From NCBI GenBank assembly GCA_964291315.2, contig OZ219753.1:1312001-1376000 (forward strand): a stretch of DNA of 64,000 nt. The letters run 5' to 3'. This DNA is from Candidatus Poribacteria bacterium. Its GTDB lineage: Bacteria > Poribacteria > WGA-4E > WGA-3G. Below are positions 1 through 64,000 of the stretch, piece by piece (within the stretch, counting starts at the first letter, position 1; the number at the start of each line of letters is the position of its first letter). The notes under the pieces are model-generated. The model searched no databases. It saw only the letters and a list, made by a program, of their open reading frames with translations, and was not told the origin of the DNA. The translations under genes were made by a program, and so were the position numbers.

Positions 1-189
1 AATTGTCGAAAGTACGTTCCCGCAAATATGGGACATCCCCGTCCAATATATCTTCACAGAGAAGGCGGTCATCGTTGGCAGTAACCAATCAGCAACAGCT
101 AGTTAAAGGGTTTTCATGTAACAATTCAGAGCTTTCTAGGGCACGCCAAGCTTGGATAGATCGTCCACAAAGATACGCCCTATTGACTG

Positions 190-603
190 TTATTCTGCAT
201 CGACAAAAGGTCTAAGTTTTTCTATAGTCTTCGGACCGATGCCTTTGATCTCTTGAAGGGCATCCACAGTGGCGAAGGCTCCGTGTTGTGTACGATGGTC
301 AATAATTCTTTCCGCCGTCCGTTCTCCAATATTAGGAAGCGTTTGGAGTTCTTTCGCAGAGGCAGTATTGATGTTAAGAAGCTCGGGTTTGTTCACTACG
401 AGAGATTTTGCCGTACTACCTTGTGGACGTTGTGTATCCGGAACAGCGATCAGATTGGGCTCTCCAAGGAACAAGGCGGGTGCAAATCGGCGCATCCCCC
501 AAAAGCCGGTGCCCGCTAAAATCAGGATCACAAGAAAAGTCACCGCTTTCCAATAGTGGTGCTCAAGAAAATCTTCCACGCTATTTGTTTCCGTTTCTCT
601 CAT
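190..603 (-). CDS. comEA: ComEA-family helix-hairpin-helix DNA-binding membrane protein
   Basis: N-terminal TM helix; C-terminal 'LNINTASAKELQTLPNIG...EIKGIGPKT' HhH pair. ATG at 603 preferred over the ORF-track start at 639. Confidence 0.85.
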   Translation of the reverse strand: MRETETNSVEDFLEHHYWKAVTFLVILILAGTGFWGMRRFAPALFLGEPNLIAVPDTQRPQGSTAKSLVVNKPELLNINTASAKELQTLPNIGERTAERIIDHRTQHGAFATVDALQEIKGIGPKTIEKLRPFVDAE

Positions 604-2146
604 GCGTGAGCTCATCGACGTTACTGCATGTCTCAACAATGGCTTCTACAAGACTCTCTACTGTGGCTTTCTTTGCTATCACGTCAACCCGCACGTCATG
701 TCTCATTGCTGTCTCTTGCGTTGTGGGACCAATCACGGCGACCTTGACATCAGCGAGCAACACTGCAGGAGCATGTGTAGAGAACATTTCAAGGAAGTTC
801 GTAACCGTTGAAGAACTGGTGAATGTGACGAGATCCACCTTGCCGTTCAAGAGAGCAGCTTCAATTTCGTCCCTGTTTTTATCGCTATCATCTGTCATTT
901 TGACAGTATCGTAGAGCGTGACCTCGTCAACTATTGCTCCCCTCTCACGCAAACCGTCGGGTACGTCCGCAGCGGCGATTTTCGCACGTGGCAGGAGAAT
1001 CCTCTTTCCCTTGACCCCTTCGATTTCAGCAGCGATGGCACTTCCGCGGGAGCAGGACGGAACAAAATCCGGATGAATACCGATGCGGTTCAGCGCGTTG
1101 ACTGTTTTGCCGCCAACCGCACAGACTTTACCCGTGCCGAAGGCACGAGCGTCCTTGCCATCTTCGCGCAAGCGTGCATAGAAGATTTCTACAGCGTTGA
1201 CACTTGTAAAGATAATCCAATCGTATCTTTCCGGGGGAGGTATGTCTACACCGGCAATAGGTTGGATCTGTATTGTGGGGAATTGGGTGACTTCAGCACC
1301 GTTCGCTTCCAAAAGGTCTGCGAATACGCTTGCTTGGGCGCGCGCGCGTGTCACAAGAATCCGTTTGCCGAATAGCGGTTTGGTATCAAACCAACGGAGT
1401 TGCTCACGCAGCCGATTCACTTCACCGATAACGATAACCGCTGGACTTTTCAGTTGTACCTTCTCCACTTTTTTGACAATATCGTCAAGCGTGCCTTGGA
1501 CAACCTGCTGTTGTGGTGTCGTTCCAACATGTACCAAACTCACCGGGGTTTGCGGGGTTCGGCCATGTGTTATGAGTCGCTCGGTAATCTGACGAAGGTG
1601 AGCAACTCCCATGTAGACGATAAGCGTATCTACTGCTGTAGCGATGCCCTTCCAATTAATTTTTGAATCCGGACCTAATGCGGCGGAATGTCCCGTAACG
1701 AACGCTACCGAAGAAGCATAGTCTCGATGTGTGGCCGGAATACCCGCATAGGCAGATGCGGCAATCGCAGAGGTGATACCGGGAACTACCTCAAACGGAA
1801 CGCCTGCCTCAGTGAGAGCAGCGGCTTCTTCACCGCCCCTTCCAAAGATGTAGGGGTCGCCGCCTTTGAGGCGCACAACTACCTTCCCGGCTTTTGCATG
1901 TTCAACGAGCAATTGATTGAGTTCGGTTTGGCGAGTGGTCTGGGTCCTCGGATCCGGGGCTCGAATTTTCTCGGTGTGTGCAGGGCAGTGTTCAAGCAGC
2001 GTATCATTTAGTAGCAGATCGTAGATGACGACATCGGCGCGTTGAAGACATTCCATGCCTTTGAGTGTGATAAGTTTCCTGTCGCCTGGACCTGCCCCTA
2101 CAATGTAAACGAGCCCGGGGTTTGGTCTGCTTGAAGGTACATTCAT
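581..2146 (-). CDS. cobA: Fused uroporphyrinogen-III C-methyltransferase / uroporphyrinogen-III synthase (CobA-HemD)
   Basis: VGAGPGD, RLKGGDP and VVPGITS SUMT motifs, followed by a HemD domain (LFGKRILVTR, FTSSSTV). Confidence 0.95.
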   Translation of the reverse strand: MNVPSSRPNPGLVYIVGAGPGDRKLITLKGMECLQRADVVIYDLLLNDTLLEHCPAHTEKIRAPDPRTQTTRQTELNQLLVEHAKAGKVVVRLKGGDPYIFGRGGEEAAALTEAGVPFEVVPGITSAIAASAYAGIPATHRDYASSVAFVTGHSAALGPDSKINWKGIATAVDTLIVYMGVAHLRQITERLITHGRTPQTPVSLVHVGTTPQQQVVQGTLDDIVKKVEKVQLKSPAVIVIGEVNRLREQLRWFDTKPLFGKRILVTRARAQASVFADLLEANGAEVTQFPTIQIQPIAGVDIPPPERYDWIIFTSVNAVEIFYARLREDGKDARAFGTGKVCAVGGKTVNALNRIGIHPDFVPSCSRGSAIAAEIEGVKGKRILLPRAKIAAADVPDGLRERGAIVDEVTLYDTVKMTDDSDKNRDEIEAALLNGKVDLVTFTSSSTVTNFLEMFSTHAPAVLLADVKVAVIGPTTQETAMRHDVRVDVIAKKATVESLVEAIVETCSNVDELTHERNGNK

Positions 2147-2156
2147 CCGTATTTCC

Positions 2157-3071
2157 TTATAACCTTAGCAGCTCAGTTGCGCCGCTATTTTGCAATCCTT
2201 CGGCTACGATTCTGCCCAAATCCTCTGCCGCATCCGCTGTTCCCGTAGCGGTTTCCATAATCCGATGGATTCCTTCTGGATGACAGACGGTGCCTATCAG
2301 TGAAAGTCCACCTTCGACGTACCAAGCATGTGCCCCGGCCGGGACTTGACAGCCGCCACCGAGGTGTTCCAACACAGTTCTTTCAGCGGTAACCTGAGCG
2401 ACAGTCTTGCGGTCGTTTAGAGGTTCAAGCAGCTCTCCGACGGCGCGATCCCCTTCGCGTGTTTCAATCGCAAGTGCCCCCTGTCCAACAGCAGGTACTA
2501 TCCGATCTATATCAAAATATTGTGTGATGATGTCCGGCCCAAACAGGCGCTTGATACCGGCTGCAGCGAGGATAATACCGTCAAGGTCGGTCTCGCGCAG
2601 TTTACGTAACCGCGTATCAATGTTCCCTCGAATGTCAACAACCCGTAAATTTGGGCGCATGTGAAGAAACTGTCCTTTCCGGCGCAGACTTGTAGTGCCG
2701 ATCTTTGCACCACCTATTAAGTCTTCCAAGGGGTATCCGGTAGCAGTGACAAGAACATCGCGTGGGTCTTCCCGCTTTGGAATAGCGGCAATACAGAGCC
2801 CCGGCGGTAATTCTGTTGGCAAATCCTTTAGACTGTGAACCGCAAGATCGATCTCCTCTTTTAAAAGAGCGTTCTCTATCTCCTTGGTAAATACCCCTTT
2901 GCCGAGCCCCACAAGCGTACGGTCTTGAATGGTATCTCCAGTGGTTTTGATGATTTTTAGGTCGATCTTGAGGTCTGGAAAATAAGACTCCAATTGATTC
3001 TTAACAAATCGCGCCTGCCAAAGCGCGAGTTGGCTGCCACGTGTACCGATTGTAAGCGAGTTGTACATCAA
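2157..3071 (-). CDS. hemC: Hydroxymethylbilane synthase (porphobilinogen deaminase)
   Basis: IGTRGSQLALWQ, AVHSLKDLP, RGNIDTRLRKL and GGCQVP motifs. Confidence 0.97.
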   Translation of the reverse strand: MMYNSLTIGTRGSQLALWQARFVKNQLESYFPDLKIDLKIIKTTGDTIQDRTLVGLGKGVFTKEIENALLKEEIDLAVHSLKDLPTELPPGLCIAAIPKREDPRDVLVTATGYPLEDLIGGAKIGTTSLRRKGQFLHMRPNLRVVDIRGNIDTRLRKLRETDLDGIILAAAGIKRLFGPDIITQYFDIDRIVPAVGQGALAIETREGDRAVGELLEPLNDRKTVAQVTAERTVLEHLGGGCQVPAGAHAWYVEGGLSLIGTVCHPEGIHRIMETATGTADAAEDLGRIVAEGLQNSGATELLRL

Positions 3072-3119
3072 AATTCCTTATGATTCAAGGGGCATACAGA
3101 GAGAGGATATAGGTATTCC

Positions 3120-4421
3120 CTACGCTTCCGAATTATCATCATTAACATCCAGCGCGAACAATTCTTGCAAGGCTTGGACATATTGCGCGTGATCGGCACT
3201 TCCATCGTTGACGGCGCAGCGGAGATTCCGCATCGGATGGTGGAGGAGTTTTTTGACAATCGCTTGCGTCATAGAGGTAACAATAGCCTCTTGCTGATCC
3301 GAAAGAGCTGTTTTGTAGAGGCAGGCTTGCAATTCAGTGTCAGCTATCTGCCGAAACTGCTGATGGAGTGCTTTAATTGTAGGATTAACCTGAAAAACTT
3401 GTAATTGGTTGTAGAAACGTTTCGCTTCTTCAGAAACGATCTGCTCCGCTCGAACCGCCTCCTGATGTCTGTCTTTGAGGTTAGAGGCCACAACGGCTTC
3501 AAGGTCATCAATATTATAGAGGAAAGCATGATCGATTTTACCCACATCCGGGTCAATGTCGCGTGGAACTGCAATATCGATAAGGAACATATATCGATGC
3601 TTCCGTCTCCGCATAACCGCGGCGAGAGGCTGACGTTTGATGAGATACGCAGGGGAATCCGTGGAGCTAATGACAATATCTGCATCAACAAGGAAACCCA
3701 AGTCGCTATCATAAGCGAGCGCGGTGCCGTTAAATTTCTCTGCAATTTTGACTGCTCGTTCGTAAGTGCGATTCGCAACAAGAACGTTGGAGGCGCCATT
3801 TGTAACAAGATGCTTTGCAGTAAGCTCGCTCATCTCACCTGCCCCGATAATAGCGACAGTTTTCCCCTCAAGCGTATTGAAAATCTTTTTGGCGAGCTCA
3901 ACAGCAGCGTAACTAATAGAGATAGCGCCCGCAGTAATTGTCGTCTCCGAACGAATCCGTTTACCAACGCTAAAGGCTTTGGGGAAAAGACGGTTGAGAA
4001 CAGTTCCAACATTACCAGATGAACGAGAAAACTCATAAGCCTCTTTGACCTGCCCGAGGATCTGAGACTCACCGACAACCATAGAATCGAGGCTCGATGT
4101 AACTCTGAAGAGATGTTGGATTGTCTGTAAATTATGATGAAGATAACATCCATTTTTAAGCGATTCCATGCTAATCCGATGGCAGCGGGCAAGAAAATCA
4201 ATAAGCATTTTGGCAGCCACCTCCGCATTTGGGATTGAATTCACATGGGCATAAACCTCCACACGATTACAGGTGGAGAGAATCACCGCCTCTTGAACCT
4301 GGTCAGATTCACGCAAACGTTGGAGGGAGTCAATGAGTTGTTCTTCCGAAAATGCCAATCTCTCTCTAAATTCAATAGGAGCAACATGATGGCTGGTTCC
4401 GACGGACACAATTTGGTTCAT
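3120..4421 (-). CDS. hemA: Glutamyl-tRNA reductase
   Basis: LSTCNRVE, SLDSMVVGESQILGQVK, GAGEM and DIAVPRD motifs. Confidence 0.97.
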   Translation of the reverse strand: MNQIVSVGTSHHVAPIEFRERLAFSEEQLIDSLQRLRESDQVQEAVILSTCNRVEVYAHVNSIPNAEVAAKMLIDFLARCHRISMESLKNGCYLHHNLQTIQHLFRVTSSLDSMVVGESQILGQVKEAYEFSRSSGNVGTVLNRLFPKAFSVGKRIRSETTITAGAISISYAAVELAKKIFNTLEGKTVAIIGAGEMSELTAKHLVTNGASNVLVANRTYERAVKIAEKFNGTALAYDSDLGFLVDADIVISSTDSPAYLIKRQPLAAVMRRRKHRYMFLIDIAVPRDIDPDVGKIDHAFLYNIDDLEAVVASNLKDRHQEAVRAEQIVSEEAKRFYNQLQVFQVNPTIKALHQQFRQIADTELQACLYKTALSDQQEAIVTSMTQAIVKKLLHHPMRNLRCAVNDGSADHAQYVQALQELFALDVNDDNSEA

Positions 4422-4467
4422 TTTTTTTTTTTAAGTTCAAAAAGGTCAACACGCGTACATTTGGTAA

Positions 4468-4497
4468 ATTATATCACATACGCAGCGGTCATGTCAA
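4468..4497 (-). promoter_or_regulatory. Sigma70-type promoter upstream of hemA
   Basis: Minus strand TTGACA-N18-TATAAT with a TGn extension. Confidence 0.65.
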
Positions 4498-4599
4498 ACT
4501 TAAGAGTGTATATTCTAAGACTATTCAGTTTTCTTGTGGGACCGAGCCCTCGAGACCCGGCTGCTGATTCTCAACAACTAGCAGCGATCAGCATCATCT

Positions 4600-5442
4600 T
4601 CATCTATACGTATGCATACTCTCTAAAAAGAGGCCCACACCAACATAGGTACAGAGAACAGCGACCAAACCGATAATTGCGGCGTAGGCACCCCGGCGTC
4701 CGTGCCAGCCCCAAAATTGGCGGATCCCGATTTGTGCAGTGTAGATAAACCATGTCACAAGCGTCGAGATCACTTTCGCATCGACCCATCTCCAAGGCAC
4801 ATCCGCGATGTATTGGGTCCAGAGACTCCCAACGATAACACCTAGGGTAAGTAGAATTACACCGAGGATCGTGCAGCGATATCCAAGTTCATCGGAAATG
4901 CCTAGAGCGGGCAGCAAGCTGTCAAAGAGGGCATCCATTTTCTTTCGGATTTTTCGTTCTGTGATCAGGTACATCAACCCGAATCCGAAGGCTGCGATGA
5001 ACGCAGCATACGCCAAAAAAATAAGTGTGGTATGCGCCAGGAGCCAATAGTTTTGCAGCGGTTCCGGGAGCGCAGCGGTATGCGTTGCAAAACTATATGA
5101 AATGAGTATCGCAATGAACGCCGCCGGCATAACGAAACTGCCGAGTGTGCGGAGCCGCGTTAACCGCACAATGAGCAGATAAATCAGTGTGATCGCCCAC
5201 GCAAAAAATGCAATAGAGTCCGTCCAGTGCGTCATCGGGAAATGCCCCTGCTCTAGCCACCAAAGCAGGATAAACAACGTAAGAAACCCGAAACCGACGA
5301 TAGTACCCCAAAAGGCAACACGCTCAATTGTCAGGCGAAGCACTGAGCCTTCGCTACGAGTCCCGATCGCCAGCGAAAGCGTGTGAAAAATGCTTGTTGC
5401 TAAGTATATTAAAAGAGTGACAAGAAATAGAAAATTTATCAT
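4600..5442 (-). CDS. ccsA: Cytochrome c assembly protein CcsA/HemX-like membrane protein
   Basis: About 8 TM helices; WLLAH and GSLW...W.WVDAK (WWD-like) motifs; typical position before hemA. Confidence 0.85.
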   Translation of the reverse strand: MINFLFLVTLLIYLATSIFHTLSLAIGTRSEGSVLRLTIERVAFWGTIVGFGFLTLFILLWWLEQGHFPMTHWTDSIAFFAWAITLIYLLIVRLTRLRTLGSFVMPAAFIAILISYSFATHTAALPEPLQNYWLLAHTTLIFLAYAAFIAAFGFGLMYLITERKIRKKMDALFDSLLPALGISDELGYRCTILGVILLTLGVIVGSLWTQYIADVPWRWVDAKVISTLVTWFIYTAQIGIRQFWGWHGRRGAYAAIIGLVAVLCTYVGVGLFLESMHTYR

Positions 5443-5507
5443 CAAAATTGAGAGATGGAGCCCCGACTTCAGGCAGAGTCGTTGACGTATTGCGGATCCG
5501 AACACAA

Positions 5508-6692
5508 TTATCCAACACTCTCTACGCGGTCCGTTTCCAGCAGATTTGCAGTAAAGGTGCAGGCACGTTCCAACCTACCCTTCCGAACCCAGTTAAAAAG
5601 GCATTCCACAGAACATTCAGGGTTTGTGAGTCTAAGGCAGCAGGTCTGAGATAGTGAGTCGTTCGTTTCAACGTTGTCGATGAGTCTCTCAAAAAAGTCG
5701 GAACGTTTTTTAGGGGTCGGAAAAGCCCTAAGGACCTCCGGACGTAACTGCCCAAGAAACTCAATAAATGCCCCATAACCTTTATTTTCAAAGCGACTCG
5801 CGAGTCTTTTACGGAGGCGCTCTGCCTTTTCAGCAGTTCTATAGCTGCGAGCGGCGACGCTAATAATCAGGTTGGCATCTCTTATGAGTGGCGGTGTAAA
5901 AAGGGTGCCTGCCTTCGGTTTATCAAGAAACTCCTTAACGAACCCGCCCTCATTTCTACAGAGCACCGGGTGACCAGCAGACGTATCCGCAATAACGAGG
6001 AAGGCATCTTCCAGATGATGTGGTTCCGTCTCACTAAGTGATCGACACACAACAGATGCCCCACACTGATGTAATAGTGAAATGCGTCGCTCAATCTCCT
6101 CTGTTTTCTGTCCGTATAAGACAACGCACTCCCGGCGTTTCAACAAGAGATAGACAGGATAGCGGAGCCCTTGGTTTTCAATCCGCACCGGCTTTCCATT
6201 TTCGTATCCGAGCGTGTATAGCGAATCTGCGTTTAGGCATGTCTCAAAATACTCGCGGATCCGCCGACTCGTCGCTGGACTATTCCCGCTCGTGGAGATA
6301 CTGAGCATGAGTTCACCGTCGGTTACAACGGAGGCGGCGGCAAAAGTGCATTGCGGGATAACATCAATAACATTAACTAAACGGATTTTGTTTTTTTCGT
6401 ATGCTTCTATAAAGACAGCACTGTTAATATCTGTGAAATCGGTTGCAGCACAAACAAGAAAATAGCCATCCGTATCGCCTGTCTTTAGCTGACGCTTGTG
6501 CCAACGGATTGTGCCGGTACGGGCCAGGAAGGTTAGCAATTCCGTTGTATCCGGACTGATTACCGTGACATCACCACCACTAAGAAGCATAGCGACCACT
6601 TTCCGCTCCGCAACGGGGCCACCGCCGACAACAAGGCATTCCCGATCCTGAAGATCTATGTATGCTGGATAAAACATTTTATTATATGTCAT
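5508..6692 (-). CDS. Precorrin-2 dehydrogenase/sirohydrochlorin ferrochelatase (SirC/CysG-B type) with an internally duplicated module
   Basis: YPAYIDLQDRECLVVGGGPVAERK and ISTSGNSP motifs, then a second degenerate copy starting YPVYLLLKRREC. ATGA overlap with the upstream gene. Confidence 0.85.
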   Translation of the reverse strand: MTYNKMFYPAYIDLQDRECLVVGGGPVAERKVVAMLLSGGDVTVISPDTTELLTFLARTGTIRWHKRQLKTGDTDGYFLVCAATDFTDINSAVFIEAYEKNKIRLVNVIDVIPQCTFAAASVVTDGELMLSISTSGNSPATSRRIREYFETCLNADSLYTLGYENGKPVRIENQGLRYPVYLLLKRRECVVLYGQKTEEIERRISLLHQCGASVVCRSLSETEPHHLEDAFLVIADTSAGHPVLCRNEGGFVKEFLDKPKAGTLFTPPLIRDANLIISVAARSYRTAEKAERLRKRLASRFENKGYGAFIEFLGQLRPEVLRAFPTPKKRSDFFERLIDNVETNDSLSQTCCLRLTNPECSVECLFNWVRKGRLERACTFTANLLETDRVESVG

Positions 6693-7669
6693 GACTCTCG
6701 TGAGACAACATAATCTGCGAGTTGTTGGAGCGCAAGACACGCATCGTTCTGTGGTAGAATTGCTAAGGCTGCTTTAGCCCGATCCGCATAAGCTTGAGCG
6801 ACACCCAGGCAGTGGGTTTCAACCGCATACTGCTGAAACAGCGATGCAACAAAGGCGATCGCTTCTGTTTCATCCGTGTTAGGATTCAAGGTTTTTTCCA
6901 GCATCTGCTTTTCAGCATCATTACAAATGTTCCGAGCATAAATAATTGGAAAAGTGAGCTTTCCGTCTCGAAGATCACCGAACGTGTTTTTCCCCAATTT
7001 GTTTGGATTTTCCGTGAAGTCAAGCACATCATCGACAATTTGGAAAGCCGTTCCAATGTGTTCCCCATAGACGCTAAGCGCTTCAATCTGTTCTGAATCA
7101 GCAGTGCCGAGATGTGCACCAAGAGTACACGAGGCAGCAATCAGTTTACCGGTTTTGAAACTGATAATTTTGAGGTATTCGGTTTCGGAGATGTCAAAAT
7201 TGCCACTTTTGTAGGCGTGTATGACCTCACCCTCACACATCGCTTGTGTTGTGTCAGCGAGGATCGCCATCGCCGGGTCATCAACACGTCGGGAGACCAG
7301 CATAGAAAGGACGCGAGCATGTAAGTAGTCCCCCACAAGAACAGCGACTTTATTGCCCCACTTGGCATGTAAAGTTTCCCGTCCGCGGCGGATGGTAGCC
7401 TCGTCGAGGACATCATCGTGAACAAGTGAGGCCGCATGTATAAGCTCAACGACAGCAGCGAGCGTATGGGCATCGCTGCCTCGGTATCCGCAAACTCTGG
7501 CAGACAAAACCACGAGCATCGGACGGAGACGTTTGCCGCCTCCTGCAACAACATGCTCGACCGCCATGTCAACGAAACTATACTCACTGGCCGTCTGTTC
7601 GGTAAGTTTTGTTTCAACGGCACCCAGGTCATCCGCAATCAATTGAAGAATCTGATTAAAACTGGACAT
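6689..7669 (-). CDS. ispB: Polyprenyl diphosphate synthase (octaprenyl/heptaprenyl type)
   Basis: GGKRLRP, HDDVLD...RRG and FQIVDDVLD aspartate-rich motifs. Confidence 0.88.
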   Translation of the reverse strand: MSSFNQILQLIADDLGAVETKLTEQTASEYSFVDMAVEHVVAGGGKRLRPMLVVLSARVCGYRGSDAHTLAAVVELIHAASLVHDDVLDEATIRRGRETLHAKWGNKVAVLVGDYLHARVLSMLVSRRVDDPAMAILADTTQAMCEGEVIHAYKSGNFDISETEYLKIISFKTGKLIAASCTLGAHLGTADSEQIEALSVYGEHIGTAFQIVDDVLDFTENPNKLGKNTFGDLRDGKLTFPIIYARNICNDAEKQMLEKTLNPNTDETEAIAFVASLFQQYAVETHCLGVAQAYADRAKAALAILPQNDACLALQQLADYVVSRES

Positions 7670-7815
7670 GCAGTTTCCTTTAATGGGCATCAGCTTGAGA
7701 AGTCATCGGTTGTCCGTTATTCAGTTCAAAGAGGCGCGTTGTAAAGATCTAAGTTTTGAGATCTCGTTAAAAAACACCTTTTGACCAATGGACTGGTGAC
7801 CATTAAAGCTGACGA

Positions 7816-9105
7816 CTACTGAGAGAGCGCGGCCAATACCTGTGTAGCGGCTTGAAGCGTTTCGTTGATGTCATCTTCGGAATGGGCCAAAGAGACAAAC
7901 CCCGCCTCAAATTGCGAAGGGGCGACATAGATACCACGTTCTATGAGTCCCCAAAAGTATTGTTGAAAGCAATCCGTATCTGCTGTGCGCGCGCCATCCG
8001 CATCTGTGACGGTTTCCGGGGTGAAGTAAAGCATCAGCATCGAGCCGACACGGCTGTGCCACGCGTCGATACCGTATTCTTCGGTTGCCGCAGCAAGGCC
8101 TTCAGCAAGGGTAGCGGCCCTGTTCTCCAATTGCTCATAAACGTCTGGCTCAGCCAGCTTCTTGAGCGTCGTTATGCCTGCAGTCACAGCTAACGGATTG
8201 CCAGAGAGGGTCCCAGCTTGATAGACATCGCCCTCGGGGGCAACACATCGCATGATGTCTCGATTTCCACCATAAGCTCCGACCGGCAAACCTCCGCCAA
8301 TAATTTTCCCTAAACAGGTCATGTCTGGGGTGACGTTATAGTAAGATTGCGCGCCCCCATACGCCACGCGAAATCCGGTAATAACTTCATCAAAAATGAG
8401 TACGACACCGTGCTCTTCAGTGATCTCTCGGAGTTCCGTGAGGTAGCCGTCTTTGGGCGGAACAATACCCATATTTCCCATAATGGGTTCAAGAATGAGA
8501 CATGCAATTTCGCCCGGGTTAACCGCTATTGCTTCACGCACAGCATCGGCATTATTAAAGGGCACGGTGAGTGTATTTCGCGCGAAATCTTCTGGGACTC
8601 CTCCACTATCGGAGATCCCAAACGTTGCGACACCTGAGCCTGCTTTTGTCAAGAGATGGTCCACATGCCCGTGATAGCATCCGTCGATTTTAATAATTTT
8701 ATCCCGTCCCGTATACCCGCGAGCGACGCGAATCGCAGTCATTGTCGCTTCAGTACCAGAGTTGACGAGGCGCACCTGTTCTATGGAAGGCACCGCATCG
8801 ACGATGGTTTCGGCGAGTTCCGTCTCTAATGTCGTCGGGGCACCAAAACTCGTACCCTTAGCCGCTGCCGAACGGACTGCGGCTACAACCTCGGGATGCG
8901 CATGCCCCAAAACCAAGGGACCCCAAGAAGCAAGATAATCAATGTACCCATTTCCATCGAGGTCATAGACTTTTGAGCCTACACCTCGGGCAATGAAACG
9001 CGGATATCTGCCCACTTTACTGAAGTTACGAACGGGGCTGTTAACGCCACCGGGTATAAATTGTTGTGATTTTTGCCATGCGGCTAAGGACTTACTCGCC
9101 TCCAA
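7816..9105 (-). CDS. hemL: Glutamate-1-semialdehyde 2,1-aminomutase
   Basis: PGGVNSPVR, NSGTEAT, FDEVITGFR, LGKIIGGGLP and YQAGTLSGNP motifs. Confidence 0.97.
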   Translation of the reverse strand: MEASKSLAAWQKSQQFIPGGVNSPVRNFSKVGRYPRFIARGVGSKVYDLDGNGYIDYLASWGPLVLGHAHPEVVAAVRSAAAKGTSFGAPTTLETELAETIVDAVPSIEQVRLVNSGTEATMTAIRVARGYTGRDKIIKIDGCYHGHVDHLLTKAGSGVATFGISDSGGVPEDFARNTLTVPFNNADAVREAIAVNPGEIACLILEPIMGNMGIVPPKDGYLTELREITEEHGVVLIFDEVITGFRVAYGGAQSYYNVTPDMTCLGKIIGGGLPVGAYGGNRDIMRCVAPEGDVYQAGTLSGNPLAVTAGITTLKKLAEPDVYEQLENRAATLAEGLAAATEEYGIDAWHSRVGSMLMLYFTPETVTDADGARTADTDCFQQYFWGLIERGIYVAPSQFEAGFVSLAHSEDDINETLQAATQVLAALSQ

Positions 9106-9252
9106 AACATTTCCTCCAAATTTCTATAGCCATCGGCAACCAGCAGTCAGGCGCGTCTGTTGCAGACAGTAATCACGAGGATTCCAGCTACTCATATCCT
9201 AACTCATAACCGGCACAGCTAACGGCTTTTTTATTAATAGCTGACAGCGAAC

Positions 9253-10224
9253 TTATAACCAGTCCACAACGGACTTCGCAAAATAGGTTAGAATCATGTC
9301 TGCCCCCGCGCGTTTTATGCCAGTCAACACTTCAAGGGCAACGCGCTCCTCGTCGATCCAACCGTTTGCTGCCGCTGCTTTAATCATCGCATACTCACCA
9401 CTGACGTTGTAGGCCGCAACGGGTATCTGAAATGCTGCCTTGACTTGATGAATCACATCAAGATAGGCTAGTGCAGGCTTCACCATGAGGATATCAGCAC
9501 CTTCTCCGATATCGAGTGAAACTTCCCGTAACGCCTCTTCCACATTCCCTGGATCCATCTGATACGTACGCCGGTCTCCGAATTGTGGCGTAGATTCAGC
9601 TGCTGCACGAAAGGGACCGTAAAAACCCGAGGCGTATTTAGCAGAATACGCCATGATCGGTATCTTTTGGTATCCATTTTCATCCAACGCTGTGCGAATA
9701 GCCCCAACGCGCCCATCCATCATGTCTGACGGCGCAATCACATCCGCACCCGCACGCGCGTGCGAAAGACTCGCTTTCACAAGAAGGTCAAGCGTCTGAT
9801 CGTTGTGGACTTCACCGGCTTCAACAACCCCACAATGCCCGTGGTCTGTGTATTCACAGAGGCAAACGTCAGTCATCACCAACAGGTCAGGCTCGCTATC
9901 TTTAATGGCTCGAACCGCTTGTTGAATGATGCCATCCTCGGCATAAGCTGCTAAACCGAAAGGGTCTTTTGATGCCGGAATTCCGAACAAGATTGTCCCT
10001 GGAATTCCAACTGCAGCAAGCTCTTTCGCAGCTCTGATGAGCGTATCAATTGAGTACTGGTAACACCCAGGCATTGCGGAAATTTCAGTTGCAGTGCCGC
10101 GCCCGGGAACCACGAACATCGGATAGATAAGGTCGCTAGCGGAAAGCGTTGTTTCGCGAACCAGTCGCCTCAGATTTTCATTCGCGCGAAGCCGCCTTGG
10201 GCGATAGACAGGAAAGGTACTCAT
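9253..10224 (-). CDS. hemB: Porphobilinogen synthase (ALA dehydratase), Zn-binding type
   Basis: [25 protein letters not shown] and MVKP motifs. Confidence 0.97.
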
Positions 10225-11141
10225 TCGCTCTCCGAACCGGATTTGATTTCATAACGGATCAACTCAAATTCTTTCTCTTCGGGGGGCTCTAACCCGATTG
10301 CCTCCGCGGCTTCGTCTTGATGGTGTTCCTGTGTAAGCTTAACAATACCAACATTCGGAGCCAACCAGAGCGTTGTAACTGATATGCCCTTTTGTTCTTG
10401 CACTCCCGGCTGTTGTGGAATTTCCGCGGAGAGAGCTGTTTCACTTGATACGTCTGTCCGGTACTCAACCACCAAACACTCCTCGAAAGTACCGGCATCT
10501 GTTTCTACAGTTTCTGTGCCTGTGATCTTCCCGATTTCTACATAATTTGTGTAGGTTGTCGCCGTTTGCGTCGAACCCCCGGGGAATTCTATGCCGCTTC
10601 CGCTGATATTGATAGTCATAGTCACCGTAACATTTGCTTCAAGCGCCGTCCATTCTTCATCAAAAGTACCAGGGGTCGGCAGGAAATAGAAGTAGTCTTG
10701 CGAGGCTACATCGAGCTCATAATCTATGTCAAATGAGATGTCAAACCCTGCGGGGGCCTGTGCCTGCATTTGCTGACGCATGAAGACCAACGCTTCATCC
10801 ATCTGCTCTGTCTGGACCGCCTTAGTCGAGTTTTGCACCTCCTCCCCGACGAAGAACGCCACCCAGTCATCCCCGACTTGATAGTAATACGGATGCATAT
10901 GATGCTCAAAGTCCGCCCAATTCTCTAAACTGGGCTCATAACTGAAGGCCCGATAGGTGTCGCCCTCAATATTTGTTGTTTCTATAGCATACCGCGTCAA
11001 CTCTTCGCCGTTTTGGTCTTCGTAAACCCAGTAACTTCCTAGAGTATCTGGGAAATAGTAATTTGCCCATTCGTTGCTCATTAACGCCCCGCTACAACTG
11101 AAGACGAGTAAAAGTATCAGAATAGACCGAATTTTTCTCAC
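10221..11141 (-). CDS. Secreted acidic hypothetical protein
   Basis: Signal-peptide-like N-terminus; beta-rich C-terminus '[13 protein letters not shown]...[10 protein letters not shown]'; overlaps the hemB start. Confidence 0.75.
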
Positions 11142-11253
11142 AGTAATATTCCTCCATTTTTTTATTTTTCCAACTCTCTACCTAAATATTATATAGAATT
11201 CTCTTGGAAACCGCAACGGAAACGTAACGCGTTCCGGGCATCCCAAAAAGGGC

Positions 11254-12339
11254 TTAACGTTTCTCGTATTCAAAAGGGAAATAGATAGGGGCCCCCTCAT
11301 TTGCCCATGAACGCGCCATAGCAACATCAATTTCGCGGTCTTTCCGCCCGTTGTATGCGCCATATTCGGGCTCTGTATCGTTGCGAACCGCATTGACGAG
11401 GCTCATTAATTCCGATGCAACGCTGATCTCGCCATCACTGAGCGGATAATTTTGTAACGGGTTCTCCCAAACAACTTTAGGTTTGGTATCCGCCACAAGC
11501 GCAGCCAATGTTTCGTATCCATCAACCCTATTCGTTTTACGAGCAATATGAATTGGACGCTGGGCATCAGCGGTGCCGTTCAAGATGACTGCCTCATTTC
11601 GGAAACACATCCCGCGCTCTGCATAGAATTTTGAACCGTTAAATCCACGGAGGGGAGAGCCATAAGATAGGCTACTAAAATTGAAAATACCAAACGCACC
11701 ATCTTTAAACTCAATTACAGCATGCTGCCAGTCCTCAGTGTTGCGCTCAGGCTGCCCCTGCCGCCAGATGTGATTCTGAACGTTATACTGTCTTCGGAAA
11801 CCGTGAACTTGCACGGGTTCATTTTCGAAACCGAGGTAGCTGCGGATAAGTCCGATACCGTGGTACCCGTGCCCCCGAAAGTCGTTATAAGCCACATTGA
11901 CTCTGCCGAAAACCCCTTCAAGAATCATTTCTCGTTTGATGCGTTCGGTAGGAACACGGTAGTAGTTTTCGTTGACTTCCAACTTCGCGCCGTTGGTTTG
12001 TGCAGACGTAATCATCTTGTCTGCCCATCCCAGATCTGTGTCGATGGGCGTTTCAGTGCAATAACTGACTCCACGTTCGGAGCAGAGGAGGCCGGGAATA
12101 TGATTATTACTAGGCGTAATGACGATTGCACAAATGTCAGGTTTCACACTATCCAACATGTGCTCAGTATCAGTGTAAGCCGGGACATTGTACTTTTCGG
12201 CTTGTTCCGTGGCGCTCTCTTCACGTTGATCGCAAACTGCAACCAATTCAAGATCGTCTGTCAACTTTGAGATAATTGGCAGATAGGTTCCGCTCCCGCG
12301 CCTGCCTGTACCGATATGTGTGATTTTGAGTCTCTCCAC
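11254..12339 (-). CDS. Gfo/Idh/MocA-family oxidoreductase
   Basis: IGTGRRG Rossmann motif, LVAVCD and ETP (EKP-like) motif. Confidence 0.85.
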   Translation of the reverse strand: MERLKITHIGTGRRGSGTYLPIISKLTDDLELVAVCDQREESATEQAEKYNVPAYTDTEHMLDSVKPDICAIVITPSNNHIPGLLCSERGVSYCTETPIDTDLGWADKMITSAQTNGAKLEVNENYYRVPTERIKREMILEGVFGRVNVAYNDFRGHGYHGIGLIRSYLGFENEPVQVHGFRRQYNVQNHIWRQGQPERNTEDWQHAVIEFKDGAFGIFNFSSLSYGSPLRGFNGSKFYAERGMCFRNEAVILNGTADAQRPIHIARKTNRVDGYETLAALVADTKPKVVWENPLQNYPLSDGEISVASELMSLVNAVRNDTEPEYGAYNGRKDREIDVAMARSWANEGAPIYFPFEYEKR

Positions 12340-12379
12340 GCTTCTCTCCTCCGCCTGTGTTGATAGAGCTCTACGGGTG

Positions 12380-12865
12380 TCATTCTACCCAGAAGATATG
12401 GCTACGTTCAAAGAGATCATCCAGATAAATTTCCACGAACCACTCCCCGGTAGTATCCGGTAAGTCTATGTAGAACCAAGTGATTTTATCCCCAGTCGTT
12501 GAGGTGAGCCTCTTTTTTTCGGTCCAGAACGGTGGATCCTCTACGTCCTCATCTGGCGAGAACCACGAAACCTCAACGACGTGTTCTTCTATGATATTAT
12601 CCCACAGAATCCATAAAAACACTTGTTCATTGACATCGGCAGCAAACGTCGTCGTGATACCGTCGGGTCTATCATCAAAGACGCTAATTGCGAGAGCAGA
12701 ATCAACGATGGTTGGTTCATCACGGCCGACATCCATAAAACCGCTGCCACCAGAGGGGGTTTCACTACAACCGCTTAACACAACCGTCAAACATAACAGA
12801 GCGATCCCTAATACGGAATATAGGTTTGTGTGCAGTGTCTTGATAAAAACGCGTATCTGATACAT
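12380..12865 (-). CDS. Putative lipoprotein with an Ig-like C-terminal domain
   Basis: Hydrophobic stretch ending in a LSGC lipobox. The ORF-track start at 12961 lies inside a promoter; ATG 12865 follows an AGGAG RBS. Confidence 0.7.
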   Translation of the reverse strand: MYQIRVFIKTLHTNLYSVLGIALLCLTVVLSGCSETPSGGSGFMDVGRDEPTIVDSALAISVFDDRPDGITTTFAADVNEQVFLWILWDNIIEEHVVEVSWFSPDEDVEDPPFWTEKKRLTSTTGDKITWFYIDLPDTTGEWFVEIYLDDLFERSHIFWVE

Positions 12866-12932
12866 GAGTTTCTCTCCTCTTGCCGGACAAAAGATACCCG
12901 GGCCAATTAATTGGGCATAAATCCTAACCGCT

Positions 12933-12961
12933 ATTATATCAAGTATCAGATTTTTTGTCAA
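12933..12961 (-). promoter_or_regulatory. Consensus sigma70 promoter for the leftward operon
   Basis: Minus strand TTGACA-N17-TATAAT with TGn. Confidence 0.75.
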
Positions 12962-13100
12962 AGAAAATCGTTCGATCCATTCTACCTCAGTTTTCCGTTG
13001 ACATATCCAGCTTCCAATGATAGATTAGGTCTCTATAATCCAGGCGGTAGACTATCAGATTGATACCGCAATAAGAGACAGCATAGTATGGGGAAAAACT

Positions 13101-14534
13101 GTGGAGATCTATAATTTAACCATCATCGGTGGCGGAAGCGCTGGGCTAGTGCTTGCAGTAGCAGGCGCAAAGTTAGGCAAAAAAACCGCCCTCGTAGAAA
13201 AACACCGCATCGGAGGCGATTGCCTCTGGACCGGGTGCGTACCGTCCAAAGCACTTCTCAAAGCAGCGAAAGTCGCAAATTACATCCGAAATGCAGAAAG
13301 ATACGGCGTTGCTGCCATAGACCCTACGACTACTGCCGCCGATTGGCAGCAGGTGATGACGTATATACAAAGCGCACAACACACCATAGAAGAAGAACAC
13401 GATAACCCCGAACGGTTTCGAGAACTAGGCATCGATGTTATCTTCGGAAAAGGGCATTTTGAATCAGATGACACCTTCGTCGTCGAAGACGCAGAGAACG
13501 GCATGACACGTACCCTCAAAAGCAAAAAGTTTGTGATTAGCACCGGCTCTCGCCCACTCGTCCCGCCAATACCCGGATTGAACAGTTGTGAGTATCTCGA
13601 TAGCGAAACAGTTTGGGAATTAGATGAACGCCCGAATCGGATGCTCGTTGTCGGCGCAGGGCCGATCGGTGTCGAACTTGGACAAGCTTTTCATCGCCTC
13701 GGCGCTGATGTAACAATAGCACAACGCAGCAGCCGCATCTTGACAAAGGAGGACGCGGAGGTCTCTGAACAGATGCTACGCTACCTTCGAGCAGACGGCC
13801 TCACTATCCGACTCAACACAAATATAACGGAGGTTAGGCAAAACGGAGAAGGCACAAAGGTGATGCTCACCAGTCCGGAGGAAGGCAGTGTAGAACAGAC
13901 ATTCGATAAAATTCTAATCGCTGCAGGACGTGCACCAAACGTTGAGGACTTAGAACTTGACAGAATCGGCGTACGGTTAGGCAAACGCGGGATAGAAGTG
14001 AATAGTAGACTGCAGACGAGCGTTAAAAATATCTATGCCGCCGGTGATGTAATTGGACACTATTTGTTCACGCATGTTGCAGCGTTCCAAGCACAACTAC
14101 TCCTCCGAAACATCTTCTTTCCGTTCGCCAGAGCGATTAACTATGCAGTTGTACCCTGGACGACTTTCTCTGATCCAGAAGTGGCCCGCTGTGGTTTAAC
14201 AGAGGCAGAAGCACGTGAGAAACATGGCGACATCGACGTTTTTACGCTCAACCAAGCAGACGTTGACAGAGCCGTCGCTGAAGGGGAAACACAAGGCTTC
14301 ACGAAGGTGATCGCGAGTCGCTGGCGCGGAAAGATATTAGGGGTTCATATTGTCGGCACCAATGCCGGCGAGGTTATCCACGAGTACGTTTTGGCGATGC
14401 AAACAGGAACCACTTTGAGAAAATTAAGTCGTATGATCCACGTCTACCCCACATTTTCTAGCAGCGCGTGGCGTATCGCAGGCAAATGGTTCTCCGAAGG
14501 AACGTTGATTCAAACGCTGCGAAAATTGTTCTAA
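13101..14534 (+). CDS. Pyridine nucleotide-disulfide oxidoreductase (mercuric reductase/dihydrolipoamide dehydrogenase-like)
   Basis: GGGSAG, redox pair GGDCLWTGCVPSK, GAGPIG and AAGD motifs. No C-terminal Cys-Cys, so not a true MerA. Confidence 0.85.
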   Translation: MEIYNLTIIGGGSAGLVLAVAGAKLGKKTALVEKHRIGGDCLWTGCVPSKALLKAAKVANYIRNAERYGVAAIDPTTTAADWQQVMTYIQSAQHTIEEEHDNPERFRELGIDVIFGKGHFESDDTFVVEDAENGMTRTLKSKKFVISTGSRPLVPPIPGLNSCEYLDSETVWELDERPNRMLVVGAGPIGVELGQAFHRLGADVTIAQRSSRILTKEDAEVSEQMLRYLRADGLTIRLNTNITEVRQNGEGTKVMLTSPEEGSVEQTFDKILIAAGRAPNVEDLELDRIGVRLGKRGIEVNSRLQTSVKNIYAAGDVIGHYLFTHVAAFQAQLLLRNIFFPFARAINYAVVPWTTFSDPEVARCGLTEAEAREKHGDIDVFTLNQADVDRAVAEGETQGFTKVIASRWRGKILGVHIVGTNAGEVIHEYVLAMQTGTTLRKLSRMIHVYPTFSSSAWRIAGKWFSEGTLIQTLRKLF

Positions 14535-14570
14535 TCGGATTAAGTGGTCACTATTCATTATCCATCAAAG

Positions 14571-14698
14571 AAAAAAAGCCGGAAACCATGTTCCCCGTTA
14601 GTTCAAAACGGCTCAGAGTCCTAACCTAACTCACGCAACAGAGGTTTGACAGCTGCACCTTTTAGGAATATGGCTCCAGCTTGCCTAAGGAGGCTCAC
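14571..14698 (-). ncRNA. Candidate sigma54-dependent structured small RNA (~128 nt)
   Basis: Sigma54 promoter directly upstream; long 5'/3' closing stem with G-U pairs that favour the minus strand; three internal arms; U7 tail; no ORF in the track. Confidence 0.65.
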
Positions 14699-14708
14699 GG
14701 AAAAATAA

Positions 14709-14724
14709 AGCAAATGTCGTGCCA
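14709..14724 (-). promoter_or_regulatory. Sigma54 (-24/-12) promoter
   Basis: Minus strand TGGCACGACATTTGCT matches TGGCACG-N4-TTGCW exactly. Confidence 0.8.
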
Positions 14725-14772
14725 CCCCAAAATAACTATTTTGAGCGATTTACCGGATAAAAGTGCCTGTTT

Positions 14773-14791
14773 TTCGAACAAGTTCGAACAA
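14773..14791. promoter_or_regulatory. Candidate upstream activator site for a sigma54 enhancer-binding protein
   Basis: Palindrome TTCGAAC-AA-GTTCGAA, also a TTCGAACAA direct repeat with 10-bp period, 75-93 bp upstream of the predicted TSS. Confidence 0.4.
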
Positions 14792-14821
14792 ATATGACTA
14801 AAAAATAGGCAGCTGTCTGCT

Positions 14822-16279
14822 TTAACCCTTCACAACCCCGACAGGGCGGAGGCGCGCTACACGACGCGAGAGACCGGCTTCGTCAACAACGCGAACCACT
14901 TCATCGACATCCTTGTATGCTTCTGGGACTTCTTCCTGAAGCGTGCGCCTGCCTTCAGCGCGCACATAGATACCTTGCGCCTCCAAATCCTTCTGAATGG
15001 AACGACCCTTTGTCAACGCGATCGCCTTTCGCCGGGAGAGAACTCTGCCCGCACCGTGACAGGTTGTCCCCCACGTCTCTGCCATCGCGCCGGGCTTACC
15101 GACAAGCACATAAGAGGCAGTGCCCATATCGCCAGGAATCAGAACAGGTTGTCCAATTTTCTGGTATTTTTCGGGTATCTCTGGATGCCCCGCCGGAAAT
15201 GCACGCGTTGCCCCTTTGCGATGGATAAATAACTCCCGTTCTTCTCCATCTACCGTGTGTTTTTCAAACTTCCCAATATTGTGGGCTACATCGTAGACCA
15301 GCTCTAAACCGAGCTCATCCGCTGTCGTTCCGAAAAACTGCATGAAGGTCTGGCGCACAAGGTGCATGATGCACTGCCGATTGTTCCATGCATAGTTCGC
15401 ACCACACGCCATCGCAGCGATGTAGTCTTGTCCCTCAGGTGAATTGATTGGCGCTGAGGCAAGCTGCCGGTCGGGGAGAGTGATGCCGTATCTTTCAGCA
15501 ACTTTAATCCAGCTTTTAACGTGTTCATCGCAAACCTGGTAACCGAAGCCACGCGAACCGGTATGAATCATCACACAGATGCTGCCCTCGCTGAGCCCCA
15601 TCGCGTTAGCAGCTTCTCGGTAAAAAACGCGATCCACCGCTTGCACTTCAAGAAAGTGGTTACCCGACCCGAGCGTTCCGAGCTGATTCTTACCACGTTC
15701 TAAGGCGCGCCGGCTCGCAGCAGCGGCATCGGCGTGGTCTAGAAAACCTGTCGCCTCGGTAAAGTCGAGGTCACCGGCGTGTCCGTATTCACGCTCGATC
15801 GCCCACAGCGCACCTTTCTCTAACATCTGTCGTTCTTCTTGAAGGGTGAGCCGAATGTTGCCGCTTGAACCCACACCACACGGGATATTCTCAAACAGCT
15901 TGCCGACGAGTTCCCCGCGCTTCCCTTCAAGCTGCGAAACATCAAGATTCGTTCGAATGAGTCGAACCCCGCAGTTGATGTCATACCCAATCCCGCCCGG
16001 AGAGACCACACCATCCGCTTGAGGATCTGTGGCAGCGACACCGCCGATAACGAACCCGTAACCCCAGTGCAAATCTGGCATCGCAAGCGAATGCTTGACA
16101 ATACCCGGGAGATGCGCAACGTTCGCAACCTGCTGCAACGCCTCGTCACTTTTTGCATGCTCAAGAAGCTTCTCGTTCGCATAGACAATACCATCAACCC
16201 GCATGCCCTTCATGTAGCTCTTCGGGATACGCCAACGGTATTCGTCCAGCTTTTGGAGTGTTATGTTTTGTTGTGTCAT
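14822..16279 (-). CDS. rtcB: RtcB RNA 3'-phosphate/5'-OH ligase (archaeal/eukaryote-like long form)
   Basis: MPDLHWGYGF, GYDINCG, GTLGSGNHFLE, YDVAHN, HRKGATR and TCHGAGR motifs. Confidence 0.96.
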   Translation of the reverse strand: MTQQNITLQKLDEYRWRIPKSYMKGMRVDGIVYANEKLLEHAKSDEALQQVANVAHLPGIVKHSLAMPDLHWGYGFVIGGVAATDPQADGVVSPGGIGYDINCGVRLIRTNLDVSQLEGKRGELVGKLFENIPCGVGSSGNIRLTLQEERQMLEKGALWAIEREYGHAGDLDFTEATGFLDHADAAAASRRALERGKNQLGTLGSGNHFLEVQAVDRVFYREAANAMGLSEGSICVMIHTGSRGFGYQVCDEHVKSWIKVAERYGITLPDRQLASAPINSPEGQDYIAAMACGANYAWNNRQCIMHLVRQTFMQFFGTTADELGLELVYDVAHNIGKFEKHTVDGEERELFIHRKGATRAFPAGHPEIPEKYQKIGQPVLIPGDMGTASYVLVGKPGAMAETWGTTCHGAGRVLSRRKAIALTKGRSIQKDLEAQGIYVRAEGRRTLQEEVPEAYKDVDEVVRVVDEAGLSRRVARLRPVGVVKG

Positions 16280-16386
16280 ACCGCTATTATACAATATTTC
16301 TCACTATTAAGGTAACACATTCGCGTGAATAGCAGAATTACCTAGAAACAAATCAGTATTCAGTATAGCGAGGCGGATAAAAAAAC

Positions 16387-16416
16387 TTGACACCGGCTGT
16401 CCATATTTCCTACAAT
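16387..16416 (+). promoter_or_regulatory. Sigma70-type promoter upstream of the methyltransferase gene
   Basis: TTGACA-N18-TACAAT. Confidence 0.5.
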
Positions 16417-16570
16417 TGACAGACAGCTGATGCTAACTAAAAAATGGATACCCTAACTTGGATTAAAAGTATAACAAGGATCCTTAATTTTTGCGAAGAA
16501 ATTTGAGACGACGCTTTAAATAGGACAATAGCTTTCACATTTGCTACAGATGCCCGGGACCTAAAAACAG

Positions 16571-18003
16571 ATGACTCTATCGAATAGGACATTAATACGC
16601 GGCGATAATCTACAGGCAATGCGGGAGTTCTCCGATATTTGTATCGACTTGATCGCTACCGACCCGCCCTTCAACTCCAAACGAGACTACTTCTTGCCAT
16701 ACAGAGCCGAGAAAGGTCAAAAATCTGATGCCCTCGTCAAAGCGTTTTCAGATACATGGACATGGGGATCGGAAGCAGAGAGCACCTATCAAGAACTACT
16801 CATCGATGCCGAGGAACAGGTCAGCAGCACGATTCAAGGCCTACGCCAATGCCTCAACGAAATACCTATGATGGCATACCTAGTTATGATGACGGTACGC
16901 ATTGTAGAAATGCATCGCATTCTCAAGGAAACCGGCAGTCTTTACCTGCATTGTGATCCTACGGCAAGCCACTACCTCAAAATCATACTCGATGCCGTGT
17001 TCGGTACACAGAATTTTAAAAATGAAATTGTGTGGCATTACAAACGGTGGACAGCCGCTTCTAGACATTTTCAAAAAATGCACGATGTGATCTTCTGGTA
17101 TTCTAAAACGGACGCTCATACCTTTACACAACCGCTGCAACCTTTTTCTGATGAATCATATATCGAAAACACAGTGCGCGGTTTTGTCGACGGTAAACTG
17201 GTCCGATTAAAGCACAAAGACGGCAACTACGTCTTGCGCAAAACCCAAAAAGAGGGGTCTTGATGCACGATGTCTGGCATGACATCAACTTTATCCCGCC
17301 CTCAAGCACGGAACGGGCAGGCTACCCTACACAGAAACCTGTCGAACTTTACAAACGCATTATACAAGCGTCCTCAAATGCGGGTGATCGGGTCTTAGAC
17401 CCATTTACAGGTTGCGGGACAACGGCCATCGCAGCAGAAAGCTTGAATCGTCAATGGATAGGTATAGACCGCACCTACCTTGCCGTCGGGACTGTCGCCC
17501 AACAAATAGAGAAATACTTTCCGCACCTCCGTGACGACATCACTATTACCGGAACACCTGAAAACGCCCCTCAAGCGTTAGACCTAGCACACAGAAACCC
17601 ACAAGACTTCGCGGAATGGATTGTCACGCACGTATTGAAATTTAAATCGAATGCTAAGAAAGGTGGCGATGGCGGTATAGACGGTATCCTAAGATTCCCA
17701 ATCGGTAAAGTCAACGGGAGACGAGCGTTCGGGAAAGCGGTGGCACAAGTCAAGGGCGGTCAATACACGCTTGGAGATCTCCGCGATTTTAGAACAGCTA
17801 TGCGAAATCAAGAAGCTGAATTAGGAGTCTTTGTCGCTACAACACCGCCCACGCGCGGCATGAAACAGGAAATCGCACGCGCAGGACGCTATAAGCATCC
17901 TAAATATAAAATGGAAATACCGAGCTTGCAACACTATCAGATACAAGACTATTTCACCGGTAAACTGCCGCAATTGCCTCACGCTGAGAGGAACCTCTTA
18001 TAG
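16571..18003 (+). pseudogene. N4/N6 DNA methyltransferase fused to an Mrr-like endonuclease domain, frameshifted (ORFs 16571-17263 and 17260-18003)
   Basis: DPPF (motif IV) in part 1; YPTQKP, DPFTGCGTT (motif I) and GGDGGIDG...AQVKGG in part 2. One extra G at 17254-17257 restores ...KEGVLMHDVW. Confidence 0.8.
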
Positions 18004-18201
18004 AAGATGTGTGGAAGATGTGCAGCGGAACCCTAAGACGGGATCAGTCGGAAAACCTTATCATTTTTTCTATACCGCCGATGCGTCCATTTACAACGTA
18101 CGGACACCTCTGGCGGATATTTTTTTTACCTATAACGTGAGTTTGAAAAAAGAGTGAGCAGGCCCTTTTGTAGCAGAACGGTTTCGGTTCCTCTGCGAGG
18201 G

Positions 18202-18217
18202 GCTTGTAGCATAGACT
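18202..18217 (+). repeat. GTAG-type REP-like repeat, copy 1
   Basis: GCTTGTAGCATAGACT is identical to 28855-28870; its 14-bp core is inverted at 55746-55759. Confidence 0.55.
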
Positions 18218-18329
18218 GTCAGTTTCCTGTACCTCTTCGGCGCTTCTCACACCACCTGTTAGGCTGTGCAAGTACTCTCACTATCCACAGCTGATCTCAG
18301 CAATTATCAAGCCAGCGTTACGTATATGA

Positions 18330-19142
18330 TTAATTGTCGGCTTTTAGGCGTTTTATTTCAGCCAATGCGTCTGCGAGCTCTGCGTCTGCAGCGGCTGCGC
18401 GTGCATCGGCTTGTTGTCGTGCGTCTGCCTCTGTGGCTGCCCTGGCATCGGCCTCTGCGGCCCGTGCATCAGCCTCTTGTCGTGCTTTTGCCTCTGCTTG
18501 TGCTCGTGCATCAGCCTCTTGTCGTGCCTTTGCCTCTGCGGCTGCGCGTGCATCGGCGTGTCTAACCCGTCTCTCCAAAGGCTCTAGCCACGCTGAACGA
18601 ACAGGATCATACAACCCGAGAGCCCCATCACGCTCGCCTAACTCTAAACCCAGCACAACCGACGGCAGACGACCGTTCACGAAGCCTATCTCCTCATACA
18701 CGCCATCAACAAGACGATACCCGAGAAAAGAAGGCGACACCTCGCCATAAGGATCGTAAATATAATACTCGCGCACCCCAAGCACCGACGCATACAACTC
18801 ACGCTTAGCAGTCAAGTCCTGCCGATAGGTGCTGCGACTCGCTAACTCTAAGATAAAATCAGGCGCCTGCCCCTCTTCCCAGACCCGATAGGTGCGCCGC
18901 TGCTTTTTACTCACCCCGAAGACAACAAACACATCTGGCGACACCGATTTCCTCGGGTTCCCCTCCTTATAATACATCATGAGATTGCCAGAGACATATG
19001 CGTCGTTGACATCTTGGAAGTGGTGCTCCAGCATCTGAATGCAGTCGATCATAAGTTTTCTGTGTTTGTCGGTTTCTGCCATAGGTTTATCGTCCGATTC
19101 GGGATAGACGAGCGTTGGAGCGGCTTTTATTTTGCTACACAT
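18330..19142 (-). CDS. Uma2/DUF820 PD-(D/E)XK-family endonuclease with coiled-coil tail (copy 1, 8 heptads)
   Basis: [31 protein letters not shown] and K..LYA..LGVREY motifs; ADARA repeats. Confidence 0.9.
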   Translation of the reverse strand: MCSKIKAAPTLVYPESDDKPMAETDKHRKLMIDCIQMLEHHFQDVNDAYVSGNLMMYYKEGNPRKSVSPDVFVVFGVSKKQRRTYRVWEEGQAPDFILELASRSTYRQDLTAKRELYASVLGVREYYIYDPYGEVSPSFLGYRLVDGVYEEIGFVNGRLPSVVLGLELGERDGALGLYDPVRSAWLEPLERRVRHADARAAAEAKARQEADARAQAEAKARQEADARAAEADARAATEADARQQADARAAAADAELADALAEIKRLKADN

Positions 19143-19187
19143 AGGTCTGCCTCCTGCCTCTACTATCGTAATAAACTTATAGAATAA

Positions 19188-19216
19188 AGTATATCAGCAA
19201 AAGCTGGATATATCAA
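19188..19216 (-). promoter_or_regulatory. Sigma70 promoter repeated upstream of Uma2 copies 1, 2, 3 and 5
   Basis: Minus strand TTGATA-N17-TATACT with TGn. The spacer is itself a hairpin (ATATC-C-AGC-TTTT-GCT-GATAT). GGAGG RBS downstream. Confidence 0.7.
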
Positions 19217-19259
19217 GTGGCTGATCTCAATAATTATCAAGGTTGCGTTGGGTATATGA

Positions 19260-20051
19260 TTACGTGTCAGTTTTTAGGCGTTTGAGTTCAGCCAATGCGT
19301 CTGCGAGCTCTGCGTCTGCAGCGTCTGCGCGTGCATCGGCTTGTTGTCGTGCGTCTGCCTCTGTGGCTGCCCGTGCGTCTGCCTCTGCTGCCCGTGTTTC
19401 TGCGCGTTGTCGTGCTTTTGCCTCTGCTTGTGCCCGTGCATCGGCTTCTTGTGCCCGTGCATCGGCGTGTCTAACCCGTCTCTCCAAAGGCTCCAGCCAC
19501 ACCGAACGCACCGGATCATACAACCCGAGAACCCCATCACGCTCGCCTAACTCTAAACCCAGCACAACCGACGGCAGACGATCCCCCACAAAACCTATCT
19601 CCTCATACACACCATCAACAAGACGATACCCGAGAAAAGAAGGCGACACCTCACCATAAGGATCGTAAATGTAATACTCGCGCACCCCAAGCACCGACGC
19701 ATACAACTCACGCTTAGCAGTCAAGTCCTGCCGATAGGTGCTGCGACTCGCTAACTCTAAGATAAAATCAGGCGCCTGCCCCTCTTCCCAGACCCGATAG
19801 GTGCGCCGCTGCTTTTTACTCACCCCGAAGACAACAAACACATCTGGCGACACCGATTTCCTCGGGTTCCCCTCCTCATAATACAGCATGAGATTGCCAG
19901 AGACATATGCGTCGTTGACATCTTGGAAGTGGTGCTCCAGCATCTGAATGCAGTCGATCATAAGTTTTCTGTGTTTGTCGGTTTCTGCCATAGGTTTATC
20001 GTCCGATTCGGGATAGACGAGCGTTGGAGCGGCTTTTATTTTGCTACACAT
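19260..20051 (-). CDS. Uma2/DUF820 endonuclease (copy 2, 7 heptads)
   Basis: Near-identical to copy 1. Confidence 0.9.
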   Translation of the reverse strand: MCSKIKAAPTLVYPESDDKPMAETDKHRKLMIDCIQMLEHHFQDVNDAYVSGNLMLYYEEGNPRKSVSPDVFVVFGVSKKQRRTYRVWEEGQAPDFILELASRSTYRQDLTAKRELYASVLGVREYYIYDPYGEVSPSFLGYRLVDGVYEEIGFVGDRLPSVVLGLELGERDGVLGLYDPVRSVWLEPLERRVRHADARAQEADARAQAEAKARQRAETRAAEADARAATEADARQQADARADAADAELADALAELKRLKTDT

Positions 20052-20168
20052 AGGTCTGCCTCCTGCCTCTACTATCGTAATGAACTTATAGAATAAAGTA
20101 TATCAGCAAAAGCTGGATATATCAAGTGGCTGATCTCAATAATTATCAAGGTTGCGTTGGGTATATGA

Positions 20169-20939
20169 TTACGTGTCAGTTTTTAGGCGTTTGAGTTCAG
20201 CCAATGCGTCTGCGAGCTCTGCGTCTAAAGCGTCTGCGCGTGCATCGGCTTGTTGTCGTGCGTCTGCCTCTGCTTGTGCTCGTGCATCAGCCTCTTGCCG
20301 GGCTCTTGCCTCTGCTTGCGCCCGTGCATCGGCTTCTTGTGCTCGTGCATCGGCGTGTCTAACCCGTCTCTCCAAAGGCTCCAGCCACGCTGAACGAACA
20401 GGATCATAAAATCCCAGTCGCCCCGCACGCTCGCCTAACTCTAAACCCAGCACAACCGACGGCAGACGACCGTTCACGAAGCCTATCTCCTCATACACGC
20501 CATCAACAAGACGATACCCGAGAAAAGAAGGCGACACCTCACCATAAGGATCGTAAATGTAATACTCGCGCACCCCAAGCACCGAGGCATACAACTCACG
20601 CTTAGCAGTCAAGTCCTGCCTATACGTGCTGCGACTCGCTAACTCTAAGATAAAATCAGGTGCCTGCCCCTCTTCCCAGACCCGATAGGTGCGCCGCTGC
20701 TTTTTACTCACCCCGAAGACAACAAACACATCTGGCGACACCGATTTCCTCGGGTTGCCCTCCTCATAATACAGCATGAGATTGCCAGAGACATATGCGT
20801 CGTTGACATCTTGGAAGTGGTGCTCCAGCATCTGAATGCGGTCGATCATAAGTTTTCTGTGTTTGTCGGTTTCTGCCATAGGTTTATCGTCCGATTCGGG
20901 ATAGACGAGCGTTGGAGCGGCTTTTATTTTGCTACACAT
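20169..20939 (-). CDS. Uma2/DUF820 endonuclease (copy 3, 6 heptads)
   Basis: Near-identical to copy 1; ERAGRLGFY block shared with copy 4. Confidence 0.9.
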   Translation of the reverse strand: MCSKIKAAPTLVYPESDDKPMAETDKHRKLMIDRIQMLEHHFQDVNDAYVSGNLMLYYEEGNPRKSVSPDVFVVFGVSKKQRRTYRVWEEGQAPDFILELASRSTYRQDLTAKRELYASVLGVREYYIYDPYGEVSPSFLGYRLVDGVYEEIGFVNGRLPSVVLGLELGERAGRLGFYDPVRSAWLEPLERRVRHADARAQEADARAQAEARARQEADARAQAEADARQQADARADALDAELADALAELKRLKTDT

Positions 20940-21056
20940 AGGTCTGCCTCCTGCCTCTACTATCGTAATGAACTTATAGAATAAAGTATATCAGCAAAAG
21001 CTGGATATATCAAGTGGCTGATCTCAATAATTATCAAGGTTGCGTTGGGTATATGA

Positions 21057-21890
21057 TTACGTGTCAGTTTTTAGGCGTTTGAGTTCAGCCAATGCGTCTG
21101 CGAGCTCTGCGTCTGCAGCGGCTGCGCGTGCATCGGCGTGTTGTCGTGCTTTTGCCTCTGCTTGTGCCCTGGCATCAGCCTCTTGTCGTGCTTTTGCCTC
21201 TGTGGCTGCGCGTGCATCGGCCTCTGCGGCCCTGGCATCGGCGTGTTGTCGTGCTTTTGCCTCTGCTTGCGCCCGTGCATCGGCTTCTTGTGCTCGTGCA
21301 TCGGCAGTCTGCAGCCATACCGAACGAACAGGGTCATAAAATCCCAGTCGCCCCGCACGCTCGCCTAACTCTAAACCCAGCACAAGCGACGGCAGACGAC
21401 CTTCCAAGAAGCCTATCTCCTCATACGCACCGTCCACAAGACGATACCCGAGAAAAGAAGGCGACACCTCGCCATAAGGATCGTAAATATAATACTCACG
21501 CACCCCAAGCACCGATGCATACAACTCACGCTTAGCAGTCAAGTCCTGCCTGTAGGTGCTTGGACTCGCCAACTCTAAGACAAAATTAGGCGCGTGTCCC
21601 TCTTCCCAGACGCGATAGGTGCGCCGATCCTGTTTGCTGACGCCGAAGACAACGAACACATCCGGAGACACGGATTTCTTAGGGTTTCCCTCTTCATAAT
21701 ACAGCATCAGATTGCCAGAGACATATACATCGTTGACCTTGCGGAAGTGGTGATTGAGTTTCTGAATGCAATCCATCATGAGGCTTCTGTGTTTATCAGT
21801 TTCTGCCATAGGTTTACCGTCCGATTCGGGATAGAGGATCGTTGGGTCTGGGTAGACCAACGTTGGAACGGCTTTTATGCTTCTCGGCAT
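21057..21890 (-). CDS. Uma2/DUF820 endonuclease (copy 4, divergent N-terminus, 9 heptads)
   Basis: Same motifs; start MPRSIKAVPTLVYPDPTILYPES; different upstream spacer. Confidence 0.9.
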   Translation of the reverse strand: MPRSIKAVPTLVYPDPTILYPESDGKPMAETDKHRSLMMDCIQKLNHHFRKVNDVYVSGNLMLYYEEGNPKKSVSPDVFVVFGVSKQDRRTYRVWEEGHAPNFVLELASPSTYRQDLTAKRELYASVLGVREYYIYDPYGEVSPSFLGYRLVDGAYEEIGFLEGRLPSLVLGLELGERAGRLGFYDPVRSVWLQTADARAQEADARAQAEAKARQHADARAAEADARAATEAKARQEADARAQAEAKARQHADARAAAADAELADALAELKRLKTDT

Positions 21891-21966
21891 GGCACTACCT
21901 CCTGTCTCTCTTGTTGTAATGAACTTATTGTATAGAGTTTATCCATACTGTTTGATCACGGAATCA

Positions 21967-22800
21967 TTATTTTTCAGTTTTCAGGCGTTTTATTTCAGCC
22001 AATGCGTCTGCGAGCTCTGCGTCTGCAGCTGCTGCGCGTGCATCGGCTTGTTGTCGTGCTTTTGCCTCTGCTTGTGCCCTGGCATCAGCCTCTTGTCGTG
22101 CTTTTGCCTCTGTGGCTGCCCGTGCATCGGCCTCTGCGGCCCTGGCATCAGCCTCTTGTCGTGCTTTTGCCTCTGCTTGCGCCCTGGCATCAGCTTCTTG
22201 TGCCCGTGCATCAGCGTGTCTAACCTGTTTATCCAAAGGCTCCAGCCATACCGAACGAACAGGATCATACAACCCGAGAACCCCATCACGCTCGCCTAAC
22301 TCTAAACCCAGCACAAGCGACGGCAGACGATCCCCCGCAAAATCTATCTCCTCATACACACCATCAACAAGACGATACCCGAGAAAAGAGGGCGACACCT
22401 CGCCATAAGGATCGTAAATGTAATACTCACGCACCCCAAGCACCGAGGCATACAACTCACGCTTAGCAGTCAAGTCCTGCCGATAGGTGCTGCGACTCGC
22501 TAACTCTAACACAAAATCGGGCGCATGTCCCTCTTCCCAGACCCGATAGGTGCGCCGATCCTTTTTGCTGACCCCGAAGACAACAAACACATCTGGCGAT
22601 ACCGATTTCCTCGGGTTCCCCTCCTCATAATACAGCATGAGATTGCCAGAGACATATGCGTCGTTGACATCTTGGAAGTGGTGCTCCAGCATCTGAATGC
22701 AGTCGATCATAAGTTTTCTGTGTTTGTCGGTTTCTGCCATAGGTTTATCGTCCGATTCGGGATAGACGAGCGTTGGAGCGGCTTTTATTTTGCTACACAT
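21967..22800 (-). CDS. Uma2/DUF820 endonuclease (copy 5, 9 heptads)
   Basis: Same motifs; unique KTEK end. Confidence 0.9.
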
Positions 22801-22917
22801 AGGTCTGCCTCCTGCCTCTACTATCGTAATAAACTTATAGAATAAAGTATATCAGCGAAAGCTGGATATATCAAGTGGCTGATCTCAATAATTATCAAGG
22901 TTGCGTTGGGTATATGA

Positions 22918-23730
22918 TTACGTGTCAGTTTTTAGGCGTTTGAGTTCAGCCAATGCGTCTGCGAGCTCTGCGTCTAAAGCTTGTGCGCGTGCATCAGCCT
23001 CTTGCCGGGCTCTTGCCTCTGCGTCTGCGCGTGCATCGGCGTGTTGTCGTGCTTTTGCCTCTGCTTGTGCTCGGGCATCAGCCTCTTGCCGGGCTCTTGC
23101 CTCTGCTTGCGCCCTGGCATCGGCTTCTTGTGCCCGTGCATCAGCGTGTCTAACCTGTTTATCCAAAGGCTCCAGCCATACCGAACGAACAGGATCATAC
23201 AACCCGAGAACCCCATCACGCTCGCCTAACTCTAAACCTAGCACAAGCGACGGCAGACGACCGTTCACGAAGCCTATCTCCTCATACACGCCATCAACAA
23301 GACGATACCCGAGAAAAGAAGGCGACACCTCACCATAAGGATCGTAAATATAATACTCACGCACCCCAAGCACCGACGCATACAACTCCCGCTTAGCAGT
23401 CAAGTCCTGCCGATAGGTGCTGCGACTCGCTAACTCTAACACAAAATCGGGAGCGTGTCCCTCTTCCCAGACCCGATAGGTGCGCCGATCCTTTTTGCTG
23501 ACCCCGAAGACAACAAACACATCTGGCGATACCGATTTCCTGGGGTTCCCCTCCTCATAATACATCATGAGATTGCCAGAGACATATGCGTCGTTGACAT
23601 CTTGGAAGTGGTGCTCCAGCATCTGAATGCAGTCGATCATAAGTTTTCTGTGTTTGTCGGTTTCTGCCATAGGTTTATCGTCCGATTCGGGATAGACGAG
23701 CGTTGGAGCGGCTTTTATTTTGCTACACAT
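22918..23730 (-). CDS. Uma2/DUF820 endonuclease (copy 6, 8 heptads)
   Basis: Same motifs. Confidence 0.9.
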
Positions 23731-23798
23731 AGGTCTGCCTCCTGCCTCTACTATCGTAATGAACTTATAGGATAAAGGGTATCAGCAAAAGCTGCCCC

Positions 23799-24269
23799 TT
23801 ATGGTTGGACTATTCGCTGTTGTTTGAGGGTCTCTATATCTGCTGCCAGCGCCTCGATCTGCTTTTCGAAGATGCGTTCTTTTCTAATGCGCCACATCAT
23901 TATCACCTGTGGCAGCCCTATAACGACCCCTATTATTACCATCAGCCACGTCATCATTTTTTCTATACCACCGATGCGTTCATTTACGCCGTCAATGCGT
24001 CCTTCTACGCCGTCAATGCGCCCATTTACAGCGTCTATGCGCCCTTCTACACCCTCGATGCGCCCGTTTACAGCGTCTATGCGCCCATTAAGGGCAGCGA
24101 CTTGAGTCTTTAGGGTCACGATGTCGGCTCTTATCGGCTTCAGCTCCTCGCTGAGCTCCTCTTTGATGATCAACCGTATCTTATTCAGATCGGCATCCGT
24201 TAACGCACAAAACACAGGCGAGGCAATCACAAAAAAGAGCACAGAGAGTATAAATACCTTTTGCATCAC
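23799..24269 (-). CDS. Membrane-anchored coiled-coil protein with 21-bp heptad repeats
   Basis: Signal peptide, repeated (V/L)(N/E)GRI(D/E)(A/G) heptads, TM helix WLMVIIGVVIGLP and a short C-terminal coil. Confidence 0.8.
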   Translation of the reverse strand: MMQKVFILSVLFFVIASPVFCALTDADLNKIRLIIKEELSEELKPIRADIVTLKTQVAALNGRIDAVNGRIEGVEGRIDAVNGRIDGVEGRIDGVNERIGGIEKMMTWLMVIIGVVIGLPQVIMMWRIRKERIFEKQIEALAADIETLKQQRIVQP

Positions 24270-24484
24270 GGACTCCTCTGGACCAATTTAGCTTTCATGC
24301 TTACTTTTCATGCTCACTATTGTCCCATTTTCTCAAGCGTTTGTCAAGGAAATTGAGATGTGCCTACATTTGACTACACTACATTTGCCCCTATTTTTCG
24401 CGACTGCAACACGCCCCACCACTTGATAAAAAAAATGAAACCGTCACCGCAGATTTATAGTTAAATTAACGATTGACTTTTTAG

Positions 24485-24514
24485 TTGACTTTTTTTCTAA
24501 CGTCCGTGTATAAT
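24485..24514 (+). promoter_or_regulatory. Sigma70 promoter of the large secreted-protein gene
   Basis: TTGACT-N18-TATAAT. Confidence 0.65.
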
Positions 24515-24522
24515 ATAGGAAT

Positions 24523-24674
24523 ACCTTGTTGGGGCGGCACTGCTAGGTCCTGTGCTGACAGGAACTGCCGCCCTACCATCCTAGCAGGGGGTCAAAAACA
24601 AGGTCAGGGTAACCAGTTTTTTTCAAATCACAATAGACATCACGGCATGCGGAGACTCCGTGATAAACGTGATG
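24523..24674 (+). ncRNA. Candidate structured 5' leader RNA with a pseudoknot
   Basis: Four perfect helices (8, 8, 8 and 6 bp) within 82 nt, two of them crossing, plus alternative hairpins before the RBS. Confidence 0.55.
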
Positions 24675-24707
24675 CATTGACAAGACAAGGAGAAGGATAT
24701 TTTCTTT

Positions 24708-27700
24708 ATGAAAAACGTAATAACGCAAAAAATCGCCTTAAGCCTGCTGATAACGCTTGTATTAGCGTTCGGGGTGCCGGGAGGCGCAGACGCGATTACC
24801 AGGTTCACCAGAACCTCCAGCGACTACCCATTGGTAGCACCTCAAACAGACTTCACCATTCGGTTCGGAGTCACCTTTACCTCCACCTCCACCGATTCAG
24901 AGACGGCTCGGATTACAGTATCGGGAGGCTCTCTCAAGAAAGTAGGAAACTTTGACGCTTCTGGAACTACCCAAGATTTAACGGAGGGAGGAACCGCCGG
25001 CAAAGGACAGCTCCTCAGCTCTCACACATTAACCCTGACTTCCGGCGCAGCAGGCAAGATGAGCGTTACAATCTCGGATCGAACCTCCGGTGACAAAGCC
25101 AACGATTTGGTCTTTACGATCTACGTATCACCCGCTTTTACAAGTACTAACGCTCCGGCCTTCAGCAGCAGCTCTGTTACGACCGCTAGAGGGGATGTAA
25201 AATTTTCAACCTCAACGCCGCTAACCCTTAGCGGGGAGCACATCCGATTAAACTATAGGGTTACAGGTAACGGATCCGTCTTTATCAAAGAAGATGGCAA
25301 GGACGCAGGTACCACTTCAAAAAACCTGACCACATCTTCCGCGGCACCTGTCTATGTTCGTATGGGGGGAGGTACTAACAGAATAGCTATCTCTATTGTT
25401 GGTCAAAGAGCTAGCTCAACCATACAGGCTACCTATATCTATGGGGAGGAAACGGTACAAATAGTATCTGGCGATAAGCAGACCGGCGCAGTAGGCTCGG
25501 CTCTCGGCCAGCCGTTCGTTGTTAGGCTGACAGATACTGCGAATCGGCCTATTTCTGGCGTAAACGTTACATTTGATCCAGAAACAACAGATAATGACGA
25601 AGCTGCAATATTCATAAAAGATCTCGGTACGCCCGACGATTTGCATGTTGCTTATGGTGCAGGCACTACTCCATTCACCACTACCCAAGGTCAAGCCGTA
25701 GTAAAAACCAATGCCAACGGCGAAGCCAAGGCTGTTTGGGTACTGCACCGGACTGCGCATGCCCTTGAGAATGTTGCCCATGCTCACCTGAGTGGGCGTT
25801 CTTCGGGAAGTAATGCTTCAGTTGCTTTTCAGGCAAGGGCTGTAGCAAAAAACCCGGTCGTGAGCTCTATTGTGATAGCATCCGGCAACGGGCAGAGCGC
25901 CGATCAATACGGAATCATCGCCAACCCTTTGGTGGTTAGCGTCCGAGATTCGGCCGGCCACTTGGTTAAAGGACAAACAGTGCTGTTCATCGCGTTAAGT
26001 GGCGGGACACTCAGTAACAGCTCAGACGAAGAGCCAGGGGCAGCCTCTGGCAGTAGCAGTGGTGCTAGTGTAACAGTCACAACAGATAACAGGGGTCAAG
26101 CCGGTGTTCGCTATGCGCCGTCGCAAGTCGGCGGAAGCCAGCAGGTGCGGGCGAGCATTACAGGGAGCGCCAGCTCCGTAACTTTTACTGTCAACGGCAC
26201 ACGAGGCACAACCCCAACTACACCTACAACTACACCCGATTCCACCACACCCTCGACCCCAACCACACCTCCGCCGACGGACGGCGGGATTGTCGCAAGT
26301 CGCCTCAGAGTGGTGAGCGGTAACCAGCAGACCGGTGCACCAGGGGCAGTGCTCAACCCGTTTGTCGTTCAACTCTTAGATACAGACGGCGACGGCATTG
26401 ATCTCGTGGAGATCGATTTTGAAGTTGTATCCGGGAGCGGCACGCTCTCTGATAGCATGGATCAGACCGATGAGAGTGGCAATGCACGCTCAACGCTCAC
26501 CCTCGGCAGTTCCGCTGGCACCGTAACCGTCCGGGTAAGCGTAGATTCCGATGAAATCGGGGGCCGTTCCATTTCCCCAGTCACCTTCACTGCAACGGCA
26601 GAGGTAACAACATTGCCACCCGATGCAATCAACATCGTCGGCGATGAAACGTTGACCGGCGATATCAACGAAGAGATAGAGCTCACCGTCCAAGTTGTAG
26701 ATGCAGATGAAGATGGGGTAGACTTCGAACTCGTCACGTTCACCGTCACTGAAGGAAACGGGAGACTTCGCCCCAGTAGAGATCGAACCGACGAGGATGG
26801 CAATGCATCGACCTTTTTCACGCCTACCTCCCCGGGAACGTTGGAAGTTCGAGCCAATTCAGGCGACCTGGATCCTGTCACTTTCACGATCACAACCTCC
26901 GATCCGCCTGACGCGATTACGATTATCTCCGGAAACAACCAGAGCGGTAGACCCGGGGCCAGACTTGCCAACCCGTTTGTCGTTAGAGTGACTGATGCCC
27001 TCGACGACCCAGTTGCTGGGGTGACAGTCTCATTTTCGGTGACCGCAGGCGGCGGTAGCCTCTCCACCCAGAGCGCAACCACGAATAGCAACGGACGCGC
27101 ACAGGCAGTGCTGACCCTCGGCGCTGACTCCGGCAATAACACCGTCACTGCACGTGTCACAGGGCTGACGCCTGTTACCTTCAGGGCGATGTCGGGGGCA
27201 GAAGTGCACGTGGCTGCCGCACAGCGCCCACCGATGTACTGGGTTGGTAGAGCCCAAGGCACGCTCCATCGCCTCGTCGGCGCCGCAGTTGAGAACCTCC
27301 TGCCGAATGTCACGGGTGTCACGGACATCGCAGTGGATGCAGCACAGGGAGCTCTCTATTTTGCTGTGAAAGTAGGTGAAAACAGAGGTTCCATCCGGAG
27401 TTCAGCCCTCAATGGACAGAACGTCAGGACTATCAAGACGTTGACGGCTGTCCCCAACGGAATCGCCGTTGACGCGGCAAGCCAGACGGTCTATTGGACA
27501 AACTCCCGCGGCCGAATCCAATCTATCCCTGCAACGGGGAGCTCCAAGCTCACCAACGAAGTACAGAATATCTCTAACCCGAGCGCAATTGCGGTTTACA
27601 ACCAATTTGTCTATTGGGTAGAGTTGAACCGGCTCCGCAGGGCCAGTCTCACTGCCACACCGCAGACGGCGGAAACGCTTGCAACGGCAGATGGCAATAT

Positions 27701-28667
27701 TGTGAGCATCGCCGTCGCCAAAGGCAAAATTTACTGGATCGAAAGCGGTGTAGGCGGACGGGGGACTCTCAAACGTTCCAACCTCGCAGGCAAGAACGTC
27801 GAAACCCTTAAAACCTTCGCCTCCAATGTACCCACTTCGGTAGCAGTGGATAGTTCAGACAACAAAATTTACTGGACGAAGGGCTCAGGTACAATCCAGC
27901 GCTCGAACCTCGCGGGTAAGTGGACGAAAAACATCGTTACCGGATTGGCTAACCCGAGTGCTATCGCGCTTGGCACAATAACAGACAACCCGACTCCTGC
28001 CCAGCCGGCATCTTTGATATCAGAGGGGACAACGCCTAAAAAACCAACCACCTCCAAATACGATGTCAATGGCGATGGCAGCGTGGACGATCAGGATGTC
28101 ACCCTTGTAGCACTCGCCCTTGACGGAAAATATAACGCAAAATACGACGTTAACGGTGACAAAGTGGTGGACGCAAAAGACCTCCGCGCAGTCATCAATA
28201 ACACAGAGGACACTTCCGCAGCACCCGCAATCAATCTAGACCTGAAGGCACTAGACATCGATTTCGATCGGGTTCAGGCACAGATTGAGAGCGTACTGGT
28301 ATCCGACGATATGTCGCCCTCAACGCGACGCACATTGATGTATCTCCAACACCTCTTGGCAACAGCGCGGCCCTCGGAGACAACGTTGTTAACCAACTAT
28401 CCGAACCCGTTCAACCCAGAAACTTGGATACCGTATCAATTGGCGGACAGCACCGAGGTGCGGATTAACATCTACGATGCCCAAGGCATCTTGATACGGG
28501 CATTGAACCTCGGGCATCAAACCGCGGGCTACTACACCCACCGGAGTCGCGCCGCGTATTGGGACGGACGCAACGCCCTCGGCGAACCGGTTGCGAGCGG
28601 TATCTACTTCTACCAGCTCCAAACCGATACAACCTCCCTTATGCGGAAAATGGTTATCTTGAAGTAG
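24708..28667 (+). CDS. Large secreted adhesin-like protein: Big_1 Ig repeats, LDL-receptor class B (YWTD) propeller, dockerin/EF-hand-like repeat, C-terminal FlgD/T9SS-like domain
   Basis: Signal peptide; repeated 'SGNNQSG..G..LANPFVVRV' modules; PT-rich linker; YWT/YWV/YWI repeats; DVNGDG/DVNGDK pair; LLTNYPNPFNPETWIPYQLA...SGIYFYQL...RKMVILK. Confidence 0.85.
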   Translation: MKNVITQKIALSLLITLVLAFGVPGGADAITRFTRTSSDYPLVAPQTDFTIRFGVTFTSTSTDSETARITVSGGSLKKVGNFDASGTTQDLTEGGTAGKGQLLSSHTLTLTSGAAGKMSVTISDRTSGDKANDLVFTIYVSPAFTSTNAPAFSSSSVTTARGDVKFSTSTPLTLSGEHIRLNYRVTGNGSVFIKEDGKDAGTTSKNLTTSSAAPVYVRMGGGTNRIAISIVGQRASSTIQATYIYGEETVQIVSGDKQTGAVGSALGQPFVVRLTDTANRPISGVNVTFDPETTDNDEAAIFIKDLGTPDDLHVAYGAGTTPFTTTQGQAVVKTNANGEAKAVWVLHRTAHALENVAHAHLSGRSSGSNASVAFQARAVAKNPVVSSIVIASGNGQSADQYGIIANPLVVSVRDSAGHLVKGQTVLFIALSGGTLSNSSDEEPGAASGSSSGASVTVTTDNRGQAGVRYAPSQVGGSQQVRASITGSASSVTFTVNGTRGTTPTTPTTTPDSTTPSTPTTPPPTDGGIVASRLRVVSGNQQTGAPGAVLNPFVVQLLDTDGDGIDLVEIDFEVVSGSGTLSDSMDQTDESGNARSTLTLGSSAGTVTVRVSVDSDEIGGRSISPVTFTATAEVTTLPPDAINIVGDETLTGDINEEIELTVQVVDADEDGVDFELVTFTVTEGNGRLRPSRDRTDEDGNASTFFTPTSPGTLEVRANSGDLDPVTFTITTSDPPDAITIISGNNQSGRPGARLANPFVVRVTDALDDPVAGVTVSFSVTAGGGSLSTQSATTNSNGRAQAVLTLGADSGNNTVTARVTGLTPVTFRAMSGAEVHVAAAQRPPMYWVGRAQGTLHRLVGAAVENLLPNVTGVTDIAVDAAQGALYFAVKVGENRGSIRSSALNGQNVRTIKTLTAVPNGIAVDAASQTVYWTNSRGRIQSIPATGSSKLTNEVQNISNPSAIAVYNQFVYWVELNRLRRASLTATPQTAETLATADGNIVSIAVAKGKIYWIESGVGGRGTLKRSNLAGKNVETLKTFASNVPTSVAVDSSDNKIYWTKGSGTIQRSNLAGKWTKNIVTGLANPSAIALGTITDNPTPAQPASLISEGTTPKKPTTSKYDVNGDGSVDDQDVTLVALALDGKYNAKYDVNGDKVVDAKDLRAVINNTEDTSAAPAINLDLKALDIDFDRVQAQIESVLVSDDMSPSTRRTLMYLQHLLATARPSETTLLTNYPNPFNPETWIPYQLADSTEVRINIYDAQGILIRALNLGHQTAGYYTHRSRAAYWDGRNALGEPVASGIYFYQLQTDTTSLMRKMVILK

Positions 28668-28678
28668 TCGCACAACAT

Positions 28679-28716
28679 AAAAGAGGCACGGTCTCAAAAC
28701 CGTGCCTCTTTTATTT
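28679..28716 (+). terminator. Rho-independent terminator (possibly bidirectional)
   Basis: AAAAGAGGCACGGT-ctcaaa-ACCGTGCCTCTTTT followed by a T-rich tail, 11 bp after the stop codon. Confidence 0.85.
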
Positions 28717-28854
28717 ATAAATAGATTGGAAAGCACCGCCTGGCCTTCCTTAAAATGGATCTCCTTGAACAGAAACGACGTGTGTATTAACCGTTTCCGT
28801 TTGTAATCTCCTTTGACTTGAATATCTTGGCGGACGCTCTGTCACTATATAGGC

Positions 28855-28870
28855 GCTTGTAGCATAGACT
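28855..28870 (+). repeat. GTAG-type REP-like repeat, copy 2
   Basis: Identical to 18202-18217. Confidence 0.55.
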
Positions 28871-28889
28871 CTCATTTGAAAATAAAAAC

Positions 28890-29491
28890 GAAAAAAAATA
28901 AAACTTTTTTCTCCGAGATGTGTATATACCTATTAAGAGGGCAACCTGTGTGTTATGTTGTTCTCTGTAAGTAGCATTTGAAAAGTATTCCGATTTCACT
29001 TATAGGTGTGAACGTTTCGCTGGAAGATGTGTAGCGTTTGCGAAGAAGGAGAAGAGTCATGTCAACAGAGGTTCGTTATAAAGCAGGGGTTGTTATAGTT
29101 GAGCCCCGTGGCAAGATAATAGGTGGGCGTGTCTCGGAGCTACGGACTGCGATATTACCAGAGGTGAGAGCCTGTGATGCCCCTCGTATTCTGATAGATT
29201 TATCGCATGCACATCGTTTAGATTCCTCGGGTTTAGGGGTGCTGATGCAAGCGTATGTGCTGACGAAGCACAAGCGTGGGCGCATCGGTGTCATCCATGT
29301 CGGCAAACACATCAGGAACTTACTGGTTATCAGCCGGTTATTGACATCATTTGAGCATTTCAACAGCGAGTCTGCGGCGGTTGCAGCGTTTGGAAAATAG
29401 GTAAAGAAGGCTGCAGCGCCCCTTTTGCGTTCGTTTGAAAAAACAGTTGTTCCGTCCCGGAGTCACAGCTGGATTGCCGGCTGTGGCTCCG
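28890..29491 (+). repeat. Left arm of a ~600-bp inverted repeat
   Basis: Reverse complement of about 31861-32460, covering the upstream region, the STAS gene and the downstream hairpin. Confidence 0.9.
29059..29400 (+). CDS. STAS-domain anti-sigma factor antagonist (copy A)
   Basis: IDLSHAHRLDSSGLGVL with the phosphoacceptor Ser; ATG after AAGGAG. Confidence 0.9.
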   Translation: MSTEVRYKAGVVIVEPRGKIIGGRVSELRTAILPEVRACDAPRILIDLSHAHRLDSSGLGVLMQAYVLTKHKRGRIGVIHVGKHIRNLLVISRLLTSFEHFNSESAAVAAFGK

Positions 29492-29550
29492 TGTTTCCAA
29501 ATATCTACCCGCGCTGTTGAATACAAGCATCTCTTTCGCGGTTTTGCAAA

Positions 29551-31716
29551 TTGTCACGGAGTATCCAAATGAGATGTGTCACTAACGTCTTGATAGCGCT
29601 TCTGTTTCTGATTAACCCTATCGGGCATTCACAATCCGATAACCGTATTGTAGCTTTTGATTGTCCAAAACTGCCGACTTCTGAATTCAATTTCGATGTA
29701 GATAGCCAAGTTATCGCGCTTTTAATGGAGGACCCAACCTCGGATATACCACCGTTGTTTAACACTATCGATGTTCTCTCCCTGCGCAGCTATCGAGGGC
29801 AGTCCGTCAGTTTCAAGGACATCGTTGAATATTATCAAGATATTCTAGAAGCGCGCCAGTGGCACGTTTTAAGACTCCCCGCCGAAGATGATTTAGAAAG
29901 TGCCACTTTGCATCTCTATGTCCTCCAAGAAAACGACACTGTTTACGGGATCTTTGCTATGATAAAAAGCACCGATACAGTGTACCTCATAAACATCACG
30001 GGTGCGATCCCGGAAGAGCAGCTAGGTGCCTTGCTCACAGGTCTCAATAAACTCAGTATTGAAATCCCGGAGCTCATGTCCCTGAATTCTGAGAGTGTGA
30101 AAGCTGCGCGAGCGGAAACATCAATGCCTGCTCAAACTGCCCCAGCAACGAGAACGCCTTCTGTTACACCGCGCGAGACTCCGCCGCTTACGCGAACTGT
30201 CTCACTCCTAAGATCTATGACTATCTCAGCGGCGGGCAGTAGCCCTGTCTACGAATCAATACCTGACACGTTAGTCGGGCAGAAAAACGACCTACAGGCT
30301 TCAAAAAACATCCCCCGTTTTTGGGCTGGCGACGTGCCTATCCACGCTATACGAATCCGGGGAAACCAGAAAATTTCAGAACAGGTCATCCGACAGACAC
30401 TCGAAAATAGTCAGTCGCCTGACCTCTCAAAAGCGCTGGAGACCCTCTTTAAAGCGGCTCCCTATTTTAAAGAGATCGCTTTACAAGTAGATAAGGAAAG
30501 TTCGAAATATATCGCCACAATTACGTTTAGTGAAAAACTGCTTTCTACCGGTGTATACCTCGGCTTCCACCGCCAACTGCGTCTCGGTTTCAACCGAGTG
30601 ACAGGCTGGGAGATCGGGGCAACAGGTATTGAATTCGGTAAAAGAGAGAATGTCGGTCCGTTTTGGGTGTGGAACCTCAGCGATTCAGTCAGTGATCGCA
30701 CCCACAAACTCTTTGGAGAGGCCAATTATGTCTTCGGCAACCCGCGTTTTCACTACCGTTTGGGTGGAACGGCGAATTGGGGGAAGCTTCATACGTGGAG
30801 CCTCGGACTCACCGCACAAATTCACCGTTTGACAGATGTCGTTGCCCCTGAACTCTTTCCGAACATGCCGCTCCCTAATTTTCAACGGACTATCGGGGCA
30901 CCGGACCTTCAAAATTACTATCTTCGCCAAGGTGCCGAGATCGCGATGCGATGGTCACCCGAAATGCCGCTTCACACGTTCAAAATGACAATGCTTGCAG
31001 AGTCACAGTCGAGCCTACAGAAAAGCACAGATTGGTTTCTCACGAATTGGAGCTCAACCTACACTGTCAGGGAAAACCCACCAATACGCCCCGGGAAAAT
31101 GCGAAGCATCGCCTTCCAATACGATTTTCGGGACCTGAAAAGAAGATCTTTGGGATGGCAGAATACCCTCCTCATCGAACATAGCAATACTCGCTTTGGA
31201 TCCGACTTCGATTTTACACGTTTGCTCTTACACCTCCGGTACGCTTTTCCGCTCGGGGATCACCGAGTGCGCACCCGATTTCTTTTCGGGTTCTCCAACA
31301 GATCACTTCCCGTTCAACGCCAATTTGTTATAAATGGGATAGCGGGACTCCGCGGATATCCTTGGTACAGAGAAGAAAATGAACCCGAAGGTTTTATGAA
31401 TTACAAGTTCGGGCACACCGTTTCTCCCTATGCCTTTGCGGGAGACCGCGGGTTTCTACTCAACGTTGAATATCACCACAGCTTAGCAACCCTATTGAGG
31501 TGGAGTTTTTTCAAAACTGCGTTCGCGATTATCTTCTTAGACGAAGGACAAGTTTGGCATGTATCCGGCCCGGCGTATACTTTCAATCCCAAAGGGAACA
31601 TCGGCATCGGTGCACAGATGTTAGTCGGTATTTTCCTTCTCCGAGCCAACATCGCAAAAGCCTTTGAGTCCGGAAAAGGGTTTCAAGTTACGACGGTTTT
31701 AAACCACCCGTTTTAG
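29551..31716 (+). CDS. Outer-membrane protein: DUF4252-like N-terminus, POTRA-like domain and BamA/TamA-like barrel
   Basis: Signal peptide; 'IRIRGNQKISEQVI' POTRA-like segment; LRGY motif; amphipathic strands; terminal Phe. Confidence 0.65.
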   Translation: MSRSIQMRCVTNVLIALLFLINPIGHSQSDNRIVAFDCPKLPTSEFNFDVDSQVIALLMEDPTSDIPPLFNTIDVLSLRSYRGQSVSFKDIVEYYQDILEARQWHVLRLPAEDDLESATLHLYVLQENDTVYGIFAMIKSTDTVYLINITGAIPEEQLGALLTGLNKLSIEIPELMSLNSESVKAARAETSMPAQTAPATRTPSVTPRETPPLTRTVSLLRSMTISAAGSSPVYESIPDTLVGQKNDLQASKNIPRFWAGDVPIHAIRIRGNQKISEQVIRQTLENSQSPDLSKALETLFKAAPYFKEIALQVDKESSKYIATITFSEKLLSTGVYLGFHRQLRLGFNRVTGWEIGATGIEFGKRENVGPFWVWNLSDSVSDRTHKLFGEANYVFGNPRFHYRLGGTANWGKLHTWSLGLTAQIHRLTDVVAPELFPNMPLPNFQRTIGAPDLQNYYLRQGAEIAMRWSPEMPLHTFKMTMLAESQSSLQKSTDWFLTNWSSTYTVRENPPIRPGKMRSIAFQYDFRDLKRRSLGWQNTLLIEHSNTRFGSDFDFTRLLLHLRYAFPLGDHRVRTRFLFGFSNRSLPVQRQFVINGIAGLRGYPWYREENEPEGFMNYKFGHTVSPYAFAGDRGFLLNVEYHHSLATLLRWSFFKTAFAIIFLDEGQVWHVSGPAYTFNPKGNIGIGAQMLVGIFLLRANIAKAFESGKGFQVTTVLNHPF

Positions 31717-31860
31717 GCCAAAACAAACCCTAACATACAATATTAACTCGTCACATAGATGTAGTAGTTGTAAGATGTGGTATATTCAATCGGATCACGC
31801 TGAAATGACCCTGTATGCGGCATCGTTCCAGATGATGAGCGTGCATGGTGATTGTGAGGA

Positions 31861-32460
31861 CGAAGCCACAGCCGGCATCCCAGCTGTGGCTCCATGATAC
31901 AAGTGGTGTTTTTTTTCAAACGGACACAAAAGGGGCGCTGCAGGCTGCTTTACCTATTTCGCAAACGCTGCAACCGCCGCAGACTCGCTGTTAAAATGCT
32001 CAAATGATGTCAATAAGCGAGTGATAACCAGTAAGCTCCTGATGTGTTTGCCGACATGGATGACACCGATGCGCCCACGCTTGTGCTTCGTCAGCACATA
32101 CGCTTGCATCAGCACCCCTAAACCCGAGGAATCTAAACGATGTGCATGTGATAAATCTATCAAGATCCGAGGCGCATCGTAGGCGCTCACCTCTGGTAAT
32201 ATCGCAGTCCGTAGCTCCGAGACACGCTCACCTATTATCTTGCCACGGGGCTCAACTATAACAACCCCTGCTTTATGACGAACCTCTGTTGACATGACTC
32301 TTCTCCTTCTTCGCAAACGCTACACATCTTCCAGCGAAACGTTCACAGTGCAAGCAAATGGAAATAGCTTTCAAATACTTCTTACAGAGAACAACATAAC
32401 ACACAGGTTGCCCTCTTAATAGGTATAGATACATCTCGGAGAAAAAAGTTTGTTTTTTTT
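31861..32460 (-). repeat. Right arm of the ~600-bp inverted repeat
   Basis: Reverse complement of 28890-29491. Confidence 0.9.
31954..32295 (-). CDS. STAS-domain anti-sigma factor antagonist (copy B)
   Basis: Differs from copy A at 7 of 113 residues. Confidence 0.9.
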   Translation of the reverse strand: MSTEVRHKAGVVIVEPRGKIIGERVSELRTAILPEVSAYDAPRILIDLSHAHRLDSSGLGVLMQAYVLTKHKRGRIGVIHVGKHIRSLLVITRLLTSFEHFNSESAAVAAFAK

Positions 32461-32673
32461 TATTTTTTTGTTCGCAGCAGAGGAAGATGAAGGGGATCGC
32501 CCAAAAACGTTCACTCTTAACGCACAAGCGGTATGCGTTTTTCGGCGGTTCTTGTGACACTGCAACGGGGTCATATCAGTCTGGTTTGCTGTTATACCGG
32601 ATTGTATAACATGTGTGGTCGTAGATTAGACTCTTCAGCGCAAGTATGTGGTGTACGTTCGGGTGTATCTAGT

Positions 32674-33843
32674 TCATAGTGCGGAGAGCTCTGGTAGCTC
32701 TACCCACTTGCGGGTTTGGCAAGATTCCATGCCTTTTTCTGCTAATTGCACGCCCTTCGCGCCTGCAAGGAGGGTCCACGGAAACGGTTCGTCAGCCACG
32801 ATATGTCGAAGGAACAGCTCCCACTGTGCTCTAAATGCGTTCTCATAGGCTTCCTGTTCTGGTATTTTGAGCCATCCATCGAAGAATTGAATCGGTTGCT
32901 CTATGTCAGGATTCCAGACGGGACGTGGGGTGCCGGAAAGCGGTTGGATCCAACAATCCCTCAAGCCTGCAACAGCGGAGCCGTTCAAACCGTCTACGTG
33001 TAGAGTCAGCAGATCGTCCCGCCGAACCCTGACCGCCCAAGATGAGTTAAAGTGTGCAATGATGCCGTTTTTCAATTCAAACGTTGCATAGGCGGCATCT
33101 TCAGCTGTGCAGGTGTAAGGTTTGCCTTCCTCATCCCATCTTTCTGGCAGATGCGTCGCAGCGATACAGGAAACGGAGTTGACTGCCCCGAATAGGTGGT
33201 CGATGACGTATCGCCAGTGACTGAACATGTCGAGAATAATACCGCCTCCGTCTTGGGCACGGTAGTTCCAGGAGGGGCGCTGCGTGGGAATGGCATCGCC
33301 TCGGAAAACCCAATAGCCGAACTCACCTCGCACTGCGAGAATCTCTCCGAAAAAGTCAGCATCTATCAGGCGTTTCAATTTCTGAATGCCGGGCAGCCAG
33401 AGCTTATCCTGAACGACACCGTTCTTGAGTCCGGCTTTCGCTGCTTGTTCATAGAGACTATAAGCGTCATCGGTAGTGGTAGCAGTCGGTTTTTCACAAT
33501 AGATGTGTTTGCCAGCGCGTATTGCGGCTTGGACTGCCTCGACCCGGCGTGAGGTAACTTGTGCGTCGAAATAGACAGCGTAAGAATCATCAGCGAGGGC
33601 GGTATCGAGATCCGTGCTCCACTTCTCAACACCGGTAGTTGCAGCTAATCTCTCAAGCTTCTCTGCACTCCTACCGACGAGAAACGGTTCGGGCATAATA
33701 ACGCTGCCATCCCCGATCGGAATGCCCCCGTCTTCTGCAATTGCCAATATAGATCGGATAAGATGCTGGTTTGTTCCCATCCGGCCGGTCACACCGTTCA
33801 TGATGATACCGACGCGGTGTGTCTGCTGGGTATGATTCGCCAT
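32674..33843 (-). CDS. Gfo/Idh/MocA-family oxidoreductase
   Basis: MNGVTGRMG, GKHIYCEKP and GGGIILDMFSHW motifs. Confidence 0.9.
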   Translation of the reverse strand: MANHTQQTHRVGIIMNGVTGRMGTNQHLIRSILAIAEDGGIPIGDGSVIMPEPFLVGRSAEKLERLAATTGVEKWSTDLDTALADDSYAVYFDAQVTSRRVEAVQAAIRAGKHIYCEKPTATTTDDAYSLYEQAAKAGLKNGVVQDKLWLPGIQKLKRLIDADFFGEILAVRGEFGYWVFRGDAIPTQRPSWNYRAQDGGGIILDMFSHWRYVIDHLFGAVNSVSCIAATHLPERWDEEGKPYTCTAEDAAYATFELKNGIIAHFNSSWAVRVRRDDLLTLHVDGLNGSAVAGLRDCWIQPLSGTPRPVWNPDIEQPIQFFDGWLKIPEQEAYENAFRAQWELFLRHIVADEPFPWTLLAGAKGVQLAEKGMESCQTRKWVELPELSAL

Positions 33844-33857
33844 ATATAGTCCTTTGG

Positions 33858-34301
33858 TTAAGGTTTGTCAGTGCATTGCGGAGCTGCGCCCGCTGGCAGG
33901 GGCGGTGCGTCAACGCCGGCCTTCGGGAGAGTGCCAGCGAGTTCCTGTTTCCAGTGAGCTACATCGCCCGCGGGACCGTAGCAGTAGACCATATGCATCG
34001 GCGTGTCGCTGGTATTTGTCAATTGATGGAAACTCCAAGACGGGATAAATACAGTCTGCCCCGCCGAGATGGTTTGACGTTCCTCGCCGAGACACATTTC
34101 GCCCTCACCTTCAACGATGAAGTAGATCTCTTCTTGTTCATGGTTGTGCCATGGCACTTGTCCACCGTTCGGTTCTAAGACGACAAACCCGAGACAGAAT
34201 TCATCTATCTGGATCGGAGAGGCACCACCGACGAGATTTCTGGTGAGTCTACGGGCCGGATAGGTTCGCCCATCCATTTCGTTTATGTCTGCGATTAGCA
34301 T
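33858..34301 (-). CDS. Cupin-domain protein
   Basis: PWHNHEQEEIY...G.G and P...FHQLTN motifs. Confidence 0.88.
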   Translation of the reverse strand: MLIADINEMDGRTYPARRLTRNLVGGASPIQIDEFCLGFVVLEPNGGQVPWHNHEQEEIYFIVEGEGEMCLGEERQTISAGQTVFIPSWSFHQLTNTSDTPMHMVYCYGPAGDVAHWKQELAGTLPKAGVDAPPLPAGAAPQCTDKP

Positions 34302-34414
34302 GTCTATTGTCCTTTCAAGGAAGCTGTCTTTTTTTCGAGAGCGGATTTATCTATTATATAGGCGTGCTTTGCCGTCATGCACGCCTATATAATAACAAGA
34401 CACGTCCGTTTACA

Positions 34415-37051
34415 CTAACCCTCATTTTCAATGACAGCTTGTGCTGCGGCGAGTCGTGCAATCGGCACACGGAACGGCGAGCACGATACGTAATCGAAGT
34501 CTAAGCCGTGGCAGAACTTCACAGAATTCGGCTCCCCGCCATGTTCACCACAGATACCGAGTTTGAGATCGGGCCGTGTTGCACGCCCTTTTTCAGAACC
34601 GATTTGCAAAAGACTGCCAACACCGTCCTGGTCGAGTACCTGGAACGGGTCATATTCAAGAATACCGTTTCTGACGTAGGTATCAAGAAATTTCACTGCG
34701 TCATCACGACTCATGCCGAATGTCGTCTGGGTGAGATCATTGGTGCCGTATGAGAAGAATTCGGCCTCGGCAGCGATTTTGTCAGCCGTGAGTGCTGCAC
34801 GTGGTAGTTCAATCATCGTGCCGATAAGATACTCGACGCGCGTGTTGGTCTGTTTAAACACAGTTTCTGCTGTTTCAACAACAATCTTGCGCTGTAAAGA
34901 TAATTCGTTGATGTGACCGACAAGTGGAATCATAATCTCTGGTAAGACGGGGATCCCCCGTTTTGAGACCTCGACAGCGGCTTCAAAGATGCCCCGGGCT
35001 TGCATCTCGGTTATCTCTGGATAGACGATACCGAGTCTACATCCACGATGCCCAAGCATCGGATTAAACTCATGCAGTTCTTCAACACGCCCCCGCAGTT
35101 TTTCTGGTTCCACATCGATGCGAGCAGCCAATTCAAGGATCTCAGCCTCGCTTTTCGGCAGGAATTCATGGAGCGGTGGATCAAGCGTGCGAATCGTGAC
35201 CGGGTAACCCGCCATCGCCTCGAAAATACCGATGAAGTCTGAGCGCTGATGTGGGAGCAATTTTGTCAATGCTTGCTGGCGTTCTTCTATATCATCAGCA
35301 AGTATCATCTCACGCACAGCATCAATCCCCGTGCCGAAGAACATATGTTCGGTGCGACAGAGACCGATCCCTTCCGCGCCAAATTGCCTAGCATTTTTCG
35401 CATCTTCAGGCGTATCGGCGTTCGTGCGAATGCCTAAGGTTCGGATTTCATCCGCCCATTCCATGAGAGTTCCGAATTGACCACTCAGCTCAGGCTGGAT
35501 AAGCGCGACCTTTCCCTCGAGAACATCCCCCGTAGATCCGTTGAGCGTGATGAAATCACCTTCAGTGTAGCGTTTCCCCTCAGCGTAAAATTCTCGTGCT
35601 TTTTCATTAATGAACAGAGTAGAGCATCCTGCCACACAGCACTTACCCATCCCGCGGGCGACGACCGCAGCGTGGCTTGTCATGCCTCCGCGGGCAGTGA
35701 GGATCCCCTCTGCGGCATCCATGCCGCCGATGTCCTCTGGTGATGTTTCCGTACGAACGAGAATAACCTTTTCCCCTTTGGCCGCGAGTTCTTCAGCGTG
35801 GAGGGCAGTGAAAACAACTTTGCCAACAGCAGCACCCGGGGAGGCAGGCAAACCTTGTGCGATCACTTCAACGTTAGCCTCCGGGTCAACGCTCGGATGC
35901 AGCAGCTGATCGAGATCGTTGGCCGGGACGCGCGTTAAAGCCGTCCGCTTATCGATTAAACGTTCCTCAGCCATCTCAACAGCGATGCGAACAGCGGCTT
36001 GACCGGTACGTTTCCCGTTACGGGTCTGGAGCATGTAGAGTTTGCCGTCTTGAATCGTAAATTCTACATCTTGCATGTCGCGATAGTGCATCTCAAGATT
36101 TAAGCCGATCTCGACCAATTCTTCATGCACATCGGGCAAGATGTTTTTCAATTCAGCGATGGGGAGCGGTGTACGGATGCCGGCGACCACATCTTCGCCT
36201 TGGGCATTCATGAGGAATTCTCCATAGAACTGGTTTGCCCCAGTTGACGGGTTCCGGGTGAAGGCTACTCCTGTCCCAGAACTTCCGCCCATATTTCCGA
36301 ATACCATCGCTTGGACGTTAACAGCGGTACGCCCGAGCTCCTCGGAAATATCGTTGAGCCGACGGTAGGTAATAGCCCGCTGGTTTCCAGAAGATTCAAA
36401 AACAGCATCTCGTGCCATGTCTAGCTGCTGTCGAGGTTCATCAGGAAAATCATCGCCTGTGTGCTGTCTAACAATGTTCTTAAACTCTTGGACGAGTTCC
36501 ACTAAATCATGGGCTTCTAATTCAGTATCTAACGTAACGCCCTTAGTCTTTTTCTTTTCTTCGAGTAAATGCTCAAATTCATCGTGATCGACGTTAAGCA
36601 CAACATTTCCAAACATCTGGACGAAGCGCCGGTAGGCATCATAAGCGAAACGTTTGTTTTCGGATTTAGCGATCAGCCCTTTAACTGCATCATCATTTAA
36701 ACCGAGGTTGAGAATTGTATCCATCATACCGGGCATCGAGACAGCAGCCCCAGAACGCACAGAAAGGAGGAGTGGGTTTTCGGTATCACCGAATTTTGAA
36801 CCGAGGGCGGCCTCTAATTTCGCTAAGTTCTCGTCAATCTGTTCGTCGAGCCCAGCGGGGTACTGTTTGTCATTTTCGTAGTATAATTTACAGACCTCAG
36901 TGGAGATAGTGAAGCCGGGCGGAACAGGGATACCGAGATTGCTCATCTCCGCAAGATTTGCTCCTTTCCCGCCGAGGAGCGACCGCATTGTAGCGTCGCC
37001 TTCGCTCTCACTACCTCCAAAGAAGTAGACATACTTTGGTTGTGGCATCAA
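34415..37051 (-). CDS. ppdK: Pyruvate, phosphate dikinase
   Basis: LGGKGANLAEM, GGMTSHAAVVAR phospho-His, GLCRTEHMF and GICGEHGG motifs. Confidence 0.98.
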   Translation of the reverse strand: MMPQPKYVYFFGGSESEGDATMRSLLGGKGANLAEMSNLGIPVPPGFTISTEVCKLYYENDKQYPAGLDEQIDENLAKLEAALGSKFGDTENPLLLSVRSGAAVSMPGMMDTILNLGLNDDAVKGLIAKSENKRFAYDAYRRFVQMFGNVVLNVDHDEFEHLLEEKKKTKGVTLDTELEAHDLVELVQEFKNIVRQHTGDDFPDEPRQQLDMARDAVFESSGNQRAITYRRLNDISEELGRTAVNVQAMVFGNMGGSSGTGVAFTRNPSTGANQFYGEFLMNAQGEDVVAGIRTPLPIAELKNILPDVHEELVEIGLNLEMHYRDMQDVEFTIQDGKLYMLQTRNGKRTGQAAVRIAVEMAEERLIDKRTALTRVPANDLDQLLHPSVDPEANVEVIAQGLPASPGAAVGKVVFTALHAEELAAKGEKVILVRTETSPEDIGGMDAAEGILTARGGMTSHAAVVARGMGKCCVAGCSTLFINEKAREFYAEGKRYTEGDFITLNGSTGDVLEGKVALIQPELSGQFGTLMEWADEIRTLGIRTNADTPEDAKNARQFGAEGIGLCRTEHMFFGTGIDAVREMILADDIEERQQALTKLLPHQRSDFIGIFEAMAGYPVTIRTLDPPLHEFLPKSEAEILELAARIDVEPEKLRGRVEELHEFNPMLGHRGCRLGIVYPEITEMQARGIFEAAVEVSKRGIPVLPEIMIPLVGHINELSLQRKIVVETAETVFKQTNTRVEYLIGTMIELPRAALTADKIAAEAEFFSYGTNDLTQTTFGMSRDDAVKFLDTYVRNGILEYDPFQVLDQDGVGSLLQIGSEKGRATRPDLKLGICGEHGGEPNSVKFCHGLDFDYVSCSPFRVPIARLAAAQAVIENEG

Positions 37052-37188
37052 AAGCCTCCTATGATTGGTTATTAGTGTTGTATTGTATCGTCATCGGCAT
37101 TCAGTAGACGATGGCAGCGGTTTTTATCGTTTTCACCTGCCACAAGATCTGCTCTACTGAACGCTGGGGTTATTTCGTTGACAACTCT

Positions 37189-38550
37189 TTAAATTGAGTA
37201 AATTGTACGGCTTGCTTCGTCAAATTCGGGTTTAAAAGGATCCGTTGAAAGATAAAGAATCTGGTATGGCTCATAAAGTTGAATATAACTCCAATTCACC
37301 CCGCACAGCACTTTCCCTTGGTTTACTTTTTTGATGAATTTGCCTCTAAACTTGGCTCTCGTGCGTTCAGGCGGGAAATTTTCAGCACGCCGAATTTGCT
37401 CGTCTCCGACAATCCGTTCAATCTCGCCCCGATTTTCGAGCGCATAGTAAAGACTTTCTTGCTGCCGTACGTTATGGTATTTTAAATCCAAGTGTTTGAC
37501 TTGCGGAGCGTCCCAATCAAAACCGCGTCTTGTGAGATATGTCTGTAACCACTTCCACTTAATCACCCAATCCAATTCGCGATCCAGCTGCGTTGGATCA
37601 CTTTCTAAACAGGTGAGGACATACTCCCATCGCGCCATAATTTGTGTTGTCGTTGCATCAGATTCGGCTTGTTCGAGGTAGCGTTTTGCACACTCTAAAT
37701 ACTGCCATTGCAGCTGAACAGCCGAGACTCGCTTTCCGTTTTGAAGTTCAATGAGGTGCTTGCAGGTAATGTCATTAGAAATATCGCGTATAGCTCTAAC
37801 GGGGTTCCGAAGGGCGAAACGTTGTTCAATGAAATTGTCTTCAATCATACGGAGGATAATGCCGGTGGTTCCGACTTTCAAAAAAGTGGAAAATTCGGAC
37901 ATGTTTGAATCTCCCACGATAACGTGTAAGCGCCTATATTTCTCCCGATCCGCATGCGGTTCATCGCGTGTGTTGATAATTCCGCGTGCGGTTGTTGTGC
38001 CGATAGAGATTTCTTCCCGGATGTGTTCAGCCCGCTGCGAGATGGCGTAATAACCTTGATGCCTCGGTTTGATTTTCCCCCCGCCTGTGAAGACCTGCCG
38101 CGTCACAAAGAATGGAATCAGCTGTGCTGCGATCTGTCGAAAATCGACATGACGCTCCATCAAATAGTTTTCATGGCATCCGTATGTATTTCCGGGGGTA
38201 TCCAAGTTGTTCTTAAAAATGGATATCCTGCCGAAGAATCCATCATTGCGCATGCGTCTTTCAGCTGTTGTTGCAAGGCGCGTAATGATACGCTCACCTG
38301 CCTTATCGTGAGCAACCAGCTCAGCAACGTCATCACACTCTGGGGTAGCATATTCTGGATGGCATCCTATATCTTGATAAAACCTTGCACCGTTTTCAAG
38401 GAAAACATCAGGATACATTCTCCCCGCCACGATTTCGCGGAAGAGATACATCACAACGTTCTGGACAGTGAGTGTTTTTCTACGCGGCGCGTCCGGGGTC
38501 CAGATGATCCCGAATTCAGTTTCCAGTCCGTAAATCCTACGATTCATCAA
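37189..38550 (-). CDS. pafA: Pup-protein ligase
   Basis: RRIYGLETEFG, NGARFY.D.G.HPEYATPEC, YGCHENY and INTRDEPHAD...RRLHVIVGDSN; lacks the Dop loop. Confidence 0.9.
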   Translation of the reverse strand: MMNRRIYGLETEFGIIWTPDAPRRKTLTVQNVVMYLFREIVAGRMYPDVFLENGARFYQDIGCHPEYATPECDDVAELVAHDKAGERIITRLATTAERRMRNDGFFGRISIFKNNLDTPGNTYGCHENYLMERHVDFRQIAAQLIPFFVTRQVFTGGGKIKPRHQGYYAISQRAEHIREEISIGTTTARGIINTRDEPHADREKYRRLHVIVGDSNMSEFSTFLKVGTTGIILRMIEDNFIEQRFALRNPVRAIRDISNDITCKHLIELQNGKRVSAVQLQWQYLECAKRYLEQAESDATTTQIMARWEYVLTCLESDPTQLDRELDWVIKWKWLQTYLTRRGFDWDAPQVKHLDLKYHNVRQQESLYYALENRGEIERIVGDEQIRRAENFPPERTRAKFRGKFIKKVNQGKVLCGVNWSYIQLYEPYQILYLSTDPFKPEFDEASRTIYSI

Positions 38551-38631
38551 TTACCTCTCGATAAATACCTTTGCCATCATGAACTTGGCTGTATTTGCAA
38601 ACAAACGGTGTCACATTGAATAGTTGGCAGA

Positions 38632-39357
38632 TCATGAGAGAAGATATGTGATCTCTTCAGTCGAAAGGCGACGGAATCTCCGGCGTTCAGCGGTCTGCTC
38701 AAGACAAGCAACCTCTATGGTTTGGGGGGTGATTTGATGCCCGGCTTCGAGCTCTGTCTCTGTTTCAACACTCTGAAAGGTTTCTGTTACGAGTCGGAGT
38801 GCTGCCGCCATTTCTAGTCCATCCGTATAATCTTGTTCCAGCCTTTCTGTTATCGCAGTAGTACGCCCGCCAATAACGGCATACTTTTCTTCTTCCGAGT
38901 AGATACCATCGAACGCAATATGGTAAATCTGAGTGTGTTGTCGCCGGCTTGTTCCTTCGTTACCGGCCATCCCGATTTCACACACAAGGAGTTCGATCTC
39001 CAAAGGTTTCGCATCCCATGCTTGGGCAACTGCCCCCATATGTTGTGAGTAGAGGTTGGTTAGCCATTTTGCAGTGACATCCTCTCGGTAGTACCGGAAC
39101 CCTTTGATTTCAGATTCTCGGATACCGGCGACGCGTAATGCTTCATATTCAGCAATCCGCCCTGCCGCTGCAAGAGCGATTCGGTCATAAATTTCGGAAA
39201 TCTTATAAATGGTTTTGCGCGGGTTCTCGGCAACCATGAGGAGACCCCCTCGGTATTCTAAGACGACTACCTCTTTTGCCTGTGCAATGCCGCGTCGGAC
39301 AAAATCTTCTTTATCCTGACGAATTTGATCGGGGGAAACATAATAAGGTGTGGACAT
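38632..39357 (-). CDS. prcA: 20S proteasome alpha subunit
   Basis: PYYVSPDQ...RRGI, KISEIYDRI and KPLEIELLV motifs. Confidence 0.93.
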   Translation of the reverse strand: MSTPYYVSPDQIRQDKEDFVRRGIAQAKEVVVLEYRGGLLMVAENPRKTIYKISEIYDRIALAAAGRIAEYEALRVAGIRESEIKGFRYYREDVTAKWLTNLYSQHMGAVAQAWDAKPLEIELLVCEIGMAGNEGTSRRQHTQIYHIAFDGIYSEEEKYAVIGGRTTAITERLEQDYTDGLEMAAALRLVTETFQSVETETELEAGHQITPQTIEVACLEQTAERRRFRRLSTEEITYLLS

Positions 39358-39433
39358 GTCTGTGTTTTTTGTGTTCCGAGGAGTACGAAGACGACATTAG
39401 TGCCAGTTGACTATAGGTGCATTGAACTCAGCA

Positions 39434-40228
39434 CTATAGACGGGCTATCAACCTTCTATAGAGCTCTTCAACAGTCGTCTCAGGAATGTCGGTCACTCCT
39501 TCTTTAGTGACGGTGTAAAACGTAGGGAAGATTTTCCGAATGAGATCAGGGCCACCTGTTGCTATATCCTCATCAGCAGCATCCCAGAGGGCTTCTGCGG
39601 CGATGTCAAGTGTTTCCGGATAGGCGATTCCTGGCTTATACCGTTTTTTAAGCGTCGCGCGTGCATCTTTGCCACCGGAGCCGATAGCGTAATAGTCCGC
39701 TTCCTCATAACGACCACCGACGGCATCATATTTAAATATCCTACCGCGTTGTTGTTTTAAGTCAAAACCGGCAAAGAGCGGCAAGACGACTAATCCCTGC
39801 ATAGCGAGCCCGAGGTTTGATCGTACTAAGTGGGCAAGGAAGTTTGCCTGCCCTTCCAAGCTCAGACGGATACCTTCCGTTTTTTCATAAAATTCAACTT
39901 CAACTTGGAAGAGCTTTGCCATCTCAATGCAAGGGCCGGCGGCTCCCGCAACAGCGATTGCAGAGTGCCGATCCACCGGATAGACTTTCTGGATCCGCCG
40001 CTCACCAACTTGATGCCCTTCTGTTGCCTGCCGGTCACCAGCCATAATAACCCCAGCATTATAGACCACAGCAAGCACTGTTGTCCCTTCATAATATTGG
40101 GCGGAGGACTCCGTTATAACGGAATTGGAACCAGTATTAGACGAATGGAGCCCTGTTAACAATTCAGGATGGCGACGTTTGAGGATTTCAAAGAAGTTAG
40201 CGGTGCCATAGTCGCTGAGATCAAGCAC
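39434..40228 (-). CDS. prcB: 20S proteasome beta subunit
   Basis: Propeptide followed by G-TT catalytic Thr; AGDRQAT, IGSGG and AADEDIATGG motifs. Confidence 0.95.
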   Translation of the reverse strand: MLDLSDYGTANFFEILKRRHPELLTGLHSSNTGSNSVITESSAQYYEGTTVLAVVYNAGVIMAGDRQATEGHQVGERRIQKVYPVDRHSAIAVAGAAGPCIEMAKLFQVEVEFYEKTEGIRLSLEGQANFLAHLVRSNLGLAMQGLVVLPLFAGFDLKQQRGRIFKYDAVGGRYEEADYYAIGSGGKDARATLKKRYKPGIAYPETLDIAAEALWDAADEDIATGGPDLIRKIFPTFYTVTKEGVTDIPETTVEELYRRLIARL

Positions 40229-40230
40229 TC

Positions 40231-40428
40231 CTATTGCCCTCCCCGCTGGATATAGTTTTCGACGAATTCCTGTGAATTTTCTTCCAAGATGTCATCAATT
40301 TCATCAAGGAGCGCATCTAAGTTTTCAACAAATTCCTCGTCCATTTCGCCCTGCTCAACGTTCGGCTGAATCTCTTCGGTTCCATCAACCTGCCGATCAA
40401 GGTGTTCCTGTTGTTTTTCAGTAGACAT
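40231..40428 (-). CDS. pup: Prokaryotic ubiquitin-like protein Pup
   Basis: 65 aa, acidic, ends LDALLDEIDDILEENSQEFVENYIQRGGQ; lies between dop and prcB. Confidence 0.93.
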   Translation of the reverse strand: MSTEKQQEHLDRQVDGTEEIQPNVEQGEMDEEFVENLDALLDEIDDILEENSQEFVENYIQRGGQ

Positions 40429-40505
40429 TGTTTTCTCCTTTTATACGTATCGGTATCTAATTAAAGCGTTTGTAGCGGTTGTGTTTTGTTCCGCTGCTAC
40501 AATTG

Positions 40506-42053
40506 CTACTGACTGTTGACCCCTGACGACTGCTTTGAAGCATCGCCTCGGATATCCCTAACGAGTTCCTCTGCTGTACAAGTATTCAGCAACTCGCCAA
40601 CGATCTGTTGTGTACCGAAGTGGGGGCGATCCATTATAATTTTGTCAAGCCCCCCTGACTTACTGATAAAAATCATTGAGTTCCAGCTTGCACTATAAAT
40701 GCTCTCTGGAAATTTCCGTAAACAGGTTCCGCGAAAGTATGCCCGCGTATCTATAGGTGGATAATGCATCGCATGCACAACTTCTTCGTGGCTCAGTAAA
40801 CGTTTAACATGACCATTCTTCGCTAGTCTCATATAGAGTCCTCTGTCTGGACGAAGATCATGGTATTGCAAGTCTAACATCTGGAGGTGTGAATCGTCCC
40901 ATTGATATCCATGGCGCCTCCGATAGGCATCCAGTAACTTTTTTTTGATAACCCAATCGAGATAGTGCCCTAATCGGCTCGGGTCAACCGCTAAGTTATC
41001 AAGCACGTACTGCCATTTTTCAAGTACATCTTCGATCACGGGGGTCCGTTCTTCAGCTGTGAGATGTTGCCGGGCCAGCTCAAGGTATGCGCGTTGCACC
41101 TCTATCGGGGTCCACGCCCTTCCGTCTTGGAGTTCTATCGGGTTTTTGCAGGAAAGATCGCGCGAGATGCTTTTTATCGCCGCGACCGGTTCCTTCAAAC
41201 TAAATTGATCTTCGACAACCCCCTTTTCAATCAGCTGGAGTGCAATCATAGTAATACCAGCCTTGAGATAGATGCTGAACTCCGACATGTTAGAATCACC
41301 AACGATGACATGCAACCGGCGATAGTGTTTGTCATCTGCGTGTGGTTCATCGCGCGTGTTAATGAGCGGCCGATTTACCATAGTACTCAGCCCCACTTCT
41401 TGTTCAAAGAAGTCGGCACGCTGAGAAATTTGATAATCTATGGTGTCAGCCGTATTTTCGGCACCGACTTTGCCGCTCCCGGTAATAATAATGCGAGTGA
41501 CAAGGAACGGGATTAAGCCATCAATAATGTCCTCAAACGGAATTTTTCGGGACATGAGGTAGTTCTCATGTGACCCGTAACTATGCCCCTTGTAATCGGT
41601 ATTGTTTTTATAGATGATAATCTCTTGATTGTCAAGCAGCAAACGTCCAGCTGCGGCTCTACTGACCTCTAATATTAATTCTCCTGCTTTTTCATACAGG
41701 AGCAGGTCGCGCGGGTTACTACATTCAGGCGTGCAATATTCAGGATGCGCGTGGTCCACATAATAACGTCCACCGTTTATCAAGATGTCGTTGACAGTGC
41801 TACCTGTGTCGGGCTCCGCAGGAATCCGATCCGCCTCGGCTTGAAACCCGCGGGCATCCATTAACGGACTCTCTTGTTCATAATCCCACGTGACAGAAGC
41901 ACCAGGGCTCGGCAGATCCGCGACGCAGCTTTTATACGCATTGACTACCAAAGTAGAGGCAGCGACGGGGTCTTGCTCACGCGCGTTTTTGACTGAGATA
42001 CCATACTCAGTCTCTGTTCCCATTATTATAGGAGTTCGCATTTTTTTCGCCAT
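40506..42053 (-). CDS. dop: Pup deamidase/depupylase
   Basis: GTETEYGI, Dop loop WDYEQESPLMDARGF, YVDHAHPEY and TRAYFRG motifs. Confidence 0.93.
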   Translation of the reverse strand: MAKKMRTPIIMGTETEYGISVKNAREQDPVAASTLVVNAYKSCVADLPSPGASVTWDYEQESPLMDARGFQAEADRIPAEPDTGSTVNDILINGGRYYVDHAHPEYCTPECSNPRDLLLYEKAGELILEVSRAAAGRLLLDNQEIIIYKNNTDYKGHSYGSHENYLMSRKIPFEDIIDGLIPFLVTRIIITGSGKVGAENTADTIDYQISQRADFFEQEVGLSTMVNRPLINTRDEPHADDKHYRRLHVIVGDSNMSEFSIYLKAGITMIALQLIEKGVVEDQFSLKEPVAAIKSISRDLSCKNPIELQDGRAWTPIEVQRAYLELARQHLTAEERTPVIEDVLEKWQYVLDNLAVDPSRLGHYLDWVIKKKLLDAYRRRHGYQWDDSHLQMLDLQYHDLRPDRGLYMRLAKNGHVKRLLSHEEVVHAMHYPPIDTRAYFRGTCLRKFPESIYSASWNSMIFISKSGGLDKIIMDRPHFGTQQIVGELLNTCTAEELVRDIRGDASKQSSGVNSQ

Positions 42054-42140
42054 CGATAATTCATTGCGGCGGTTGCTGACGTTTGCACCTATCAAGACCG
42101 TTTTAGCTTCCAGCAACCGACAGTCCATAGCTGAAAGCCA

Positions 42141-43940
42141 TCAAAGAAAAGTGCCCCCGCGGGTTACACGGACGCTCTGTTTTTTCTCTTGTGTAGGTTC
42201 GTTAATCAAGGCACGGATATTGACAATCTTTTCGCCTTTACGACCAGAAATTTTCGCCCAATCGTCGGGATTTGTCGTGTTCGGCAGGTCCTCGTTTTCT
42301 TGATACTCTTCTTGGATAGCTCCTTTCAGATCATCAAGGCGCATCCCTTTTTCCAACCCATCAGAACCGATAAACCGCTTGATCGCTGTTTTCTTTGCGC
42401 GGGACACGATGTTCTCAATCATCGCACCACTGACAAAATCCTTGAAAAAGAGGGTCTCGCGTTCTCCGCGGGCGTAAGTTACTTCAATAAATCGATTCTT
42501 CTCAGTGGTTGCATACATTTCGTCTACCGCTTCAGTAATAAAGTGTTTTGCGATTGCCTCAGGATCCCCCTCGAATTGCTGGCGGGTATCCTCAGAAAAG
42601 GGCAGCTCTGGTGTTAGGTATATGCCGAAGATGTCTTTAGCACCCTCCGGGCTGGGGCGGTCGATTTTAATCTTAATGTCTAGTCTGCCGGGCCGTAAAA
42701 CCGCTGGATCAAGCAGATCTTGACGGTTGCTAGCTCCAATGACAATTACGTCTCGTAGGTTCTCTATGCCATCAATCTCGGCGAGAAACTGCGGCACAAG
42801 GGTTGACTCCATATCCGATGAGATTCCCATACCTCTGGATCGGAACAGTGAGTCCATTTCGTCAAAGAAGATAATAACCGGGAAACCTTCTCTGGACTTA
42901 TCTCGTGCCTTCTGAAATATCTCTCGAATTTTACGTTCAGTTTCACCAACGTACTTATTGAGGAGCTCGGGGCCCTTGATATTAATAAAATAGCCGCGCA
43001 CTTCGTCCCGGCCGGTTTGCTTGCGAACCCGCTCCGCAATCCCGCTGGCAACCGCACGAGCTATCAAAGTTTTGCCACACCCCGGGGGGCCGTAGAGAAG
43101 CACACCTTTAGGGGGCGAGAGGTTGAATTCTTCGTACTCCTTCGGATACAGATACGGCATCTCAATAGCATCGCGAATTGCCTCTATCTGTGTATCAAGA
43201 CCTCCGATGTCAGCGTATCCGATGTCTGGTACCTCTTCGAGAAAGAGATCTTCAACTTCATGTTTGGGAAGTTTCTCCATGAGCATACTTGTGGTATGGT
43301 TGAGAAGCACGTTATCCCCAGTTTTCAAAACGACCTCTTTGAGAGCTGCAGCGACTCTAACGACACGCTCTTCGTCCATGCGTAAACTAACGATAGCAAG
43401 TTCATCGTCAATCCGTTCTTTAATTTTCACGACCTCGCCATGCCTCTCGGCAGCCTTAACGCCGACAACATTCATCCCGCTGTTGACGATAACTTCCTGT
43501 CCGACCGAGATATCTTGTGCCTTGAGTCCCGGATCAAGATTGACCCGCCATTTTCTGCCGGTAATGTCGACATCAACGGTGCCGTCTTCGTTTGCACCCA
43601 GGAAAACCGCATAATTATTTGGCGGTGCGCTCAGCTGTTCAACCTTTTCCCTGAGTATCTGGAGTTTTTCTTTGGCTTCTTGTAGGGTCCCCGTCAACTT
43701 CTTGTTTCGACGATGCGCCGTCATCAACTCACGCTGCATCTCATAGAGTCGACTTTCAAGATCTTTAACATAGGCTGCACGTTGCTGCTGCCGCATGCCT
43801 TCGAGCTCATCTTGAAGCATATCAACCGTCCCTTGGAGCGTACGAATCTGCTGTTGATACCAGACAGCATCAAATGTATCTTGCTCTTCAAAGGAATCCT
43901 TGGAATTTCCTCTTTTGATAGCCATACGTGAAATTCTCAC
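42141..43940 (-). CDS. arc: Proteasome-associated AAA ATPase (ARC/Mpa)
   Basis: N-terminal coiled coil, PP hinge, OB domains, GPPGCGKT, FFDEMD and EDLPNTTNPDDWAKISG motifs. Confidence 0.95.
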   Translation of the reverse strand: MRISRMAIKRGNSKDSFEEQDTFDAVWYQQQIRTLQGTVDMLQDELEGMRQQQRAAYVKDLESRLYEMQRELMTAHRRNKKLTGTLQEAKEKLQILREKVEQLSAPPNNYAVFLGANEDGTVDVDITGRKWRVNLDPGLKAQDISVGQEVIVNSGMNVVGVKAAERHGEVVKIKERIDDELAIVSLRMDEERVVRVAAALKEVVLKTGDNVLLNHTTSMLMEKLPKHEVEDLFLEEVPDIGYADIGGLDTQIEAIRDAIEMPYLYPKEYEEFNLSPPKGVLLYGPPGCGKTLIARAVASGIAERVRKQTGRDEVRGYFINIKGPELLNKYVGETERKIREIFQKARDKSREGFPVIIFFDEMDSLFRSRGMGISSDMESTLVPQFLAEIDGIENLRDVIVIGASNRQDLLDPAVLRPGRLDIKIKIDRPSPEGAKDIFGIYLTPELPFSEDTRQQFEGDPEAIAKHFITEAVDEMYATTEKNRFIEVTYARGERETLFFKDFVSGAMIENIVSRAKKTAIKRFIGSDGLEKGMRLDDLKGAIQEEYQENEDLPNTTNPDDWAKISGRKGEKIVNIRALINEPTQEKKQSVRVTRGGTFL

Positions 43941-44047
43941 TTTCCAAAACGTATTTTTGACCTCACCGGTGACAGCGAAGATCGGATAGACAAATAAATA
44001 GCCTCAATCGGGCTTCAGGCTTTACGCTAATCATCTCTATTCATTAG

Positions 44048-44076
44048 AGTATAGCACACCGAAAATTTTGTGTCAA
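44048..44076 (-). promoter_or_regulatory. Strong sigma70 promoter of the Pup-proteasome operon
   Basis: Minus strand TTGACA-N17-TATACT with TGn. Confidence 0.75.
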
Positions 44077-44207
44077 GAAAAAATTACAGACTCCGTTTCA
44101 TCAACCCGCTCAGGCGATTTCATATACCTGAAAATTGGAAACTTTAAACGAAAAACGGGCGGTATCAGAAATTCGTGCCGTAAAGGTCCAGCACTTCACG
44201 CTATAGC

Positions 44208-45251
44208 CTACCCTTCGTCTTCCGTGTCTTCTTCAGGAATCGCCCCCGCTGTTGGGGGGAGTGACAGATTCAGCGATTCTCGTATCTTGGCTTCTATCTC
44301 TGCCATAATCTCCGGATTATCTTCGAGATATTTCTTAGAGTTCGTCCTGCCTTGACCGATGCGTTCTCCGTTGTAAGCGAACCAAGAGCCGCTCTTCTGA
44401 ATAAATTCTCTGTCAACAGCAATATCTAAGAGATTGCCCTCTTTGGATATCCCCTTCCCGAAGGTCAAATCGTACTCTGTCTCTTTAAAAGGCGGGGCAA
44501 CTTTATTCTTTACGACCTTGATCCGGACGCTACTCCCAAGGACGTCAGTACCCTCTTTGATCTGTTTACCGCGGCGGAGTTCTAAACGAACAGAGGCATG
44601 AAACTTAAGGGCGAGTCCACCCGGCGTCGTATCCGGGTTACCGAACATGATTCCAATTTTTTGGCGGATCTGGTTGGTAAAAATGACACACGTCCGAGAT
44701 TTATTGGTGACCCCCGACAATTTACGAAGTGCCTTAGACATCAAGCGAGGCAGCAGTCCAACGTGTGCATCGCCCATTTCGCCCTCAATTTCAGCTTGCG
44801 GGGTTAAGGCTGCCACAGAGTCAACAACAACGACATCAATAGCCCCACTGCGAATGAGAGTCTCAACAATTTCCAAGGCTTGTTCCCCGGCATCAGGCTG
44901 CGCGATCAGCAAGTTTTCCATGTTGACCCCGATACTTCGAGCGTACGTCGTATCGAGGGCGTGCTCAACATCAATGAAGACAGCTGTGCCCCCCAATTTT
45001 TGGGCTTCAGCCACAATATGGAGCGCCAAAGTGGTTTTCCCTGTGCCTTCATGTCCAAAAATTTCGGTGATCCTGCCGCGCGGGACTCCCCCGACACCGA
45101 GCGCGAGGTCAAGTGAAAGAGCCCCTGTTGGAATTGCCTCAACAGGCACCACCTCGTCACTAGCGAGGCGCATAATGGAACCCTTACCAAATTCACGTTC
45201 TACTTGTGAGATCGCTTGGTTAATCGCTTGCTGCTTTTGTTCATCTTGCAT
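44208..45251 (-). CDS. recA: Recombinase RecA
   Basis: [34 protein letters not shown] and KNKVAPPF motifs. Confidence 0.98.
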
Positions 45252-45311
45252 GTTTTAGCGGTTTCTCCTTTATGGCACCTACTGCCAAAAATAGTTTTTT
45301 GTATTCTGGAA

Positions 45312-45896
45312 TTACGTAGAAAAATGACATAAGTTCAACGGCGTATAGACCGCCCCGTTCGGATGCAGGCGACTCTGCATGAGTGTCATTTCGTTCACAT
45401 TCATGAGAGCCCCGTCAATTGTATCGTATCGTTGTAGCATGTCTCTCAACGGTTTCAGATTCATCGGAGCTCGAAGCCGGGCAACTGTAAGGTGTGGATG
45501 AAAACGTTTGTCTATAGCGAAACCGAGATGCCTTAGCTCAAGATTTACGACACTTGCAAGACGTGAGACGGTCGGCGCCCCATGTTTGACACCTACCCAC
45601 AGCACACGCGGACGACTCAAATTTGGAAACGCCCCGATCTTACCGAATTCAATCGAAAAGGAGGATTGGACAGCTGCCAAGCTTTGCATGACTTTACCGA
45701 CACCTTCAACTGCTGGCGCGTGAACATCGCCCAAAAACTTTAGCGTGAGATGAAAGTTTCCAAATTTTGTCCATGAAGCTTTACGAATCTCCGGGTTAAG
45801 GCAGGTTTGCATGTGTTGCAGCGACTTTTGTATCGATTGCGGTATCTCAATAGCCACAAAGCAGCGAACAATCCCACGTTTAGCCGCCATGATCAT
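45312..45896 (-). CDS. thpR: RNA 2',3'-cyclic phosphodiesterase (2'-5' RNA ligase family)
   Basis: Two HxT motifs (HLTLKFLG, HPHLTVAR); located upstream of recA. Confidence 0.92.
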   Translation of the reverse strand: MIMAAKRGIVRCFVAIEIPQSIQKSLQHMQTCLNPEIRKASWTKFGNFHLTLKFLGDVHAPAVEGVGKVMQSLAAVQSSFSIEFGKIGAFPNLSRPRVLWVGVKHGAPTVSRLASVVNLELRHLGFAIDKRFHPHLTVARLRAPMNLKPLRDMLQRYDTIDGALMNVNEMTLMQSRLHPNGAVYTPLNLCHFST

Positions 45897-46513
45897 GCCC
45901 CTGTTTCCGGATCGTAACGTCTCAAATGCGCCAAGGCAAACAAAAATTTGCGGTTGTTGACGAGAAATTCCACGCCGGATGCAACAGTGAGAATTAGGGG
46001 TAAAAGCATCATAAAAAAGATGGGGCCCCGGTTCCGCACAATTAATGCCGAATTCAACTCGCTCTGAAAAGCGAGCAGAGCTAAACCCGCAGCCGCTACA
46101 ATCAGCTGCGAAACCATCTTATACTTCCCCCATTGGCTTGCCGAAACAACTCGTCCATATTTTGTCATAAAAACGACTCGCAAAATTGTAACGAGGACTT
46201 CACGCCCCATGATGATGACAACCATCCACATCGGAATAAGCCCATCTTCAACATGTTTAAAGAAAGCGAGACAGAGTAAAGTAGCACCAATGAGCAGCTT
46301 GTCAGCAAGCGGATCCATAAATTTTCCGAAACTAGTCACGCCTTGCCTTCGCGCGATTCTGCCATCAAGATTGTCTGTTACTGCCGCAATAAGAAAAATA
46401 ATGAGCGCTGGAACCATCATATCTGTCTGAAAACAGAATATGAATGGCGGTATCAAGAATAAACGTAACAGCGTCAGAAGATTTGCTAACCGCAAAAGGA
46501 CACTGAAATTCAT
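45893..46513 (-). CDS. pgsA: CDP-diacylglycerol--glycerol-3-phosphate 3-phosphatidyltransferase
   Basis: TDNLDGRIARR...GKFMDPLADK motif. Confidence 0.9.
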   Translation of the reverse strand: MNFSVLLRLANLLTLLRLFLIPPFIFCFQTDMMVPALIIFLIAAVTDNLDGRIARRQGVTSFGKFMDPLADKLLIGATLLCLAFFKHVEDGLIPMWMVVIIMGREVLVTILRVVFMTKYGRVVSASQWGKYKMVSQLIVAAAGLALLAFQSELNSALIVRNRGPIFFMMLLPLILTVASGVEFLVNNRKFLFALAHLRRYDPETGA

Positions 46514-46555
46514 ATTATATTGGAAAAATGTTAGAGATACCCTAATCGGAGCTCT

Positions 46556-47302
46556 CTATTTTTTTTCGGAAAGATCGATCACCTCAGCATCTTCAGGCAC
46601 AACAAACCTGAAAAGATCCCGTGCCAACTGTTTATCTCTTTCAATCTGTGTGAGCTTGACAATGACGCTCTGACGGGTTCCGTCCTCAAATCGGGTTTCG
46701 TAGCCAAATTGCACAGGTAGCCATTCACCCGTCTTTACCCAAATTTGCAGCGTTTCCTGGGCGTTCGTACTTACCATATGAAGTTTAGGCTGCAGCTCGA
46801 TGTGATGGATCCCTTTCGGGTTTGCAAATTCGTCGGGAATCAACGCCATATCATAGTTCTGTTGAACATTCTCAAGCGAGGCCCCGATACCGGGAAACAA
46901 CTCTCGCCGTTCCGGATTGTTCAACTTCATCTTATTGACTTGGTTGAGTATAGGTGTATAGGTCCAACCGTATTCCCCATCCAAAACAGTGAGTTGGACA
47001 ACTTTTGAGGTATCTTTCCGATCGACGTATTCTTTGCGGAGCAGATTTGGTCTACGGAATATAAAGCGCCCACGGGCGACGCTCTTCTTATTCGCGAAGA
47101 GCGTGGTTTCCTCAAAGTTCGCACTAAAATTTTCAGACTTCTCATAAGCCGTTTTGAAATTATGAAAAATTTCATCGACAGTTTGAGGATATACACGGTT
47201 GGCAGATAGTAGGAAGAGGAGGATAACTGCTACCAGCCACTTTTCAAAATGTGAGGGTTTGCGCAAAATTCTGCCTCTACCTCTATAGGTCCGCCGAATC
47301 AT
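46556..47302 (-). CDS. lolA: Outer-membrane lipoprotein carrier LolA-family protein
   Basis: Signal peptide, FSANFEE, GRFIFRRPN and LFRFVVPEDAEVID. Confidence 0.8.
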   Translation of the reverse strand: MIRRTYRGRGRILRKPSHFEKWLVAVILLFLLSANRVYPQTVDEIFHNFKTAYEKSENFSANFEETTLFANKKSVARGRFIFRRPNLLRKEYVDRKDTSKVVQLTVLDGEYGWTYTPILNQVNKMKLNNPERRELFPGIGASLENVQQNYDMALIPDEFANPKGIHHIELQPKLHMVSTNAQETLQIWVKTGEWLPVQFGYETRFEDGTRQSVIVKLTQIERDKQLARDLFRFVVPEDAEVIDLSEKK

Positions 47303-47365
47303 TTCATCACCCTTTCCTATTTGACCAAATTGTGTGTTGGAAAACTAATTTCATACTATTATAGT

Positions 47366-47395
47366 ATTATAGCACAATCTATTTTCATATGTCAA
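47366..47395 (-). promoter_or_regulatory. Sigma70 promoter of lolA-pgsA-thpR-recA
   Basis: Minus strand TTGACA-N18-TATAAT with TGn. Confidence 0.65.
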
Positions 47396-47401
47396 TCTTT
47401 T

Positions 47402-47779
47402 TCAATTAGCCAAGCGCGTCCAATCGGTTAGGATAACTTCAAGACCCTCGGGGTCGTCTAATGCACAAAAAACGAGACGCTCTAATACTTGGGCAATAGA
47501 CTCATCGCGGAATATCGCCTGAAACCAGTTTGCAAAGCTCTTAATTGCCTCTGGAGATTCGGCAGATGCCCAGAAGACGACACGACAAAAATCGAGGCCT
47601 TCGTCCACCCGCTTGTCAGAAATCTGAACATTTTGCGGAAAATCCCGAAAAATCGGCAAAAGGTCCGCCACTAACATCACTAGGTCATGATTGAGATACG
47701 ATATCTCTGGCAGAATATCGAAATGGACAGCATATTTATGTAACGGTAAATCCTGGCGGATATCGCCTCGGTTTTGCAT
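47402..47779 (-). CDS. Hypothetical protein
   Basis: 125-aa ORF with a GGAG RBS filling the intergenic space; no recognised motif. Confidence 0.6.
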   Translation of the reverse strand: MQNRGDIRQDLPLHKYAVHFDILPEISYLNHDLVMLVADLLPIFRDFPQNVQISDKRVDEGLDFCRVVFWASAESPEAIKSFANWFQAIFRDESIAQVLERLVFCALDDPEGLEVILTDWTRLAN

Positions 47780-47912
47780 AGGTTTCTCCAGACTTTAAGT
47801 GGACAAAACGGTGTCCAACGTGGTATACTATCTTGTAGCTTTAATGCATAGGCACTAGGACGTTTGGGCAATGTAGGCACGTGCATCTATCAAAGGACAC
47901 AATATATATTCT

Positions 47913-50900
47913 ATGGCACATTCTCAACAAATAACACTTAAAAATGAACTGAAGAAGCGGATCCTGGTCCTTGACGGGGCGATGGGATCACTGCTACAAA
48001 CCTACCGATTGACAGAAGACGATTTCCGTGGGGAAAAATTTGCCAATCACCCTTGTGAGCTCAAAGGTTACAACGATCTGCTTTCAATAACGCAACCCCA
48101 CATCGTAAGAGAAATACATGCCAACTATTGCAATGCCGGGGCGGACATCATCGAAACAAATACCTTTACCAGTACATCGATATCAATGGCGGACTATCAG
48201 CTTCAGGATATTGCCTATCAAGTTAACTATGCAGCTGCACGCATCGCCCGCGAGGTTGCAGATAAATGGACATCACCGGACAAACCACGTTTCGTTGCCG
48301 GGAGCATGGGACCTACCAATCGAAGCTGCTCCATTTCGCCACATGTGAACGATCCGGGCTATCGGAATATCACCTTTTCACAACTTGTCTCTGCATATAC
48401 CACACAAGCGGAAGGCCTGATTGATGGCGGCGTTGACCTCATCCTTATCGAGACCGTCATGGATACACTTAACTGTAAAGCCGCACTCTTTGCCGTACAA
48501 GCCCTCATTGAAACAAGAGCTATTGACATGCCACTCATCGTCTCCTCCGACAGAAGCGGCGGCGGCGGCAGAAACCTCTCCGGACAAACAGTCGAAGCTT
48601 TTTGGAACTCTGTTCGACATGCCGATTTGAGCGCTGTAGGGCTGAACTGCGGCTTCGGCTCGCAACAGATTCGCCCCTACCTTGCCGAAATGTCCAAAAT
48701 AGCCGATATACCTGTTATCTGTTATCCGAACGCCGGGCTTCCGAATGAACTCGGACACTACACACAGACCCCCGAAGAAATGGGTAATTGGATGCGCGAA
48801 TTCGCAGAAAACCAACTCGTCAACATCGTCGGCGGTTGCTGCGGCAGCCACCCTGAACATATTGAAGCTGTTGCTAAGATCGCCGCTGAATACCCACCCC
48901 GCGAACCTAGACCACAAAAACACGCCTGCCGCCTCAGCGGCTTGGAGGCGTTCAACATCACGCCCGACTCTCTCTTTGTTAACGTTGGAGAACGCACAAA
49001 CGTAACGGGATCGCGCCGATTCGCAACACTCATCAAAAACGATGACTATGAGACAGCCTTAGAAGTGGCACGTGACCAAGTGGAAAACGGGGCACAGATG
49101 GTTGACATCAACATGGACGCGAGTATGTTAGACGCCAAAACCGCAATGGTCAAGTTCCTTAACCTCATTGCAGCAGAACCCGACATCAGTCGAGTGCCTA
49201 TCATGCTAGATTCCAGCCGATGGGAGGTTATAGAAGCAGGATTAGCGTGTGTTCAGGGCAAGGGTGTCGTCAACTCAATTAGTTTAAAAGAGGGCGAGGA
49301 AGACTTCTTATCAAAGGCACGCCAAGTCCGCCAATATGGTGCAGCGGTTATCGTCATGGCCTTCGACGAAGACGGACAAGCGGATACCCGCGAACGGAAG
49401 GTGGAAATCTGCCGTAGAGCATATCGACTCTTGACAGAAGAGGCCGGGTTGCCCCCAGAGGACATTATCTTCGATCCCAATATTTTTGCGGTTGCAACAG
49501 GTATTGAGGAACATAACGCATACGCAAAGGCATTTATAGAGGCGTGTGAAGAAATCAAAACCGCATGCCCACACGCCCTCCTCAGTGGCGGTGTCAGCAA
49601 TATTTCATTCGCTTTCCGGGGTAATGATGCCATCAGAGAGGCGATGCACGCAGCCTTTCTCTATCATGCGATTAACGCCGGCATGGACATGGGAATCGTC
49701 AACGCCGGGCAGCTCGCTGTCTATGACGATTTGCCAAAGCCACTTTTGGAGGCAGTAGAAGATGTTTTGTTCGATCGCAGAGAAGACGCGACCGAACGCC
49801 TCGTTAATCTCGCTAACACGCTGCGCGGAAAAGGCAAAAAGAAGCGTGTGAATCGGAGATGGCGCAAATTGCCGGTTGAAGAGCGACTCCGTCATGCACT
49901 CGTTGAAGGAATCCTTGAATACATTGAAGCGGACACAGAGGAAGCACGGCAAAGCTACGAACGTCCGATACAGGTGATTGAGGGGCCATTGATGGACGGC
50001 ATGAACCGCGTCGGTGAACTTTTTGGGGACGGGAAAATGTTCCTACCCCAAGTGGTGAAAAGCGCACGCGTGATGAAAAAAGCTGTCGCACACCTCACCC
50101 CCTACATTGAAAAGGAACAAGCAGCCGGCGCTATCCCATCGAGAGGCAAAATTGTGATGGCAACCGTGAAGGGCGATGTTCACGACATCGGGAAAAATAT
50201 CGTCGGAGTTGTACTCGGATGCAACAACTACGATATTGTCGACCTCGGGGTCATGGTCCCTGCAGAAGATATACTGGAAACCGCTCGCAAAGAAAACGCT
50301 GATATCATCGGATTGAGTGGACTCATCACTCCTTCATTAGATGAAATGGTAAACGTCGCCGAAGAGATGGAACGTGAAGGTTTTCGGATACCGCTGCTCA
50401 TCGGCGGGGCGACGACCTCAAAGGTGCATACCGCTGTTCAGATCGAAACGGCTTATAGCGGCTTAACAGTTCACGTCAAAGATGCCTCCCGAAGCGTGGG
50501 GGTTGTCGGCAATTTAATGAACAACGAAAAACAGCAGAAATTCACACAGCAGACGCGGGAGGAATACGCAGATATTCGGGAACGACGTGCAAAACATCGG
50601 AAACAGGCGAAGCTGCTACCGTTTGACGTGGCACAACAGCGGAAATTTACGCCGGATTGGCGGAGCTATCGCCCCGCTACGCCCCAACAGCTCGGCACCC
50701 AAGTCTTTGACGATTATCCGTTAGCCAAACTCATAGATTATATCGATTGGAGCCCCTTTTTCACCACCTGGGGACTCCGCGGGAAATACCCCGATATCTT
50801 GGAACACGCGGACGTCGGGACGGAAGCCCGTAGACTGCTTAAAGACGCAAAAACACTTCTCTATACCATCATTGAGCAGAAAAAACTCCAAGCCCGGGCT

Positions 50901-51584
50901 GTTGTCGGGCTTTTCCCAGCCAACGCGGTTAGCGAAGATACTGAGATTTACGCAGACAACGCACGAACAAAGGTGACCGCTACGGTGCACCACCTCCGTC
51001 AACAGACAGAACAACCTTTTATGAGACCCAACCTGAGCCTCGGTGATTTCATCGCCCCCAAGGCAACAGGCATTCAAGATTATATCGGGGCTTTTGCTCT
51101 AACAACTGGGAGCGGCGTCTCTGAGCTGTGTGCTGAATTTGAGCGGAAGCAGGACGATTATAACAGTATTATGACAAAGGCACTAGCAGACCGCCTGGCA
51201 GAGGCATTCGCGGAAAAGATACATCAACACGTCCGGACAACACTTTGGGGCTACATCCCAGATGAGGCACTGGATAACGCGGCTTTAATCGCCGAACGGT
51301 ATCGCGGAATTCGCCCCGCACCAGGCTACCCCGCCTGTCCCGACCACAATCAAAAACGGGTGTTGTTTGACTTGCTGAACGTTACAGAAAACACCGGGAT
51401 CGCTCTCACTGAAAACCTAGCGATGTTCCCAGCCGCATCTGTGAGTGGATGGTACTATTCCCACCCAGATGCCCGATATTTCAGCATTGCCAGAATTGGG
51501 GAAGATCAAGCCGCGAACTATGCAGAACGAATTGGAATGGACCTAGAGACAGCAAACCGGTGGCTTAAGCCGCTGCTGACATGA
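47913..51584 (+). CDS. metH: Cobalamin-dependent methionine synthase
   Basis: [32 protein letters not shown] and [12 protein letters not shown] motifs. Confidence 0.98.
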
Positions 51585-51689
51585 AAAAATTGCGCTTTTG
51601 ACAGATTGCCGTAGCGGCGAAGCCGCCGCGCAACTAATAGCTGGCTACGATACAAACAAAAACCGTTCCATCTTCTATAAAGAAACCTT

Positions 51690-52580
51690 ATGCAAACATC
51701 ACATAAATATTTAGACCCGGTCGCCCTTTCCCGGATTGGCGGGTTAGAGCTTGTTGCAAGGCTCGTCGTTGAGGGATTCGTCACGGGCTTGCACAAGAGT
51801 CCATATCAAGGATTTAGCGTCGAATTCGCAGAACACAGGCAATATATGCCAGGCGATGAAATCCGCTATATCGATTGGAAAGTCTACGGAAAATCCGATC
51901 GGTATTATATCAAAAAATTTGAGGAGGAAACCAATCTGCGGGCATACCTTCTCCTTGATAAGAGTGCATCCATGAACTACAAGCATGCAGAGGACGGGTT
52001 GACGAAGTTTGAATACGGTTGTTATCTCGCAGCAACCCTCACCTACCTTATGCTGAAGCAACGGGACTCCGTCGGACTAGCGCTCTTCGATACCGCTATC
52101 ACACAATATATTCCGCCAAGAGGCGCCGCAACGCACCTACGGGCAATTATGACCGCCTTGGAAAATGCGACTCCGGGACAGGAAACACGGTTGAGCAGCC
52201 TCTTCCACGAACTCGCCAAACGCATCGTGAGACGTGGGTTAGTTATTGTTATCTCCGATCTGCTCGACGATCCCTCGCAAGTCATTTCCGCCTTGAAGCA
52301 TCTACGGCATAAGAAACACGAAGTGATTGTCTTTCATCTACTCGATCCTGCCGAACTCGCCTTCCCTTACACCGGTTCTGTCGTCTTTCGCGATATGGAA
52401 ACAGGACAAACGCTTTCAACACAAGCCGATACGTTAAAAACAGATTATCTTCAGAAACTCAACGAGTTTATCCAGAGCTATCGTAGAGGCTGCGGCGCAA
52501 GCCAGATTGATTATATTCAGATGGATACCGCAACGCCCTTTGATTACGCACTATCTGCCTATCTATCCCGCCGAAAATAG
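51690..52580 (+). CDS. DUF58 (vWA-like, MoxR-associated) protein
   Basis: G.H.S...G.SVEFAEHRQY.PGD.IRYIDWK and LDKSASM motifs. Confidence 0.92.
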   Translation: MQTSHKYLDPVALSRIGGLELVARLVVEGFVTGLHKSPYQGFSVEFAEHRQYMPGDEIRYIDWKVYGKSDRYYIKKFEEETNLRAYLLLDKSASMNYKHAEDGLTKFEYGCYLAATLTYLMLKQRDSVGLALFDTAITQYIPPRGAATHLRAIMTALENATPGQETRLSSLFHELAKRIVRRGLVIVISDLLDDPSQVISALKHLRHKKHEVIVFHLLDPAELAFPYTGSVVFRDMETGQTLSTQADTLKTDYLQKLNEFIQSYRRGCGASQIDYIQMDTATPFDYALSAYLSRRK

Positions 52581-52618
52581 TCTTCCCCTCGGACATTAAC
52601 CGTTCTCTTAGAGGGTTT

Positions 52619-55600
52619 CTACCATAGGATTGTGTCGATTTGCTGCATGAGGGTGAGGGTCTCCGCAATAGAGACTAAGATGGCACGATAATGCCGTACC
52701 TCCTCATGACGCAACACCTCCCCGCGACGATCCCGAAGCCACTTCTCACAGACCTGATACGAGCCGATCTTATACGCCCAGACCTCCGGCGGTACGTCTG
52801 TGAAATATTGCGTGGCATTCATCCAAACCGCGCCCTCCACATAACGCACCTTTCCGACAACGCCATCTCCCACGCCCTCAAAGCGGTGACGCGCCGGAAT
52901 TTCTACGTCTTTCAAGAGGTGCCAGTTCATGAGGTGCTGCCCGAGCGATGCGAGTGTGTGGAACTGCTCGCTGTTGCGCGGCATGGGGATACGCGGGTAG
53001 TCGTATTTGAGGAAGTCGTAGTACCGTTTGCGATAGGTGGGGCTATGGAGCAGTGCGTAGAGATAGGCGAGGATCTGCTCGGGTGAGACGCGTTCGGGCA
53101 GCTGGAAGGGTTGAACCTGCTGGGCATCCAGCGCCTCTGAGAGCGCGGTGAGAAAGGTTGGTTTGAAATTGAGGGAGCGTTCTGTGTTAAGTCCTAATTC
53201 TTTGGGGTTTGGATAGAGATAGAGCGGGAATACATGGGTGGGACCGTCTTTATTTGAGATACAACAGGCATCGGTAATCTCGTTGGTAACAAAGACGTGC
53301 TGCCATGTGGTAGAGCTTTTGAAGCTGCGGTATGTGCCGAGGGCAAGGTTTTCTTTTTGCAAATGCGGCATAATCGCCGGTCGTGGCCTACAGTGAAAGC
53401 CGCGCGACCGTCCTGTGTAGTAGGTCCAGCGCGTGTCAAACGGCCGGTAATTGATCGGCACAATGTGCTCTTCTGTGTTCGGATGATTGCGGAGGTCTGC
53501 TTGGGCGAGATGTACCTTCCAATCTTGGCTGTCTTTTGGCAACCCGTATTTTTCGCGGGCCTTGTCTACAGGGAGCGAGACAAAGTCGGTTACGGTGTCG
53601 CGAACATCTTCGGCAGTGCGATGGATTGTTAACTTATCTCGGGCGGTAACAATCCCGATTGAGCTTGCTTGAAAGATGTCGGTTATCCTCCATCCGACTT
53701 CGTATTCCTCTATGTGTTGCGTGTGACGTGGCACGAAATGATAGAACGGGGAGTCGGGGGTGAGCTCTGTCCACGTTGTGCTCTGAACATCGGTATTGAG
53801 GAGGGTTTCGTATTTTTCTACGCGACTGCCCCACACGTCGGCATAGTAGATTTTCGCGGGTGCAGGGTTGTGCGGCTCTTTAACACAGAACAGAATGGCT
53901 GTTCCCTGCAGAATATCAAAGACGTTCTCATCGGTTTTACCTTCGGGGACAATCTCTCCGATTCTAACGCTGCCGTGCAAGTTAAGACAGTAGATGGTGT
54001 TGAAGCTGTTGATCAGGCTCTGTCGCATACCGCGAAAGATGATACCGTACAGAAACCCGTTATTTACGATGTATCCAACAACGCCTTCTCCATTTTTATC
54101 AATGCGCCATTGTGCCCACCGGATAAATTTGACGTAGTCACTTTGAAGGGCTTGAACGTTTTGTTCTGTCATCCGTGCGCCATCGACGCTCCTATAATCT
54201 TCCATGAGCTGCCCGATGAAGTTTAAGCTTTTATCAGCGTTCCGGTTTGGATTGGCAGAGCTCCGTGGATAGGGTGGGTTGCCGAGGACGACGAGGAGGG
54301 TTCGTCGCGTTTCACTGACAACGCAGCGTTCGCCTCCTCGGAGATGAACTCCGTGAACGGCAACGGCGATTGCATCTCTTGCGGCTGTTCTAGTGTGTTG
54401 GTGAGGTAGATGCGTAGACGCTCATCCGCACGCCAGCCTTGCGATTCTAAGAAGAGACCCAACTTCAAGTGTGCGATGGTATACGGCGCAACAAGCAGCT
54501 CAAATCCAAAGAGGCGACGCACCAGATCCCCGTTGATATACTGTGCCCATTCCCCCGAGCCGTAGGTCGAGGTGACAGAAGCCTGGATCTGCTCAAGCAC
54601 TGCCAACAGAAAGCCGCCCGTCCCCGTCGCTGGGTCGAGGATGAGCGTATCGGTATCCGCGAGACCGTCCGATCTACCGAGCTCTGTTTTCAAGAGGCTA
54701 TCAACAGACCGCACAATATACGAGATCACCTGGGGCGGCGTATAGTAGACACCCCGATCAACCCGACGCTCCGGATTATACGCAGCGAGGAAGGTCTCAT
54801 AGAAGTGGATAACAGGATCCTCGGCGTGAGTTCCCGGAGAAAATGCCGTGCGGATCATCTCTGTCTGCACGTTTCGCAGGAGCGTTGCGATGTCGTCGAG
54901 GATATAGATGACGTTCGCCTCTAGCGTTGGCGATGCGATCTGATGAAAGAGCTGCACAAGAAATGGGTTGGATTTCGGAAGGGCTCCTGCGGCGGTGTGT
55001 CGTGAGAAGTTTGTGGCGTTCGGCAGCGTGCATCGGGCGGCGAATAGTCCATAGGCGAGCGTCTGTGCATACATATCCGCAAAATCAGCGGGGGTCAATG
55101 TAGAGAGCAGCAGCTCCTTGAAGGCGGAGAACATCCGATAGAGGTTGCTGTTTTCATTAGTGAGTGCAGCGGCGACTTGCACCTGTAGCTCTCGGGTGCG
55201 TCTGGCGAGGTATCTGGCGAGCACCTCTGGTGTGGCGATCTGAACGGGTTTGGCGTTTAGGAACCGTTCCAATAACATCTCCAAGTTTGCGGTGCCGTCT
55301 CCGGCGCGTGCTTGTGCGTGGAGTTGTCCGTCTGTCCAGAGCTGGAAGTCGACGAAGTTGGTCAGGATAAAGTTATCTAGGTTTTCGGTAAATCGTTTGT
55401 TCTGCTCTTGTGCGTGTCCTGTGAGCTTGTTGAGGTCTCTGCGGTATGACTCTGCTTCGATGTAGCCGATGGGGAGCAGTCCGTCTATTGCGACGAAGTC
55501 GGGTCTGCCGATCTGCTCGATATTTTTCGATTCTTGGAGGAAGTGTATGGTATTTCTGTGGAAGTGGTTAGCGGTTGTTTCCGCGAGGAATGCGTGTAGG

Positions 55601-55695
55601 TGTGGGAAGAGTGAGAGCTCTGGTGTTGCTGCGGTGTTGGCGCGGGTGTGTTGTATTCTCTGTAGGTAGCGGTTGGTGCGGGTGTGGAAGTCCAT
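52619..55695 (-). pseudogene. Single-chain restriction-modification enzyme (nuclease, N6-adenine MTase, Type ISP-like C-terminal specificity domain), frameshifted (ORFs 54223-55695 and 52619-54205)
   Basis: GRPDF..GYIEAE nuclease-like motif, GVYYTP and LDPATGTGGF. One extra base at 54298-54300 restores EPLLVVLGNPPY in frame with part 2, which has YRPFD and IGSYQVCEKWL. Confidence 0.85.
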
Positions 55696-55732
55696 ATGTT
55701 GTTTTGAGATTAATCCTGTTTAGGTTGAGGTG

Positions 55733-55759
55733 GCACAGACGGGTCGTCTATGCTACAAG
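55733..55759 (-). repeat. GTAG-type REP-like hairpin, copy 3 (most complete)
   Basis: Minus strand CTTGTA-GCATAGAC-gaccc-GTCTGTGC forms an 8-bp stem. Confidence 0.55.
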
Positions 55760-55937
55760 AAGTGTCTGGGCTACACACAATGGTTTATTTCTGACGTTTA
55801 CGTTATTATACGGGTTTTGGTGGTTAGGTGCAAGTGTTTTCTGGGATCACATAACGTTTTGGAGCAGACGAAGTGCTTGAAAACTAGAAGTGGGCGTGGT
55901 ATATTTAAGTTGATGGTTTCTGCTTATTAACTGAACT

Positions 55938-56681
55938 TTGGACAGCCTGGAAAAGGGGTTTATCATGAAAGAGTCGCGGAAAATGCGTTACAAAGCCGTT
56001 GTGTTCGATTTGTACGGGACACTGGTCGAAAATTTCAGTCGCCAAGTCTACGATCGCGTCCAAAAGCGGATGGCGAAAATTCTGGATGTACCCTATCCAA
56101 AATTCTGGCAAGTCATGGGAGAAACCTTCTATAACAGGGTATCGGGCAGCAACCGTTCACCCGAAGAGGAGATGCTGGAAGTCTGTCGACGCTTAGGTGT
56201 TAAAGCAGATAACGCACAAATCGCGAAGTGCCTCGGCTTGCGTTACGAGTTCACCCGAAATTCTGTCATCCCTGAAACCGAAGTTTTGGAAGCATTAAGC
56301 ATGCTGAAACGCAACGGCTTCCATATAGGACTCGTCACTAACTGCAACCGTGATGTGCCACTACTCTTTCCTGACTCACCTTTAGCGTCCTACATTGATG
56401 CCCCCATTTTCTCTTGTGTGGAAGGGGTTAACAAGCCTGATCATCGCATCTATGAGATAGTATGTGAGCACCTGAAAATTCAACCCCAGGAATCTATTTA
56501 CGTTGGAGACGGGAGCAGTGAAGAATTGACGGGCGCGGCCGCGATCGGCATGTTACCGATACTAAAGTGGCCCGATTTAACAGATGTCTACGACCGACAC
56601 CGACCCGAGTTAGAAAACTGGCAAGGTATTACCATTAACGACATTGCCGAGCTGCCAAACCTTCTTTCCGAGCTGACTTAG
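55938..56681 (+). CDS. HAD-superfamily hydrolase
   Basis: FDLYGTL, VTN, KPD and YVGDG motifs; the real start is probably slightly downstream. Confidence 0.9.
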   Translation: MDSLEKGFIMKESRKMRYKAVVFDLYGTLVENFSRQVYDRVQKRMAKILDVPYPKFWQVMGETFYNRVSGSNRSPEEEMLEVCRRLGVKADNAQIAKCLGLRYEFTRNSVIPETEVLEALSMLKRNGFHIGLVTNCNRDVPLLFPDSPLASYIDAPIFSCVEGVNKPDHRIYEIVCEHLKIQPQESIYVGDGSSEELTGAAAIGMLPILKWPDLTDVYDRHRPELENWQGITINDIAELPNLLSELT

Positions 56682-56838
56682 GGAGACAGGGAGGCAAGCC
56701 CTAAAATCACGGGGCTTAATTCACAGAAAAAGTCTCTAGGAGTCAGTAGATTTGATACACTTTTCAGATAATATTTGACCGCATAGAGATATAAGAACGG
56801 ACCGATAGCCGCTAATAGACTGTGCTGATAAACCATAT

Positions 56839-57555
56839 TCAAAGCACATCTGATAGCCGCACAAACCGGTACCCGTCTCGCTTTAGCGCTGTAATGATCA
56901 ACGCTGTCGCTTTAACAGTTCCTGAACGGTTTGCGTTCGGATTTTCTGCTTTTCCATCGTGTAGGACGACGATTGAACCTGCACCTTTGGATAATCTTAC
57001 CTTCCGCAGGACGGCTCCTGCAATTTTATTAGCGTTTTGTGTCATCCAATCCCAACCCCACGCATTGCAGCTGATATGGGTCCGGTTGCCTTTTGCAAGT
57101 ACCCATGCGACTGGCAGGAATCTTGTTAACAACGGGGCTCGAATCAGGAGCTCACCTGTAACCCCGGCTTGACGAATCAGCTTATCTGTGCGTTCGATTT
57201 CTCGCTGAATATAGGCAGGCGGGCAGAAACCGAGTACAGGATGGCTGTAGGAGTGATTTCCAATTTGGTGCCCCTCAGCGATCACGCGCTGCACTGTTTC
57301 AGGATGTTTCTCAATCCGATTGCCGATCATAAAGAAGGTAGCTTTGACATCATGCTTGCTGAGGATGTCAAGAATCTGATCCGTATACGGAGGTTTCGGT
57401 CCATCATCGAAGGTGAGTGCAACCACACGATCGCCCGTATTCAAACGAACGATATTTTTTCCGAAAGGAGGTTTAAAAAAAATCCACGACACGCCTAGTG
57501 TCGCAAGCCCTGACACAGCTGCAATTATTGATCTCATGAGGTTCTCCTTATTCAA
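56839..57555 (-). CDS. Polysaccharide deacetylase (NodB/CE4)
   Basis: ALTFDDGP, GNHSYSH and VLHD motifs; N-terminal membrane anchor. Confidence 0.93.
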   Translation of the reverse strand: MNKENLMRSIIAAVSGLATLGVSWIFFKPPFGKNIVRLNTGDRVVALTFDDGPKPPYTDQILDILSKHDVKATFFMIGNRIEKHPETVQRVIAEGHQIGNHSYSHPVLGFCPPAYIQREIERTDKLIRQAGVTGELLIRAPLLTRFLPVAWVLAKGNRTHISCNAWGWDWMTQNANKIAGAVLRKVRLSKGAGSIVVLHDGKAENPNANRSGTVKATALIITALKRDGYRFVRLSDVL

Positions 57556-57689
57556 CTAATTTTTCTTGATGGTTTTTGCTAAACTTGCTATTATTAAGTA
57601 GTTATAGCACAAAATGGTTTGGAGTTTCCTCAATAACCCGCAAACACGGAAATGTCTAGGTGATTTTGTTACCCAATTTTGGAGTTTTT

Positions 57690-58793
57690 GTGAAAATTCG
57701 CTGTATTAACGCTTATCAAGTCGATCTCCCGCTCCATGAGGGCAGTTATAATTGGTCTGGCGGAAAATCTGTATCCGTCTTCGACAGCACTATTGTCTCA
57801 ATAGAGACAGACGAAGGCATTACTGGTTACGGTGAGGTCTGCCCACTGGGCCCCTTCTATCTCCCTGCTTATGCAGCGGGGACCCGCACCGGCATTGCTG
57901 AACTTGCCCCGCATCTTATCGGTGAAGATCCTACACGATTGCTTCCGATCAATCAACGCATGGATGCTGCACTCAAGGGGCACCCGTATGTAAAATCCGC
58001 AATCGACATCGCCTGTTGGGATATTCTCGGTAAAATCGGAGACCAACCTGTTTGCACCCTCCTCGGCGGCAGGTATGGCTCGGACTTCATGCTCTATCGC
58101 GCGATTTCGCAACAATCTCCGCATGAGATGGCGGCAAAGATCGCAACCTACCGCCAAGAAGGATACCGCAAATTCCAGTTGAAAGTCGGTGGTGACCCAA
58201 ATACCGATATTCAACGCATCCAAGCGGCTGCCGAACTAATGCAACCCGGAGATGTGCTGATCGCTGATGCGAATACCGGTTGGTTAATGCACCAAGCCGC
58301 CCGCGTTGTTCGAGGCGTGCGCGATGTGGATGTCTACATTGAGCAGCCCTGCCTTTCCTATGAAGAATGCCTCGCAATCCGGCACCGCATAGACCATCCT
58401 TTCGTTCTCGACGAAACGATTGATAGCATCCAAGCCCTCTTACGGGCTCATGCTGATCGCGCCATGGATGTCGTCAATATTAAAATAAGCAAATTCGGCG
58501 GACTGACTAAAGCGAAACTCGCTAGAGACCTGTGCATTGAACTCGGAATTGCGATGACGATTGAGGATAGCTGGGGCGGGGACATTACAACCGCCGCGAT
58601 CGCCCATCTCGCCCACAGTACCCCACCAACGTTCCTTTTCACAGCAACCGATTTCAACAGTTACGTCACCGTCAGCACCGCAGCGGGCGCACCGCAGCGT
58701 ATAAAAGGTAGAATGGCAGCCTCAACGCAACCCGGTTTAGGTATCACCCCGGATATGGAGATGTTAGGCGAACCGGTCCTCCGTGTGGAGTAA
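57690..58793 (+). CDS. Enolase-superfamily (MR/MLE) enzyme, cis-3-hydroxy-L-proline dehydratase-like
   Basis: YQVDLPL.EG.Y.WS.G, GEVCPLG..YLPAYA.G, QLKVG, DAN, EQP, DE and EDSWG motifs; subfamily assigned from memory. Confidence 0.7.
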
Positions 58794-58797
58794 TCGT

Positions 58798-59763
58798 ATG
58801 CGTATCAGAATTCTCTCTGCCTCCGATGTTCGAGCAGCTCTACCCATGCCTAAAGCCATCGAGGCAATGCGGCACGCTTACAGTCAACTGTCAGCAGGCA
58901 AAGCGACCGTACCACCGCGCCAACATATTTCTGCTGCTCAAGGGGTTACCCTCATAATGCCAGCACACCTGCCGCAACGCAGCGAGTTTGGGATCAAAGT
59001 GGTCTCAGTTTATGACAACAACCCCAAACTCAACTTACCGCGCATCACTGGCACAGTTTTGATCATCGATCCTGCCACGGGAACCCCAAAAGCGTTCATG
59101 GACGGCGCGAGTCTCACTGCCATCCGGACCGGAGCAGGGGGCGGCGTGGCAGCAGACCTACTTGCCCAAAAACACACAGAAACCGTCGGACTATTCGGGG
59201 CAGGTGTACAAGCAAGATCACAGCTCCAAGCAGTGATGGCCGTCAGAACCATCAAACGCGTGAACCTCATCAGTCGCACAAAAACCTCCGCACAACAATT
59301 CGCCACCGAAATTTCGGGATGGTCAGATGCCCCCGAAGTCAAACTTGCACACACACCACAACAGGTTGTAGAAGATGCTGATATTGTGCTATGCGCAACG
59401 ACAGCAGCAACCCCGCTTTTTGACGGAAACGCACTGCAAACCGGAACACACGTCACAGCAGTTGGTACGTTCGTGCCTGAAAAACGAGAGGTTGACACGG
59501 CAACCATAAGACGCGCCGATCGGGTCGTAGTGGATTCTCGGACAGACTGCTTAGCCGAGGCAGGCGAACTAATTATTTCCAACGCTAAAATTGACGCTGA
59601 AATCGGTGAAATCCTCAACGGGGACAAGCCCGGACGTCAAGCGGCTAGCGACATCACGTTTTTCAAATCGGTGGGCGTAGCGGCACAAGACGCAGTCGCA
59701 GGCGCAGCAGCACTCGCAGCAGCAGAAGCACAAGGGTTAGGCACCCTCGTTGAAATGTGCTAA
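58798..59763 (+). CDS. Ornithine cyclodeaminase/mu-crystallin family ketimine reductase
   Basis: LTAIRTGA, GAGVQA and FKSVG.A.QD motifs. Confidence 0.88.
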   Translation: MRIRILSASDVRAALPMPKAIEAMRHAYSQLSAGKATVPPRQHISAAQGVTLIMPAHLPQRSEFGIKVVSVYDNNPKLNLPRITGTVLIIDPATGTPKAFMDGASLTAIRTGAGGGVAADLLAQKHTETVGLFGAGVQARSQLQAVMAVRTIKRVNLISRTKTSAQQFATEISGWSDAPEVKLAHTPQQVVEDADIVLCATTAATPLFDGNALQTGTHVTAVGTFVPEKREVDTATIRRADRVVVDSRTDCLAEAGELIISNAKIDAEIGEILNGDKPGRQAASDITFFKSVGVAAQDAVAGAAALAAAEAQGLGTLVEMC

Positions 59764-59825
59764 TCACTATGAGTTTCAGGAGTCAGCTAGCATCTTGTAG
59801 CAGCGCGCACCCCTTGAACACCCCC

Positions 59826-60566
59826 TTAACGAGTAACTGAGGTCTGATCCCTTCTAAGACTGACATCCATTTTGCGTGCCTCCGGTAGATTCCACCACGG
59901 GATATACGGATATTCATGATGTTCCCAATGATAACCGAAGTGATAACAGGTGACAAACGACCAAAATGGCGAATACGCATTGCTCTGGGCCCGGTGTGGA
60001 TTATCGTAGCCATCCCTCGGCATGCGATGCGGCAGATACGTTCCAAAATAAAACAGCTGCAGAGTGCTAAGCAGGGCTGGAGACACCCAGAAGAGTATCA
60101 GATTCAGCCTCGGGATTCCTAGCACATGTTCCATGATTTGAAAAACAAGCGCCATACCCGCGATCTGTTTCCATCTGAGGTATTCCTTCATAAAATGAAG
60201 ATACCACCTCACGAAGCCGCTATGTTCTCCATCATGAAAATCTGGGTCAGTCCGGCTTGCGGGTTTTCGGTGGTGTTCCCAATGTTTTTCCAATAATATG
60301 CTATATGAAAATAGGGCATATAACCCGACAGCGATTGCCCCAATCGTATTGTTGACACGAGGATGTGTATTACAAACCGAACCGTGCATCGCATCGTGCG
60401 CAGTGATAAACACTCCTGTGTAGAGAAACGTCTGACAAAGGACCCCCAAAGGTATCAGCACAATGTTCTTCCGGGCAACGTCGAGGGTGAGTAACATCGA
60501 CAGACTCACGCCCCACAGACCGATGATTGTTAGCGCGATGAATAAACCTATGTTTGTTCGTTTCAT
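59826..60566 (-). CDS. crtW: Beta-carotene ketolase (fatty-acid desaturase superfamily)
   Basis: LYTGVFITAHDAMHG, HWEHH, DPDFH, QLFYFGTYLPH and CYHFGYHWEHH. ATG at 60566 overlaps the upstream stop. Confidence 0.88.
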   Translation of the reverse strand: MKRTNIGLFIALTIIGLWGVSLSMLLTLDVARKNIVLIPLGVLCQTFLYTGVFITAHDAMHGSVCNTHPRVNNTIGAIAVGLYALFSYSILLEKHWEHHRKPASRTDPDFHDGEHSGFVRWYLHFMKEYLRWKQIAGMALVFQIMEHVLGIPRLNLILFWVSPALLSTLQLFYFGTYLPHRMPRDGYDNPHRAQSNAYSPFWSFVTCYHFGYHWEHHEYPYIPWWNLPEARKMDVSLRRDQTSVTR

Positions 60567-61225
60567 AAGCTTTTCAAGTCCACCAGTCCAAAATAAATGA
60601 GCTGCGCAAGATAGAAGTGAAACGCGATACGAGGCAGCGGGGGCTGAGAAAACAAGCCCATTCTTATACCTAGCATCGTAAAAATAAAACTCAATCCGAA
60701 CCACGCCAGATAGTTCTGCAAAGGAATACGGTTGTCCACCCATGTCCAATAGTCTAATTTGCCTGCTGCGGGTTCTAAAAACAGATCAAAACAGACCATT
60801 AACAGCGCCGTCCAGAGCGCCAACCTGATACTGTTTTCAACCACGGATTTCGGGCCGAACCGTTGGACGACAGCGGCTGAGGAGATGAGCATTACAAACC
60901 ATGCAGCGCCAATACATGCGGGTACACCATCAATCAACGGTCGCAGTGTCTGGCCATATGTATACGCCCCGAAAATTTTCCCCGTTCGAACACCGAGCCA
61001 TTCCACTCCGAAGCTGCACACCACAACGATCGCACTCCAAAAGACCAGTTTCTGCTTTTTCCGTTGTGGGGATATCCGCCAGCACTCCCAAAACAGCCAG
61101 ACCCCTAAGCCGAAAACCATCGACGAGTTGAGGATCCGCATGATGCCTTGGAAAACGTCGAGCATGTGCCACAATCCGCCCGCCCCTAGAAGTAGATAAA
61201 GCCCGCCTATTTTTAGCTTGTTCAC
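60563..61225 (-). CDS. cruF: Carotenoid 1,2-hydratase (CruF/DUF422)
   Basis: EWLGVRTG.IFG.Y.YG, DLFLEP and P.QNYLAW motifs; multi-TM. Confidence 0.8.
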   Translation of the reverse strand: MNKLKIGGLYLLLGAGGLWHMLDVFQGIMRILNSSMVFGLGVWLFWECWRISPQRKKQKLVFWSAIVVVCSFGVEWLGVRTGKIFGAYTYGQTLRPLIDGVPACIGAAWFVMLISSAAVVQRFGPKSVVENSIRLALWTALLMVCFDLFLEPAAGKLDYWTWVDNRIPLQNYLAWFGLSFIFTMLGIRMGLFSQPPLPRIAFHFYLAQLIYFGLVDLKSL

Positions 61226-62347
61226 TTATCCGTTCACCTGTCTATTAATCTGCCGTCCTTTCCACTGTAAACGGCCGCGTTTGAACTGACAGAATGAATT
61301 GATACCAATCAGCAGAGTAGTCAAAATGCCAAGTGGGTGCAAAACAACACTTGTAAAGAACGGATGTCTGTATTTCAATGCCAGTACAGCGCGTATAACA
61401 GTGTTCATAGAGATTGCAGCGAGCGAGAGGGGTCTAAGCGATGCAGAACAGACCGTGATATACGGTAAAACGCAGATTGTGAACAGCACCAGCGTTAAAA
61501 TAAAAAACGGGACTGTTTTGTAACGCACTAGCCCAAAAAGATTTTTGGAAAATCCGCTCCACACTTCACTGAACGAATGGTACATCCTACAACGTACTAA
61601 GCGCGTGCCAGCCAAGGTCAAGATTTTGATGCCCCTCTTTTTTGCCAAGCGACTTAATTCAACGTCTTCAACAATTTGATTCGAGACTGCCTGGTGTCCA
61701 CCGACCTGTCGGTATGCCTCGCGGGTAAACGCGATCCATAGACCGCTCGCCGCTGCGAGCGAGGGGAAACGACTAAAATATGTTAACCATAACGGTAGCC
61801 CAGCATAAACGAACATATCAATCACCGGTACCACGAGTTTTTCTGCGAATGTTCCTGTCACCTTCTCTGGAAACGCTGACAATAATCCAAGTTCAAACTT
61901 TTCCATGTAGGCAACAGTATTAGCAATCGCGTCCGGTGCGGGACGGTTATCGGCATCGGTGAAAATAAGTATGTCGCCGCTGGCATGTTGGCTCAATTGA
62001 TGGCACGCCCAATTTTTCCCCAACCAGCCTGAAGGTAACGATTCGCCCCGAATTGCTTGAACCTTCGGATACCGTTTCGCAAATTTTTCAATGATAGATC
62101 CAGTGAGATCCATCGATTGGTCGTCAAGAACGTGAATCTCAAAATTGTCATACTTCTGGGCCAAGAACCCTTGGATACAACTGCCTATATTGGATTCCTC
62201 GTTGCGAGCGGGAATCAGCACCGAGACGCACGGACAGTTTCGGCAATCATCTGCGTTTTTGAGCATCGGTGCAGTTAACGCATTAAACAACGTGACCGTC
62301 AAGGCAACTGTCAATATCCCGGTAGCGATAAACATCAGTACAAACAA
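61226..62347 (-). CDS. GT2 carotenoid glycosyltransferase (CruG/CrtQ-like)
   Basis: IPARNEE, LDDQS.D, GWLGKNWAC, FTDAD, VEDVEL and CRMY motifs. Confidence 0.85.
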   Translation of the reverse strand: MFVLMFIATGILTVALTVTLFNALTAPMLKNADDCRNCPCVSVLIPARNEESNIGSCIQGFLAQKYDNFEIHVLDDQSMDLTGSIIEKFAKRYPKVQAIRGESLPSGWLGKNWACHQLSQHASGDILIFTDADNRPAPDAIANTVAYMEKFELGLLSAFPEKVTGTFAEKLVVPVIDMFVYAGLPLWLTYFSRFPSLAAASGLWIAFTREAYRQVGGHQAVSNQIVEDVELSRLAKKRGIKILTLAGTRLVRCRMYHSFSEVWSGFSKNLFGLVRYKTVPFFILTLVLFTICVLPYITVCSASLRPLSLAAISMNTVIRAVLALKYRHPFFTSVVLHPLGILTTLLIGINSFCQFKRGRLQWKGRQINRQVNG

Positions 62348-62377
62348 TACTATTACCCTACCTTTAATCGCTAATCA

Positions 62378-63034
62378 TTAAAGCAAATTTCGCCCCGCCT
62401 CTTGACCAAGGATTCGCACTGCCAAATCCTCCAACAAAACGTTCTCGGTCTTTTCCAGCCAATCCATGCCGTAAAATGTGTCTGGATCGCACGAATAAAC
62501 ATCCCCAAACAAAAAAAACACCTTCGGACGTTTCTCACCGAGAAACTCGGTGCGGATACCTAGCGGAAGAACGGCTATTTGTTTTCCATACGCCCGTAAA
62601 ATCCGTTCAATGCCGCGCTTATAGCCGAGGGGACGGGTGTGCCACGGCAGCAGTTCACCCTGAGGAAAGATGGAGACCAGCGGTGTTCCTTGATTCAATA
62701 CCTCAACAGTGTATTCTAGCGACTCAACAATACCTTGCCGATGTTTCGGTTCTATGGAATAAGCCCCAAGCTTCGCAAAGAACTTGTATTTGGATAACTG
62801 CTCCTCAAGCATCATCAAATAGGCAGTTCGCTGGAAAATTCGTTTATTGAGCAGATAAACGAAGAATCCATCCCACCAGGTACTGTGATTCGGAAGCAAC
62901 AGCACGGGTAAATGAGACGGAATTTCCGGCAGCGCCCCCAAAACCTGAATCGTGTGAAAATGCCGCCTGAATAACCATGTGAGATACGGCTGGAAAATGA
63001 AGTCTGCCCAAAGCCGATGCTGTGCACGAATCAT
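62378..63034 (-). CDS. PlsC-like acyltransferase, probably a carotenoid glycoside acyltransferase
   Basis: NHSTWWDG and IFPQG motifs; carotenoid cluster context. Confidence 0.8.
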   Translation of the reverse strand: MIRAQHRLWADFIFQPYLTWLFRRHFHTIQVLGALPEIPSHLPVLLLPNHSTWWDGFFVYLLNKRIFQRTAYLMMLEEQLSKYKFFAKLGAYSIEPKHRQGIVESLEYTVEVLNQGTPLVSIFPQGELLPWHTRPLGYKRGIERILRAYGKQIAVLPLGIRTEFLGEKRPKVFFLFGDVYSCDPDTFYGMDWLEKTENVLLEDLAVRILGQEAGRNLL

Positions 63035-63957
63035 TTATGTATCACAGAGTGTGCTGGACATAGTTTCTCTTGTGCTGATAGGAATTTCGATCGTAACCCC
63101 TCATGTACGAGAACCCCTACTTTCTGGAACGTCGGCACAAAAACCCGCCCCAAGAATGGATTGTAATTTTGGGATTCGATCCTTCTTAAGATACCCCGGT
63201 ATATTTTAGCAGCCGAATAAATTGCATACTGGGATTCCGTATTGAGCAAGGAAATCCCTGGGAGCGCACCGGTGTAGTAAGCGTCTGCACGTTCAACTTG
63301 GAACTTGATGAGTGCTTTTAACCGAGGAGTCATTTTCTCTTGCAAGATATCTTCTTCAGAGACACCGAAGCGCACCAAATCTGCCTGCGGCAAATAGATA
63401 CGGCCCAACTCTTTGTCTTCCTTGACATCCCGCAGAATGTTCGTCAGTTGCATAGCAGTGCCAAGGCGCTTAGCATAGTCGAAGACTCGCTTGTCTTTAT
63501 AACCGAGAACGTGAGTCATCATCAGTCCAACGACGGACGCAACTCGATAGCAGAAGAGAGAGAGCTCATCAAACGTTTTGTATCGTGCCTGTTGCACATC
63601 CATAGCAACCCCTTTGAGCAGGTCAAGAGGATAGGCAATCGGAATTGCATAAGATTTAGCAACAAGTATGAAGGCGCGAATGACAGGGTGTTCAGATTCA
63701 CCCGTATTGTAGGCAATCCGTAATTCTTCCGCTAACCATCTGATCTCTCTGAGAATCTCCGCCTCCGTTCGTTGCCGTGGCGTATCAATCAAATTGTCAC
63801 AATGCCGACAGAAGCCATACAACGCGTATGTTGCCCAACGACGCTTGCTGGGCAACACCCGAGTGGAGAAGTAAAAACTTTTTGAATAATAGGCAGTTAT
63901 CCTGCGTGCATGTTCAAAAGCTGCACGATTCTCTGCTGCTGGTTTCCACAATTTCAT
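63031..63957 (-). CDS. crtB: Phytoene synthase
   Basis: SKSFYF, YGFCR..DNLID, YRVASVVG and MQLTNILRDVKED...GRIYLP motifs. Confidence 0.93.
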   Translation of the reverse strand: MKLWKPAAENRAAFEHARRITAYYSKSFYFSTRVLPSKRRWATYALYGFCRHCDNLIDTPRQRTEAEILREIRWLAEELRIAYNTGESEHPVIRAFILVAKSYAIPIAYPLDLLKGVAMDVQQARYKTFDELSLFCYRVASVVGLMMTHVLGYKDKRVFDYAKRLGTAMQLTNILRDVKEDKELGRIYLPQADLVRFGVSEEDILQEKMTPRLKALIKFQVERADAYYTGALPGISLLNTESQYAIYSAAKIYRGILRRIESQNYNPFLGRVFVPTFQKVGVLVHEGLRSKFLSAQEKLCPAHSVIHK

Positions 63958-64000
63958 GATACTTCCTCCTCTCCCGATTAATGGTTGAGAACACTAAAAT

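Follow-up and report, generated by a model that had tools for sequence, protein, structure and literature searches.

The locus analyzed here lies in a 64-kb stretch of a Candidatus Poribacteria genome (hereafter, the window), between rtcB and a gene for a FAD-dependent disulfide oxidoreductase. The latter (13101–14534) occupies the plus strand, and its stop codon is found 37 nt from the end of a predicted small RNA encoded on the minus strand, in the same orientation as rtcB and 126 nt downstream of it. Direct reading of the sequence confirms several parts named in a preliminary description of this DNA on the minus strand within 14571–14724. These comprise a sigma-54 (−24/−12) promoter, TGGCACGACATTTGCT (14724–14709), which conforms exactly to consensus; an ORF-free unit of about 128 nt; the hairpin GCCU-CCUU-AGGC; a closing stem of approximately 17 bp; and a U7 tract. 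We delimit the RNA as 128 nt (14571–14698), from a start at G 14698, inferred from the −12 spacing of the promoter, to the end of the U-tract. An ORF scan detected no minus-strand ORF of 40 or more amino acids between 14571 and 14698.

Taken alone, this copy of the sequence is weak evidence for an RNA gene: the predicted fold has a minimum free energy of −42.3 kcal/mol, for a z of −1.66, a stability matched by 11 of 200 shuffled versions. What lifts the locus above chance is that relatives have kept the promoter, the hairpin at the 5′ end, the closing stem, and the U-tract, the closing stem with covariation, a test that the preliminary description had proposed. A covariance model built for the family (R1) matches 14568–14699 with 121.8 bits and finds a single copy in this genome. 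On comparative sequence evidence, 14571–14724 of the minus strand holds a genuine small RNA gene, not described before, in Poribacteria, which are uncultured sponge symbionts. The locus appears to be an independent gene for an RNA of about 128 nt, confined to a single Candidatus Poribacteria family and present in one copy per genome. Our literature search found no described regulatory RNA for Poribacteria, and the inclusion of this family in Rfam would help the annotation of their genomes.

Sigma-54 promoter and candidate activator sites

The pattern TGGCAC-N5-TTGC has one exact match in the window; allowing up to one mismatch yields three, compared with 4.65 expected from shuffled sequence. 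Genome-wide, TGGCAY-N5-TTGCW occurs 33 times, where our own estimate of chance occurrence is about eight. Among 93 distinct homologous loci, 91 bear the strict TGGCAY-N5-TTGC and the remaining two depart from it by one mismatch each. In 83 of the 91 loci with the strict promoter, TTGC and YCTCCTT are separated by 15–16 nt. Searched as a single promoter-plus-seed pattern, this arrangement matched once per genome in 91 of 111 genomes of the family, designated f1, and its reversed control gave no match in any of 176 genomes. With GG at −24, GC at −12, an rpoN gene in the same genome, and candidate upstream sites, the unit bears the sequence features of a gene predicted to depend on sigma-54.

A palindrome at enhancer distance had been reported for this DNA. 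It is present, as TTCGAAC-TT-GTTCGAA at 14788–14773 of the minus strand, but it is not conserved; relatives instead share a different inverted repeat, a candidate site for a bacterial enhancer-binding protein (bEBP). Its left half, TGCCTATTTTTT (14811–14800, minus strand), takes the form TGYCTATTTTTT in relatives and was identified by regular expression in 71 of 93 loci, and its right half, AAAAACAGGCA (14774–14764, minus strand; AAAAAYAGRCA in relatives), was identified in 89 of 93. Spacing between the halves clusters at 26–29 or 37–38 nt, values about one helical turn apart. A degenerate GGCAAT-N11-ATTGCC dyad follows the right half, with the form GGCAC..TCGC (14767–14745) in this genome. 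Because the combination of right-half motif and sigma-54 site occurs once in the genome, at this locus only, the activator site appears dedicated to the RNA gene.

The genome encodes eight strong candidates for sigma-54 activators, five of them with REC-AAA-HTH_8 architecture. We profiled these genes across 12 genomes, four of which are f1 genomes lacking the RNA, and found no activator gene that tracks the presence and absence of the RNA in this set. Six of the seven activators with a helix-turn-helix domain have orthologues in RNA-negative genomes as well. One activator (L259) has no close orthologue in any profiled genome, and the only activator restricted to f1 (L256; AAA-linker-HTH_8, without a receiver domain) is retained in all four RNA-negative f1 genomes.

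Distribution and conserved fold

R1 matches 92 of 103 f1 genomes, each of them exactly once, distributed over genera g1 (50 of 59), g9 (38 of 38), g10 (2 of 2), g12 (2 of 3), and g11 (0 of 1), and no match in 47 genomes of the sister families f2–f4. Of 41 exact-pattern matches, 38 fall in records titled Candidatus or uncultured Poribacteria. The RNA is missing from at least two genomes of the genus that are complete, G109 and G133, indicating that it is dispensable. A metagenome scan with the promoter-plus-seed pattern returned 109 stretches, and among the 80 loci listed, two match R1. Twelve of the listed metagenome loci share one identical post-seed sequence, many of them on human-gut contigs; this looks like coding sequence, and we regard it as a chance match. 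A related arrangement occurs in another Poribacteria family (locus L135, genome G168), where the same promoter, CCUCCUU hairpin, and stem, without a U-tract, precede a signal-peptide ORF with its own Shine-Dalgarno (SD) sequence.

The comparison of homologues, which measure 77–154 nt (median 133 over the 93 distinct loci), shows an RNA that folds as a short 5′ hairpin followed by a long stem around a variable core. The hairpin, H1 (14694–14683), has a 4-bp stem and a 4-nt loop and is paired in 98.5% of alignment cells. Its closing pair is G·U in 76 rows, A-U in two, and G-C in one, and its fourth pair is U·G in 46 and U-A in 37. Spanning stem and loop of H1 is the anti-SD word CCUCCUU (14693–14687), which is found about 5 nt past the predicted start in 92 of 93 distinct loci. 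It is also kept in the short g10 and g12 forms (77–102 nt), where the core between the stems has almost vanished. Since the hairpin itself is conserved, CCUCCUU, lying partly in the stem, may be recognized as part of a structure and not as an unpaired seed.

The closing stem, P1, pairs GCUGGAGCCAUAUUCC(U) (14680–14664) with GGAACAUGGUUUCCGGC (14594–14578). Its 17 pairs are formed in 94.6% of cells, and compensatory changes affect 12 of them, including one position with C-G in 46 rows and U-A in 33 and another with U-A in 32 and C-G in 29. None of 500 shuffled alignments reached the observed values, and controls with slid strands were 32–49% paired. RNAalifold also recovered H1 and the outer part of P1 when given 22 sequences that MAFFT had aligned without structural information; 5 of the 14 pairs there carry compensatory changes. 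A T-run of at least four follows P1 at the same place in 88 of the 93 distinct loci; here it is the U7 tract (14577–14571), the predicted tail of an intrinsic terminator. A terminator scan additionally picked up a local hairpin formed by the 3′ strand of P1 together with the T-run.

Within P1, the family has only two inner hairpins in common. H2 (GCAGC...GUUGC, 14656–14635; UUGCAA-N7-UUGCA in most relatives) is paired in 87.6% of cells, with changes on both sides at all five pairs in the alignment fitted to the model, and the copy in this genome pairs in a shifted register. It is followed by an internal element, GUUAGGUUAGGACUCUGA (14630–14613), whose 19-nt family consensus is GUUAGGUUAGAAUCCCUGA. 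Its sequence is retained in g1, in g9, and in one member of g10; L122 and the short forms of g12 lack it, and L046 carries it as a tandem duplicate. The element can pair either as UUAGG/CCUGA (H3a, 86.7% paired) or as AGGUU/AACCU (H3b, 74.2%), and neither covaries above shuffled controls. A further helix, P2 (GGU/ACC), is 68.8% paired. MAFFT and the model alike misplaced a 1-nt difference in loop length among these inner arms. An all-against-all column covariation analysis was dropped after clade-specific transitions swamped the signal. The three enclosed arms of the preliminary description fared unevenly. AGGU/ACCU is present, but across homologues (as AGGU/RCCU) only 69.4% of cells pair, while alignments of homologues confine GAGUU/GACUC and CCGUU/AACGG to this genome's own copy.

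Candidate mode of action and comparison with known small RNAs

The RNA is most likely an ordinary regulatory RNA rather than a tRNA mimic connected with RNA repair. It may well be, and on balance we believe it is, a trans-acting small RNA (sRNA) that masks ribosome-binding sites, resembling alphaproteobacterial MmgR in function while falling outside the MmgR family. In such a mechanism, sigma-54 RNA polymerase would start transcription near 14698 once a putative enhancer-binding protein activates it from the conserved upstream inverted repeat, and transcription would end at the long closing stem and U-tract. The invariant 5′ CCUCCUU, identical with the anti-SD core, would then pair with AAGGAGG-type ribosome-binding sites of several mRNAs, probably with the assistance of Hfq, and the translation of these targets would be blocked for as long as the sigma-54 signal is on. 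The second of two readings offered in the preliminary description, a sigma-54-dependent base-pairing sRNA directed at ribosome-binding sites, fits the conserved parts, given the promoter, the invariant CCUCCUU, the terminator, an hfq gene (31.5 bits) in the same genome, and an analogue in MmgR.

The features expected of an Hfq-type sRNA are represented to differing degrees. Unit boundaries, seed, and U-tail are conserved and hfq is present; the seed lies partly in a stem, and the terminator is a long-range helix. Such a closing stem would be unusual as a terminator and Hfq module. As for targets, the seed matches about 1,060 GGAGG-led ORFs in this genome, where longer seed matches at ORF starts are no commoner than at other GGAGG sites. 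The top target candidates, which include two FGE-sulfatase paralogues, a TonB receptor, NuoM, COX2, and others, share no common function.

The second most conserved element of the RNA (14613–14630) is without a role in the model of ribosome-binding-site masking. An alternative that we consider unlikely, though it deserves weight, is that the RNA is a structured RNA bound by a protein or by the ribosome, with H1, which resembles the 3′ tail of 16S rRNA, and the internal element as recognition sites. An RNA of this type would titrate or guide a protein, or compete globally for SD sequences, rather than pair with a few mRNAs. Conservation of H1 both as a hairpin and as sequence is consistent with this, as are the low specificity of a 7-nt seed by itself, the duplication in L046, and the conservation of GUUAGGUUAGAAUCCCUGA without covariation, a pattern often seen at sites of protein or tertiary contact. 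The loop of the element, UUAGA, fits the T-loop pentanucleotide UUNRA, a resemblance that would also count for a tRNA-like RNA. However, the RNA contains no array of repeated motifs of the CsrB or 6S type, CsrA was not found in the genome, and no candidate partner protein is encoded nearby. Moreover, the forms without the internal element, those of g12 and L122, have nonetheless kept the promoter, H1, and P1.

A more speculative variant, to which we assign little weight, departs from a conventional target-specific sRNA: the RNA would form a compact three-way junction, present a copy of the 16S anti-SD tail, and throttle symbiont translation under a signal sensed through sigma-54. If this were true, the mimic of the 16S tail would compete globally for SD sequences or for a factor that recognizes the 3′ end of 16S rRNA.

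For the masking sRNA that we favor, the closest known analogue is MmgR, or alpha-r8 (Rfam suhB, RF00519), of alphaproteobacteria such as Sinorhizobium meliloti. One source describes MmgR as an Hfq-dependent, NtrC-induced RNA of 77 nt with three stem-loops and an anti-SD motif in the first loop, and gives it the table entry "RpoD RpoN" (PMC7143759). Table 1 of a second source gives phaP1/phaP2 as its targets and translation inhibition as its mechanism (PMC9170634), and a third places its control dyad between the −35 and −10 boxes (PMC8401924). Both RNAs are small, hold an anti-SD motif within their first hairpin, and end in a Rho-independent terminator, which is predicted for the Poribacteria RNA; action in trans is ascribed to MmgR and would be presumed here. 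The 5′ module of the Poribacteria RNA, GCCUCCUU(A/G)GG(C/U), is almost the same as the GCCCUCCUUGGGC module of RF00519. Soil-metagenome RNAs in which a GCCCUCCUUGGGC hairpin follows a sigma-54 promoter score as RF00519, and in these members TGGCAY-N5-TTGC is located about 13 nt before the hairpin. Three such loci exceed the gathering score (L150, L165, and L174), in a run that was negative for L135, L148, and L225.

The two RNAs also differ. The RF00519 model (gathering score 41 bits) fails on the Poribacteria RNA, which measures 128 nt compared with 77 nt for MmgR and which, beyond H1, consists of inner hairpins enclosed by a long closing stem instead of three consecutive stem-loops. It also lacks a second motif resembling the 10-mer UUUCCUCCCU. 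MmgR belongs to a different phylum, and the likeness of the 5′ modules is compatible with common descent and convergence alike. Because these modules are nearly the same, the combination of sigma-54 control with an anti-SD hairpin suggests a recurring design. A cassette of sigma-54 promoter and GCC(C)UCCUUGGG hairpin is common to MmgR and the L135 leader; under the speculative reading of a 16S-tail mimic, the cassette would be an old or repeatedly invented module that gives birth to sRNAs.

Other sigma-54-dependent sRNAs are Qrr1–5 of Vibrio, which act with LuxO, and enterobacterial GlmY, which acts with GlrR. These likewise have a −24/−12 promoter and upstream activator sites before a short Hfq-type RNA, the role of Hfq being putative here. 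They have no similarity to the Poribacteria RNA in sequence or structure (Rfam negative), and the latter is single copy, with an anti-SD seed that is not target specific. sRNAs with C-rich or anti-SD seeds include the alphaproteobacterial CcsR "cuckoo" RNAs and staphylococcal RsaE, in which a CCUCC or UCCC word in or near a hairpin loop serves SD pairing. Compared by description and by negative Rfam scans, these differ in promoter, size, and fold. The Poribacteria locus is a well-delimited regulatory unit, in which an apparently dedicated candidate site for an activator and a sigma-54 promoter of textbook form precede an RNA with covarying stems and a seed that hardly ever changes; it recurs in about 90 species-level genomes and is testable in heterologous hosts.

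Gene neighborhood and the proposed link to RNA repair

The site of the RNA in genus g1 borders a variable gene region. The downstream gene is either convergent or preceded by its own sigma-70-like promoter. Same-strand downstream genes vary by genome (type ISP restriction enzyme, Kelch, PD40, ECF-sigma fusion) and show TTGACA/TATAAT-like promoters of their own, and on this ground we rejected a leader function. More broadly, we think it doubtful that the RNA is a cis-acting element, whether as an antisense or convergent partner of the oxidoreductase gene or as a 5′ leader or attenuator of downstream genes. In g9, g10, and g12, the oxidoreductase gene points toward the RNA from less than 200 nt away at 23 of 40 loci, and is found somewhere in the examined flank at 35 of 40; the L135 cassette, ahead of its signal-peptide ORF, also fits a leader. 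Against this, the gene lies within 200 nt at only 6 of 44 g1-type loci, where the RNA is fully conserved, and a T-run ends the unit at 88 of 93 loci.

The position immediately downstream of rtcB had been highlighted in the preliminary description, which proposed as its first reading a new tRNA-like RNA linked to RNA repair. The adjacency holds in this genome but not across the family: rtcB lies within 1,200 nt upstream at 46 of 47 g1-type loci versus 11 of 38 loci in g9, g10, and g12, where loci without it have purC or a 950-aa gene of unknown kind in its place. The adjacency reflects inherited gene order.

The Y RNAs YrlA and YrlB belong to the rsr-yrlBA-rtcBA operon in Salmonella and Deinococcus. 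The Poribacteria RNA resembles them in its rtcB neighbor, in sigma-54 control in the region, and in a long stem that joins both RNA ends; it differs in the 5′ hairpin that precedes the stem and in having lost the rtcB link at most g9, g10, and g12 loci. An RNA that resembles tRNA or Y RNA and cooperates with RtcB would account for the g1 gene order and for the long bulged stem enclosing hairpins, formed here by the 5′ and 3′ regions, and yet it is largely refuted and, in our judgment, very improbable. Across the window, ARAGORN detected neither tRNA nor tmRNA, and Rfam gave no match there at gathering score, with no family matched, YrlA, tRNA, and 6S included; over 14300–15000 it gave none at E ≤ 10. 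Scans of the sRNA in four short forms (L111, L115, L116, and L122; E ≤ 10) and of the homologues L135, L148, and L225 (gathering score) were likewise negative.

A genome search for rpoN, rtcR, and rsr recovered the first, whereas RtcR (PF06956) and TROVE/Ro60 (PF05731) gave no matches; their absence, noted earlier for the window, extends across the 95.2%-complete genome, and control searches found RtcR in E. coli and TROVE/Ro60 in Deinococcus and Bacteroides. No gene for RtcA, archease, or RtcR lies in the neighborhood of the RNA, and no TGGCAC-N5-TTGC site with up to one mismatch occurs upstream of rtcB (16295–16570). Finally, G109 and G133 have kept rtcB without the RNA. We therefore rejected an RtcR-controlled rtc operon (no RtcR, no sigma-54 site before rtcB, no RtcA nearby), a bacterial Y RNA (no Ro60 gene, Rfam match, or tRNA-like domain), and a tRNA or tRNA-like cloverleaf (no ARAGORN gene, no match in the Rfam tRNA clan). 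The link to RNA repair does not hold, and the RNA opens no new kind of biology. That the site is a conserved regulatory or recombination element of DNA, not expressed as a stable RNA, is scarcely credible: its position at the border of a variable gene region in g1 would suit such an element, but one-strand compensatory changes that keep Watson-Crick and G·U pairs, a promoter at fixed distance, and the U-tract point to selection on RNA.

The RNA locus and its distribution

Re-reading of the minus strand upheld the coordinates and motifs of the preliminary description. The rtcB gene (14822–16294, minus strand; Pfam RtcB, E 1.9e-173) is separated from the RNA gene by a minus-strand spacer of 126 nt that holds both halves of an inverted repeat, TGCCTATTTTTT (14811–14800) and its inverted partner AAAAACAGGCA (14774–14764). 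A sigma-54 promoter of exact consensus, TGGCACGACATTTGCT (14724–14709, minus strand), is followed by an ORF-free stretch of 128 nt, the predicted small RNA (sRNA). On the minus strand this stretch begins with a hairpin, GCCU-CCUU-AGGC (H1), continues into a long stem (P1, 14680–14664 with 14594–14578), and ends in U7 (14577–14571); a convergent gene for a FAD-dependent pyridine-nucleotide-disulfide oxidoreductase (13101–14534, plus strand) ends 37 nt beyond. The window contains one exact match to the promoter and three with at most one mismatch (4.65 expected), strict sites number 33 in the whole genome, and the sRNA stretch folds with z = -1.66. Taken alone, the promoter and fold of this single sequence are not beyond chance.

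By comparison of sequences, the locus is shown to be a structured RNA gene, conserved and with boundaries of its own. The element occurs once in this genome and has clear blastn homologues, at 68–78% identity, in 10 of 40 relatives, among which further short matches (L012, L013) look like chance. In a bacterial and archaeal set with each species represented by one genome, the exact 5'-end pattern matched 41 stretches: 38 carry Candidatus or uncultured Poribacteria titles, one titled "uncultured bacterium" is a true homologue, and two, from Chryseolinea and Actinomycetota, were rejected as chance because they bear no other feature of the RNA. A covariance model built from 11 sequences matched 92 of the 103 genomes in the window's family, always at a single site (genus g1, 50/59; g9, 38/38; g10, 2/2; g12, 2/3; g11, 0/1), and matched none of 47 genomes from the three remaining families of the order. 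A promoter-plus-seed pattern, scanned against 176 genomes of the phylum, matched once in each of 91 out of 111 family members and once in another family (f9), whereas 63 genomes from nine further families had no match; with the pattern reversed as a control, nothing matched in any of the 176. The RNA can be lost, since G109 and G133, both complete single-contig genomes from this genus, retain rtcB, with other genes directly 3' of it, and contain no match to either the model or the pattern.

Two variants were observed. One homologue (L046:7501–7654, plus strand) carries a ~23-nt tandem duplication over the conserved internal element (UUAGGUUAGCAUCUCUGAACCUU twice). In the only f9 genome (G168, locus L135, ~1500–1760 on the locus's minus strand), a signal-peptide ORF is preceded by this promoter, the CCUCCUU hairpin, and a GGGAGCCA/UGGCUUUCC stem, without a U-tract. 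The ORF's Shine-Dalgarno (SD) sequence, AGGGAG, might base-pair with the 5' word. The f9 element, which has no covariance model score at E ≤ 1, is possibly a precursor of the sRNA or a relative that acts in cis.

The gene order c8 (a GFO/IDH/MocA oxidoreductase), rtcB, RNA, followed by convergent oxidoreductase and amidohydrolase genes, looks ancestral. The suggested synteny with rtcB proved to be clade-dependent: of 47 g1-type loci with sufficient flanking sequence, 46 have rtcB no more than 1200 nt upstream, compared with only 11 of 38 loci from g9, g10, and g12, the remainder of which have purC or a 950-aa gene of unknown kind in that position. The convergent oxidoreductase is within 200 nt in 23 of 40 g9/g10/g12 loci versus only 6 of 44 g1-type loci, and varied genes with their own promoters are inserted 3' of the RNA in g1. 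This variation between genera, together with the inserted promoters, indicates an inherited position, not an operon. The g1 site just past the terminator (e.g., L024, L026, L045, L025, L028) is an insertion hot spot like those adjoining tRNA genes; no integrase was found among its scanned proteins, and its cargo differs by genome (a type ISP restriction-modification enzyme, Kelch-repeat proteins, PD40 beta-propellers, an ECF-sigma/BNR fusion, Laminin_G_3 proteins). Elsewhere in the window, a DNA N6/N4 methylase (PF01555) is split over overlapping plus-strand ORFs, 16571–17263 (profile positions 1–119) and 17260–18003 (positions 141–211), the latter running on into a Mrr_cat/NA-iREase1 nuclease-like domain. 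The methylase-nuclease gene is either made in two parts or interrupted by a frameshift.

Promoter and upstream elements

TGGCAY-N5-TTGC is kept in 91 of 93 distinct loci, with one mismatch in each of the other two. TTGC and YCTCCTT are 15–16 nt apart in 83 of these 91, which places the anti-SD word ~4–6 nt past the expected start. Further upstream, conservation extends to a repeat, TGYCTATTTTTT ... AAAAAYAGRCA, and a GGCAAT-N11-ATTGCC dyad. The repeat halves are 26–29 or 37–38 nt apart, classes that differ by one helical turn, and within this genome the repeat stands beside a sigma-54 site at this locus only. The palindrome earlier placed at enhancer distance (14788–14773) is not conserved, and just its right edge overlaps the repeat.

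The genome does encode rpoN, for which a search had been suggested, and eight strong sigma-54 activators: five REC-AAA-HTH_8, two AAA-HTH_8 lacking a receiver domain, and one lacking an HTH. None is encoded near the RNA locus, and a presence/absence comparison over 12 genomes singled out no activator. By established sigma-54 rules, transcription from 14698 would be activator dependent. Outside the window, three near-identical sigma-54 promoters (GGGCATTGGCACGAAACTTGCTATATA...GAGGAGGTA; contig C4, ~1675976, 1683860, and 1687598, minus strand) lie within 12 kb, surrounding an activator gene without a DNA-binding HTH (C4:1684124–1685383).

RNA structure and covariation

Pairing was assessed on a model-fitted alignment of 100 rows, 83 distinct, from which copies of L003, L005, and L008 were left out by choice of sources. 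The 17 pairs of P1 are formed in 94.6% of cells, with both-side changes at 12 (e.g., C-G 46/U-A 33; U-A 32/C-G 29/U-G 18; U-A 45/C-G 26). H1 is 98.5% paired (closing pair G.U 76, A-U 2, G-C 1), and an inner hairpin, H2, is 87.6% paired with both-side changes at all 5 pairs. None of 500 shuffles reached the values observed for the whole structure, and shifting the partners 1–3 columns lowered pairing to 32–49%. As fitting biases an alignment in favor of the model, 22 diverse members were also aligned with MAFFT by sequence only and folded; RNAalifold again returned H1 and outer P1, 5 of 14 pairs being compensatory. The covariation earlier proposed as a check is therefore present, in P1 and H2 on the fitted alignment, with H1 and outer P1 recovered from sequence only.

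The interior is less uniform. An inner GGU/ACC pairing is 68.8% paired, and the AGGU/RCCU arm of the preliminary description 69.4%. The internal element GUUAGGUUAGAAUCCCUGA has two alternative hairpins (86.7% and 74.2% paired), neither with covariation above shuffles in the 57 of 79 distinct segments used. The arms GAGUU/GACUC and CCGUU/AACGG turned out to be peculiar to this genome's rather divergent copy, which scores 121.8 bits versus 135–166 for the top 43 of 100 rows. Members from g10 and g12 (77–102 nt) keep the promoter, H1, P1, and, except in L122, the U-tail, with little or nothing between the stems. Given the near-absent g10/g12 core and inner arms that are tentative or genome-specific, "cloverleaf-like" is no more than a loose description, for a closing stem that encloses the two hairpins common to the family. 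A conserved loop closed by G-C (14613–14630, minus strand, and homologues), UUAGAAU or, in other clades, UUGAAAU or UUAAAAU, fits the T-loop pentanucleotide, UUNRA; this genome's own clade has a loop shorter by one base, UUAGGAC, which departs from that motif.

Proposed function and relation to known RNAs

The earlier sRNA reading is sound, and the observation behind it is real; we consider it highly probable that the locus is a genuine sigma-54-type sRNA gene. With an SD-masking mechanism included, the full statement is only slightly favored. The RNA would pair with SD regions and repress translation, a proposal suggested by analogy, by the near-invariant 5' word (92 of 93 loci), and by a genome in which hfq is present and CsrA was not found. 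Against it, part of the anti-SD word lies inside a conserved stem, the 7-nt word is unspecific (6890 GGAGG sites in the genome, 1060 ahead of ORFs of at least 80 codons), and the mechanism does not account for the conserved internal element. Scanning this genome for targets, we found no enrichment of longer matches at ORF starts and no common theme among the best candidates. The longest ribosome-binding-site complementarity to H1 (11–12 nt) is at two paralogues (C4:560053–563565 and C4:2136667–2140233; ~1170–1190 aa, each with three SUMF1-like FGE-sulfatase domains), which are a lead only.

The closest analogue is MmgR, the alphaproteobacterial alpha-r8 sRNA (Rfam RF00519, suhB). PMC7143759 describes a 77-nt Hfq-dependent RNA of three stem-loops, the first loop carrying an anti-SD motif, with NtrC as its inducer and AniA as its repressor; PMC8401924 reports that MmgR lowers PhaP1/2 protein with mRNA levels unchanged, and Table 1 of PMC9170634 lists phaP1/phaP2 as targets of translation inhibition. 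We scanned metagenome contigs for a sigma-54 promoter, 13–19 nt, and CCTCCTTRGG, and examined 80 of the 109 matching stretches as loci. Only 2 of the 80 were homologues by our model; the largest coherent group, from soil (at least 22 of 80 by regex, about a dozen more by eye), comprises RNAs of ~70 nt in which a GCCCUCCUUGGGC hairpin is accompanied by a further CCUCC stretch and a terminator, and 3 of 7 loci tested passed the RF00519 gathering score. The Poribacterial RNA shares promoter type, 5' module, and terminator logic with MmgR, but it is not recognized by the RF00519 model and has another size and fold. It lies outside the MmgR family and at best may work like MmgR.

The readings as a tRNA mimic and as a partner in RNA repair are best abandoned: ARAGORN found nothing in the window, Rfam was negative across the window at gathering score, near the locus at E ≤ 10, and at the RNA in seven homologues, TROVE/Ro60 and RtcR, detected in control genomes, were not found in this 95.2%-complete genome, no sigma-54 site (at most one mismatch) precedes rtcB, and rtcB linkage is inconstant.

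Among the papers on Poribacteria listed in a search of non-subscription literature, none describes such an RNA, judged by title or abstract, and nothing related on sigma-54 was found. This is a new RNA family whose kind is already known.

The soil loci bear on the suhB/MmgR family itself. In L147, L150, L163, L165, L166, L174, L186, and ~25 further soil metagenome loci with suhB/MmgR-type RNAs, a full TGGCAY-N5-TTGC lies ~13 nt upstream in every case. The mmgR reviews consulted place the control dyad between -35 and -10 boxes (PMC8401924) and give RpoN, beside RpoD, just as a table entry (PMC7143759); the family's direct dependence on sigma-54 may have received too little attention.

Follow-up and report, generated by a model that had tools for sequence, protein, structure and literature searches.

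Six copies of one predicted nuclease gene stand head to tail in the window (the whole 64,000-nucleotide stretch of Candidatus Poribacteria DNA analysed here), and their proteins differ by whole heptads in the tail. How did such an array arise, and what might it do for its host, likely a sponge symbiont? ORF calls on the minus strand reproduced the six intact Uma2 (PF05685) genes that an earlier note on this DNA had described, with 270/263/256/277/277/270 aa and 8/7/6/9/9/8 tail heptads in order of ascending coordinate (Table 1). At roughly even odds (probability about 0.5), we read the locus as a tandem cassette, variable among strains, in which purifying selection preserves the copies of one predicted Uma2 nuclease gene and recombination among them likely changes their number and makes them more alike; tail length would likely be a by-product of 21-bp slippage and not a code, and the likely role would be to supply a higher dose of a stand-alone nuclease directed at incoming DNA.

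Table 1. Features of the Uma2 array and its flanks (window coordinates)
Feature	Position	Strand	Description
N6/N4 methyltransferase-Mrr-like nuclease fusion	16571..18003	+	neighbour, outside array; frameshift near 17255 gives two ORFs; convergent
MITE-like element, full 188 bp	18133..18320	-	has terminal inverted repeats with a degenerate left end; lies 9 bp past last stop codon
Uma2 copy A6	18330..19142	-	270 aa, 8 heptads; last copy
117-bp spacer	19143..19259	-	~31-bp stub of MITE left end, sigma70-like promoter, ribosome-binding site
Uma2 copy A5	19260..20051	-	263 aa, 7 heptads
117-bp spacer	20052..20168	-	make-up as in 19143..19259; predicted promoter 20125-20097
Uma2 copy A4	20169..20939	-	256 aa, 6 heptads; 3' patch common to A3
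117-bp spacer	20940..21056	-	make-up as in 19143..19259; predicted promoter 21013-20985
Uma2 copy A3	21057..21890	-	277 aa, 9 heptads; divergent lineage
76-bp spacer	21891..21966	-	sequence match to upstream membrane-protein gene
Uma2 copy A2	21967..22800	-	277 aa, 9 heptads
117-bp spacer	22801..22917	-	make-up as in 19143..19259; predicted promoter 22874-22846
Uma2 copy A1	22918..23730	-	270 aa, 8 tail heptads; first in transcription direction
Membrane-protein gene, 156 aa	23799..24269	-	predicted signal peptide, heptad-variable coiled coil, membrane helix

Family membership and assembly support

All six proteins passed the Pfam Uma2 cut-off (70-74 bits versus 27); apart from one chance match below cut-off, PF05685 was the only Pfam family found, and NCBIfam gave no match. 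The active site H27-P69D70-E99xx-K113 (H-PD-EXX-K) was invariant in all six copies, while among 39 homologues P69, E99 and K113 were invariant and H27 and D70 were present in at least 90%. The core previously read as PD...E.xS therefore keeps its PD and E, and the catalytic Lys is present too, further on, as K113; passages of Feder and Bujnicki (PMC551604) describe a Uma2 H-PD-EXX-K site with the Lys shifted to the next helix. In the structural model of A6 (pLDDT 88), a nuclease head at about residues 20-187 is followed by a single helix at 189-269. The top nine Foldseek matches of this model were all Uma2/DUF820-type structural-genomics entries with a TT1808-like restriction-endonuclease fold, and 6okh, 9y1l, 3ot2, 3ijm and 1wdj matched at E values of 2e-7 to 5e-4.

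The array shares with the Uma2/COG4636/DUF820 family its fold (1wdj, 3ot2, 6okh, 9y1l), the H-PD-EXX-K site, lineage-specific expansion and tandem copies. The Uma2/DUF820 proteins, predicted nucleases, form a large and expanded family with solved structures since 2004, and the titles, abstract openings and text passages of its literature yielded neither a function nor any Uma2 protein with reported nuclease or defence activity; passages of PMC2779905 place DUF820 in nine self-interacting Synechocystis proteins. The view that Uma2 copies are usually dispersed proved half right. Tandem duplications are called rare in passages of PMC551604 yet are listed there, including four consecutive genes in Crocosphaera (Feder and Bujnicki 2005), and COG4636 genes occur mostly as paralogue cassettes (Makarova et al. 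2009, PMC2701414), with 114 COG4636-COG4636 neighbour pairs given in passages of these sources (PMC551604/PMC2701414). Since Uma2 cassettes were already in print in 2005 and 2009, the arrangement is unsurprising to a specialist and the array is a modest variant. Compared with the cassettes in the passages of both papers, it is longer and younger, with six near-identical copies, promoters of their own and a MITE stub; its subfamily also adds a C-terminal helix of 35-100 residues, stepped by seven.

Could the array have been stitched together in assembly from strain variants or dispersed paralogues, the case that the earlier note had itself raised against its finding? The genome is metagenome-derived, and none of the read-derived contigs (runs X1-X4, all from one study, of which X1 may be the source sample) spans the whole array. 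Such an artefact is nevertheless extremely improbable, as the array sits within a 3.26-Mb contig and a 226-nt contig from X1 bridges a gene end, the spacer and the next gene start at a depth of 6931 versus 961 for the single-copy flank. This is 7.2x the flank, where the assembly predicts a mean of 6.1x; the head-to-tail junction lies at 3-5x flank depth in X4, and the spacer bin at 6.1x in X2. The 3-14% divergence among copies also exceeds, as a general judgement, the usual single-gene spread of co-occurring strains, which usually diverge less than this at one gene.

These junctions, together with other junction types in related strains, support the array as a real locus. X3 and X4 contain a Uma2 - full MITE - Uma2 junction that is absent from the present genome (depth 7157 vs 3959 and 35 vs 12-22); there, the MITE and the methyltransferase (MTase) are also separated by a membrane-protein gene. 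A joint of 18059 to 23801 in X3/X4 was considered as an empty site and rejected: a second contig links an A6-like gene end and the same MITE copy to the start of the membrane-protein gene. It is more likely that the X3/X4 strains carry an additional membrane-protein gene behind the array than that they lack the array, although their contigs do not reveal Uma2 copy number.

Heads, spacers and the spread of copies

The genome holds 13 close Uma2 copies: the six of this array, a second array of three about 1 Mb away (G000:C4:2367817-2370540) and four dispersed single copies. Over a 522-nt core, A3 was 87-88% identical in DNA to the other array copies, which were 92.5-96.7% identical to one another. 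The nuclease domains, described before as almost invariant, are thus constant in the active site but not throughout. A3 groups with dispersed copies at C4:416 kb and C4:2432 kb, and its 277 aa arise from a 7-aa N-terminal insertion that balances a linker 7 aa shorter.

The heads are under purifying selection, with dN/dS ranging from 0.15 to 0.26 over all 15 pairwise comparisons of the array's six copies and from 0.03 to 0.34 over all 78 comparisons of the 13 close copies; across the nine copies of both arrays, 63 synonymous alleles stood against 41 amino-acid alleles (pN/pS 0.19). Much of the silent divergence may be older than the array, so the selection is shown for the family and not for each single copy, as the lack of frameshifts had been taken to imply. 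The heads are also mosaic. Four-gamete incompatibility affected 91 of 224 near site pairs versus 315 of 436 distant ones, and for adjacent sites none of 10,000 permutations was as low. Among 38 distinct 21-bp tail units, 17 were common to several copies, two of them across both arrays. As a separate observation, G/T skew at third positions is strong in the head's 3' half, and TA skew over the whole gene exceeds the 95th background percentile; a GRINS-type skew is not claimed, since the tail contributes through its amino-acid make-up and the GC skew is borderline.

The six 117-bp spacers of the two arrays differ by 0-2 bases, and by 0-1 from the first of them, while the Uma2 cores differ by 3-14%, and such near-identity across arrays about 1 Mb apart suggests that the locus likely recombines. 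Mosaic heads, shared tail units and the other junction types in related strains agree with the earlier view of a recombining locus. A predicted promoter precedes four of the six array copies (in spacer 19143..19259, TTGATA-17-TATACT with TG at 19216-19188). A sequence scan found no promoter of its own for A1, which is likely transcribed from the upstream membrane-protein gene. The 76-bp spacer matches 21 of the first 27 bases of that gene, a score reached by none of 2000 random 600-mers, and judging by this match it is likely the leftover of a deleted membrane-protein gene, comprising its first 27 bases and its downstream intergenic stretch; the array would then be made of two blocks. By eye, no integron-like cassette sites were visible in the spacer, whose repeated motif is the MITE end.

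The MITE ends match those of 1.02-kb PF13612 insertion sequences in relatives. A MITE end follows the stop codon in 10 of the 13 close Uma2 copies versus 27 of 3040 long ORFs overall, these copies among them, and lies within 80 bp of the stop in none of 68 Uma2 homologues from other genomes. A general role of the MITE as carrier of Uma2 was rejected on this count, and because of it the adjacency was probably inherited from a single ancestral insertion. Five close copies of the membrane-protein gene occur in the genome, one of them directly upstream of Uma2 at C4:416 kb, and the gene likely belonged to the ancestral cassette.

We propose that an ancestral cassette of membrane-protein gene, Uma2 and MITE, still present at C4:416 kb, was duplicated in tandem. 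Through later deletions only a stub of the MITE and 27 bases of the inner membrane-protein gene would have survived, so that each compact unit would now comprise a promoter, a gene and a stub. Copy number would then have changed through unequal crossing-over, and gene conversion would shift head patches and 21-bp tail units among the copies and between both arrays.

The copies might instead have spread for their own sake. In the selfish recombinogenic model, published for the Uma2 family according to passages of Feder and Bujnicki (PMC551604), rare nicks or breaks stimulate recombination that duplicates the nuclease's own gene, to no benefit of the host. The 13 close copies against at most five matches in any of 64 congeners would suit this model, as would the erratic neighbourhoods, the MITE ends after 10 of 13 copies and the strong four-gamete signal. 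We consider it somewhat unlikely, however: fixed ends, target duplications and an empty-site allele were none of them shown, and the MITE adjacency probably dates from one insertion. Amplification requires no nuclease activity, given that this genome has also multiplied about 20 methyltransferases and an unrelated gene that encodes no nuclease. Some copies also occupy an aspS locus that is conserved across species. In congeners, the context that recurred most often, in 8 of 15 regions, was aspS - Uma2 - secreted LRR protein - Uma2 - dicarboxylate transporter, which is not a defence island.

Heptad-stepped tails

The array tails split into in-register 21-bp units, with 6-10 heptads over the nine copies of two arrays. 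More widely, the tailed Uma2 subfamily carries a C-terminal helix of 35-100 residues whose length varies by 7-residue steps, and in dispersed homologues 94 of 118 tail lengths fell in a single class modulo 7. The titles, abstract openings and passages of the family literature held no description of such tails, and the word "coiled" is absent from PMC551604. Large hydrophobic residues are almost absent from the variable part, and the terminal segment has L/I conserved at 99-100% at four positions (117 tails). The predicted protein would carry a PD-EXX-K nuclease head, dependent on Mg, on a helical stalk that is polar and rich in alanine, and would dimerise through the conserved 11-residue leucine segment at the stalk end.

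The idea of an accordion that generates tail variants found no support: the same steps occur in the dispersed homologues and in the unrelated membrane-protein gene, whose five copies have stalks of 12, 12, 19, 33 and 40 residues, and some lengths recur, both inside one array and across the two (three proteins of 270 aa, two of 256 and two of 277). Heptad-stepped lengths likely arise from recombination between copies and slippage of 21-base repeats, though the strict 7-residue phase could be selected and not mutational.

The closest working analogue is Rpn (YhgA-like, COG5464). According to passages of Zhong et al. (10.1101/2023.05.02.539157), Rpn proteins combine a PD-(D/E)XK nuclease with a C-terminal helix of variable repeat number, and this number sets binding specificity; their arrays arise via tandem duplication, and they protect against phage. 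By that account, both systems have a PD-(D/E)XK head, a repeat-variable C-terminal helix, arrays from tandem duplication and no transposase role. The Rpn repeat, however, is four residues and the Uma2 repeat seven; the Rpn tail is a three-helix bundle, whereas the Uma2 tail is modelled as one long helix; and Rpn belongs to another Pfam family, while the array proteins match only Uma2. Rpn also has an internal start for a tail-only antitoxin, to which the array has no conserved counterpart by sequence test. Within an 85-codon stretch around the start of the tail, an internal SD-like motif with a start codon occurred in 18 of 68 homologues at scattered positions, and the conserved Val is coded GTT/GTA, not GTG; a conserved Rpn-like start was rejected on this basis.

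By analogy, and close to the earlier note's idea, tail length might set pairing or the binding of an inhibitor or phage trigger, making the array a diversifying defence or toxin module. Besides the Rpn precedent of specificity, arrays and phage protection, a COG5464-COG4636 STRING link is noted in passages of PMC1913061, and the constant head, variable tail and maintained 7-residue phase fit. We judge it distinctly unlikely, given the scattered internal starts, Met in only 6 of 118 tails, the lack of an antitoxin gene in the unit, the recurring lengths and a variable tail without a hydrophobic interface. A further version is a long shot: tailed Uma2 might be an antitoxin-free second form of the Rpn principle, in which heptad number decides dimer partners or the activating phage or host protein and MITE-seeded arrays and gene conversion reshuffle the length code in sponge-symbiont Poribacteria. 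A true length-code accordion would give the large Uma2 family its first function. Under the dosage reading that we prefer, the near-identity of the heads means that every copy would act on the same substrate, so that the array would supply more enzyme without broadening its specificity. The nine array copies, with a near-constant head and 6-10 heptads, form a natural series suited to tests of tail length, cutting and phage block.

Neighbouring genes and a role in defence

A defence function had been inferred from the adjacent MTase-Mrr gene and RNA ligase. These neighbours do not bear it out: the former is convergent, frameshifted and one of 22 close MTase paralogues in the genome, and the latter, RtcB, is unlinked, lying 2 kb from the array beyond the MTase and matching no PADLOC model. 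An intact, stably linked cognate MTase, as in a restriction-modification (R-M) pair, was not found, and an MTase of this kind lay within 6 kb of 3 of 54 relatives' Uma2 loci. Nor does the array lie inside a BREX, DISARM or type I R-M locus; it is flanked by the membrane-protein gene and the MTase-Mrr gene.

On other grounds, a defence role is possible from sequence comparison, though the signal is weak. The array proteins matched PDC-S03, a PADLOC phage-defence candidate (Payne et al., 10.1101/2024.01.29.577857), at E values of 1e-11 to 1e-12, a partial match over about 110 of 188 positions (40-144) by models without a stated cut-off. They share a homologous Uma2-type head with PDC-S03, but its models have 184-207 positions without a tail, only part of which the array proteins match. 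A tail-less Uma2 in a type I R-M operon of the same genome scored far better (E 2e-27). PDC systems are predicted candidates according to passages of Payne et al.; PDC-S03 is not named in those of the main text (10.1101/2024.01.29.577857), and PMC12881386 mentions neither S03, Uma2 nor DUF820.

By N6/N4 profile alone, MTase enrichment was unconvincing (4 of 11 Uma2 loci versus 17% of random positions). An MTase or hmaBC lay within 600 bp of 4 of 6 close loci here versus 5% of other long ORFs, a count for which the queries were taken from these very neighbourhoods and which includes two duplicate loci; within 6 kb, this held for only 5 of 54 relatives' loci. Two single Uma2 copies follow hmaBC and are not embedded in a defence locus, and the order hmaB-hmaC-Uma2 also occurs in two other genomes (L022, L023).

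Gene content, fold and read support of the array

The six Uma2 genes described in the earlier note were recovered as minus-strand open reading frames of 270, 263, 256, 277, 277 and 270 aa, with tails of 8, 7, 6, 9, 9 and 8 in-register 21-bp repeats; we number them in the direction of transcription, A1 to A6. All six proteins score over the Uma2 profile cut-off and keep H27, P69-D70, E99 and K113 unchanged, which corresponds to the H-PD-EXX-K site of COG4636 as defined by Feder and Bujnicki (PMC551604). An AlphaFold model built from 39 sequences (pLDDT 88) predicts a compact head and a single 81-residue helix, and Foldseek with this model returned nine significant matches, every one a Uma2/DUF820-type structural-genomics entry. 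On profile, motif and predicted fold, the array proteins qualify as members of Uma2/COG4636. Their heads had been called almost invariant; A3 is a separate lineage whose DNA is 87-88% identical to the others.

To assess the array against the alternative that it was produced by assembly, we compared the window with read-derived contigs from four sequencing runs (X1-X4), which come from one study and of which X1 may be the source sample. A single X1 contig joins a gene end, the spacer and the next gene start at a depth of 6931 versus 961 in the flank (7.2x), against a mean multiplicity of 6.1 expected from the assembly for the words of this contig, supporting a genuine array. The spacer bin of X2 had 6.1x the flank depth, and the head-to-tail junction of X4 a depth of 62 versus 12-22. 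No contig spans the whole array and depth is not an exact measure of copy number; within these limits misassembly is unlikely, and we give very little credence to six copies arising in this way. Within the same limits, array layout varies among strains: X3 and X4, which represent more distant strains, carry a junction of gene, full 188-bp MITE and gene that is not in this genome (X3 depth 7157 versus 3959), and in both a membrane-protein gene sits between the MITE and the methyltransferase gene.

Selection, exchange and array history

The locus is a genuine cassette of a conserved, predicted nuclease gene whose copies recombine. Selection on the heads shows in dN/dS values of 0.15-0.26 in all 15 pairs among the six copies; the earlier note had proposed selection on each copy. 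Pooling nine copies from both arrays gave 63 synonymous versus 41 amino-acid alleles (pN/pS 0.19), though these alleles are non-independent and some of the divergence may be older than the array. The heads read as mosaics because incompatibility between sites climbs with distance, from 91 of 224 pairs at <60 bp to 315 of 436 at a separation of at least 200 bp; none of 10,000 permutations gave adjacent-site incompatibility as low as observed. Among the 71 tail units, 38 are distinct and 17 of these are common to more than one copy, two of them occurring in both arrays. Compared with the first of them, none of the six 117-bp spacers in the two arrays has more than one base changed. As an alternative reading of the array, a selfish recombinogenic nuclease is possible but rather unlikely. 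Third codon positions at codons ~100-175 of each copy, in the head's 3' half, show a strong G/T skew, with a TA skew of 0.75-1.0 in one 50-codon block; this resembles GRINS in recombining repeats.

A sigma70-like promoter, predicted by consensus match, is present in each of the window's four 117-bp spacers, preceded by the first ~31 bp of the MITE, a full copy of which follows A6. Genome-wide, this MITE-like family has 85 left ends, 60 right ends and 24 compact two-ended copies of 106-294 bp. At 4 of 10 loci examined, 1.02-kb insertion sequences of PF13612 have ends that match the family's own (TAACGYGAG..TTGA); the PF13612 element from which the family derives is found intact in relatives. 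Eight inward-facing end pairs lie 0.5-4 kb apart, half of which surround, by eye, methyltransferase- or R-M-like ORFs. The first bases of the aberrant 76-bp A2-A3 spacer correspond to the beginning of the membrane-protein gene upstream of the array, and the single copy at C4:416 kb keeps the order membrane-protein gene, A3-like Uma2, MITE end. In the simplest history, such a cassette would have been duplicated in tandem and its units then shortened by deletion, with exchange between copies probably going on.

Locations of the array and associated features (C1, C3 and C4 are contigs of this genome; other coordinates refer to the window)
Feature	Location	Remark
Six-copy Uma2 array	18330-23730	minus strand; A1 (22918) to A6 (18330)
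Three-copy Uma2 array	C4:2.37 Mb	
Full MITE copy	18133-18320	after A6
Five-copy small predicted membrane-protein family	23799-24269; C3:37691; C3:222596; C4:416588; C4:490368	coiled-coil stalks vary in 7-residue steps
MTase-Mrr fusion gene	16571-18003	plus strand
ORF-enclosing MITE end pairs	C1:164767; C1:429797; C4:407622; C4:459888	
hmaB-hmaC, then tailed Uma2	C4:1508984-1515435; C4:511030-517452	two single copies
Tail-less Uma2 between hsdS and hsdR	C1:57066-61973	type I R-M operon (L150)
Tandem paralogues convergent with tailed Uma2	C1:130373-132559	L149:373-2559
STAS-domain gene pair flanking Omp85-domain gene	29038-31716; 31954-32316	

Tails and stalks

We surveyed the tails of the 120 best homologues, seven of them this genome's own; two were dropped and 118 anchored. 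Tail length ranged between 34 and 93 residues and peaked at 37, 44, 51, 58 and 65; 94 of 118 tails share one length class modulo 7. Because the homologues examined at the DNA level are nearly all dispersed genes, this 7-residue stepping does not require an array. The unrelated neighbouring membrane protein has stalks of 12, 12, 19, 33 and 40 residues over its five copies, for which no Pfam family reaches cut-off. The tails had been labelled coiled coils, which suits the tip, while the variable part is better termed a polar stalk, because Leu or Ile occupies each of four last-segment positions in 99-100% of 117 tails and large hydrophobic residues are nearly absent from the Ala/Glu/Gln/Arg-rich variable part. 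Tails may mediate dimerisation, which is indirectly backed by two-hybrid self- and paralogue interactions reported for DUF820 proteins (PMC2779905). Our searches of the Uma2/DUF820/PF05685/COG4636 literature turned up no published account of a heptad-stepped tail.

In overall plan the array proteins are closest to the Rpn (YhgA-like/COG5464) nucleases as described in 10.1101/2023.05.02.539157. They belong to a different family, however, and their genes are without a conserved internal start, and we consider an Rpn-like length code improbable. We prefer, with a probability of about 0.5, dosage amplification of a stand-alone predicted nuclease, in which tail length would be slippage noise.

Genomic distribution and the question of defence

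The closest named relatives, at 68-76% identity, belong to Candidatus Poribacteria, which places the host probably in this group. Poribacteria are sponge symbionts. The genome totals 4.4 Mb in four contigs, and the window sits in one of 3.26 Mb. Besides the two arrays, this genome has four single copies, making 13 close Uma2 copies, and three more distant ones. Tandem Uma2 genes are already in print, as four consecutive genes in Crocosphaera (PMC551604) and as 114 COG4636-COG4636 neighbour pairs, which PMC2701414 calls "cassettes of paralogous genes" encoding a likely solo toxin. Across 64 other genomes of the genus (28 in three contigs or fewer), 54 had matches at E ≤ 1e-78, at most five per genome. 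The long array is special to this lineage because none of these 110 matches is arranged head to tail; a looser threshold gave a direct pair in one relative and, in another, three copies of which the middle one is partial. Eight congeneric genomes (L137-L144), and also L135 and L136, share a locus of aspS, Uma2, secreted protein(s), Uma2 and a dicarboxylate symporter, where the Uma2 copies are direct repeats flanking a variable set of secreted proteins, with one or two large LRR/FlgD-Ig proteins between them; L143 reads Uma2-LRR-Uma2-LRR-Uma2.

A defence role had been argued from the adjacent MTase-Mrr gene and RNA ligase. Neither carries the argument: the former is convergent, frameshift-split (also in an X1 contig) and one of 22 close paralogues, and the latter, RtcB, is situated past it. 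The one-base frameshift near 17255 falls in a short stretch of A and G, where an X3 contig has an extra base, as does an X2 contig (depth 2023 of 7637) that is possibly from a paralogue. The array heads partially match the PADLOC phage-defence candidate PDC-S03; PDC systems are described as predictions from embedding within BREX, DISARM or R-M loci (10.1101/2024.01.29.577857). A tailed Uma2 directly follows hmaB-hmaC twice in this genome and also in two others (L022, L023), and an MTase or Hma gene lies within 600 bp at 4 of 6 close loci, compared with 5% for other long ORFs; the queries for this count were picked post hoc. Against defence, an MTase or Hma gene was present within 6 kb at just 5 of 54 loci in relatives. 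Of 15 regions retrieved because they hold at least two copies, 8 have Uma2 copies flanking secreted LRR proteins, with aspS on one side and a transporter on the other. Feder and Bujnicki likewise saw no association of COG4636 with methyltransferases (PMC551604).

The tail-less Uma2 of the type I R-M operon matches PDC-S03 over its full length (E 2e-27). For two tandem paralogues convergent with a tailed Uma2 (353 and 374 codons, stop to stop), neither Pfam nor PADLOC gave a match at 1e-5. Finally, the two near-identical copies of a 120-aa STAS-domain gene around an Omp85-domain gene are possibly another tandem unit.

Follow-up and report, generated by a model that had tools for sequence, protein, structure and literature searches.

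Which element lies between the promoter and the start codon of a giant secreted-protein gene in a sponge-symbiont bacterium, and what does it do? The window analysed here is a stretch of 64,000 nucleotides from a Candidatus Poribacteria bacterium (contig OZ219753.1), and all positions refer to it. The sequence-only reading of this locus had described a pseudoknotted RNA right after a promoter and had taken it for a novel cis-regulatory RNA or ribozyme controlling the one gene behind it. We asked whether the fold is genuine, how far it extends, whether it is private to this gene and which function suits it best. The promoter and the parts of the RNA are the following.

24485 to 24514, + strand: sigma-70-type promoter, with a -35 box TTGACT (24485-90), an 18-nt spacer and a -10 box TATAAT (24509-14).
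24523 to 24530, + strand: 5' strand of helix A, ACCTTGTT, the first nucleotides of the transcript; pairs with AACAAGGT at 24597-604.
24531 to 24539, + strand: 5' strand of helix B, a G followed by GGGCGGCA; GGGCGGCA (24532-39) pairs with TGCCGCCC at 24566-73.
24540 to 24547, + strand: 5' strand of helix C, the pseudoknot helix, CTGCTAGG; pairs with CCTAGCAG at 24580-87.
24548 to 24563, + strand: hairpin H, TCCTGT-GCTG-ACAGGA, free to vary in sequence.
24566 to 24574, + strand: 3' strand of helix B, TGCCGCCC followed by a T (from direct reading and covariation).
24575 to 24579, + strand: junction J, from the 3' strand of B to that of C; ACCAT in the window, family consensus CCCAC.
24580 to 24587, + strand: 3' strand of helix C, CCTAGCAG (from direct reading and covariation).
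24588 to 24596, + strand: G-run and A-rich linker; GGGG-TCA-AA in the window, family consensus GGGG-AUA-AA.
24597 to 24604, + strand: repeat 1, the 3' strand of helix A, AACAAGGT (from direct reading and covariation).
24605 to 24611, + strand: repeat 2, CAGGGTA, a tandem second 3' strand for helix A; complementary to TACCTTG at 24522-28.

Read directly from the sequence, the four pairings that had been proposed are all present where they had been placed, and each is perfectly complementary. Helix B can be extended by a G24531-T24574 pair. Helix C crosses helix B, with zero linker between the 5' strands of the two. Together they make a nested double pseudoknot in which helix A closes the domain around the crossing helices B and C, with hairpin H lying between these. 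As the HDV-ribozyme strand order implies, the result is two side-by-side stacks, A on B and C on H, into which zero-length or short junctions force the helices.

The promoter of the window is near-consensus (11/12 positions matching). Its position predicts a transcript start at about 24520-22, 1-3 nt ahead of helix A. Positions 24523-24611, or to 24623 with the T-run that follows, are a ~100-nt RNA that begins with the first nucleotides of the transcript. This placement holds across the related copies described below: a TTGnnn-16..18-TAnnnT promoter ends 4-8 nt upstream of helix A in 82/102 copies versus 1/612 control anchors. A few copies are promoterless and lie directly behind the terminator of the upstream gene (G024 and G006). 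The copies carry their own strong promoter ahead of many unrelated genes.

We aligned 103 related copies, which gave 102 distinct rows, and scored covariation against shuffled and column-slid controls. The four-helix structure was paired in 92.7% of cells versus 75.0% in shuffles, and 26 of its 31 pairs had changed on both sides. The covariation score was 0.483 compared with 0.155 for shuffled alignments, a value that 0/500 shuffles reached, and it fell to 0.039-0.072 when the structure was slid by 1-3 columns. Every helix contributed. Helix A was paired in 87.5% of cells, with both-sided changes at 8/8 pairs. Hairpin H was paired in 93.3% of cells and 6/6 of its pairs were compensated, its loop ranging from 4 to ~21 nt with the longer loops in G032-type copies. 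In helix B, 94.0% of cells were paired and 6/9 pairs were compensated, the inner GGCA/UGCC pairs being nearly invariant. Helix C had been left out of the covariance model that built the alignment, and even so it was paired in 96.1% of cells with 6/8 pairs compensated. G-U pairs occur in one orientation only (at two pairs of helix A, for instance, U-G stands in 33 and 36 of 102 rows), which fits the + strand acting as RNA. The leader structure is thus more than chance. The sequence-only reading had staked its fold on homologues with compensatory changes. These exist, and with covariation in 103 copies and a promoter at 24485-24514 the pseudoknotted RNA behind the promoter is genuine. A candidate fifth helix D, pairing a CUCCC junction with the G-run, was rejected: 0 pairs were compensated, and 74.6% of cells were paired versus 74.9% in shuffles.

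Conservation is not confined to the helices. The G-run and A-rich linker are kept even in the most divergent copies, and the CCCAC junction, the GGGG-AUA-A linker and GGCA/UGCC persist where all helices have changed sequence (L102:1407-1523 and L160). Each C of the junction consensus nevertheless varies in some copies (CCTAC, TCCAC, CTCAC, CCGAC), and the window itself differs from the consensus at 2/5 junction positions. The unpaired 'pocket' positions of the family are less invariant than those of typical riboswitches.

The strand order of the crossing helices, B5-C5-H-B3-C3, is that of P1, P2 and P3 in the HDV ribozyme, as had been seen from the letters. HDV-like ribozymes (HDV, CPEB3 and drz, with minimal forms that lack P4) and the leader have this double-pseudoknot order in common, together with junctions that are short or absent, a C-rich single strand ahead of the last one and a size of ~70-100 nt. 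The leader is the only non-HDV example of the HDV strand order that we can name. If the leader were a new, HDV-like class of self-cleaving ribozyme, this correspondence (B5-C5-H5-H3-B3-C3 against P1-P2-P3-P3'-P1'-P2') and the C-rich junction before C3 would be accounted for. The cut would fall close to where A meets B or in the 3' linker; it would give an mRNA with a 5'-OH and free both repeats. Mobile and defence genes are a frequent setting of small self-cleaving ribozymes, and the copies of this family lie among such genes too. Processing would also be sensible in the promoterless copies behind terminators.

The details of the fold speak otherwise. HDV P3 has ~3 bp and a conserved L3 of ~7 nt, whereas H in the leader is a 6-7 bp hairpin with 6/6 pairs covarying and a loop of free sequence (GCAA, GCAC, GCTG, ACAC and others). 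L3 and P1.1 are thus absent, and so is P4, as had been anticipated. In the alignment, the H loops have no C-C or G-G positions in common that could make a P1.1. The outermost B pair (columns 18/91) has no conserved G-U, unlike the wobble at the HDV cleavage site: these columns read AU in 15 rows, GU in 8, GC in 1 and UA in 1, and are unpaired in 44 and gapped in 33 of 102. The candidate catalytic C positions vary, two of them being A and U in the window. No model of the HDV family or of another ribozyme matched the element at E up to 10 or five further copies at E up to 1. A 5' cut would also trim no more than ~8-10 nt from an RNA that starts at +1. The leader also has what HDV-like ribozymes lack, an extra closing helix A with a duplicated 3' strand. 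We therefore consider self-cleavage improbable.

Is the RNA already known? The sequence-only reading had asked for a comparison with Rfam. A scan of the element against all 4227 models of Rfam 15 (cmscan) returned no family at E up to 10; five other copies were unmatched at E up to 1, and the window as a whole had no matches at gathering score. A 2017 survey of 224 motifs reportedly contains one named 'Poribacteria-1'. If that motif is included in Rfam 15, it did not match the element or the five other copies. Our search of literature listings found no paper on a Poribacteria RNA motif or on 'Poribacteria-1', and combining Poribacteria with pseudoknot retrieved only unrelated work. The leader is one member of an undescribed RNA family.

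The family has hundreds of copies in sponge-symbiont Poribacteria (~370 or more in all), several per genome, and 93 of the 151 genomes that we sampled from the order contain it. Among Poribacteria families it occurs in f1 and in part of f3, and it was absent from the sampled genomes of f2 and f4-f9. Neither BLAST nor the covariance model (E up to 1) found a second copy in the genome of the window. Poribacteria genomes were scanned with the covariance model, and other phyla were covered by a pattern search whose hits were then checked with the model. A pattern requiring an extra base found 21 loci in genome contigs. The model confirmed the 8 in Poribacteria; the 13 in other phyla failed at E up to 1, as chance predicts, and this pattern is no fair test of absence. 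The corrected pattern found 0 loci in viral contigs and 19 in metagenome contigs, among which the model confirmed 4 matches on 3 contigs. Three metagenome matches of 15.7 bits were taken as chance; the one that was read, L181, has no complementary helix strands. Within this scope of Poribacteria genomes and pattern search elsewhere, the family is confirmed only in Poribacteria.

The genes behind the copies are diverse. They fall into at least 30 protein clusters, including small membrane proteins, giant secreted proteins, DNA methylases, restriction enzymes, Abi proteins and TnpB, and many of the families are restriction-modification or other defence genes. The commonest cargo is a single gene of ~100-150 codons (52/119 ORFs). 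In 54/103 copies an ATG-started ORF begins 10-22 nt after helix A, and these ORFs belong to 14 unrelated protein clusters; across the family, start codons range from 12 to 463 nt after helix A. No ligand can be named from the cargo, whose genes have no metabolic or signalling theme in common. The copy in the window belongs to class I, in which a homologous secreted-protein gene lies downstream on the same strand in 12/12 copies examined (among 123 copies); its start codon follows helix A by 46-299 nt in nine copies counted, and by 103 nt in the window. The idea that the RNA is a private regulator of the giant secreted protein had to be given up, since the family precedes at least 30 unrelated gene families.

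The sequence-only reading had placed a switch further down, where CATCACGG can pair with either CCGTGAT or CGTGATG. The region between the conserved unit and the gene contains the following.

24617 to 24623, + strand: T7 run, the end of the conserved unit in class I copies, the type of the window; homology ends here.
24638 to 24674, + strand: lineage-specific leader hairpin, CATCACGG with CCGTGAT or CGTGATG (from folding; unalignable in relatives).
24687 to 24710, + strand: Shine-Dalgarno region AAGGAGAAGGA and the ATG of the 1319-aa gene (from sequence reading and folding).
24708 to 28667, + strand: 1319-aa gene, with a signal-peptide-like N-terminus, Big_1, YWTD (Ldl_recept_b) and dockerin domains and a FlgD_ig/Por_Secre_tail C-terminus; the genes behind other class I copies encode homologous N-termini.

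The alternative pairings of CATCACGG do exist, with the three pieces at 24638-45, 24658-64 and 24668-74, ~1 base lower than had been implied. The stretch 24624-24712 folds well (MFE -21.3 kcal/mol, z = -2.96), and the Shine-Dalgarno region is predicted to pair with the U-rich stretch preceding the ATG. Homology with relatives stops at the T-run, near 24623, however, so the distal arrangement is unconserved and specific to its lineage. The annotation is corrected accordingly: the conserved unit is 24523-24623, and it is not specific to the downstream gene. The genuine switch-like feature is the tandem duplicate of the helix A 3' strand at 24605-24611, not the CATCACGG arrangement.

Repeat 2 would form an alternative helix, A', with the 5' end. 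In the alignment A' was paired in 73.3% of cells versus 55.5% in shuffles, and at least 5 contiguous complementary bases were present in 91/103 tails. Its covariation score was 0.387 versus 0.127 shuffled, with 0/500 shuffles reaching 0.387, a signal that rests partly on a few deep sequence classes, so that the sequences are not independent. Repeat 2 and the 5' strand change together by class (TACCTTG/CAAGGTA, TGCCTTG/CAAGGCA, CCAGCT/AGCTGG, TCCAGT/ACTGGA, GTATCTCG/CGAGATAT), and some copies have a repeat 2 that is not complementary (L151, L127, L130). The two pairings are close in duplex energy: -8.4 kcal/mol for A' versus -9.1 for A in the window, with family medians of -6.3 and -8.3. Repeat 2 stands roughly at the position of a ribosome-binding site in 54/103 copies, and its own Shine-Dalgarno-like content is weak (GGA or AGG). 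It is also kept where no ORF adjoins, in class I copies and in copies ahead of a ~300-nt non-coding repeat, so masking of a ribosome site cannot be its only role.

Tentatively, and with rather less than even confidence, we take the likeliest function to be that of a cis-acting conformational switch that toggles between helix A and helix A', with a candidate ligand or protein setting the balance. The 5'-terminal strand could pair with either of two adjacent, near-isoenergetic 3' repeats. For roughly half of the family, the ribosome site would be accessible as long as this strand is paired with repeat 1 and hidden once it pairs with repeat 2. The core, made of the CCCAC junction, the G-run and GGCA/UGCC, may bind the candidate ligand or protein and so shift the balance. 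In class I the toggle would need another target, for example 5'-end stability or the elongation of the transcript, because the start codon of the window lies 103 nt further on and has its own Shine-Dalgarno sequence. Counting against the switch, the window departs from the consensus CCCAC and GGGGATA, having ACCAT and GGGGTCA at these places.

Known translational switches resemble this scheme in part. Riboswitches of the add adenine type also combine a structured core with a closing-helix strand that has two near-equal alternative pairings, and they too have the ribosome-binding region adjacent, as the leader does at fixed spacing in half of the copies. Unlike them, the leader starts at +1, heads heterogeneous defence, mobile and surface genes, and keeps its toggle where no ORF is adjacent. 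In Escherichia coli the alpha (S4) operon has a nested-pseudoknot leader, and T4 gene 32 mRNA has a 5' pseudoknot, each lying beside or across the translation start and serving translational control by a protein; those are autoregulatory sites of single loci, whereas this family has hundreds of dispersed copies.

A translation switch alone does not account for the range of start-codon distances (12-463 nt) or for the copies ahead of non-coding repeats. Both would be expected of a constitutive 5'-end stabiliser, a portable expression cassette that senses no signal and whose pseudoknot shields the 5' end from decay. By analogy with known stabilisers, the enzymes blocked might be RNase E/G, RNase J and a pyrophosphohydrolase, and a 30S subunit might be retained at the G-run, much as at STAB-SD in the cryIIIA mRNA of Bacillus thuringiensis. 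The RNA begins at +1 in 82/102 copies, the promoters are near consensus, and the genome encodes RNase J (501.7 bits, above cut-off) and RNase E/G (346 bits). At its 3' end the 16S rRNA carries the canonical CACCUCCUUUCU, and G-runs reading GGGGG or GGAGG are complementary to the CCUCC of that tail; the common variants GGCGG or AGUGG would pair poorly with it. Like the ompA 5' hairpin and STAB-SD, the leader has a structured 5' end and an SD-like purine run far from the start codon, and it heads unrelated cargo. It is more elaborate than either, with four covarying helices, a pseudoknot, a conserved junction and a duplicated strand, where a plain 5' hairpin would suffice for protection. The stabiliser reading leaves the duplicated 3' strand, the conserved junction bases and the near-invariant GGCA/UGCC unexplained. 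We regard pure stabilisation as possible but somewhat unlikely, the blocked enzymes and the 30S contact included.

To our knowledge, it is now rare to find a new, well-supported class of pseudoknotted RNA that has hundreds of copies, and each past class of this kind that we know of proved to be a riboswitch, a ribozyme or part of a ribonucleoprotein. This one sits exactly at transcript starts and is attached to genes for anti-phage defence, TnpB and giant surface proteins in an uncultivated phylum of sponge symbionts. A bolder reading, which we consider unlikely though worth stating, is that it represents a new catalytic or signal-sensing RNA class with an HDV-type double-pseudoknot fold, either a self-cleaving ribozyme or a sensor of infection or stress, within a portable cassette of promoter and leader governing defence and surface genes. 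If so, one RNA device would govern a large share of the defence and surface repertoire. A sensing or self-cleaving leader would show how symbionts coordinate defence with host-facing proteins, and might serve engineering as a compact, self-contained expression module.

The 3' flank of class I copies bears on two further readings. There a conserved, unstructured C/A-rich stretch and then the U-run follow the element, with 5-8 unpaired nt between repeat 2 and the U-run in 10 copies. The 45-nt tails of the 10 copies folded are weakly structured (-0.7 to -5.4 kcal/mol), and an intrinsic terminator at the T-run was rejected, there being no terminator-like site at 24600-24623. The flank, along with the position directly behind a promoter, could suit a cis-acting anti-termination or anti-Rho element, modelled on the HK022 put RNAs, which modify the RNA polymerase that is transcribing them. 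Such an element might let long or foreign genes be read to the end, for example the 4-kb gene here and the horizontally mobile defence genes elsewhere. It would be needless for the commonest cargo, a single short gene, and its structure is unlike that of the put RNAs, which are two simple stem-loops; we judge this very unlikely. For class I only, the end of conservation at the T-run, the promoter of its own and the variable distance to the start codon could also point to a separate, trans-acting small RNA of ~100 nt that ends at the T-run. We give this next to no weight. The T-run has no stable hairpin abutting it, all 12 class I copies examined lie upstream of and codirectional with a homologous secreted-protein gene, and elsewhere in the family RNA and start codon are fused.

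The leader RNA ahead of the giant secreted-protein gene (24523-24623, plus strand) consists of a closing helix (A), two helices that cross in a pseudoknot (B and C) and a hairpin (H) between. All the pairings proposed in the sequence-only reading are present in the window and perfectly complementary:

24523-24530 with 24597-24604, plus strand: helix A
24532-24539 with 24566-24573, plus strand: helix B, which G24531-T24574 can lengthen
24540-24547 with 24580-24587, plus strand: helix C, crossing helix B
24548-24553 with 24558-24563, plus strand: hairpin H, loop GCTG
24485-24514, plus strand: promoter TTGACT-18-TATAAT, matching at 11/12 positions

Given the promoter at 24485-24514, the RNA should start at about 24520-24522, just ahead of helix A; six promoter-like sites were found around the leader versus 1.7 expected. 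The nested part alone of 24520-24710 folds at -61.7 kcal/mol (z = -2.91), equalled by 0/200 shuffles.

None of the 4227 Rfam 15 models matched the element in a cmscan at E up to 10, in line with the proposed novelty; two weak chance matches lay farther upstream in the 2-kb stretch. No Rfam model reached its gathering score anywhere in the window, five other copies of the family had no Rfam match at E up to 1, and searches of literature listings found no published description. The leader is a new RNA class, though structured 5' leaders as a general kind are known.

In the window's own genome, BLAST of 24515-24710 returned the self-match only, and the covariance model found no second copy at E up to 1. 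Among 61 related genomes there were four real matches: G024 and G006 (both E = 1.3e-23), G032 (3.8e-18) and G021 (partial, 4.3e-5). All four span query positions 6-111 only (window 24520-24625), so the conserved unit runs from the transcript start to a T-run and leaves out the downstream "CATCACGG" region. A first covariance model (R1; four sequences, helices A, B and H only) matched 60 of 65 genomes from the genus (E up to 0.1), some carrying as many as nine copies. A second model, R2, built from 30 copies, was run on a sample of 151 genomes from the order; at E up to 0.01 it gave 373 matches, in 93 genomes. By family, these genomes were 85/103 in f1, 7/29 in f3, 0/11 in f2 and 0/7 in f4; a phylum sample at E up to 0.001 gave 79/99 in f1, 6/26 in f3 and 0/25 in f2 and f4-f9 together, all sample counts in which zero means none found in the genomes searched. 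A pattern scan limited to copies with one extra base yielded eight Poribacteria loci, all confirmed by R2, and 13 loci from other phyla, all of which failed R2 at E up to 1. Pattern searches found no loci in viral contigs and 19 in metagenome contigs, where R2 confirmed four matches on three contigs. Three further weak R2 matches there are probably due to chance; the one that was read, L181, had no complementary helix strands.

Does covariation support the fold? From the higher-scoring R2 matches listed, 80 more were retrieved (the 223 unlisted matches, which are weaker, were left out), and 103 matches from 100 loci were aligned to R2 (alignment A5; 102 distinct rows counted). The compensatory changes on which the sequence-only reading had made its structure depend were found, with changes on both sides in 26 of 31 pairs. 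Standard pairs filled 92.7% of cells versus 75.0% in shuffles, and compensated cells numbered 512 versus 149.5. The covariation score was 0.483 versus 0.155, reached by 0/500 shuffles (counts rather than probabilities, because the sequences are related); control structures slid by 1-3 columns scored 0.039-0.072. Helix by helix, the paired cells and compensated pairs were 87.5% and 8/8 for A, 94.0% and 6/9 for B, 96.1% and 6/8 for C, and 93.3% and 6/6 for H. The figures for A, B and H benefit from A5 having been fitted to these helices; the support for helix C is independent because C is single-stranded in the covariance model. An alignment of 40 sequences (A4) agreed with these results. In the most divergent copies (L102:1407-1523, L160, L156), every helix differs in sequence and the architecture is kept. 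At two helix A pairs, U-G pairs occur in one orientation, in 33 and 36 A5 rows, which is consistent with the plus strand being the RNA.

The sequence-only reading had likened the strand order to that of the HDV ribozyme while noting that L3 and P1.1 were missing, and both observations hold. The order is identical to that of HDV-like ribozymes, and the zero-length junction between B and C implies two side-by-side stacks, as in HDV. However, hairpin H is long, covaries and has loops of free sequence, which leaves no L3 and no P1.1; moreover, the outermost B pair is seldom G-U, the junction Cs vary, and no Rfam model matches. On these grounds the leader is not a member of the HDV family, though it may fold like one. 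Self-cleavage by such a fold is improbable; defining HDV features are missing.

A promoter of the form TTGnnn-16..18-TAnnnT ends 4-8 nt (mostly 6) upstream of helix A in 82 of the 102 copies with enough upstream sequence, versus 1/612 control anchors. Several of the 20 failing copies still have a -10 box; no promoter was seen ahead of the leader in G024, G006 and G119. At the other end, the 3' strand of helix A is followed by a tandem second copy: in the window, repeat 1, AACAAGGT (24597-24604), precedes repeat 2, CAGGGTA (24605-24611), which is complementary to TACCTTG (24522-24528) and yields an alternative helix, A'. A' is paired in 73.3% of cells versus 55.5% in shuffles (score 0.387 versus 0.127), and 91 of 103 tails contain at least five contiguous complementary bases (mean run 5.6 versus 4.3 in shuffled tails). 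Repeat 2 tracks the 5' strand across at least five sequence classes, and does not follow it in L151, L127 and L130. By duplex energy, A has a median of -8.3 kcal/mol and A' one of -6.3 (-9.1 and -8.4 in the window). The conserved unpaired bases are a CCCAC junction between the 3' strands of B and C, and GGGG-AUA-A after the latter; the window differs at both, with ACCAT and GGGG-TCA. An additional helix, pairing the junction with the G-run, was rejected because it has no covariation support.

We wondered which genes follow the leader. For 123 copies we used the first ORF that begins with ATG, has 60 codons or more and starts from -45 to +450 nt of the match end, a crude rule that in the window missed the real gene at 24708 and picked up a spurious frame of 102 codons. 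It gave an ORF for 119 copies. The largest cluster comprises 52 small proteins of about 70-150 aa; they typically begin MKTIL and combine a coiled coil with a signal or membrane segment. Two others are formed by 15 DNA methylases and by 11 large secreted proteins that begin MNNLTTRKIVLG...; the window's gene is of the latter type. Besides these there were more than 30 small clusters. Pfam assigned cluster representatives to modification and restriction (N6_N4_Mtase, MethyltransfD12, BglII, MvaI_BcnI (two), DpnII, a Type ISP enzyme), to SNF2/ResIII helicases, AbiTii, Hypoth_Ymh, NTP_transf_2, GIY-YIG/T5orf172 and FRG with TPR, and to an RNA-polymerase alpha-CTD-like protein and an Exo_endo_phos protein with dockerin. 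Thus, with copies preceding more than 30 protein clusters, the leader is not a regulator specific to the giant secreted protein. The ORF starts 10-22 nt past helix A in 54/103 copies, across 14 protein clusters; among the 35 small-protein copies with an ORF, the offset is 13 nt in 31. The remaining copies have an ORF start 25-463 nt past helix A, or gave no ORF.

Four features are established: the fold, its 5'-end position, two alternative closing helices and, in half of the family, a fixed spacing to the start codon. We tentatively propose that the leader is a toggle. The 5' strand would be mobile, closing the core with repeat 1 or pairing with repeat 2. In copies with repeat 2 at roughly the position of a ribosome-binding site, this choice would expose or cover the start region; a ligand or protein bound by the conserved core would set the A/A' balance. 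The closest working analogue would be a translational riboswitch, with alternative closing helices adjoining the start codon, but the leader family lacks a coherent regulon. The 16S tail is the canonical CACCUCCUUUCU, to which repeat 2 gives just a weak GGA or AGG match. This proposal leaves unexplained why the toggle is retained in copies without an adjacent ORF, the window's included. The main rival, a signal-independent 5'-end protector or expression cassette, is rather unlikely; the genome encodes RNase J and RNase E/G.

Each of the 12 class I copies, those of the window's type, has a T-run after repeat 2, then further leader and a homologous secreted-protein gene. Class I occurs in both f1 and f3, so this pairing is old. 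Anti-termination, and still more a separate small RNA in class I, are less likely readings, the former very improbable and the latter barely credible; no terminator hairpin adjoins the T-run. The strands of the proposed "CATCACGG" switch exist (24638-24645, 24658-24664, 24668-24674), and 24624-24712, which holds them, folds with z = -2.96, but they lie outside the conserved unit; what stands of the earlier interpretation is a novel, pseudoknotted RNA of HDV-like topology, without the gene-specific role or a conserved downstream switch. In four class I relatives (L033, L029, L032, L035), the corresponding region carries direct GTTATAAG/GTTATC repeats between T-run and SD and an inverted TTATAAC just ahead of the SD (AGAGAGGTATATTTTTTCATG). 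From their sequences, these repeats appear to be a second, lineage-variable leader element. In the window (24687-24707), pairing is predicted between the SD stretch AAGGAGAAG and the U-rich UUUUCUUUAU directly before the ATG, which would make a small SD-masking hairpin at the start of the 1319-aa gene.

A subclass in which every helix sequence is changed comprises L156, L165, L168 and L171, on one Poribacteria chromosome, and L160, L170 and L102:1407-1523. The ORFs behind some of these copies are, we take it from their N-terminal sequence, TnpB-like (362 aa in L170, shortened to 112 aa in L160); at four other divergent sites the leader precedes a conserved, roughly 300-nt non-coding repeat whose flanks differ. 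Leader plus repeat or TnpB-like ORF looks like a mobile, possibly guide-RNA-bearing element.

The window's neighbourhood includes:

23799-24269, minus strand: divergent neighbour gene, 156 aa, MKTIL signal/coiled-coil/C-terminal-membrane family
24347-24319, minus strand: promoter-like site
19260-23730, minus strand: five tandem Uma2-family (PF05685) paralogues, 256-277 aa, upstream; two scanned
29551-31716, plus strand: Omp85-superfamily protein, 721 aa, downstream of the giant secreted-protein gene by about 0.9 kb

The 156-aa protein contains stretches of repeats seven residues long (such as GRIDAVN and GRIEGVE) and is 28% identical to the ORF of L134 (E = 3e-13); in other genomes its family follows the leader more often than any other. 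By covariance model no copy of the leader precedes it; by eye, its own leader has an ordinary SD-like GAGGAG. The Omp85-superfamily protein is a possible export partner of the giant secreted protein. Elsewhere, copies can be clustered: five lie inside 60 kb (33.8-93.3 kb) of one secondary contig (G031:C2, 288,641 bp) and two on a 31-kb contig (G083:C2, 30,893 bp), and at G004:C1 1771645 and 1772280 tandem small-protein genes 635 nt apart each have their own promoter and leader.
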